Source: a virus (lineage: Duplodnaviria; Caudoviricetes). From it: a DNA stretch of 35,169 nt. The notes beneath the pieces are model-generated. The model was not told the origin of the DNA, made no database searches, and was given only the letters and a program-made list of their open reading frames with translations. The stretch is from the IMG/VR virus record IMGVR_UViG_3300017912_000299, positions 1-35,169 of that record; one strand, 5' to 3'. Shown piece after piece: positions 1 through 35,169 of this stretch; the first letter of the stretch is position 1, and the number at the start of each line of letters is the position of its first letter. A program made the position numbers and the translations under genes.

Positions 1-1
1 G

Positions 2-196
2 TCCCTGTTACCTTTAGTGAATGACAAGGATCACTTTAATATTTTAGAAGGGTATGCAAACCAGAGGATTGAGGTTCTGCGTACTCTTCTAGAAACTTGC
101 AAGGACCCTAACCGCATCCTAGAAATACAAGGCTCTATAACAGAGCTTCGTAGGATAGCTACCCTTAGACATGAAACCCTCAAAGGTGCAGAATAA
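2..196 (+). CDS. 5'-truncated small conserved phage protein of the type usually found just after the portal gene
   Basis: Open frame 2 reads SLLPLVNDKDHFNILEGYANQRIEVLRTLLETCKDPNRILEIQGSITELRRIATLRHETLKGAE*. Its TAA overlaps the next ATG (TAATG). It is not in the ORF track. Confidence 0.75.
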   Translation, partial: SLLPLVNDKDHFNILEGYANQRIEVLRTLLETCKDPNRILEIQGSITELRRIATLRHETLKGAE

Positions 197-2631
197 TGGG
201 CGTATACGAAACCTTATTTGGCTCTGATAATGATAATCTAGAAGCTACCTCAGATAGACAAAGACGTAGACAAGACCCAGAAGGAAGATACCAACAGCGT
301 CTTGAGGATGAAGGTGCGCTATACACAGTAGAAAATGTAGCTAATACTATTGCTGATTTTACTCCTATTATTGGAGATATAAAAGGTGGATACGAGACAG
401 TTCAATTTATTATGGATGAACTATCTCAAGAAAATCCTAATTACTATTTAGTTGGGGCCTTGGGTGGTTTAGGGGCAGTAGCTACTATTATTGGATTAGT
501 TCCGGGGGCAGGAGATGCCGCACAGAAGGCTATTATGTCTGGGGCTAGGATGGCTGCAGATAGAGCCAACAAACTTGTAGACTCTCTTCCAGAGTATGAT
601 CCTAATACATTGGGTTCTAACCTTGGTAATATGTTTGGGCATAATCAAGGCCCACCTTTAGATTTAGATAAAGCTACAAAAGATCAGCTAGACCCTGTGC
701 GTGAGTCAGGAAGCTCTAAAGGATTTTATAAAAATAAAGCTCCAAACTATGTTCCTGATATAGAGGCACAGACTACTGATCAGGGCCTACTAATGCCTGA
801 AAAACCTGTAAGAATAGAAGACTTACAAGGTTCAAAAATTATACCTCTTGTAGCTGACAGAACAGATGCAGGTAAACTTCTTACAGGTCTTAGAGGTGGG
901 GCAAGAGATTATGACTTTGAGGTTCCTGTAGAGCTTCAAGGGGGCAGAGGATTTATAAGATATCCAGATTCAGGAGCTTTTGCTTCTAACGAAACAGTTA
1001 TGCAAGGCCAAGCTACCGATGCTATGAATATAGGAAGAGAAGGTTTTGACGCTAAAGGCGTTTATATGACTATGAGTCCTGAAGGTGGCGATTTTAGTAC
1101 TATGATGAGCGACACTGTTATTGAGATGATGAAACAGTCTCCCATCAAAAAGAAAGATATGAATGATCTAACAAAATGGGTAAAAACAAATGTAGACCCT
1201 AATTTTATTGGATTTGATAATTTAGACGCTGCTAAAAAATATTTAAAAGAAAATATTAATGGTACAAATAGACAACTTATTTGGAAAGAATTAGATAAAA
1301 CAGATTATGTAGATAAAGGTTTTCCAACTATGGGGGATGCTAGAGTAGCTATAAGTGACCCCCGTTTAATAAGAAGTCCTACGCTTGAAGCAACTTCCGT
1401 TGCTAATTTTGACACCTCTGGAAACTTAATTACAGGACCCGTAAGACAAAATGAAACCTACTCTAGTCAAATAGGTCCTACGGGGGCTGCAGGGTATGCA
1501 GGAGAACTTGAACCTTTACCATATGAATTGTTATTAAGACGGTTTATTGAAAATCGTAGGGCTGCAGGGGGAAAGCGTTCAGGAGATTTTAGAGCAATAC
1601 AAATGTCTAATATCACTGAAGAAGTAGATCAACAGATGGTAGATGAAGTCAATCAATACCTTAATATGTTGAATAGAGTAGAAAGAGAAGAATATCTTAG
1701 AAAACTTCCTGAAACAAGACAGAATACCCAAACATACAGTCTTGGTACACAAATGAATGATGCTCTAGGTGAAGTACCTGTAGCAACAAATAGAGATGAA
1801 TTATTAGCAAACGCAGAATTAAATGCCCAAGAAGTTTTAGGCATATCAGATGATATGAAACAAACATGGAGAAAAAGTAAGGAAAAAAATAAACAGGTGC
1901 GTACCCCACAACTTCAACAGGGTATAGCTGCTATGTTAGAAAATGAAATTACTTATGAAGAATATTTAGAGTTAGCCGATGCATTCAGACCTATACAGCC
2001 TTTAACAGAAGTGCCAGAACTTCCTACTACTACAGATATAGTTTCTTCCCTTAAACCTGAACAGGTAAACAAAGGAATTATAGGAGTAACTAAAAATATA
2101 GAAGACGGTACTAGAGTTGCTTCTAGACTAGATATTAGTGCGTATGAAGATTTTAATACATGGGTTGTATCTCTTCACGATGGATTTAATGATGATCTTG
2201 CAGGACGATCTATTGGTCATGGGCAGGTAGCAGTATTAAGAAATGTAAATTTTAAAACAAATCCTAAAGCCGCTGCTAATATAGCTAAAGGAAAAGGCAA
2301 AGCTACTATAGCTCGTATTTTTGGGGATTATAAAAATGCTTCTCCTGAAGAAGTACAAAAAATGGCTGAAGAAATTATGGCTGATCCTAATAGTGGGTGG
2401 GTACAAGTTGGTATGAATCCATTTAGGCATTCTTTCTTTTATGATAAAGCAGATGGAATGCCCGTTACAGAGGCTACTGAGGTAATTCAAATAGGACCTT
2501 TAGTATTAGCCAAAGATGTAAAAAAGGTTGCCAGAGATGATCCCGAATTTAGTTTTTTAATGGATAAAAAAGACCCAACCAGTGTCAAAAACTACAGTCA
2601 AGGTGGACTTGCATTAGCAATAGGATATTAA
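196..2631 (+). CDS. Large modular head-region protein (pre-toxin-TG-like N-terminus, two unknown payload domains, C-terminal YSQGG tag); putative virion cargo/effector
   Basis: 811 aa ORF. It has ADFTPIIGDIKGGYE plus a Gly-rich hydrophobic hairpin and a DPNTLGSNLGN..GHNQGPP linker. It lies upstream of scaffold/MCP. The ORF is secure; the function is inferred. Confidence 0.6.
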   Translation: MGVYETLFGSDNDNLEATSDRQRRRQDPEGRYQQRLEDEGALYTVENVANTIADFTPIIGDIKGGYETVQFIMDELSQENPNYYLVGALGGLGAVATIIGLVPGAGDAAQKAIMSGARMAADRANKLVDSLPEYDPNTLGSNLGNMFGHNQGPPLDLDKATKDQLDPVRESGSSKGFYKNKAPNYVPDIEAQTTDQGLLMPEKPVRIEDLQGSKIIPLVADRTDAGKLLTGLRGGARDYDFEVPVELQGGRGFIRYPDSGAFASNETVMQGQATDAMNIGREGFDAKGVYMTMSPEGGDFSTMMSDTVIEMMKQSPIKKKDMNDLTKWVKTNVDPNFIGFDNLDAAKKYLKENINGTNRQLIWKELDKTDYVDKGFPTMGDARVAISDPRLIRSPTLEATSVANFDTSGNLITGPVRQNETYSSQIGPTGAAGYAGELEPLPYELLLRRFIENRRAAGGKRSGDFRAIQMSNITEEVDQQMVDEVNQYLNMLNRVEREEYLRKLPETRQNTQTYSLGTQMNDALGEVPVATNRDELLANAELNAQEVLGISDDMKQTWRKSKEKNKQVRTPQLQQGIAAMLENEITYEEYLELADAFRPIQPLTEVPELPTTTDIVSSLKPEQVNKGIIGVTKNIEDGTRVASRLDISAYEDFNTWVVSLHDGFNDDLAGRSIGHGQVAVLRNVNFKTNPKAAANIAKGKGKATIARIFGDYKNASPEEVQKMAEEIMADPNSGWVQVGMNPFRHSFFYDKADGMPVTEATEVIQIGPLVLAKDVKKVARDDPEFSFLMDKKDPTSVKNYSQGGLALAIGY

Positions 2632-2632
2632 T

Positions 2633-3871
2633 ATGGACCCATTAGTAGAACATCACTTTTATAATATAGCTAACGGTAAAGCCGTACAAAATGAAGATGG
2701 TAGTTTATCTACTGTTAAAGGCATAATTGTAGAGATAGATGGTAGAGATACACTCATTCCTTCTATTTGGGATGGGCAAGAAGTTTCTGAAGAAGTTGCT
2801 ATAGAAAATGCAAAAAAATCAGGAGTAAACTGGCAAAAGGCGTTTGGTGATACGGCAGTCCAACAGCTTGAAGAAATAGAACAGGAAATAAAAACATTTG
2901 AAGATGAAAGCGGTAAGCTGCTTATGTCTGATGAGTGGACTCCAGAAGAAGCTCAAAAAATGTTAGATGATTACTATGAAGAAATCACAGGCACTCCTGA
3001 AGCCGATAAATTTAATTTTAGAGATTTTATGAAGCTAGGGGTAGCTGCAGGGTTAAGCACAGCTACTAGAATGGGTCTAATAGAAAGCCCTTTTCCTTAC
3101 TTAAATTACTTACGAGATAATTTTGACGAGGGTGGGTTTTTAACGAAAGGAGATGGCATGAAAGGTCGCTCAGAAGAAGATAAAGAAATTGCAGACGAGG
3201 TAGAACAGGTAGACGTAGCGGAAGCAGATACAGATGATGATGGTTTTGTTTCCCCTTCAGAACGTGAAGTACAACTGGCTCTGCAAAAGAATGAATTAGT
3301 TGACGAGGAAGAGCTAGAAAAACTAAAGCCAGTAGAAGCCTACCACGGGGGAATGATGAGTTCTTGTGATGGGGGAGATGATTGCACTTGCGGCATGGAT
3401 GATCCAATGGTATCTGGCTATGATGAAGTATCTGGTAACCCAATTCCAATTGGTTCCTCTGCAGAAAATGTGCGTGACGATATTCCTGCTAATCTTAGCA
3501 CAGATGAATATGTACTCCCTGCTCATGTAGTTAAGTGGCATGGACTAAAACATATCATGGAGATGCAAAGTGAAGCAGAGATGGGCCTCATGTCTATGGA
3601 AATGAGTGGGCTTATCCATGAAGTATACGAAGAAGAACCCGATAGCGAAGGCACTGAGGACACCGAAGTTCAAGCCTCAGACGATTCCGAACAAGAAGAA
3701 GCCGAAGCGGAAGGAGAAACATCAGACGAAATTCCATCAGAAGAGATGGATGTAGAGGTCGCAGCCGTTGAGGTTGATGATCATTTAAATGACGAGGATG
3801 AAGAACTTTATCCAATGTCTCAACCACTCCCTGCAATTATGAAGAAACAAAAAATAGTTTTTGCAGTTTAA
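2633..3871 (+). CDS. Acidic head-region protein with an EF-hand-like loop and a conserved 'DDIPAxLSxxEYVxPA' domain
   Basis: 412 aa ORF with motifs FDEGG, DTDDDGFVSPSE, AYHGG and SGNPIPIGSSAENVRDDIPANLSTDEYVLPAHVV, followed by a very acidic tail. Confidence 0.65.
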   Translation: MDPLVEHHFYNIANGKAVQNEDGSLSTVKGIIVEIDGRDTLIPSIWDGQEVSEEVAIENAKKSGVNWQKAFGDTAVQQLEEIEQEIKTFEDESGKLLMSDEWTPEEAQKMLDDYYEEITGTPEADKFNFRDFMKLGVAAGLSTATRMGLIESPFPYLNYLRDNFDEGGFLTKGDGMKGRSEEDKEIADEVEQVDVAEADTDDDGFVSPSEREVQLALQKNELVDEEELEKLKPVEAYHGGMMSSCDGGDDCTCGMDDPMVSGYDEVSGNPIPIGSSAENVRDDIPANLSTDEYVLPAHVVKWHGLKHIMEMQSEAEMGLMSMEMSGLIHEVYEEEPDSEGTEDTEVQASDDSEQEEAEAEGETSDEIPSEEMDVEVAAVEVDDHLNDEDEELYPMSQPLPAIMKKQKIVFAV

Positions 3872-3875
3872 CAAA

Positions 3876-3901
3876 ATGGATACCCGATTAGTCGGACCCA
3901 T
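3876..3901 (+). promoter_or_regulatory. Leader hairpin with AUAC/AC internal loop abutting the scaffold RBS
   Basis: ATGG-ATAC-CCGA-ttag-TCGG-AC-CCAT is followed at once by AAGGAG and the ATG at 3913. Confidence 0.65.
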
Positions 3902-3912
3902 AAGGAGCAATT

Positions 3913-4692
3913 ATGCAAAAGAAGCAAAAGTATAACCGTATGCCTGAAGAAGACAATGAGTTGACCTACTCACAGGAAGTTATGGCACAACAACAACAAG
4001 AACCAACTGAGGTATTAGATGCTGAAGAGGAAAGTTATAAAAAACGCTATGTTGACATTCAGCGCCACATTCAAGAAATTCGTAATCAGAAAGATGCCGA
4101 AGTCGCAGCCATTAAAAAACAACTTGATGCAGCGACTAGGAAACAAATTAAATTTCCTAAAACTGATGAAGAGGTTGAAGCGTGGAGTAAGCGGTATCCT
4201 GACGTTGCCAAAATCGTTGATACTATTGCTCAAAAACGTGCTAATGAAGCCTTACGACTTGGTGAAGAACGTCTTAAAAAAGTTGAACAATTTGAGAAAA
4301 AAATTCACAGGCAATCAGCCGAACAACAACTAGCTGAACGACACCCTGACTATGCGACAATAAAGAAAGACCCTAAGTTTCACGAATGGGTTGCTCTACA
4401 GCATAGCACTATTCAAGACTCTGTATATAAAAATAATACAGACGCTGCATGGGCTGCTAGTACAATTGATCTCTACAAAGCTCAGACAGGAAAGAAAACA
4501 CGCTCTAAGGGGGCCGCACAGGCGGTAGGACGTACTACTAGCACTGCTCCAAGTTCAGGACAGGGAATTAAATTTTCTGAAAGTCTTGTACAATCAATGA
4601 GTGATCGTGAATATGCAGCAAATGAAGAAGCCATAGAAGAAGCAATTCGGACAGGCAAATTCGCTTATGACATATCGGGGGCTGCAAGATAG
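3913..4692 (+). CDS. Capsid scaffolding protein
   Basis: 259 aa, charged and coiled-coil-like (EEESYKKRYVDIQRH, FPKTDEEVEAWSKRYPDV). It has a C-terminal MSDREYAANEEAIEEAIRTGKF helix pair, lies directly before the MCP and has a good AAGGAG RBS. Confidence 0.8.
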   Translation: MQKKQKYNRMPEEDNELTYSQEVMAQQQQEPTEVLDAEEESYKKRYVDIQRHIQEIRNQKDAEVAAIKKQLDAATRKQIKFPKTDEEVEAWSKRYPDVAKIVDTIAQKRANEALRLGEERLKKVEQFEKKIHRQSAEQQLAERHPDYATIKKDPKFHEWVALQHSTIQDSVYKNNTDAAWAASTIDLYKAQTGKKTRSKGAAQAVGRTTSTAPSSGQGIKFSESLVQSMSDREYAANEEAIEEAIRTGKFAYDISGAAR

Positions 4693-4702
4693 TAATTAAC
4701 TA

Positions 4703-4731
4703 TTGTATAATAGTTGCCCCTGTGTTATAAT
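4703..4731 (+). promoter_or_regulatory. Sigma70-type promoter for the major capsid operon
   Basis: TTGTAT (4703-4708), a 17 nt spacer, then TATAAT (4726-4731) with an extended -10 TG at 4723-4724. Confidence 0.75.
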
Positions 4732-4737
4732 GTAGTT

Positions 4738-4952
4738 GTAATATGATTTGCAGGACACCACTATGCAGTGGTATACCCTGCCCCTTCCAGATAAATATAA
4801 CAAGGTATACCAGATCAAAGAGGACCACAAAGTTTCGTGATACCCTCAAGTAGTCTGCCACTAAGTTAGTCTTATCTGATCTAGCTACCTCTTCCTGTAA
4901 AGGACATAGGAGAGGTGTATCTAAAAGCCATTTCATATAGGAGAACAAAACA
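4738..4952 (+). promoter_or_regulatory. Long structured 5' leader of the major capsid gene
   Basis: Hairpins 4750-4781 and 4820-4847 share a GG-AC/ATAC-CC internal loop. A further stem ACCTCTTCCT/AGGAGAGGT lies at ~4887-4916. RBS AGGAG at 4939-4943. Confidence 0.6.
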
Positions 4953-6002
4953 ATGGCATTCGCAAAAGCATCGGGCTATACCAATCTTAACTCAGGTAAC
5001 TTCAGCCCAGTAATCTATAGCAAAAAGGTCCAAAAGGCCTTTAGGACAGCATCTGTTGTAGACGCAGTAACTAACACTGACTACTCAGGTGAAATCGCAA
5101 ACTTCGGTGACTCTGTTAAGATCATCAAAGAGCCAGATATCACAATCACAACATATGAGCGTGGTACTACTCTAGCAACTCAAGACCTCACAGACGCTGA
5201 CTTCACTATGGTCGTTAACCAAGCAAACTATTTCCAGTTCGCAATTGACGATATTGAAGAAGCACACAGCCACGTTTCTTTTGGTGACTTGGCTAGTGAT
5301 CGTGCAGGTTATAAATTGCGTGATACATTTGACTCAGAAGTACTACATCACATGGCAGGTTTTACTGCAGCAGGTGCAAGGCGTACTTCACTTGAAACAG
5401 GAAGCACTAAAGCAGACAGCAATGCCGATAATGACGAGTTGCTACCTGCTAACAAATTAGATATCACAGATTTTGGTGGTTCTGATCTTGGCGTTGAATC
5501 GGAAATTACATCTATTCCAATTGCTGCAGGTGGCGGTGCAGGTGGTATTACTTCACCACTAGCAATCCTAAACCGTATTGCACGACAAATGGATCAGGCG
5601 TCAGTAGACACTGACTCAAGATGGTGTGTGGTTGACCCTGTGTTTGCAGAAATATTAATGGATGAAGATTCAAAATTAATTAATTCTGACTTCGGTGGTG
5701 GAGACGAACTACGAAACGGACGTATGCCCGGACAACTTCGTGGGTTCACAATCTACAAATCCAATAACCTACCTTCACTAGGTACAGGTGCAGGAACTGC
5801 AGCATCTGCAGGTTCAGAAACTAACATGGGTTTCCTAGTGGCAGGACATTCATCTGCAGTAGCAACAGCGGAACAGATCGCTAAAACAGAGACTTTCCGT
5901 TCACCTACAACTTTCGCAGATATTGTTCGTGGAATGCAGTTATATGGACGCAAAATTCTACGTCCAGAGGCTCTATTTACAGCCGCTTACAACTTAGCGT
6001 AA
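4953..6002 (+). CDS. Major capsid protein (HK97 fold, P22 coat-like family)
   Basis: 349 aa with NFSPVIYSKKVQKAFR, TNTDYSGEIANFGDSVKI, FQFAIDDIE and FADIVRGMQLYGRKILRPEAL. Codon usage fits high expression and the RBS is strong. Confidence 0.95.
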   Translation: MAFAKASGYTNLNSGNFSPVIYSKKVQKAFRTASVVDAVTNTDYSGEIANFGDSVKIIKEPDITITTYERGTTLATQDLTDADFTMVVNQANYFQFAIDDIEEAHSHVSFGDLASDRAGYKLRDTFDSEVLHHMAGFTAAGARRTSLETGSTKADSNADNDELLPANKLDITDFGGSDLGVESEITSIPIAAGGGAGGITSPLAILNRIARQMDQASVDTDSRWCVVDPVFAEILMDEDSKLINSDFGGGDELRNGRMPGQLRGFTIYKSNNLPSLGTGAGTAASAGSETNMGFLVAGHSSAVATAEQIAKTETFRSPTTFADIVRGMQLYGRKILRPEALFTAAYNLA

Positions 6003-6018
6003 GTTATACAATATTATG

Positions 6019-6042
6019 GGGGGCAGGTCAAGTCTTGCCCCT
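6019..6042 (+). terminator. GC-rich stem-loop after the capsid gene (attenuator or mRNA stabiliser)
   Basis: GGGGGCAGG-tcaagt-CTTGCCCCT. There is no clean U tract, so readthrough is likely. Confidence 0.55.
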
Positions 6043-6068
6043 CAACTACATCCATTTAGGAATATTTT

Positions 6069-6758
6069 ATGCCTTCTACCTATATAGACTTATGTAACAA
6101 AACTTTAAGGCGTCTGAACGAGGTAGAGATACCTGTTTCAGATTTTCCTACTGTAAGAGGTGTTCAGGCATTAGTAAAAGATGCAGTAAAAGCAGCTATA
6201 GCAAAAGTTAATCAAGCTGAGTATGAGTGGCCTTTTAACGCTGCAGAATTTACTCAGGTTTTATCAGTAGGTCAGTCAGAGTATTCTTGGCCTACCGCAT
6301 TTAAAAAAGCAGATTGGAATACGTTTCAAATAATTTCTGATAGCTCTCTTAATACAGGATTTGATACCTTAAAGTATATTGAGCGAGATGAATGGTATAA
6401 AAGCTACAGAGATGATGATTATAATGCAGGAAGTAACGGGAGAGGTAAACCTGAATATGTATTTGCCTCTCATGGTACAGGATTTGGTGTAACCCCCTCT
6501 CCTAATGTGGCTTACTCTATAAGGTTTAGGTACTATCTAAATTATACTGATTTAGTTAATGATACGGACGTTACTAGAATACCAGAGAGTTTTGATACTG
6601 TTATTATAGATGGTGCTCTTTATCATATGTATATGTTTAAAGATAACCCAGAGTCAGCCCAAATAGCTTATCAAAGTTTCTTAGCAGGGCTAAAAGATTT
6701 ACAAACCTTATTTATAAATAACTATGAGTATGTAAGGGATAGCAGGATCAAGTTCTAA
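6069..6758 (+). CDS. Head-tail adaptor / tail tubular protein A-like
   Basis: 229 aa with TYIDLCNKTLRRLNE, EWPF and GKPEYV..VTPSP..YSIRFRYY. It is the first gene after the MCP. Confidence 0.8.
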   Translation: MPSTYIDLCNKTLRRLNEVEIPVSDFPTVRGVQALVKDAVKAAIAKVNQAEYEWPFNAAEFTQVLSVGQSEYSWPTAFKKADWNTFQIISDSSLNTGFDTLKYIERDEWYKSYRDDDYNAGSNGRGKPEYVFASHGTGFGVTPSPNVAYSIRFRYYLNYTDLVNDTDVTRIPESFDTVIIDGALYHMYMFKDNPESAQIAYQSFLAGLKDLQTLFINNYEYVRDSRIKF

Positions 6759-8428
6759 TGGCAGACCAGATACAATCATACAAGCTCGTATGTTCTGGGG
6801 GTCTTAATAGTAACGAGAACCATCTAGAATTATCTGACAAACTGTCAGGAGTAGCAACTAGACTAGTGAATTATGAACCCTCTTTATATGGAGGGTATCG
6901 TAGAATAGAAGGGTACGAAGTACTAGGAGGTATTGATACTGCCGTAGGGGGAGCAAATAGCGAAGGTAAAGTTCTAGGAGTATTTATATATCAAAATGAA
7001 CAATATGGTAATCCATATATAATTGCAGCAAGAAAAGATGCAGGGGCTAATACATATTCATTCTGGAAGTTTTTAGATAATGTTGGATGGCAACAGATAA
7101 CCACAGGACTTACGCTATCCCATACTATAAGTACTAGATCAGTTAACAAAGTTAGAGCAGCTACTTTTAATTTAGGACAGCAAAGTTTTATAGCTTTTGC
7201 AGACGGAGTAAACAACGGAATATTATTTGATGGAGTTAACTGGGCGTTTATTAACCCTTCAGCAACTGGTCAATCCTTTGCAGACTCTGGTGGCGCACAG
7301 GCAATTGCTGCCCCTAGTTTAGTAGAGTTTTTTAATAACGCTTTATGGTTTTCAGGAGATGAAGCATTTCCTACAAAGGTAGCAGTATCTGTAGCTAAAG
7401 ACCCTTCAGACTTTGCCACCACAGCGGCTTCGGTTCCTTCAGGACAGCCCTCTAAAAATCTGGCTCAACAATTTGATGCTCCTTTTAGAATTGTACAAAT
7501 TAAACCGTTCCGAAGTGATTTATATATTTTTGGTAATAATGCAATTCAGAAAGCAGAACAGGGTGATAGTTTATATGACACTGTAGATATTACTAAAAAT
7601 GTAGGATGTATATCTAGAGACAGTGTAGTTGAGATTGGGGGAGACATTTTATTTCTAGCCCCTGACGGGTTTAGACCAGTAGCAGGTACTTCTCGAATTG
7701 GAGACGTAGAGCTTGAGTCAGTTAGTAAATCAATACAGGTTTTATTGACTACATTGATAGATAGACAAACGGAAGATAACATAAGTGCCGTAGTTATCAG
7801 AAATAAATCTCAGGTACGGTTTTTTGTCGGGGACCCTACAGTAGATGTTCAAAATTCATTTGGAATTATTGGGGGTCTTTATAATAAAGAGGGTCAAATT
7901 CAGTGGGCATATGGGGAGTTAATAGGAATAAGGGCTAGTTGCTGTACCAGTGGTTACATGGGAACCCAAGAAAGAATTTTACATGGGGACTTTGATGGTA
8001 AAGTTTACGAACAAGAAAAAGGTACTAGTTTTAACAATAGTAATATTCTTAGCGTTTACGAAACCCCTTACCTAGATTTTGGAGACACAGAACAACGAAA
8101 AATAATAAGAAAGTTAAATACTTTTATTCGGGCAGAAGGTCCCGTAGAATTATTTTTAACTCTTTCTTATAACTGGGGTGATAATGCTACTTTAACTCCA
8201 TCAACTTACTCACAGGCTAGTGAAGGCGGTCAGATAGAATATGCAGGTCTTAATATAGATTATGGCGCAGCTAATGTTTTATATGGTGGTAACTCTAAGC
8301 CAATTATGACCACAGATGTACAAGGAAGCGGATTTTCAGTGAGTGCAACTTTTGTAACAATAGGACAATCAGAACCATTTTCTATTCAAGGTTTGGTTTT
8401 TGAGTTTAGTACTGCAGGGAGAAGATAA
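6758..8428 (+). CDS. Tail nozzle / tubular protein B (P22 gp10-like stabilisation protein)
   Basis: 556 aa, beta-rich, with GGLNSN..NYEPSLYGGYRRIEGY, VGCISRDSVVEIGGDILFLAPDGFR and YETPYLDFGD..RK. Gene order supports the call. Confidence 0.8.
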   Translation: MADQIQSYKLVCSGGLNSNENHLELSDKLSGVATRLVNYEPSLYGGYRRIEGYEVLGGIDTAVGGANSEGKVLGVFIYQNEQYGNPYIIAARKDAGANTYSFWKFLDNVGWQQITTGLTLSHTISTRSVNKVRAATFNLGQQSFIAFADGVNNGILFDGVNWAFINPSATGQSFADSGGAQAIAAPSLVEFFNNALWFSGDEAFPTKVAVSVAKDPSDFATTAASVPSGQPSKNLAQQFDAPFRIVQIKPFRSDLYIFGNNAIQKAEQGDSLYDTVDITKNVGCISRDSVVEIGGDILFLAPDGFRPVAGTSRIGDVELESVSKSIQVLLTTLIDRQTEDNISAVVIRNKSQVRFFVGDPTVDVQNSFGIIGGLYNKEGQIQWAYGELIGIRASCCTSGYMGTQERILHGDFDGKVYEQEKGTSFNNSNILSVYETPYLDFGDTEQRKIIRKLNTFIRAEGPVELFLTLSYNWGDNATLTPSTYSQASEGGQIEYAGLNIDYGAANVLYGGNSKPIMTTDVQGSGFSVSATFVTIGQSEPFSIQGLVFEFSTAGRR

Positions 8429-10302
8429 TGACAGGTTATACAAGACAATCCATAGCCAGTATTATCAATGGTAGTAATATTACTGCTCCACCACTTAATG
8501 CAGAATTTGATCAATTACTTGCCGCCTTCAATGCTTCTAGTGGACATACTCACGATGGTACGTCTGCAGGGGCAGGACCTAAAATAAATTTAGCTACCTC
8601 TGTTTCTGGGTTACTTCCTGCAGTTAATGGTGGTTCTGGGGGAGCTAACAAATTAGATGCTACAGCAAACCCAACTATAGCAAATGATAGTAGTCAAGAC
8701 TACGCAGTAGGCTCTGTTTGGATAAATGTAAGTACTGATAAGATATTTATCTGTGTAGATAGCTCAAGTAATGCCGCACAGTGGAGACAGGTAGTAGCTA
8801 ATGATGGGCTAAAAATTGTTCCTGAAACTACTAATACTATAGACATTGGTAGCAGTTCCTTAAAATACAAAGACATTCACCTAGCAGGTAACGCCCTAAT
8901 TGGCGGCACTCTTGGAGTAACAGGTCTTAGCACTCTAGCTTCTCTCAACTCTACCACCTCTACTCTAGGCTCAGTAACTGTAGGCGGTACTGGAAACAAC
9001 GGCTCTATCAATGGCGTTGTAATTGGTAACACAAACGCATCTACAATAGCAGGTACAACAGTCTCTGCCTCTAGCGGATTTACAGGTGACCTTACTGGTA
9101 ATGTGGCAGGTAACGTAACTGCTTCTTCGGGTACATCTACCTTTAACAACGTAGCCATAAATGGAAATTTAACAGGTAACCTTACTGGTGGTATCACTGG
9201 TAACGTAACTGCTTCATCTGGATCATCTACTTTCAATGATGTTACAATTAATGGCACATTGAACATGGACGCAGGTACGACAGGTACTATTACAAACCTT
9301 ACTACCCCGACTAATCCAAATGATGCTGCTACGAAGGGCTATGTAGATACCGAAGTATCAAATCTTGTAGCTTCTGCCCCTGCAGCATTAGACACACTAA
9401 ACGAATTAGCGGCTGCATTGGGAGATGATGCAAACTTCTCCACTACGATTACGAACAGTATAGCTACTAAACTACCTCTGGCAGGTGGCACTATGACAGG
9501 TGCTATCGATATGGGTAGCCAGAAGATTACGACTACTTATACGCCTATTAACACTGCAGACCTTACGAATAAATCTTATGTAGATACGCAAGATGCTCTC
9601 AAGCTCAGTCTCTCTGGTGGCACAATGTCTGGCGCTATTGCGATGGGCAACAATACGATTAGTGGTGTTCCAAATCCAACCGCTAATGATCAAGTTGCAA
9701 ACAAAGCCTACGCAGACAGTATCCTAGGATCAGCAACTTCAGCCGCAACTTCTGCTACGGCAGCGGCTAACTCAGCGGCAGCGGCCCTTACTAGTGAACA
9801 GGCAGCGGCAGGTCATGCGACTACAGCCCAATCAGCAATCGCCTCATCACAACAATTTCTAGATACCTACTTCGTATCAGCAACAGCGCCTTCTGGTTCA
9901 AATCTTACTGTTGGTGATCTGTGGTTCGATACCGCCAACAACATAATGATGGTGTATGGCTCTGGTGGTTTCCAGAATGCAGGTAGCTCAGTCAACGGAA
10001 CATCAGAGAGATCAGACTTTGTAGTAGGTACTTCATCAGGCTCCTACACAGGATCAACCACTACATTTCCTGCCGTTTACGATGCAGGTTTTGTAGACGT
10101 TTACCTTAACGGTGTGAAACTAGCACCCTCAGATTTCACCGCCACAACTGGAACGAATATCGTTCTTGGTTCAGCGGCTGCAACTGGCGATACAGTGGCT
10201 ATCGTAGGTTACGGAACTTTCCAATTATCTAGCCACTATACAATAGCCCAAGTCGATGCGCTCATCGATGATGTGGAAACTCTAGCCCTAGCAGGACTCT
10301 AA
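8428..10302 (+). CDS. Main tail fibre protein
   Basis: N-terminal anchor (GYTRQS..LNAEFDQL..GHTHDG), DAATKGYVD-type repeats, the APAALDTLNELAAALGDDANFSTT fibre motif and a C-terminal VDVYLNGVKL domain. Confidence 0.85.
   Translation: MTGYTRQSIASIINGSNITAPPLNAEFDQLLAAFNASSGHTHDGTSAGAGPKINLATSVSGLLPAVNGGSGGANKLDATANPTIANDSSQDYAVGSVWINVSTDKIFICVDSSSNAAQWRQVVANDGLKIVPETTNTIDIGSSSLKYKDIHLAGNALIGGTLGVTGLSTLASLNSTTSTLGSVTVGGTGNNGSINGVVIGNTNASTIAGTTVSASSGFTGDLTGNVAGNVTASSGTSTFNNVAINGNLTGNLTGGITGNVTASSGSSTFNDVTINGTLNMDAGTTGTITNLTTPTNPNDAATKGYVDTEVSNLVASAPAALDTLNELAAALGDDANFSTTITNSIATKLPLAGGTMTGAIDMGSQKITTTYTPINTADLTNKSYVDTQDALKLSLSGGTMSGAIAMGNNTISGVPNPTANDQVANKAYADSILGSATSAATSATAAANSAAAALTSEQAAAGHATTAQSAIASSQQFLDTYFVSATAPSGSNLTVGDLWFDTANNIMMVYGSGGFQNAGSSVNGTSERSDFVVGTSSGSYTGSTTTFPAVYDAGFVDVYLNGVKLAPSDFTATTGTNIVLGSAAATGDTVAIVGYGTFQLSSHYTIAQVDALIDDVETLALAGL
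9082..9261 (+). repeat. Degenerate 90 bp (30 aa) tandem duplication in the tail fibre shaft
   Basis: acaggtgaccttactggt...ggtaacgtaactgcttc at 9082 recurs at 9172, encoding TGxLTGxxxGNVTASSGxSTFNxVxING twice. Confidence 0.75.
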
Positions 10303-10303
10303 A

Positions 10304-11344
10304 ATGACAATTAACACAACGACACTCGAAGCTAATCTTACTACTAAGATTAACAATACCAGTGGCACTACGGACGGAAAAGAGTTCTTGCTACTGGGTA
10401 AAGCAGTAGAAGCGGTAAACAATGCTGTTTCTAATACTTCTTTAGTAAAAGCTAATAATCTATCTGACCTACCTAGTGCCTCTACAGCAAGGACCAACCT
10501 TGGTTTTGGTACAGCCGACATAGACTTTGGTAGTCAGAAAATTACCTATTCAAATAACTATGCACAATTAAGTGACCTTCCAAGTGCATCTACATATCAT
10601 GGGATGTTTGCTCATGTTCATGCAACTGGCAAAGGTTATTATGCCCATGCAGGTAATTGGCTACCTGTAGTAAATGAGGATACCTCTGGAAACGTAACTC
10701 TTGGCGGTGACCTCACAATTACTGGAGGGCTGCAAGTCAACGGTACGACTACCACTATCAACTCAACTACCTTAACAGTAGATGATCTTAACATCACAGT
10801 GGCATCTGGGGCATCTAACGCAGCGGCTGCAAACGGCGCAGGTCTGACGGTGGATGGTGCTTCAGCTACGTTCAATTATGCCTCTACTGGTGATAAGTGG
10901 ACTATGAATAAACCACTGGATGTCACTGGTGCGGTTACCGCTACTGGTGCTACTATAAATGGTAAACTAGATGTTGAAGAAATTGTTGAAAAAGCAACGG
11001 TAGATACTTCTACTACAGGTACAATTACTTTCGACACTACAGCCCAAGGCGTAATGTTCTTCAGTAACAACCAAACAGCTAACAGAACAATTAACTTTAC
11101 TAATCTAAATACAGTACTGGAAATTGGTCAGTCGTTCACTTGTTCAATTGGCATGGTACAAGGAAGTACAGCCTATTACCTAAATGCCTATCAGATAGAT
11201 GGATCAGCGGTAACGCCTAGATGGTCAGGTGGCACTGCACCTACTGGTGGTAATGCAACTAGCACCGACACTTATACATTTACCTTCATTAAAACTGCGA
11301 ACAATGTTTTTGCTATCTTAGCCGCACAAACACAATACGCATAA
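10304..11344 (+). CDS. Secondary tail fibre / fibre adaptor protein
   Basis: 346 aa, Thr/Gly-rich, with KANNLSDL..ARTNLG, TGGLQVNGTTTTINSTT and a C-terminal PRWSGGTAPTGG..TDTYTFTFIK domain. Confidence 0.75.
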   Translation: MTINTTTLEANLTTKINNTSGTTDGKEFLLLGKAVEAVNNAVSNTSLVKANNLSDLPSASTARTNLGFGTADIDFGSQKITYSNNYAQLSDLPSASTYHGMFAHVHATGKGYYAHAGNWLPVVNEDTSGNVTLGGDLTITGGLQVNGTTTTINSTTLTVDDLNITVASGASNAAAANGAGLTVDGASATFNYASTGDKWTMNKPLDVTGAVTATGATINGKLDVEEIVEKATVDTSTTGTITFDTTAQGVMFFSNNQTANRTINFTNLNTVLEIGQSFTCSIGMVQGSTAYYLNAYQIDGSAVTPRWSGGTAPTGGNATSTDTYTFTFIKTANNVFAILAAQTQYA

Positions 11345-11359
11345 TAGAGGAAAATCAGA

Positions 11360-12319
11360 ATGATTTTACCTAAAAAACCACAAATCTTATACACCCCCAT
11401 GTTAGCCACTTTTGGTGGTGGCTCTGCTAGAGGCTACGGCTTCGGTGTAGGAGGTGGAATTCTACCCGGTGAAGCACTATTTGATGGTAGTAGGACTTAT
11501 AGCTTTACCGTTCCAACAGGAGTGGAATCTATATCAATGGTTCTTGTTGGTGGTGGTGCAGGGGCTGATGGTAGTAACTGTGGCGGCGGCGGTGGCCTCA
11601 CTTGGATTAATGATGTTGAGGTTGTTGAAGGTAATACCCTTACTATCAGGGCAGGAAGAACTGGAAGCAGGTTTGGTTCTGGTACAAACGGAGCAGCAGG
11701 ATCAGATACAAATGGTGAAAGTAGTTACCTTCAATACGGCGGTGTAACAGTAGCTTCTGCGGAAGGTGGAACCAAAGGAGGTTCTAATAATGGCGGCCTT
11801 GGTGGACATCAATCACAGATACATTCTTCTTATCATAATCATGCCTATGGTGGCGGCAGAGGCGGTCATGGTGGCAACGGCAACGGCAACTCTAGAGGCG
11901 GCGGTGGCGGCGCAGGTGGTTATCAGGGGGTCGGTGGCAACGGCGGCGCAAACGGAAATAATTACGGCGATGGTGGTTTAGGCGGCGGTGGCGGCGGCGG
12001 TGGGGGCGCAAACTCCTCAGACGGCGGTCAAGGCGGCGGTGTAGGAATATTCGGGCAAGGCAATAGTGGTACTGGCGGCGCACCTGATAACTATGCGTTT
12101 CCGGGCACTGGTGGCTCTGGCGGTGGCGATGGTGCGAGAATGTATGGTTATTGGACTACTACGACAGGTGCATACGGCGGTGCCTCTGGTGCAGGTTCTG
12201 GTGGTGGTGGTCGAGGCGCTGTCCGAATTGTTTGGGGAAAGGACAGAACATTTCCCTCAACGAATGTAGACCTCGCTTCTAGCACAGGTGACATTTACCT
12301 CAATGGTGTACTTCAGTAA
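11360..12319 (+). CDS. Glycine-rich adhesin / receptor-binding protein
   Basis: 319 aa with YSFTVPTGVESISMVLVGGG..GGGGGL, many poly-Gly runs and GGRGAVRIVWG. It lies in the tail cluster. Confidence 0.75.
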   Translation: MILPKKPQILYTPMLATFGGGSARGYGFGVGGGILPGEALFDGSRTYSFTVPTGVESISMVLVGGGAGADGSNCGGGGGLTWINDVEVVEGNTLTIRAGRTGSRFGSGTNGAAGSDTNGESSYLQYGGVTVASAEGGTKGGSNNGGLGGHQSQIHSSYHNHAYGGGRGGHGGNGNGNSRGGGGGAGGYQGVGGNGGANGNNYGDGGLGGGGGGGGGANSSDGGQGGGVGIFGQGNSGTGGAPDNYAFPGTGGSGGGDGARMYGYWTTTTGAYGGASGAGSGGGGRGAVRIVWGKDRTFPSTNVDLASSTGDIYLNGVLQ

Positions 12320-12333
12320 TTAGGAGAAATTAA

Positions 12334-13059
12334 ATGAGTAGAGCAAGAACTCTTGCCGACTTCATCAGTACAGGTGTGGGAACTGGTATCCTCGCTGATG
12401 GTGCTATTGATAGTACTGAAATAACAGGCGTAACGGTTTCTTCCGCTGAGATAAACTCAGTAATAACTAAAGCTCCTTCTGCATCTCCTACATTCACTGG
12501 GGATGTAACTATAGAAGATAAGATTGTACATGATGGAGATACTAATACAGCCATAAGGTTTCCTAGTACTGATACCGTTTCATTTGAAACAGGTGGAACA
12601 GAAAGGGCTAGGTTTGATGCGTCAGGAAATTTTGTTGTTGGAAAGACAACTACAACAGTAGATGTTCCGGGGGTAACTATTGAACCTAGTGGTAGACTCG
12701 AAACGACTACAACAGGAACTACGCCTCTTTTAGTAGGTAGGACTGATGAGGGACAATGGATTGGTTTTTATGAAGGAAGCACACAGAGAGCCGCTATTGG
12801 TAATATTCTTAATGATCTTTTTATTACATCTGCAAACTCTGGTTTAAGATTTGATTACAATAACACAAGAGTAATTCCTTGTACTTCAACAGGGGCGGCA
12901 TCTGATAATACAGATGATTTTGGTGACCCTGCTTCACGATGGAAGGATGGTTACTTTGCAGGAACAATGACCGCAGGTTCATTTAGTGGGGATGGCTCTG
13001 CACTGACAGGCATACAAGGATTTTCGTATGCATCAACATTAGCATTTGGAGATTATTAA
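12334..13059 (+). CDS. Short tail fibre protein
   Basis: 241 aa with an MSRARTLAD N-terminus, IVHDGDTNTAIRFP, TGGTERARFDASGN, DFGDPASRWKDGYF and FSGDGSALTGI. AGGAG RBS. Confidence 0.75.
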   Translation: MSRARTLADFISTGVGTGILADGAIDSTEITGVTVSSAEINSVITKAPSASPTFTGDVTIEDKIVHDGDTNTAIRFPSTDTVSFETGGTERARFDASGNFVVGKTTTTVDVPGVTIEPSGRLETTTTGTTPLLVGRTDEGQWIGFYEGSTQRAAIGNILNDLFITSANSGLRFDYNNTRVIPCTSTGAASDNTDDFGDPASRWKDGYFAGTMTAGSFSGDGSALTGIQGFSYASTLAFGDY

Positions 13060-13061
13060 CT

Positions 13062-14309
13062 ATGGCTGACACACTCGAAGAAATTTACAAAGCAACGCTT
13101 ACCGAAAGTAGCTTTAATGCTAGTGGCGAGGCTACTGCTTTTACCACAAACTCGACTACGAGATATGTAGTCAAAGGAGTTAATGTTCAACAGGAAGATA
13201 CAAATATATCTGTAGCTGCCGATATGTTAGTTAATGACTGTAAGGTTGCAGATGTATCTAGCTCTGTATCGGGTTCAGAAATAATTGGAACATCTTCAAC
13301 AGTAAAAATTAAAACATCTACGTTTCCATTAACTTTTGAAGATCAATATTTTGGTTTTCTTCCACAAAACAAAACTCAAATTGATAAAAATATTACAGCA
13401 TTTGTAAATACTATAGAAGATACTGGTCAAGGTAACATATCTTCCAATGGAATAACACCTATTGGTACTATCAATACTGATACTTACTACGCTCATTATC
13501 AACCTGTTGGGCCAAATGGTGTAGCTGTTAGACTTAGGTTTGATAACAATAGCATATCTCAAATGCACATTTATAATTCAAGTGGAACAGAAATAGCCAG
13601 TAACACCAATTCATATGCTCCAAAGTGTTTTGATCAGAGACGTTATGTGTACTGGTTAGATGGTCAAAATATAAAACAGTATGATACCCATAATAATACT
13701 ACTGCAAACCTTCCTTGGGGTTTAGGCAGCCCAAACCAATCAACGTATCCTAAACTTTGTTGGGCAGGTAATGGTTGGATATGGGGTACTCCTAGATATA
13801 ATTCTTCTAGTGCAGGTGACAGACCATTTATTTATAACCCTTCCACACAAACAGGTATAGATGCCAGTAATGGTAACAGTTTGAACAGTACATATAGCTC
13901 AACTAGTCAACCAATGTGGGCAGTACATGATGGTGATAGTACTATTGTTGTTTTGAGAATAGAGGGTGTTACAAACTGGAGAAAATTTAGTGTAGACACA
14001 TCATCAGGAACTGTCACTGACGATGGGTCGATAACTCCAATTCAAATGTGGAGTACAAATCAATGGATGGATACACATGATAACAAACTCTATTATTATA
14101 CATTTAATGGTAGAGTTGCATTTTATGATCCAGTAGAAAATGATTTTACTGAGACTACTTTGACTTTCTCAAACACTTCACCGGGGGATGGTAGAGGTAA
14201 TCTTTGGGTTGGTTTTAGCACCCCAACTTCTTCTGAAATTTCTGCAAGAACATACGGAATTAATCCAAGTGCCACTTACAGATTTACTGGTATTAAATCG
14301 GAGGCTTAA
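13062..14309 (+). CDS. Tail-associated putative beta-propeller receptor-binding protein
   Basis: 415 aa, Ser/Thr/Asn/aromatic-rich, with repeated YD/YNP blade-like motifs. It lies in the tail cluster. Confidence 0.55.
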   Translation: MADTLEEIYKATLTESSFNASGEATAFTTNSTTRYVVKGVNVQQEDTNISVAADMLVNDCKVADVSSSVSGSEIIGTSSTVKIKTSTFPLTFEDQYFGFLPQNKTQIDKNITAFVNTIEDTGQGNISSNGITPIGTINTDTYYAHYQPVGPNGVAVRLRFDNNSISQMHIYNSSGTEIASNTNSYAPKCFDQRRYVYWLDGQNIKQYDTHNNTTANLPWGLGSPNQSTYPKLCWAGNGWIWGTPRYNSSSAGDRPFIYNPSTQTGIDASNGNSLNSTYSSTSQPMWAVHDGDSTIVVLRIEGVTNWRKFSVDTSSGTVTDDGSITPIQMWSTNQWMDTHDNKLYYYTFNGRVAFYDPVENDFTETTLTFSNTSPGDGRGNLWVGFSTPTSSEISARTYGINPSATYRFTGIKSEA

Positions 14310-14311
14310 TT

Positions 14312-14923
14312 ATGGGATTATCTTCTGGAGGAGGTTTAGTTTCTACTGCTACTAGTTCTGGTGGTGGTAGTGTATCATCATCAGGCTTAACTGAAGCACA
14401 AGTTGACGCTAGAATTACTGCTAATACGCCTTGGAAGTTTATTAGCAAAGTAGATATTACATCATCAACTGGGTATGCGGAGTTACCATTAGAAGGTAAC
14501 CACACAACTTATAAACTTTTAGGTGATCAAATAGGAGGTACTACAGCGAACTATCCATATATAAGGCTTACACAAGCTTCGGGTGGTATTACTAGTGGAT
14601 ACGGATTGGGTAAGTGGTACGGATGGACTAGCTATAACTATTCATATAATGGAAACGCTTCTGAAATCCATTTACATCAATATAATGGCGATTGGGATAA
14701 AAATTTCGAATTTGTTTTTACAACAACAGAAAATAGTACAAGACCAATATTCAGATGGTCGTATGGCAATGCTACTTCCACATATGACCCATATATTTCG
14801 TTTGGTGGTGGACAATTAAATATTTCCACCTCTACTACGATAACTGGTGTTCAAGTACACATGAATACTGGAAATATAAGTCGAGGTTCCTTTAAACTTT
14901 ATGGATTGAACAAACATGCCTAG
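14312..14923 (+). CDS. Tail-associated beta-sandwich protein
   Basis: 203 aa with WKFISKVDIT..TYKL and a C-terminal ITGVQVHMNTGNISRGSFKLYGL, typical of marine phage tail-tip proteins. Confidence 0.6.
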   Translation: MGLSSGGGLVSTATSSGGGSVSSSGLTEAQVDARITANTPWKFISKVDITSSTGYAELPLEGNHTTYKLLGDQIGGTTANYPYIRLTQASGGITSGYGLGKWYGWTSYNYSYNGNASEIHLHQYNGDWDKNFEFVFTTTENSTRPIFRWSYGNATSTYDPYISFGGGQLNISTSTTITGVQVHMNTGNISRGSFKLYGLNKHA

Positions 14924-15215
14924 ATTTAAACAGACCCCCTATAAGCGAGTCTTTTTTACCGAAGAAGAAGAACTAGCCAGAGATGCAGAAGAACAAGCAT
15001 GGGCTGATGGTGCAAACGATAGATTAGCAGCCGAACACAGAGATACTCGAAATCAGTTACTTGCAGACAGCGATTGGACACAGTTTAACGACAGCCCACT
15101 GAATAACGATAATAAGGTGCTTTGGGCTACATATCGATCCTCATTGAGGTCGCTTCCAGAGCATGAGAATTGGCCCAGTTTAGAGGATGCGGATTGGCCC
15201 ACAAAACCATCATAA
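14916..15215 (+). CDS. Tail fibre assembly chaperone (Phage_tail_APC-like)
   Basis: RDTRNQLLADSDWTQ..WATYRSSLRSLP..WPTKP signature. Confidence 0.85.
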   Translation: MPRFKQTPYKRVFFTEEEELARDAEEQAWADGANDRLAAEHRDTRNQLLADSDWTQFNDSPLNNDNKVLWATYRSSLRSLPEHENWPSLEDADWPTKPS

Positions 15216-15219
15216 AGGC

Positions 15220-15248
15220 TTGTAAGGTTTCGTTATAGCTGTTATAAA
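15220..15248 (+). promoter_or_regulatory. Putative promoter for the GNAT/ejection/lysis genes
   Basis: TTGTAA, a 17 nt spacer, then TATAAA with an extended -10 TG. The TTGTAW...TGTTATAA layout matches the capsid promoter. Confidence 0.5.
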
Positions 15249-15282
15249 CACTAAGGATTTAATAAATAAAATCAAGGTACTT

Positions 15283-15735
15283 ATGACAGAAACATCAGAG
15301 TTTCGGTCAGTCTTACTAAACCCACAGGAAGTTTTAAAATTCTGGCCCCAGTTTGAAGAAGACATAGAAAAAGCATTAGCACATTCTGTAATGGAACTAT
15401 CGGCTTTTGATATTTGTAAACAGGCTCTAAGTGGAATTATACATGTCTGGCTGACTTTGGACACTAGTAATAAGATTGTATGCACAACTACAACAAGGTT
15501 TTTAAACTATCCTAACTACAAGGCTCTGCAGATAATTACTTGTACAGGTAAAGACAGAAAGTGGACTGAGTTTTACGAACAGCATAAAGCAATTGAAAAT
15601 TTTGCAAAACAAAGTGGATGCAAAGGAATACAAGTCTGGGGCCGCAAAGGGTGGCAAAGACAACTAAAACGGCTTACCAGTGATGTAGGCACAAAATATA
15701 AGACACAATATTACGTCTACAGTATGGAGATTTAA
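15283..15735 (+). CDS. GNAT-like protein preceding the ejection proteins (positional equivalent of P22 gp14 / T7 gp13)
   Basis: 150 aa with YPNYKALQIITCTG..IENFAKQSGCKGIQVWGRKGWQR. Confidence 0.7.
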   Translation: MTETSEFRSVLLNPQEVLKFWPQFEEDIEKALAHSVMELSAFDICKQALSGIIHVWLTLDTSNKIVCTTTTRFLNYPNYKALQIITCTGKDRKWTEFYEQHKAIENFAKQSGCKGIQVWGRKGWQRQLKRLTSDVGTKYKTQYYVYSMEI

Positions 15736-15736
15736 C

Positions 15737-17377
15737 ATGACCTTATACAACCCATTTTTTAAGTTTCTTCACCCCCGTGACAGTGGGTTGATTGCTTTTG
15801 GAGGAGGAGGCGGTGGAGCTTCGGCTGAAGAAGTTGAAACTATTGTAGATGAAAAAATAGGAACTCCTTCAACCACAGGTACTGTGACCTCTGGTACTGG
15901 TACTATGGACTTACAAACTACCTCTGTAAATCCTGAAACTGGTGAAGTTACTACAGGTACAAACACAGTAGGGTTTGGGGGTAATGAAGTACCCGTAACT
16001 AACACTGTTAAGGGAGATACTGAAGCTCTTTTAGGTGGGCAGGATAAATTAGGTTCCCAGATTGATGCAGGATTTTCAAATTTTCAGCCTGTTAGTGTAA
16101 CTAACACTACAATTGATACTTCAGACTTGGCTAAAGCTGATGCTATGAACCAAGGTTTTACCAATGTTCTAGAGGATACAGGAGCCATACGAGGAGAAGT
16201 ATCAGGGCTAGGTACTAATATTTCTGATATAAAAACAGATACTGGTACTATTAGAACAGGAGTAGGAGACATTCAGACTACTCTTGGGGGGTCAGACGGT
16301 ACTGGTGGCCTTATGGGAGATGTAGCCCAGTTAGGCACTGATGTAGGTCAACTAGGAACTGATATTGGTGTTACTGCAGATAGTGGTAGTGTAACAAGTC
16401 AGTTACAAGGTATAGGAACTAATATTAGAAACTTAGGTTCCTCAGAGTTAGATCAGTCTCAGATTGGTACTAGATTTGATAATGTAGATACTGCTATATC
16501 TACGGCTGATCAAAATGCTACGGCTGCATTTGAAAGGCTCATGGGTACACCTGACTCAGAGCTAGGAGGAGTTCTAGGAGATATTAAACAAAAAGTACTT
16601 GCAGGTCAGTTATCTGTTCAACAGGTAGTAGATGAAATTAAGAAGAACCAAGCACAAAATCAAGTAGATAATGCAGCTAGTCTTGGAACTCTTATTACAG
16701 GACAAGAGACAGCGGCTACTAACTTTGGCGATTTTACTAGGCAGTATACAACAGATACTAATTTAGCTAATAATGCTAGGGCAGACCTACAGAAACAAAT
16801 TACTGGTGGGGTAGATACTTTACAAGGAAATATTGCAGGTGCTACAGGAACACTTAGCAATCAGGTAGCTAATCAGGCAGCTACTACAGAACAGGCGGCT
16901 GCAGATGCGGCACAAGCTGATGCTAGAAACTTTGCACAAATTATGCGTGATTTAAATGATGTAAATAGGCAGGTAGAAAGTGATCAGGCAAATGATGTAC
17001 TTGCTAGATTAGATACTATACGAAATGTTCTAAGTACCCAAGGAGTTAATATAGACGAAAACATACGAAGGCAGTATGCTGACTTAGCTAACGCTTTTGA
17101 TCAAACTGGAAGATTAATTACTCAGAGTGTAGATAATCAGGGTAATGTAATCCGAAGAGGTATGGATGATCAGAATAATTTACTTATAGCTACATTTGAT
17201 GCAAATGGTAGAATTTTAGGACAAACTACAAGAAATATAAATGAACTTCTATCTCAGATGGACCGCCTTGGATACCAACAACAAGGAAGACAATTTGGTG
17301 ACCTTACTGCAAGTGGATTAGGCTTAATGTCAGGGGAGCAAAATGCAGAACCCTTCATTCAACAGGCCGTAACATAG
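15737..17377 (+). CDS. Internal virion / ejection protein with an N-terminal leader and poly-Gly motif
   Basis: 546 aa with GLIAF-GGGGGG near the N-terminus and a Gln/Thr/Gly-rich heptad region. It follows the GNAT-like gene. Confidence 0.6.
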   Translation: MTLYNPFFKFLHPRDSGLIAFGGGGGGASAEEVETIVDEKIGTPSTTGTVTSGTGTMDLQTTSVNPETGEVTTGTNTVGFGGNEVPVTNTVKGDTEALLGGQDKLGSQIDAGFSNFQPVSVTNTTIDTSDLAKADAMNQGFTNVLEDTGAIRGEVSGLGTNISDIKTDTGTIRTGVGDIQTTLGGSDGTGGLMGDVAQLGTDVGQLGTDIGVTADSGSVTSQLQGIGTNIRNLGSSELDQSQIGTRFDNVDTAISTADQNATAAFERLMGTPDSELGGVLGDIKQKVLAGQLSVQQVVDEIKKNQAQNQVDNAASLGTLITGQETAATNFGDFTRQYTTDTNLANNARADLQKQITGGVDTLQGNIAGATGTLSNQVANQAATTEQAAADAAQADARNFAQIMRDLNDVNRQVESDQANDVLARLDTIRNVLSTQGVNIDENIRRQYADLANAFDQTGRLITQSVDNQGNVIRRGMDDQNNLLIATFDANGRILGQTTRNINELLSQMDRLGYQQQGRQFGDLTASGLGLMSGEQNAEPFIQQAVT

Positions 17378-17389
17378 TGGAAGGTAATT

Positions 17390-18121
17390 ATGCACCCAGA
17401 TAAGATTTCTCAACAAGGGACTAACCTTGTAAAAAAGTTTGAAGGATTGCACAAAGTACATAAGGATGGTCTAGTACACAGCTATAGATGTCCTGCAGGA
17501 AAATACACGATAGGATTTGGCGCGACTAAGGGAGTTCGCTCTGGTCAAACCATGACAAAGGAAGAGGCAGAGACACGCCTCATACATGATTTAAACGAAC
17601 ATGGCAAAATAGTTAAGAAGTATGTCCATGTCCCGTTGACTCAAAATCAGTATGACAGTTTGACCTCTTTTGTATTTAACTTAGGTGGTGGGGCTTTCCG
17701 TAGTTCTACTCTTCTAAAGAAGCTCAATCAGGGCCTGTATGACGAAGTACCAGAACAGCTTATGCGTTGGAACAAGGCACGTATAGATGGTAAACTTACT
17801 CCATTACGAGGACTGACTAGACGTAGGGCTGCAGAGGCTGCACTATTTTCAATGGATGCCAAGATGCCTTCAGATGAAGGTGGTCCTGAGATGCCTCAGA
17901 AACCTACTGCAGAAGCTCCTAAGTCTCTACTAAAAAGTAAGACAATGGCAGGGGCAGGGATTGCAGGTGCGGCTACAGGATTAAATGAAGTGGCAGGTCA
18001 ACTACAGGGGCTAGTGGCCTATGCAGATAGTCTCAAGACTATATTCTTAGTTTGTGCAATCGGTGGTATAGCTCTAGCAGCATACGCACGATGGAAAGAT
18101 AACAAGGAAGGCGTACACTAG
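17390..18121 (+). CDS. GH24 phage lysozyme (endolysin) with a C-terminal membrane domain
   Basis: FEG..YRCPAGKYTIGFG, LTQNQYDSLTSFVFNLG..FRSSTLLKKLN and GLTRRRAAEAALF, followed by a hydrophobic C-terminal extension. Confidence 0.92.
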   Translation: MHPDKISQQGTNLVKKFEGLHKVHKDGLVHSYRCPAGKYTIGFGATKGVRSGQTMTKEEAETRLIHDLNEHGKIVKKYVHVPLTQNQYDSLTSFVFNLGGGAFRSSTLLKKLNQGLYDEVPEQLMRWNKARIDGKLTPLRGLTRRRAAEAALFSMDAKMPSDEGGPEMPQKPTAEAPKSLLKSKTMAGAGIAGAATGLNEVAGQLQGLVAYADSLKTIFLVCAIGGIALAAYARWKDNKEGVH

Positions 18122-18360
18122 TGTTTATTTTTAGTAAGATAAAAACTTACATTATTGGAGCTTTAGCATTGGCTATCCCTATCATTTACGTGATGGGGAA
18201 AGTCGTGGGAGCTAATAAAGAAAAGAATAAAATACTTAAAGACGATCTTCAGGCCTCAAAGAAAAAGACAGACTTTTATAAGAAAATGGCAGAGCATGAA
18301 AAAGATAGTATTACTGATCGCCCTAGTCTCATTAAGCGGCTGCGCGGAAACGGTCTATAG
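18121..18360 (+). CDS. Putative inner-membrane spanin (Rz-like)
   Basis: GTG start overlaps the lysozyme stop. It has one N-terminal TM helix (YIIGALALAIPIIYVMG) followed by a charged coiled region. Confidence 0.65.
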   Translation: MFIFSKIKTYIIGALALAIPIIYVMGKVVGANKEKNKILKDDLQASKKKTDFYKKMAEHEKDSITDRPSLIKRLRGNGL

Positions 18361-18541
18361 AACCGACTTAGAGATTTATTGCCCACCAGTAGAAAAGTAC
18401 TCAGAGGATTTTAATGAGACACTGGCTGCAGAGTTAGATGTTTTAGATGAAGCATACGAGGCAATTCCTGAAGTGGTAACAGATTACATACTACTACGTG
18501 ATCGCATTCGCCAGTGTAATGCTGAGAAGGAAAAACTATAA
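18296..18541 (+). CDS. Putative outer-membrane lipoprotein spanin (Rz1-like)
   Basis: Signal peptide MKKIVLLIALVS plus lipobox LSGC. It overlaps the 3' end of the i-spanin candidate in another frame. Confidence 0.7.
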   Translation: MKKIVLLIALVSLSGCAETVYRTDLEIYCPPVEKYSEDFNETLAAELDVLDEAYEAIPEVVTDYILLRDRIRQCNAEKEKL

Positions 18542-20583
18542 TGGCATATACTATTCAGTCGGGGGATACACTTAGCGAGATTGCTGCAGCCAACAATACT
18601 ACAGTAGAGGCTATAGCATCAGCTAATAACATCTCTAATGTAAATGAAATTCAAGCAGGTGCTTCTTTAAATATTCCCAATAGCAATAGTGGTGGTGGTA
18701 ATATTGTTACTAACACTGTTAGCAATATAGCCTCTGGCGTATCCAATGCAGTCTCTGGTATTGCAAATGATATTCAAATGGGAGCCTATAATCTAATTTA
18801 TGATGAAAACCAAATGGTAGAAAAATTTGGGCAAGATGCGTATGATGATTATGTGGCTCGTACTGCAGTTACTTCTAAAATTGTGAAAGCGGTTCAGGCA
18901 GGTGATCCTACGGGACTCACTGATGAAGAACTATTTAGATATAATCATATGATGGATACGGGTAGCGACACTGATGGCACTAGTATGTCAGAACTTAGTG
19001 AAGTTACAGGTCTTGATGTAGATGGTGAGGGAACAGAAGAAGAGCTTAGTTATGCAGAACAGGTTCTACAGTGGGCTACTGAAACTGGTGTAATACAGAA
19101 ACAGGAAGACATAGAAGCTATCATAGCTGATCCTATGAAGTGGATGAGTGATAATAAGTTTGACCTCAAAAGTGCCATTCCTAATTTAGATGTTGATGCG
19201 GCAGGTACTTCCATAGATGCCAGTGCAGATAAGTTTAAGTTAGATGATGTATCTATGGACCCTTCTACTGTAGATATTAATGATTTGGATACGGTAGATG
19301 AAGTTACAGTATCTACCCCCGTAAGCTATGATGTAACCTCTGCAGCCTCTGGTCTTACAGATGATATGATGGTGGACCCTGTTACGGGTGAAGTATCTAA
19401 AACGGTAGATGCAGAAGAATATACTGTAGACCTCAAAGGCAAAGCCACAGGGATTAATGCAGATGGTTCTGTAGACTATACAGGAAAGGCTCTGAATAAC
19501 TGGGCTGCACAAGATTTTTCCAACATTATTGACACTAGTACCCCTGCAGGTCGAGAACTCGCCCGACAGCTAGGGGAAGGTAACTATACAGATAAACGTG
19601 CTACTACTGCAGGTCAGATAGAAATATTAACTAAACAATTTGTTAATGATCAAGGCGAGTATGTAATTCCTGTATGGGCCAGAGGACTTGCTAAAAGTGT
19701 AAATGGTTCTCTTAATATGACAGGGGCGGCTGCAGATGCAGCAATGGCTCAAGCAATCATGTCCTCAGTAATTCAGATTGCAGACAAAGACGCAAAGTTT
19801 TTTCAAGAGCTAACCATCAAAAATTTAACAAATAGACAGGCAGCTATTATAAACAAAGCTACTGTACTAGCTAATTTTGATACTGCTAATATGAATGCTA
19901 GACAAACGGCTGCAGTAGAAAATGCTAAAGCCTTCTTGCAGATGGACATTAAAAATCTTACTAATGAGCAACAGGCCGAAGTAATTAACAAGGCTGCTAT
20001 GGTAACGGCTCTATTTGATGATGTTAAAGCAATAAATGCAGAGAAGGCATTTGATGCCGCTAATCTAAATGATTTTAATAAATTTTATGCTGAACTTAAT
20101 GTAGCAGTGCAAAAGCATAATACTGCAGAAATTAATGCTCTAAAGAAATTTAATGCAGGGGAAATTAATGATGCAGCCCAGTTTGTATTAGATATACAAA
20201 ATAGCAGGGATCAATTCTATCGAACTATGCAATATAATATTGACCGTTTTAATGCAGGATGGCGACAAGATGTTACCATGAAAGAATTTGAAACGGAGTG
20301 GGATGCTACAACTACAGATGTTAAAAATGCATTTGGTTTTACCACTGAACTACATAATCAGATTTGGGATGATGCCGATTCCATGTTGAATATGGTAGCT
20401 AATATGTCAAGTAAAGAACAGGATAGAATACTCCAACTTACGGTAGCTCAGATACAGGCACAAGCAGGTAGAAAAAGTGGTAACTCATTGCTAGGTGGCA
20501 TACTAAGTTTAGGTTCTGCCTTCCTGAGTACTTCTACAGGCTCTAAAATATTTGCTAAAGCCATTGGTCTTCCAATACCATAA
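18541..20583 (+). CDS. Internal virion / ejection protein with an N-terminal LysM domain
   Basis: YTIQSGDTLSEIAAANNTTVEAIASANNISNVNEIQAGASLNIP, then Ala/Asn/Gln-rich helical repeats and a Gly-rich hydrophobic C-terminus. Confidence 0.75.
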   Translation: MAYTIQSGDTLSEIAAANNTTVEAIASANNISNVNEIQAGASLNIPNSNSGGGNIVTNTVSNIASGVSNAVSGIANDIQMGAYNLIYDENQMVEKFGQDAYDDYVARTAVTSKIVKAVQAGDPTGLTDEELFRYNHMMDTGSDTDGTSMSELSEVTGLDVDGEGTEEELSYAEQVLQWATETGVIQKQEDIEAIIADPMKWMSDNKFDLKSAIPNLDVDAAGTSIDASADKFKLDDVSMDPSTVDINDLDTVDEVTVSTPVSYDVTSAASGLTDDMMVDPVTGEVSKTVDAEEYTVDLKGKATGINADGSVDYTGKALNNWAAQDFSNIIDTSTPAGRELARQLGEGNYTDKRATTAGQIEILTKQFVNDQGEYVIPVWARGLAKSVNGSLNMTGAAADAAMAQAIMSSVIQIADKDAKFFQELTIKNLTNRQAAIINKATVLANFDTANMNARQTAAVENAKAFLQMDIKNLTNEQQAEVINKAAMVTALFDDVKAINAEKAFDAANLNDFNKFYAELNVAVQKHNTAEINALKKFNAGEINDAAQFVLDIQNSRDQFYRTMQYNIDRFNAGWRQDVTMKEFETEWDATTTDVKNAFGFTTELHNQIWDDADSMLNMVANMSSKEQDRILQLTVAQIQAQAGRKSGNSLLGGILSLGSAFLSTSTGSKIFAKAIGLPIP

Positions 20584-20597
20584 TAGAGGATAATAAT

Positions 20598-20792
20598 ATG
20601 CGTTTTGATGAGGCAGTATTAATAGCCATGCAGAAGTTTAGGACGGGGGATGTACTCGCCAAAACTAAAGAACTCAAAGGTGGTGCAGTTAGATACACTC
20701 CTGAGTATTTTGATGAGCTAGAAAAAGATATATTAGGTGAAGACGTAGAAGCTGATCTTGATCAGGAAATGGAGATAGAAGATGAAACTTAA
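20598..20792 (+). CDS. Small acidic hypothetical protein
   Basis: 64 aa ORF with a GAGGA RBS, filling the gap between two co-oriented genes. Confidence 0.65.
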   Translation: MRFDEAVLIAMQKFRTGDVLAKTKELKGGAVRYTPEYFDELEKDILGEDVEADLDQEMEIEDET

Positions 20793-21336
20793 AGCTCCTA
20801 TTCCGGGCGAAAACTTAGTAGCAGATGGTCGTAATTATCCGTGGCGTAGAGCGCCCGAAATAGTAGATTATGATGAAGCAGTGGAGTCCATCCTAAATAA
20901 AGTGGATGAAGATGTAGAACTAGAAGCTGTGTTTGCCATGATGGATGTTGGGGCCGATATGGTCACAATTACATCTACTTTGCTACTTAACTATATAGGT
21001 ATGGGCAAAGTAAGCATAGACTTAGCTCTACTTATGGCAGGGCCTCTGTCCCGTTATTTAGAAATAAAAGCAAAGTCTGCAGGAGTAGATTTTGATCTAG
21101 GACTTGTAAATGAAAACCGTAAGCCGATTACTGCAGAAGATATGCGTATGGCAATGGGCATTGTACAACAAGATGAAGAAGAAGAAACTCCTGTATTAGA
21201 TTTGCCCCAAGAAGCTCCTGAAGAGGAAGCTCCTGAAGATAGTTTGATGGCACAGCCTCCTGTGGCCTCTGAAGAAGAACAATCTTCTATGCTAGGCATG
21301 GATGAAGAAGAAGAAGAAGAGATTGCTAATGGCTAA
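20782..21336 (+). CDS. Conserved virion-associated hypothetical protein
   Basis: 184 aa with APIPGENL..NYPWRRAPE, GKVSIDLALLMAGPL and an acidic tail. GGAG RBS. Confidence 0.7.
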   Translation: MKLKAPIPGENLVADGRNYPWRRAPEIVDYDEAVESILNKVDEDVELEAVFAMMDVGADMVTITSTLLLNYIGMGKVSIDLALLMAGPLSRYLEIKAKSAGVDFDLGLVNENRKPITAEDMRMAMGIVQQDEEEETPVLDLPQEAPEEEAPEDSLMAQPPVASEEEQSSMLGMDEEEEEEIANG

Positions 21337-24325
21337 AATACGTTTCTCAGATAAAGTAGCTGAAGTTCAAGGACAACTTGCTGAAGGGGGGTTTATGGAT
21401 AAGCCCACTCTGGGCGATTACATGACTGTTGCCGCACAAAATCTTGCGACAGGGCTTCAGGCTGCAGAAAAAGAACGTATGATTAAAGAGAAAGAAGAAC
21501 GGGCAGAGGCGGCAGCTAAAGCAGAACGCATTCGTAAAGAACAACTAGAAGAAGAAAAACAAGTTAAAAAACTTAAAGCAGCTATTAATGCAGCCTTAGA
21601 TATTGAGCTTGGGAGTAAAGAGAATATAGATTGGCAATGGTCAAACATAGAAGGTGGCAGACCTTCTGTTGTCAGTAATATTTTTTCTGTATTAAATGCT
21701 AATGATGTTGATCCTTCTCAGGTATCTGGGTACATCAATCTGATGTATGATAGAGGGGCTTTTGATGCGGCTGCTATAAAAAGAGATATATCTCTTGATA
21801 CTCAGACTATAGATGATCAAACAGATTCAGCCCTTGGTACAACTACTACATCTTCTATAAAAATAGGTAGTTCCTATACTGATGATACTAATTATTTTGT
21901 TGAGTTTGGAAAAACTAAAGTTGATTTATTTGCCCCTGCTAATGTTGCTACAGAAAGCACTTGGCAGCAATCTATAGCAGATATCCAGAATGCTACATAT
22001 GGACAGCTTCGCAAAGATGCAGAAATTTCTGCTATTAAACAAAAAGCAAAAGATATGGGGTGGGTTACTGTAGGAGACAGAACTCTCAAAGAAGTAAAAG
22101 ACATGAAAACTTCTACTGAAATTGAGGATTGGGCAGCTACTCAAAATCTTAATGATGAAGATGCAACTACAGTAGAAGCTGTTATTGAAACTAAAAAAGA
22201 CATTGAAGATAAAAAACTTTGGTTTAATCAGCCCGTCAGTAAAATAATTGAATGGAACTATGACGGGGATAGTAAAAATAAAGGCGCAATACTAGATGCT
22301 CAAATAGGACTACAGTTAGCCCTTAGTGAGGATTTGAACCTTCTCCCTCAGAAGAGAGCTAGTGCTAAAGAAAAATATGAAAAGCTAATGACCGCTAAAT
22401 CCACTATAGCTCTCTTAAATGGTCAAGCTAAATTTGATGAAGTAAGTGACTTAATTCCTTTCATGGGCAAAGACGTAACTGAATTAACTAATTTAAGAGC
22501 AATGATAGTTCAGTTAGGTGCGCCTGATGATGTTCAACAAACGATGGGACTTATACTAAGTCAGGCTATAGAGCAACGAGATGCAGAAGAGCAAAAGCGT
22601 ATGTTGCTGCTTGAACCTAAAAAGATAGCTTATATGGATTTTGTTGAGTCTGAGGAATATAAAGAAGACTTAATTAAAGGTGTGTCTATAGGTGATCTAT
22701 CAGCCCGTTTTGAAAAACGGTGGTCACAGGCAACCAGTATTGCACAACAGCCTAAAGATTGGTTTGAAGAACCAGAAAACTTGCGTTCCTTAACTTTAGA
22801 TGAAGTTAATCTTCTAATAAATGCTCAGATAGTAACAGAAAATCATCCTGCTTATGATACTATCACCAAGATTAAAACTTCGCTAGAGGGTGCACAAACA
22901 GACGATGATATAGCTGACTTGTCTACTAAAATTAGTGAAGCCGCTAATAAAGGCCCTAAAGCTCTAGAACTTCTAGCTTTAGAAACAGGTGCAGCGTCTC
23001 TTCTAACTAACGATACCTTGGCTGATCAATATAGTAAGGCTATGGCTATAGCAAATGCATACACAGAGCCTGAAGAGATAGATGAATATCAGATGGTTCT
23101 ACGGGCAGCGATAGCTGAAGCAGAAGAAAATAATGTAGACTTCTCAACTATGAGTTCAGGAGATATTAGTAAGTTTTTTGGGGAAGTAAAACTAAACTAC
23201 GATGCCGCTAGAACAGCTACTAAAGATGAGAACTACGGCATAGAAGAGTTCCAATCTGAGCTAGTTAAATACTCATTAGCTCTAGCAAATAATCCAAATG
23301 ATAAAGCTGCTAAAGATTGGTTAAATAAACAGGCTCCTATTATAGAGAGTTCTCTTCTTAGAGTATCAGGCATGAATGATGAGGCTAAGATGTTAGCTAA
23401 ACTCAGAAATCGTGGCCTAGATGATACTGATGAAAATAGAAGACTTATTGCATCGGCTGATGATCTTAAAATTACTACTTCTTTCTCAGGCTTCCCAATG
23501 ATCGTTAATAAACTTACTAGTGACGCCACGATTATAGGGTCAGGGGATGATACTGCAAATATTCCTGCCACAATGGATAACCTTGATAATACTCTTACGG
23601 ATATGAAAAACAATCCTAATGAGTATAACTATATAGGTAAAGTCTCTGTAGCAGAAGATGGCGCATTAACTATTGATGTACGCAATGGTCAAACAATCAC
23701 CCTTACTGCAGATCAGATAAGAGAGAGTGCAGAGTTTGATAAAGAACTGGCTATGTCTCAGTCGGTTCAAGAAGGCATACCTATGTCACAAGGTCCGGGG
23801 TCTTATATTAGACAGGGACTAGCTGCAATATCAGATATAACCTTTGGACTTCCTCCAGAAAGCGATAGGGCCAAGACTACTGCAGCAATAGGCTTCTTAG
23901 AAAAACTGAAGATTAACACTATCCTTAAACTTTCTGCAGCGCAGGGAACTAGAGACAGTGTATGGCAGAAACAGGCTTTGAGTATTACTCTTCCAGAACG
24001 AGGGCTGCTTAAAGGCAATCAGTTAGCACTTCAAGACTTTGAAAATACTCTATCAGGGTTAATAGAAACAAAAAATATCTTAGATGATATAATGACAGAG
24101 GCTAAGACACCAGAAGGTGCTACTGATAAGTCTATAACTGCTAAGTCTGCCCGAACTCTAAAAGATATAAACTCTCTAATACCTGTATATCAAGAGGTGG
24201 TTAGATTGTTTAAAGAAGGTGGAGCTACGTCAGATAAATCTTCGGGGTCGGGGAAGAGTGGAAATATTCAAGACTTAAATCTACAAAAAGGTAGTTTTAC
24301 TACAGGTGAAGGTGAAAACAGATGA
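21329..24325 (+). CDS. Large internal virion (ejection) protein
   Basis: About 998 aa, helical and acidic. The start was moved from 21302 to the ATG at 21329 (MAKIRF), which overlaps the upstream stop region. Its position matches T7 gp15/P22 gp20-type genes. Confidence 0.6.
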   Translation: MAKIRFSDKVAEVQGQLAEGGFMDKPTLGDYMTVAAQNLATGLQAAEKERMIKEKEERAEAAAKAERIRKEQLEEEKQVKKLKAAINAALDIELGSKENIDWQWSNIEGGRPSVVSNIFSVLNANDVDPSQVSGYINLMYDRGAFDAAAIKRDISLDTQTIDDQTDSALGTTTTSSIKIGSSYTDDTNYFVEFGKTKVDLFAPANVATESTWQQSIADIQNATYGQLRKDAEISAIKQKAKDMGWVTVGDRTLKEVKDMKTSTEIEDWAATQNLNDEDATTVEAVIETKKDIEDKKLWFNQPVSKIIEWNYDGDSKNKGAILDAQIGLQLALSEDLNLLPQKRASAKEKYEKLMTAKSTIALLNGQAKFDEVSDLIPFMGKDVTELTNLRAMIVQLGAPDDVQQTMGLILSQAIEQRDAEEQKRMLLLEPKKIAYMDFVESEEYKEDLIKGVSIGDLSARFEKRWSQATSIAQQPKDWFEEPENLRSLTLDEVNLLINAQIVTENHPAYDTITKIKTSLEGAQTDDDIADLSTKISEAANKGPKALELLALETGAASLLTNDTLADQYSKAMAIANAYTEPEEIDEYQMVLRAAIAEAEENNVDFSTMSSGDISKFFGEVKLNYDAARTATKDENYGIEEFQSELVKYSLALANNPNDKAAKDWLNKQAPIIESSLLRVSGMNDEAKMLAKLRNRGLDDTDENRRLIASADDLKITTSFSGFPMIVNKLTSDATIIGSGDDTANIPATMDNLDNTLTDMKNNPNEYNYIGKVSVAEDGALTIDVRNGQTITLTADQIRESAEFDKELAMSQSVQEGIPMSQGPGSYIRQGLAAISDITFGLPPESDRAKTTAAIGFLEKLKINTILKLSAAQGTRDSVWQKQALSITLPERGLLKGNQLALQDFENTLSGLIETKNILDDIMTEAKTPEGATDKSITAKSARTLKDINSLIPVYQEVVRLFKEGGATSDKSSGSGKSGNIQDLNLQKGSFTTGEGENR

Positions 24326-27300
24326 GTTCTGTAAACTTAAACTTTTTAAATGATTTATCTTCTCAGTATGGGGCTACTGACACCTTAGATGAATTTATTA
24401 AGGCCGAAGGGCCAAATATAACCGTGGATGGAGAGTCCTATGATCTTAATATGATCCGTGGGCTTATGACAGAGGACGGGGAACGAAACTTCACAGACGA
24501 AGACATTATCACCTTTATGAATAAGGGGGTGTCTGTAGACTACAGCATTGATAGTGCAGGGGATGCTGCATTAGCAGGGGTAGGAAGCGGAAGCCTTGGT
24601 GTACTAGGCGCACCTGTAGATATAGTTAATTCTATTACCCGTGGGATAGAAGATGTTACTAGGGCAGGAGTTAACAAATTAGCTAGTATAAATGCTCCTG
24701 AAGGAGTAGATGATCCTAATTCCCCTAACTATGATCCAGACTTTTATTTAAGTAGAAATCCTGAAGATTTTATTTTCAGTAGCACTAAGCCTTTTGCAGG
24801 TAAAGAGAGCATTGCTGAAGGACTAGAGACTACATACGCTCTTGTGGGTTCTGACTTTGAATACAAGCTAGATAAGATGGAGATACCTGAAGAGTATCGC
24901 TATGCTTATGTTATGGCAGAGATAGCGGCTGAGAATGCTCCTATCGTATTTGGTCTTCCTGTAGTAGCTGCTACTAAGGCAGGTAGTGGTAAACCTGTTC
25001 ATGCTTTTTGGGACGAGATAATTAAGGACCCTAAGAAGTTTGTAATGACAGAGAGTGCCGCTACTTCAGGTGGTGCAGCATTTGTTGGAATAGCTGAACA
25101 ACAACAAGTAGAAAATCCCTACGCCAGAATGGGCATAGAATTTCTTGGTAACTTAGCAGGGGGAGCATCGGCAAACCCTAAAAGTATATTTGAAACAGGT
25201 GTCAAAGGCGCACTTAAACTTCCTATAGTAGGGGCAGTACTTAAAGGTAAGAGTAAGTCTGCAGCCCGTATTGCTGCCTTCCAAGAATTAAAGAGAAGTT
25301 TAAATTCTACTCATAAAAATCTACTAAAAAAATCAGAGGAATTAAGACAAGAAGCTGCAAACGCACAAACTGCTTCGGAAAGAGATGCTTTTCTTCAACA
25401 GGCAGATGCCGCTGAGAACGAAGCAGGGCTTTATGAATTAAGTTTTGTGTTTAATACTATGGAAAAGGGCTATCGGGATATTTACCGTTTAGCAGAAGGT
25501 CAAGATATTGATCCTATAGATAGTGAAGTGTTTGCAGGTAACTTTGCAAACAACCCTGCAATAGTAGAATTACAAAAATACTTTTCTAATCAAGACAGTG
25601 TATTTGACGCACAAGTTATACAGAATGCCCAAGAGTCTATAGCATATATGTTATCGGCTGCAGAGGCTATGGCTAGAGGTGGCAACCCTGAAGCTGCCCA
25701 GATTATGACTAACAACGCCTATCAACAGGCTGTTAATATGGTTATGATAGATGCCCAAGACAAAGCTCAAAAGCTATTGCAGGGGGTTAGAGGTAACGTA
25801 GATCAACAATCCGTAATAGATGCATCTATACAAGCTCAGAAACTTATATCTGAAGCTAGGCAGAGTTGGAGTGGCATGGAAGACTATCTGTGGCAGACTA
25901 TTCCAACAGACATAATGGTAGAGAATAATAAATTTATTGAAGAAATTAGAAGTATTTATTCTGGCCCAGATAGAGTTTTATTCAGTGAACAATCTGTAAC
26001 TGGATCAGGCGAACTAGATGCTGTTCTTAGTAGATTAGGAAATGCAGATACAATATCTCTTGGGGACCTAAAACTTATTAGATCACAGTTGTTGCAGTTA
26101 GCTAGAACTAGCAGTTCAGGGTTAAACCCAGACTTTAGAGCTTCTGGTATTTATAGTCGCCTAGCAAATTCTACACTCAAGGATATAACTGAAAGTAATA
26201 TTCCTGAAAATATTCTAGCAGAATTTAATCTAGCTAGAGCTTTTTCTAGTAGGCTACATGAAAGATTTGATACGGGCTTTAATGCGGAGTTACTTAATTT
26301 AACAGGTCAGGCAACTAGTGATTTAGCAATGACACCTGAAATGTCTCTTACCAGAGCATATGGTGGTGGTGGAATACAGGGTAAAGAAAATTTAGAGGAT
26401 ATGCAGGTTGCTGCTTCAGAAACTGATACAGTAGAAGCTGCTATGACAGCTAAAATGATGGATGATGCCGCTGTAGCTGCAGGGATGGAAAAAGGCAGTG
26501 GCGAAACTATAATAACTCCTGCACCGTCTTCTACGTCAGTAGTTCGTACCGAAGGTCCTATGCCTTATACCCCACCTAATCAGACAGCATATCCATTTAA
26601 GCCTGTTCCTGAAAACCGTATGACCATAGACGAAGATGGGAATGTAGTTCCAGAGCCTAATCAGGGACAGCCTAGATTTAGAGATAATGATCCTAGAACT
26701 AGAACTCGTAATGATATATTTCCACCAGAGGGATCAGAGACTGCAGACACACTTAACAATATGTTTGGGTTTAACAGAAGTAATTCTCCTGAAGTTGATC
26801 CACCAAAGGATTTGTCAGATGCAGAGATAAACTCTCAGGCAGATGAAATATATGGAGATGGTCCACCAGAGGAAGTTGTAGGTGGGGAAGTAGCAGTAGC
26901 AGATACACCTACTCCTTTTGGTCCTGCAATGTCAGAGGCTCAAGAAACATTTTTAAGAAATCTAGTATATACAAAGTTACTAGATAGTAAGACTGTTAAG
27001 ACACCAGAAGGGGATACTAAAACTCTTTTAACTCTTAGCCCCGAAAAAGTAAGACAGTGGAAACTTGATAATGAGGCACTACTCAGTCGCTTCCCAGACC
27101 TAGCTACAGACATTGATCTTGCTATAGATGCTAGAAGAGTAATGGATCGAATGGATTCAGAACTATCTGCAGTAGCGGAAGGTAATCTTTCTCAGAATAT
27201 AAATGATATATTTACTGGTAATGTAAATAGATTAGATAGACTGCAAGAATTAAAACAGGTTGCTTCTAGTGTAGCTAATCAAGGAGACAATGCTCCCAAG

Positions 27301-28071
27301 GCGGCTCTAAGAAATTCTATTATGGATTACATATTTAGAATATCGGAAAGACCTTCTGATCCCTCAATAGATTACTTAGAAAAGGGATCACCTAACTTTC
27401 AGGCTATAGCTAAAAATTTATTAACTCCTATCAATGATCAGGGGATGACTTTACTTGATGCATTGGCATACAAGAAACCAGACAATCCTAATGATTACGC
27501 TATCCTGCAGCCAGATGAGATTGCAGCCGTAGCTAGGTTCTTACAGGAAGGGATCAACATTGAGAACTCTTTACGTCCCAGAGCTACCCCAGAGGAAGTA
27601 ATTACGCCTACTGGTGATCTACAAACAAACCTTGCTAGGATTGTGGGTGCTAATATTGGTGCTACCTTTGGAGAAGGTGGGGCTTCATTACAGACTGCCC
27701 AGATTGTCTCAGGACAGTTCAAGAAATTAGTTAGTTCACTACCTCTAGCCAACCAAAAGAAGGCTATGCAAGACTTACTTAAAAGCCCTAGAATACTTGT
27801 TGGTATGTATAAGAGGGACCCTTCAGTTAGGCTTACTAGCTTTCAAGCATATAAAGAAAGTATCATTAGTCGATATAATGAAGCAGGGGTCAAAGGAGTT
27901 GCAGGTAAATTAGCTAAAGATGCTACTATGGGAACAGTTAATGTTATTGCTGATGGGCTTACTGATACGCCTGTAAGTGCTAGACTTGGTGCTACTACAG
28001 GAGAGAAAGACCTACCAGATGATGCTGTAGTCCAAACTGAAGAAATGCTATCTGAGGAAGAGGAAGAGTAA
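24322..28071 (+). CDS. Large internal virion (ejection) protein
   Basis: 1249 aa with an ATGA overlap and Gly/Ala-rich hydrophobic segments (LGVLGAPVDIVN, LARIVGANIGATFG). It is the last gene of the structural arm. Confidence 0.65.
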   Translation: MSSVNLNFLNDLSSQYGATDTLDEFIKAEGPNITVDGESYDLNMIRGLMTEDGERNFTDEDIITFMNKGVSVDYSIDSAGDAALAGVGSGSLGVLGAPVDIVNSITRGIEDVTRAGVNKLASINAPEGVDDPNSPNYDPDFYLSRNPEDFIFSSTKPFAGKESIAEGLETTYALVGSDFEYKLDKMEIPEEYRYAYVMAEIAAENAPIVFGLPVVAATKAGSGKPVHAFWDEIIKDPKKFVMTESAATSGGAAFVGIAEQQQVENPYARMGIEFLGNLAGGASANPKSIFETGVKGALKLPIVGAVLKGKSKSAARIAAFQELKRSLNSTHKNLLKKSEELRQEAANAQTASERDAFLQQADAAENEAGLYELSFVFNTMEKGYRDIYRLAEGQDIDPIDSEVFAGNFANNPAIVELQKYFSNQDSVFDAQVIQNAQESIAYMLSAAEAMARGGNPEAAQIMTNNAYQQAVNMVMIDAQDKAQKLLQGVRGNVDQQSVIDASIQAQKLISEARQSWSGMEDYLWQTIPTDIMVENNKFIEEIRSIYSGPDRVLFSEQSVTGSGELDAVLSRLGNADTISLGDLKLIRSQLLQLARTSSSGLNPDFRASGIYSRLANSTLKDITESNIPENILAEFNLARAFSSRLHERFDTGFNAELLNLTGQATSDLAMTPEMSLTRAYGGGGIQGKENLEDMQVAASETDTVEAAMTAKMMDDAAVAAGMEKGSGETIITPAPSSTSVVRTEGPMPYTPPNQTAYPFKPVPENRMTIDEDGNVVPEPNQGQPRFRDNDPRTRTRNDIFPPEGSETADTLNNMFGFNRSNSPEVDPPKDLSDAEINSQADEIYGDGPPEEVVGGEVAVADTPTPFGPAMSEAQETFLRNLVYTKLLDSKTVKTPEGDTKTLLTLSPEKVRQWKLDNEALLSRFPDLATDIDLAIDARRVMDRMDSELSAVAEGNLSQNINDIFTGNVNRLDRLQELKQVASSVANQGDNAPKAALRNSIMDYIFRISERPSDPSIDYLEKGSPNFQAIAKNLLTPINDQGMTLLDALAYKKPDNPNDYAILQPDEIAAVARFLQEGINIENSLRPRATPEEVITPTGDLQTNLARIVGANIGATFGEGGASLQTAQIVSGQFKKLVSSLPLANQKKAMQDLLKSPRILVGMYKRDPSVRLTSFQAYKESIISRYNEAGVKGVAGKLAKDATMGTVNVIADGLTDTPVSARLGATTGEKDLPDDAVVQTEEMLSEEEEE

Positions 28072-28111
28072 AAATAAACCCCCGTAAGTTTATGTGCCTA
28101 CGAGGGTTTAT
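28071..28111 (-). terminator. Intrinsic terminator of the minus-strand sRNA / replication arm
   Basis: Minus strand reads ATAAACCCTCGTAGG-cacataaa-CTTACGGGGGTTTAT-TTT. The G-U pairs only form on the minus strand. Confidence 0.8.
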
Positions 28112-28234
28112 CCATATCCATCGAATCGAGGAAACCAACCCCCGGAACTTATAGATTAGTTATAAAGCCCCCACACTGAAACGGAGAACAATGTGAGGGC
28201 TTCGACCAACTAAGAAGAGGTGACCAAACCTCAT
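28071..28234 (-). ncRNA. Predicted phage small RNA with anti-RBS loops
   Basis: It has its own promoter and terminator, four hairpins in two similar units and no usable ORF. One loop is antisense to the polymerase and capsid RBSs. Confidence 0.65.
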
Positions 28235-28240
28235 GCCTAC

Positions 28241-28269
28241 AATATATAGTAGACCGCCCCCACCGTCAA
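28241..28269 (-). promoter_or_regulatory. Sigma70-type promoter for the intergenic sRNA
   Basis: Minus strand TTGACG (28269-28264), a 17 nt spacer, then TATATT (28246-28241). Each hexamer matches consensus at 5 of 6 positions. Confidence 0.75.
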
Positions 28270-28291
28270 CCGATAGTGGGGGTTTTTCTTT
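28257..28291 (+). terminator. Intrinsic terminator of the structural arm
   Basis: CCCCCAC, a 12 nt loop, GTGGGGG, then TTTTTCTTT. Confidence 0.85.
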
Positions 28292-28297
28292 AAAAAC

Positions 28298-30292
28298 TTA
28301 GGTAATATCTACCATTTCACATACATCCCCAGAACACGCCATTGTTCTAGAACCTGCAGTGTTATCCTCTTGTTCATAGAGGTCTAGCTCATCCCAGTTA
28401 ATATCTTTAGGCATAGACGCTAGAAGATCATCATATTCTTTTTTAGAGATATTCTGGTATGGAGCCTGTTGATAGGTGTGTTCCTCAAAAGGTAAGAAGC
28501 TAACCCCAGACATTTCATCAAAATGTTTAAAGACAAAAGAACCCACCTCTAGCCACTCATCAGGTTTGACGTTAATTGTGACGCTAGGCTTATGTTCACA
28601 CCAGTTTCTCTGATAGATTAGCCAAGTCTCTAGCTGTTGAATAGCAGAGAAGTCTTTAGTGCATTTGGCTCCCTCTGGCGCTCTCATAGGAAAGCTAAAT
28701 ACCGTTGTGTGATCTGGCTTCATAAAGTCAGGCTCACTTGGTATGCCCTGATCTTTCATAAACTGAGTGAGAGGGTCTTTGTTATCTCCTCTAACTGTTC
28801 TGATATAGTAGGGCGAGTATCGTGGATGTAATCCACTGGCACTATCCACTAGCTGAGATACAGTCCCTGATGGTTTAACACAAGTTATAGCAGTACTAGC
28901 AGGTATCTCTAGTCTCTCTGCCCACTCTTTATTTGTTTTAACAGCTAACTGCCTAAGATGATTTAGAGTGTTAGCCAATGCTTCATTCTGAGTAGTCAGT
29001 AAAGGATTATCCATGATCCCAGTAAGGCTCACCCCAAGCAGACGCTCTTCCTCTGTATTATCTTTCCACGCTTTTCGTAAGTATGGGAAGTAAGTAAAGG
29101 TAGATTGAATAGTTCCTAAGATAGTAGCTAATCGGACCTTCTTCTCTATAGCTGCAATATCGTCTGTAGCTCTTACTACTACTTCACTAAGGTTACAAAA
29201 CTGCATTGGCCTCAAGCTAATCTCAGAACACGGGTTGCAGCCAAACTCTTGATTAGCGTCCCGTCTGCCACTCATTTCGGCAATACTTTTACAAGCCTCT
29301 CTGTTAAAGATACCACGCTCACCACTTCCGCTTTCTACTAGTGCAGTCCACTCTCTGATAAACGACAATGCATCAGGAGTTTCAGTATAGACTACGCTGT
29401 TGTTAGCCAAGGCTCTGTGTGGAGCATTCTCCCACCACTTTCCTGACTTAGCATGGCGCATTCTATCGTCTGACAAATTAGATAGAGATATCATAGCTGA
29501 ACGTCTAACACCGCCCATCACAATGACTTCGCCTATCTTACACATGATATCGTGACATTCGATAGAAGACAACTTACGTCCTTGAGCATTCTTAAATGTG
29601 GCAATGCTAAAGTTAAACAAATCTACTAGTGGGGCAGGGCCACTGGCTCTACCACCAAACGTCTTTAACCTAGAACCTGCAGGTCTTACTTTCGATACAT
29701 CCCACTGAGGTATTTCACCTGCCCATAACAACGCTAAAATTTGCCTAAATCCTTTGGCCCATCCACGTTTGCTGTCTTGTATAACTACTGTAGTATCTGA
29801 TGCAAATAGGTTCTCAGGCACTTCAGGAAGTTTATGTACATATTGGCGTTCCACACTAAAGCCTACGCCTGTCCCGTTAAGAAGTATATACATAGCTTCA
29901 TCAAACGCTTTAGGATCATCTACTGGTAGGTAGGAACAGTTATACATACAGGTATTATCTCTTTCAGCCGCAGGTCCTGCAGTCATAAGTGACCGCATAG
30001 AAGGCATTATACTAAGGCCAAGGATAGCATCCCGTATTTCATCCACATAGGAGTCACTACCTATTAGAGGCCGAACTACATGGTCCATATACCTCTCTAC
30101 AGTTTCACTCCAAGTTTCCCTTCGCTTCTCATCGTCTAGCCACCTTGCATAGCGAGAAGTGGCTATAAAGGTTTGGTAATCAGTTGGTAAGTAATTGTTC
30201 ATCTTCTTCTCATTAGGTAAGGGGCCTAAACCGAAATACTCTCTTTGAGCATTGGTGTAGGCCATTGCTTCGATATCGTCCCGTGATATCAT
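28298..30292 (-). CDS. nrdJ: Class II (adenosylcobalamin-dependent) ribonucleotide reductase
   Basis: SRYARW..RRETW, MPSMR, YNCSY, GTGVGFSVE, GGVRRSAMI, catalytic NPCSEI, TCVKPSGTVSQL and C-terminal CSGDVC. No small-subunit gene is adjacent. The true start may be the ATG at 30202 (MNNYLPTDYQ). Confidence 0.93.
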   Translation of the reverse strand: MISRDDIEAMAYTNAQREYFGLGPLPNEKKMNNYLPTDYQTFIATSRYARWLDDEKRRETWSETVERYMDHVVRPLIGSDSYVDEIRDAILGLSIMPSMRSLMTAGPAAERDNTCMYNCSYLPVDDPKAFDEAMYILLNGTGVGFSVERQYVHKLPEVPENLFASDTTVVIQDSKRGWAKGFRQILALLWAGEIPQWDVSKVRPAGSRLKTFGGRASGPAPLVDLFNFSIATFKNAQGRKLSSIECHDIMCKIGEVIVMGGVRRSAMISLSNLSDDRMRHAKSGKWWENAPHRALANNSVVYTETPDALSFIREWTALVESGSGERGIFNREACKSIAEMSGRRDANQEFGCNPCSEISLRPMQFCNLSEVVVRATDDIAAIEKKVRLATILGTIQSTFTYFPYLRKAWKDNTEEERLLGVSLTGIMDNPLLTTQNEALANTLNHLRQLAVKTNKEWAERLEIPASTAITCVKPSGTVSQLVDSASGLHPRYSPYYIRTVRGDNKDPLTQFMKDQGIPSEPDFMKPDHTTVFSFPMRAPEGAKCTKDFSAIQQLETWLIYQRNWCEHKPSVTINVKPDEWLEVGSFVFKHFDEMSGVSFLPFEEHTYQQAPYQNISKKEYDDLLASMPKDINWDELDLYEQEDNTAGSRTMACSGDVCEMVDIT

Positions 30293-30298
30293 TGTAAT

Positions 30299-30610
30299 TT
30301 AGTCTTGATTATATTTAGAGTCTTTCTCCAGAATGGAGATAAGTCTGTCTATGTACCATCTGCATTTATACAAGTCTTGCAGAGCTTTTTCCTTGTAGGG
30401 CCACCGCCACAAGTATTTAAAGGCTGACTGCCAACAGTATGCAGCATGGCCTGAAATATCTGATCCTTTAGTCATAGCTTCCATAGCATCAATACATTCT
30501 ATAGAAGAGTTGTTATTGTAGTGAGGTGGGTTTTCTACCATGTCTATTCCAAACGTAGTACTGCCCATAGTAAGAGTTAAATCATCTTTATTAACGTGAG
30601 GTATGCTCAT
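30299..30610 (-). CDS. DUF3310 / SaV-like protein (T7 gp1.7 nucleotide kinase-related)
   Basis: DMVENPPHY..IECIDAM..CWQSAFKYLWRW..K..QDLYKCRWYI. Confidence 0.85.
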   Translation of the reverse strand: MSIPHVNKDDLTLTMGSTTFGIDMVENPPHYNNNSSIECIDAMEAMTKGSDISGHAAYCWQSAFKYLWRWPYKEKALQDLYKCRWYIDRLISILEKDSKYNQD

Positions 30611-30975
30611 CAGTGTATCCTATTCTTCGGGTTTAATTTAATAACATTATCTTTTTTCTTTTTATCTTTATTTTCTTCTATGGCATCCATCAGGGCTTGG
30701 TCTGGTTCAAATATAAACTCATCACCAAAGTCTTCTCCTGATACTGCTTTAGCTATCTCAGATAGTTGTCTAAGCATATTGCCAGTAACAGCAAAACCCT
30801 CCATGCTTATCTTTAATTCATGCATTATCCCGTTAATTACGTCAAGATAAAACATTAGACTTTCTTCATGGTTTTTTAAATCTAAGTTATGTCCTATCTG
30901 AATGTCTACAGCATCTGTATGAGGGTTAACAAATAACTCTAAACGTAAACTATTTAACTCTAAATCATCTGCCAT
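30610..30975 (-). CDS. Hypothetical phage protein
   Basis: Likely start MADDLELN at 30975, overlapping the resolvase end. The C-terminus reads FEPDQALMDAI..DNVIKLNPKNRIH. Confidence 0.65.
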   Translation of the reverse strand: MADDLELNSLRLELFVNPHTDAVDIQIGHNLDLKNHEESLMFYLDVINGIMHELKISMEGFAVTGNMLRQLSEIAKAVSGEDFGDEFIFEPDQALMDAIEENKDKKKKDNVIKLNPKNRIH

Positions 30976-31327
30976 CAGGCTTACCTTTCTCATGCAAACT
31001 AAAGAAATGCTCTGCGTCCACAACTACGAGTGGCTTCTTTCTGTCTGCTTTTAATACTACTAAAGGCTCTGCATTCTGTGGACAGTTTTCAGTAGCTTGA
31101 TCCATTAACTTGTATACTGCAAAATTTTTGTATGCTTTGCATTCAATCGAATAAGGAAACAGCTTACGGGCGGCAGGGCTGAGTTGTACGTCCTCACCAC
31201 CTGCTCCCATAGATGTACTACGACAATCATCAGGCTCTAATTTAGGAAAGATAGCTAGTATCTTGTCCCTAACCCATTGCTGATGCCGCCTACCTTTTGC
31301 TTTAGCTGATTGAACGCTTATAGCCAT
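30965..31327 (-). CDS. PD-(D/E)XK endonuclease, putative Holliday junction resolvase
   Basis: SAKAKGRRHQQWVRD..SMGAGGEDVQLSPAARKLFPYSIECK..EPLVVLK. Confidence 0.8.
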   Translation of the reverse strand: MAISVQSAKAKGRRHQQWVRDKILAIFPKLEPDDCRSTSMGAGGEDVQLSPAARKLFPYSIECKAYKNFAVYKLMDQATENCPQNAEPLVVLKADRKKPLVVVDAEHFFSLHEKGKPDGR

Positions 31328-32088
31328 TTAGGTAGTTCAATAAAGGTATAGCTTCCCCACCCAGTGCCATAATCCAAAGACTGATCTGCAAACGCTATCT
31401 GATCTAATGTATCATGCATACGTTGAGTAGCGTTTTCCATAAGTTCAGGAGTTACAACATGCATATGTGCAACATACGGGCTAGATTTTTCACAGGTTAT
31501 AAACGAGAAAGTTTTCACATCAAACCCTGCTAGTTCTATTACATACTTATAGAACGCAGCCTGAATGTCATATGCATATTTAAAACACTCTTTAGAAAAA
31601 CCTACAGGAGAGGCATCCACAGTTGTCTTAACATCATATACAGCGCCATCATCAGTAATCATAAGATCAGGTCTAGTTTTTAATTCTAAGCCAGTTCTTT
31701 TACACTTCTCAAAGATGCTAACTTCATTCATTCTGTCTTTGTGCCGTAGAGCTTTACTGCACTCAGGATGATCCAAAGCAGACTTAGCCATTCTGTGAGC
31801 CATGTGATACTCGACTTCATTAAGAAGTACCTGATCCTCTTCAAGACTTTCCTCTAATTCTTTAAATGCTTTAGAGGTTTTGGTCTTTGGCCCTTTCACC
31901 ACTAAGTCTCTGTGCTCTTCAAGTAGTAGGGCATGAACAGCCGTACCAAGATTAAACGCTGTAGAAGATTTTTGCCTCTGGCCCTTCCAATGGGCCAAAG
32001 ACTTTTTATACACAGTCTTAACTGTAGATGAGCCGATACCACTCATAGAATGGTATCTCTCATTAGACATATCTTTAATTACGCCCAT
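31318..32088 (-). CDS. RecE / exonuclease VIII-like PD-(D/E)XK nuclease (DUF3799)
   Basis: MSNERYH..IGSS, GTAVHALLLE, LKTRPDL..VYDVKTT, YDIQAAFY and EKSSPY. Confidence 0.88.
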   Translation of the reverse strand: MGVIKDMSNERYHSMSGIGSSTVKTVYKKSLAHWKGQRQKSSTAFNLGTAVHALLLEEHRDLVVKGPKTKTSKAFKELEESLEEDQVLLNEVEYHMAHRMAKSALDHPECSKALRHKDRMNEVSIFEKCKRTGLELKTRPDLMITDDGAVYDVKTTVDASPVGFSKECFKYAYDIQAAFYKYVIELAGFDVKTFSFITCEKSSPYVAHMHVVTPELMENATQRMHDTLDQIAFADQSLDYGTGWGSYTFIELPKWL

Positions 32089-32927
32089 TAGACTGCGGCT
32101 GCTATATAGTCTTGAGATAAGTCTTCTACTGCGTCATATAACTCCGCAGATTCGTCCTCATCCTGAACAACCTTTCTTGCATTTTTATATGCTTCGTCTA
32201 TTCGAGCATTTTCAGATTTTACTAAACCAAAAACGTGCTTGATGCTTTCATCAGCCATCTCGTCCATAGTAATAAGATTATTAAACTGTGGGATAAAATG
32301 CATTACATAATATGATGCACCTTTAGGAGACTTCCGCTTCTCTGCACGAAGTATACTTTCAAAGTCCCAGATATTCATCCCCTGACGCATTTTGTTAATT
32401 ACATCATGGTAAAAAGGACCATAGTTTTTACGCTTTAGTGAAAGTACACACGGCTGATTTTCGATAGTTACCTCTTTACCTTGGGCAGTCTTACCAGTGT
32501 ATGACACTACGCCTCTAATAATGCGGTATCTATCTATTCCGTTATACTTCTCACGTTCCTTGGGGTCCATAGCCTGTTGATCTTCAAAGGTAGGTAGTCC
32601 ACACATAACACCACCCATTTGATCCCTAGCTTCTTCCCGATTGTTTTTAACCAACAAAGATTTGTTAATTAATTTACCATCATCCCAATGTTGATATTGA
32701 ATATGGTTACTGAAGGCGCGAAGCCTTACATTATCTTTTGCATATACCCGATCTTCTGGAGTATTAAGAAAAAATGCACCTAGAGGTATTTGATTACCAT
32801 CTGCATCCTCACCAAAAGAATTAATTTTTAGAGTAGGAATACTGGGAGACTTTGCTCCTACAGACGCTCCTAGTTCTTCACTTATTTCAGCCAAACTCAA
32901 GCCATTTGTTTCTACTAATTCACTCAT
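32088..32927 (-). CDS. Putative single-stranded DNA-binding protein
   Basis: 279 aa between the polymerase and exonuclease, with a beta-rich core and an acidic C-terminal tail. It has its own promoter and an AAGGA RBS. Confidence 0.6.
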   Translation of the reverse strand: MSELVETNGLSLAEISEELGASVGAKSPSIPTLKINSFGEDADGNQIPLGAFFLNTPEDRVYAKDNVRLRAFSNHIQYQHWDDGKLINKSLLVKNNREEARDQMGGVMCGLPTFEDQQAMDPKEREKYNGIDRYRIIRGVVSYTGKTAQGKEVTIENQPCVLSLKRKNYGPFYHDVINKMRQGMNIWDFESILRAEKRKSPKGASYYVMHFIPQFNNLITMDEMADESIKHVFGLVKSENARIDEAYKNARKVVQDEDESAELYDAVEDLSQDYIAAAV

Positions 32928-32954
32928 TTGAGTATCCTTCTATTAAGAGATTTC

Positions 32955-32983
32955 ATTTTATCATTACTAGGCCAACTAATCAA
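32955..32983 (-). promoter_or_regulatory. Sigma70-type promoter for the SSB-exonuclease-RNR genes
   Basis: Minus strand (C)TTGATT, a 17 nt spacer, then TAAAAT with an extended -10 TG. Confidence 0.65.
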
Positions 32984-35130
32984 GCATATTCTTTCTGATC
33001 TAGCCAATTATTTCCCCCTGAGATTTCTATCTCAAGAGGCACTACCATATTATAGTTCCACCTTTGTTGTGCTTCCTTGTCTACTCCTGTCATAGCCCAA
33101 GTCAAAGCCTCTTTAACAGTATCTAATTCATCAGGATAAACATCTACGCATATACTATCGTGTACTGTCAGGATCAACTTTGATTTTAGATTAAGTTCTC
33201 TAAACTTACGCCTAGCTCTGATACAGGCTAATTGAACAATGTCGGCTGCAAATCCCTGTACGGGATAGTTTAGTATCTGAGTTGCATTACTAACTCTATC
33301 TTTCTTGACCCGTACCACAGAAGGCCAGTAGTATTGTCTACCACTTGGAGTTTCCACAATACCATTTCTGAGCGCACCGTCCATAAGCCTCTGATGCCAA
33401 GAGTATATACCTTGGTACACCTCATAAAATTGGCTGAAGTAGGCCCTTATATGCTCTGCCTCTCCTGCGCCAGTGCCTCCAAATAGAGGTAGGAAGGTGT
33501 AGGCTTTTGCTTTCTGACGTTCCTCTTTAGTTACCTCTTCAGGTGGCTTTCTGCCAATGATACTGGCAGTCTGTCTGTGAATGTCTTTACCTTTCAGTAT
33601 ATCCGACAGCCCCTGACTGTCTCTACTGAGTTCCACACAGACTCGAAATTCAAGACCTGAGTAATCCGCTTCTAAAAATGTGCCGCCTTCAAAACGCGAT
33701 ATAAAGGCCTTACGCACGGGGAAGCCTCTTTTGGGCTGATTTTGTAAATTTGGACTCATACCCCCACCAGAGGACAGCCTACCCGTTGCAGCGATGCATT
33801 GGTTGAAGTTGGCATGAAGTAGGCCATTTTCTCTAACCCCACGCTTAATTCCTGCAACAAAACTATTTAAATAAGTAGAAACCGCATTCAGTCTGGTAAG
33901 CATAGTTAGAAACTGTACGGCTTTTACATTATCCTTACGCTCTGCCTGTTTAATTAAACGCTTGATGCTATTCTTATCAGTCTTGAAGCCAAGGATAGAC
34001 GCATCATTAGGGTTCTGAGGAGACAGCTTTAGCCCTGCTACCTCTCCCGTAGGCATATAGATAGCACCACTGGCCTTACAAGTCTTACAGTTAGTTCTGT
34101 TCTTGTAGGGTTCGCCTTGTACTCTATACTTCTTACCTAACTTAGTTTTGGTCTTCACTTTATACTTCTGAATAGACCCTACACCTTGGCAATTAGGACA
34201 CTGAACAGCTTTAGTTCTGTAGACCACCTGAGTTGTAGCCCTGACTGCACTAGTAAATTGCTTCGGAGTCATTCTAGGAGCCATCAATGCTTTACCTGCT
34301 TCGTTAGTTCCTATGTTGAATGTCTGAATGTGGGCTTCTCTGTTCTTTACTTCTCTACTGAAGATAACTTTAGTCATGTCAGCCCCACTATCTAAATTGA
34401 TAGGAGTATCTCCCATAACCTCAGTAACTATATCATTAAGATTTTTAGTTAGCGTCTGTCTTTCAGTTTCAAACTCTTTCTCCACTTGCTCAAGAACATC
34501 CATATCTATCTGAGTGCCGTTGAGTTCTATGTCGCACAAGAACATGAGCATATCATTCATCTGTTTAATTACACTCAGGAGTGATCTGTTATGCTCTTTC
34601 TCAAAGCTCTGCATCTGAGATAGATATATCTCTCCACAAGTCTTTACGTCAGCTATGCCATACTCAGCTACATCGTTTAGGTCTATCTCAGAGAAACACA
34701 TTCCAGATTTAAACTTCTCGTCAACTAAGTCAGATTTTTTGTAACTGTCTGTCTTTCTGCGTATGGCAGTTTCTTTCAGACTGATAGGAAGTCTTCTAGC
34801 TTTACTCAATACAAACTCTGCAATCATGGTGCAGTATATCTTATCAGGTATTAAAAAGCCCATTTCCAATAGCCATTCTACGTCAAACTTGGCATTGTGG
34901 ATTACTAGTAAGTCAGCTTCTTTTAGATATTCCTGTAGCTGATCACCACTGTCGGGTTCTATACATTGGTTGTGGAAGAACACTTCTATCTCCACATGGT
35001 CTACAGTAGTTTCTCCAAGCCATCCATACTGGGCCATCACAGCTTTATTCAAAGGATTTTTAGGAGAGTTATCAATACGCCCGTCCTTTCGGACCACCGT
35101 AGTTTCTAAATCAAGTACAAGTATTTTCAA
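32980..35130 (-). CDS. polA: Family A DNA polymerase with 3'-5' exonuclease and a DnaJ-like zinc-finger insert
   Basis: Exo motifs LDLET, HNAKFD and YGIAD; TGRLSS..NLQN; motif A ADYSGLEFR; motif B RQKAKAYTF; motif C VHDS; insert CPNCQGVG..CKTCKASG. TTG start with a GGAG RBS. Confidence 0.95.
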   Translation of the reverse strand: MKILVLDLETTVVRKDGRIDNSPKNPLNKAVMAQYGWLGETTVDHVEIEVFFHNQCIEPDSGDQLQEYLKEADLLVIHNAKFDVEWLLEMGFLIPDKIYCTMIAEFVLSKARRLPISLKETAIRRKTDSYKKSDLVDEKFKSGMCFSEIDLNDVAEYGIADVKTCGEIYLSQMQSFEKEHNRSLLSVIKQMNDMLMFLCDIELNGTQIDMDVLEQVEKEFETERQTLTKNLNDIVTEVMGDTPINLDSGADMTKVIFSREVKNREAHIQTFNIGTNEAGKALMAPRMTPKQFTSAVRATTQVVYRTKAVQCPNCQGVGSIQKYKVKTKTKLGKKYRVQGEPYKNRTNCKTCKASGAIYMPTGEVAGLKLSPQNPNDASILGFKTDKNSIKRLIKQAERKDNVKAVQFLTMLTRLNAVSTYLNSFVAGIKRGVRENGLLHANFNQCIAATGRLSSGGGMSPNLQNQPKRGFPVRKAFISRFEGGTFLEADYSGLEFRVCVELSRDSQGLSDILKGKDIHRQTASIIGRKPPEEVTKEERQKAKAYTFLPLFGGTGAGEAEHIRAYFSQFYEVYQGIYSWHQRLMDGALRNGIVETPSGRQYYWPSVVRVKKDRVSNATQILNYPVQGFAADIVQLACIRARRKFRELNLKSKLILTVHDSICVDVYPDELDTVKEALTWAMTGVDKEAQQRWNYNMVVPLEIEISGGNNWLDQKEYA

Positions 35131-35168
35131 AAGTCTGGTTCTCCGTTTTCATCAAAGTTAGGTCTTCT
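35127..35168 (-). CDS. 3' end of the upstream gene (truncated by the window)
   Basis: Minus frame reads RRPNFDENGEPDF*. Its TGA overlaps the polymerase TTG start (TTGA). Confidence 0.5.
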   Translation of the reverse strand, partial: RRPNFDENGEPDF

Positions 35169-35169
35169 A

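Follow-up and report, generated by a model that had tools for sequence, protein, structure and literature searches.

A conserved promoter-hairpin-terminator unit at the arm junction in the CRP-3/CRP-738 subgroup of HMO-2011-type roseophages and its predicted antisense RNA against early and replication genes

The window (the whole stretch of DNA analysed here, 35,169 nucleotides) is a linear virus record with an estimated completeness of 65%. Identity to CRP-738, CRP-235, CRP-212 and CRP-3 is 70-77% for the capsid protein and 53-65% for PolA, while all others reach at most 58% and 38%, respectively. With these phages as the closest capsid and PolA matches and with the same gene order, the window phage is, judged by sequence, an HMO-2011-type roseophage of the CRP-3/CRP-738 subgroup. 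In the parts of the two reports consulted, the CRP-3 subgroup is numbered II in 2019 and III in 2022 (PMC6918029, PMC9038755), which taken together would place CRP-738, CRP-235 and CRP-212 in subgroup III, and the host integration site of CRP-3 is given as a tRNA-Met gene (PMC6918029). In the window, the structural arm (plus strand) and the replication arm (minus strand) meet with convergent genes at an ORF-free gap; the early genes, integrase, primase and helicase lie past the right end. No Rfam family matched the gap at its gathering score, the sub-threshold matches being terminator-like only, and blastn of the gap against phage isolates returned the ribonucleotide reductase (RNR) gene as the only match. 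The features of the gap, its flanks and the distant polA leader are:

24322..28071, plus strand: gene for a 1249-aa protein without a PHROG family, last of the structural arm (flank)
28068..28161, minus strand: polymorphic 94-nt insertion that L476 lacks and a close strain skips, containing a second hairpin (UUGGUU loop) together with a strong terminator
28163..28201, minus strand: terminator hairpin of the putative small RNA (sRNA), with a non-conserved loop at 28179-28188
28206..28214, minus strand: seed b, the single-stranded linker CUUAGUUGG, whose complement (C)CAACUAA(G) lies ahead of the target Shine-Dalgarno sequence (SD) in close relatives
28217..28232, minus strand: hairpin 1, GAGG-U-UUGGUC-A-CCUC, with a covarying stem and a loop (seed a) predicted to be unpaired
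28241..28246, minus strand: -10 box TATATT after a 17-nt spacer, with a predicted start near 28234, recognised by pattern and from relatives
28257..28291, plus strand: late-arm terminator hairpin and U-tract, which fold as a stem and U-run on the late strand in all elements tested except G016 (11/12)
28264..28269, minus strand: -35 box TTGACG, of which TTGAC is invariant in 14/14 aligned elements while the flanking stem letters vary
28298..30292, minus strand: RNR gene (phrog_367, E 1e-182), last of the replication arm (flank)
35128..35163, minus strand: polA leader, which doubles as the 3' coding end of the preceding ORF, with an 11-nt match (35138-35148) to the terminator loop and weak wobble complementarity to seeds a and b

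A preliminary description of the gap had proposed a minus-strand promoter that fires into a non-coding stretch ending in a U-tailed hairpin. All three elements were found: TTGACG-17-TATATT lies at 28269-28241, there is no ORF between the 1249-aa gene and RNR, and the U-tailed hairpin occupies 28113-28072. Since the promoter pattern alone is not above chance (four sites found against 12.3 expected), support for the promoter comes from its conservation in relatives and not from the pattern match; in a pattern-selected set of relatives the -10 box reads TATAAT, TATACT, TAAAAT or TAAATT at a spacing of 16-18 nt. The assignment of the fold to the minus strand was borne out as well, with -68.9 kcal/mol (z -6.1) on that strand versus -46.9 kcal/mol (z -3.6) on the plus strand. 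The late-arm terminator overlaps the -35 box of the sRNA promoter, and the 3' UTR of a late mRNA with its end at this point would be complementary to the sRNA over its full length.

Across 11 sequences, pairing in the stem of hairpin 1 amounts to 95.5%, four of the six pairs are changed on both sides, and the score was reached by 0/500 shuffles; these counts refer to type-A sequences only, since the automatic alignment misplaces the type-B hairpin, and they come from related sequences, several of which were found with a search pattern that fixed two inner pairs of this stem. Four G-U cells in the stem favour the minus strand. Seed a (UUGGUC) is complementary to GACCAA before the start codons of the putative targets, and seed b varies by lineage together with those targets. 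Both seeds are predicted to be unpaired in a 70-nt form, whereas in a long read-through form the insert pairs with seed b. A promoter and an intrinsic terminator of its own, a non-coding sequence and a conserved seed, all properties of a trans-encoded sRNA, can be read from the DNA.

Among relatives the conserved parts are TTGAC-17-TAnnnT, the covarying hairpin with its UUGGUC loop, the single-stranded tract of seed b and the terminator, together about 70 nt. The element stands at the end of the replication arm in 4/4 subgroup isolates, chosen by protein similarity, each with an A-run and a hairpin holding TTGAC, a -10 box 17-18 nt further on, the UUGGUC hairpin, a short linker and the terminator. 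Sixteen loci selected by polA run well past RNR, and 13 of them carry the canonical form and three that of a variant lineage; two further such loci end within the promoter hairpin. The element is absent from the arm junction in five more distant genomes: CRP-1, CRP-2, CRP-345 and HMO-2011 have a terminator alone there, and in HTVC033P the junction stretches inspected hold neither terminator nor element. Loci anchored on RNR belonged mostly to other phage groups, with at least one useful locus among the matches listed, nearly all matches of a first pattern scan for the element were at chance level, and chance matches also dominated a scan of bacterial genomes. L447 (about 5100-5300, G014), L453 (G021) and L527 hold similar promoter-hairpin-terminator units or GACCAAATG leaders and have no subgroup marker-gene matches; the system may extend to other phage groups. 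Right behind the RNR stop codon, L247 (17054-17115) and L009 (5391-5470) have tandem 25-nt repeats (TTACG..ATGGCGTA.A.ATCATA).

These comparisons also bear on the length of the RNA. Of the two lengths proposed earlier, about 165 nt and alternatively about 70 nt, it is the shorter that agrees with the conserved unit, and 28068-28161 is the 94-nt insertion. The insertion is a sister cassette, with a homologue that has its own TTGACT-17-TATTAT promoter in G012, L286 and L327. This second cassette (window 28068-28161; L467, about 10085-9965; L286; L327) has the loop UUGGUU or UUGGUA and the linker GAUGGAUAUGG, and in G012-type genomes small ORFs separate it from the main element, which follows about 585 nt downstream. 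No target for the inserted cassette was found among the leaders compared, and it could be aimed at another phage group. The close relatives L205, L473 (G018) and L468 (G017) carry an extra hairpin of 25-35 nt between seeds a and b, which the window does not have. In G001, G002, G003, G004 and G023 the terminator loop is UUGGUU, complementary to repeated CCAACCAA tracts of their own target leaders, and possibly a third seed.

The preliminary description had placed the pairing sequence in the loop of a second hairpin, the terminator hairpin of the unit described here, and had named polA and the major capsid gene as targets. The loop does exist, but only 10 nt of it, UUCUCCGUUU, are free, and the neighbouring UUG/CAG are stem pairs. 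The 11-nt match to 35138-35148 (polA) and the 9-nt match to the capsid-gene SD region (4940-4948, plus strand) are both present as reported and, because UUG/CAG is paired in the stem, shorten to 10 nt and 6 nt in the free loop. The polA site described as an SD region encodes the final codons of the preceding ORF (RPNFDENGEPDF*), and at this place GAGAACGGGGAGCC is read in relatives with 93-96% polA identity. Matches of at least 11 nt arose in 17/3000 shuffles and the combination of 11 plus 9 nt in 4/3000; with the anti-SD core retained the figures were 53/3000 and 6/3000. The double match is unusual, on a figure before correction for the several loops inspected, and was fair to flag.

It was not reproduced in any relative tested. 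The co-variation of this loop with the ribosome-binding sites, proposed as a test, failed in 15/15 polA and 12/12 capsid relatives, where the exact matches are 3-5 nt long. In L477, which is nearly identical across the element, the loop core CTCCG is replaced by GGACA with hairpin 1, the linker and the terminator stem unchanged, and the hairpin bearing the UUCUCCGUUU loop is a terminator in all relatives. That the terminator loop nevertheless silences polA and the capsid gene in the window strain would be favoured by the rarity of the two matches (both in only 4-6/3000 shuffles) and by the UUGGUU terminator loops of G001-G004, which suggest that a terminator loop may be recruited as a seed. 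We consider this explanation very improbable, as the matches are not conserved, the loop core is replaced in a near-identical element, three of the nine capsid-pairing bases lie in the stem and the polA site is constrained by coding.

We rejected the capsid-gene SD region as a target, its match not being conserved and its interaction score being near the window median. The joint silencing of replication and morphogenesis put forward earlier was not supported, with the capsid leader at -7.9 kcal/mol, near the window median of -6.1. The best score in the window (-15.1) belongs to a spurious antisense ORF start in the capsid leader. This leader is a 260-nt non-coding stretch (window 4693-4952) with promoter-like TATAAT boxes, and GCCATTTCA directly before the capsid-gene SD is common to relatives. 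For polA, the best duplex uses the conserved seeds and wobble pairs, and not the UUCUCCGUUU loop; it scores -14.5 in the window, -11.8 in L202, -10.5 in CRP-738 and -2.4 to -5.6 in six others. Since the duplex falls to that level in six of the eight relatives, polA may be a weak, lineage-limited secondary target near the window lineage, as far as the modelled duplexes indicate.

In contrast to the terminator loop, the loop of the 5' hairpin and the linker behind it pass the co-variation test strongly, with early genes, primase and helicase as the counterparts. Complete genomes have the reverse complement of this loop and linker repeatedly ahead of start codons. GACCAA lies within 16 nt upstream of ATG at 26/590 ORFs of ten carriers versus 0/328 in five non-carriers (first 50 kb of each); the genomes are related, and the Fisher p of 1e-5 for this contrast overstates independence. 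GACCAA is the top-ranked hexamer in the comparison of carriers with non-carriers, and the reverse orientation gave 0/590, a control confined to ATG starts because TTG start codons confound the looser version (17/727). The looser count of GACCAA leaders was 40/~726 versus 2/350, excluding a self-hit in CRP-235 in which the sRNA is read as an ORF. The target-pattern scan was evaluated at three multi-site loci, two of which are subgroup relatives.

Seed b follows the same rule. Where starts were picked by the a site only, a b match of at least 7 nt was found at 29 of 42, compared with 13 of 630 other starts, and the own-genome pairing of b was the best of 720 permutations of six lineages (one self-hit removed), with the window lineage weakly separated from the G003 lineage (6.2 versus 5.6). 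For example, CRP-235 has the linker AAGUUUAGU and leaders of the form AAACTT...AAGGAAATGACCAAATG, CRP-3 the linker AAGUUAGAU and the leader ATCTAACTTGGAGACTGACCAATG, and G003 the linker CGUUGGUUG and the leader CAACCAACGAA...GACCAAT. Seed a itself is exchanged in G007, where the loop is UGUGGUC; GACCACA stands at 3/38 starts including helicase, versus 3/1079 starts in 16 other records, and one target leader is complementary at 17/18 nt. From these sequences, this lineage has changed seed a and its targets together.

The contrast between carriers and non-carriers bears on a simpler explanation, in which the gap is only a bidirectional terminator region and U/G-rich spacers happen to look, in reverse, like A/C-rich, unstructured early leaders. 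Terminators are usual at arm junctions, non-carriers have one there, and A/C-rich leaders are common in phages. The absence of GACCAA leaders in non-carriers (0/328), the lineage-specific b matches, the seed swap and an invariant loop in a covarying stem all speak against it, so that we regard it as highly improbable and largely refuted already by the first three of these. Another explanation is that a protein, a translational regulator, binds the b...GACCAA leaders and that the copy between the arms is a decoy in the 3' UTR of the late mRNA. The late strand would indeed carry GUGACCAAAC in a hairpin loop ahead of a conserved terminator, and a sense-strand motif is common to the targets. Against this, the stem has G-U pairs that point to the minus strand, the promoter dedicated to that strand is conserved, and base-for-base change of both seeds in six or seven lineages is hard to explain by a protein; we consider the protein very unlikely.

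The reading we prefer is that of a pairing RNA. No GACCAA leader lies inside the window, and the window's targets are borrowed from relatives at 93-96% polA identity (L202 ends before the sRNA locus). In these relatives the window seeds find fitting leaders at primase (CAACTAAGGAC[C/T]ATGACCAATG), helicase, a DUF932 homologue and small leftward genes. Predicted targets number 2-8 per genome and are dispersed; most of the others have no family. Primase and helicase are predicted targets in some lineages only, and helicase sites often have no b match (3-5 nt). GACCAA also stands at the RNR start in several type-B genomes (G001 28386, G004 375, G008, G023), where RNR is a possible further target by its leader. 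In CRP-3, a match to Rfam Hammerhead_II (L423 8620-8691, minus strand; 37.2 bits at a cut-off of 37) sits between the DUF932 gene and gp56, both predicted sRNA targets.

Interaction energies, from a simplified duplex-plus-opening estimate, were -7.7 to -29.6 kcal/mol for own targets in six genomes, mostly below -12, compared with 0 to -8.9 for capsid leaders. Scored against the L202 leaders, the window RNA ranked primase first of 27 starts (-16.4). The same helicase leader scored -7.9 or -13.7 depending on the stretch used, and L205-type RNAs with the inserted hairpin reached only -6.6 to -10.8 in this simplified model.

We propose, with good confidence, that 28234-28163 is a conserved promoter-hairpin-terminator unit; its product is likely a 70-nt antisense RNA, which would repress, at the level of translation, a set of early and replication genes of the phage itself. 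The earlier interpretation stands in so far as it saw a promoter-driven, trans-acting minus-strand antisense RNA against several phage ribosome-binding regions, but its seed and its targets were wrong. Host RNA polymerase would transcribe the unit into a 70-nt primary transcript. The loop of seed a would contact GACCAA between SD and AUG first; its UUGG fits the YUNR U-turn motif. Hairpin 1 would then open and the linker (seed b) pair upstream of the SD, and the duplex would spread over about 25 nt, cover the SD and block 30S binding. For the window, the targets read from relatives would be primase, helicase, the DUF932 gene and other leftward early genes. With less certainty, late-arm transcription, being fully antisense, could neutralise the sRNA.

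The RNA may hold the lytic programme down, for lysogeny or for an immunity whose specificity groups are set by seed b, or it may shut early genes off; this is less certain than the mechanism itself. Given the mechanism, we put a role in lysogeny or immunity slightly above an even chance and a role in lytic timing slightly below it. In favour of the former, 10/10 near-complete carriers have an integrase and CRP-3 is a proven lysogen; no repressor family was seen among the 33 ORFs scanned of the 60 annotated in CRP-3. In favour of timing or exclusion, both the RNA and its targets are retained in L205 and L209, where no integrase match was seen between the early genes and primase, and 4/5 non-carriers have an integrase. 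Lysogeny is thus not tied to the element. Tentatively, and as a rather doubtful extension, the phages, as temperate marine podoviruses, could rely on the 70-nt RNA as a protein-free master repressor that acts on translation of a dispersed early and replication regulon. Divergence of seed b, and now and then of seed a, alongside all target leaders would then create immunity groups, and antisense late transcription would reset the switch.

HMO-2011-type phages are an abundant marine group with a proven lysogen (CRP-3). The portions of their literature consulted propose no repressor and give no explanation for how lytic genes are kept quiet, and the main text of PMC9038755 contains none of the words 'noncoding', 'terminator' and 'repressor'. 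No published description of the RNA was found in the openly accessible main texts on HMO-2011-type phages and small RNAs. The unit is a concrete candidate regulator with named predicted targets in four cultured phages and, by its sequence pattern, probably represents a family of phage antisense sRNAs that is new and whose regulon of several genes co-evolves with it. Its natural seed swaps can serve directly as controls of specificity, and for roseobacters they might yield orthogonal RNA switches.

C4 RNA pairs through two elements, a and b, and the roseophage unit resembles it in its two short exposed seeds and in bipartite sites at the ribosome-binding region, here recognised by sequence. The preliminary description had named P1 C4 as an analogue, which is right in kind: like the roseophage unit, the P1/P7 c4 RNA (RF01695) is a short phage RNA whose exposed sequences pair around the ribosome-binding site, and it gives sequence-specific heteroimmunity, as stated in the part of PMC12197685 consulted. 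Rfam names the c4-a1b1 (RF03163) sites 'a1, b1 targets', and the UUGGUC/GACCAA word pair also occurs in some C4 loci. The UUGGUC loop word heads C4 target leaders (c4-a1b1, isrK; motifs listed in the consulted part of PMC2864571) in unrelated prophages, by descent or convergence. In the prophage C4 loci L287, L300, L340, L349, L363 and L379, the target hairpin has the same GTTTGGTCAC loop, and in the alignments listed the C4 RNA has UUGACCAA. One could imagine from this shared loop that the roseophage unit is a decoy that sponges C4-type immunity RNAs of co-resident prophages or satellites, and the scan for promoter plus GTTTGGTCAC did return C4 loci whose C4 RNA bears UUGACCAA. We rate this as the least probable of the explanations considered: the phage's own leaders account for both seeds, and a host shared by the phage and the C4 loci with UUGACCAA, like a C4 counterpart of seed b, would be hypothetical.

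The differences from C4 are several. The roseophage unit has no Rfam match in the window, CRP-738 or CRP-3, whereas true C4 loci score 59-77 bits, and it folds as hairpin, linker and terminator, in contrast to the multi-stem C4. It is free-standing and has a promoter and a terminator of its own; no same-strand ORF comes after it, and kilobases separate it from the complementary sites at start codons, while C4 is excised from the very leader under its control. This promoter and terminator speak for a primary transcript, unlike C4, which is processed from a longer precursor. Two to eight dispersed targets contrast with the single icd-ant operon of C4, and the polarity is reversed, with UUGGUC carried by the regulator here and by the target in C4 loci. 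Membership in C4 RNA (RF01695) was rejected on the absence of a model match, the other fold, the position outside the leader of a controlled operon and the many targets; membership in the c4-a1b1 and isrK leaders (RF03163, RF01394) was rejected with no model match and the loop word alone in common.

The P4 CI RNA is similar in that it silences replication genes of the phage itself, in the P4 lysogen as opposed to by prediction here. According to the consulted part of PMC4825925, CI RNA is processed from a leader and pairs with seqA and seqC of the same transcript, leading to termination, whereas the roseophage sites at the start codons of separate genes point to a translational block. IsrK of Gifsy-1 and SeqA-like leaders (RF01394) share the order of promoter, UUGGUC-type loop hairpin and terminator, and the short form of IsrK acts in trans (PMC4825925, same part); IsrK stands at the head of an operon and acts as activator of its own long transcript, whereas the roseophage unit has neither a downstream gene on its strand nor an isrK match. 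VpdS of VP882 and PreS of lambda are free-standing, trans-acting phage sRNAs that pair with mRNAs (PMC12197685, in the part consulted). These two depend on Hfq and act largely on host functions, whereas the roseophage RNA is predicted to act on genes of the phage itself, over long stretches of complementarity that co-evolve. While C4 and CI act in cis on a single operon, the antisense RNA of the roseophages would co-evolve with as many as eight dispersed leaders simultaneously.
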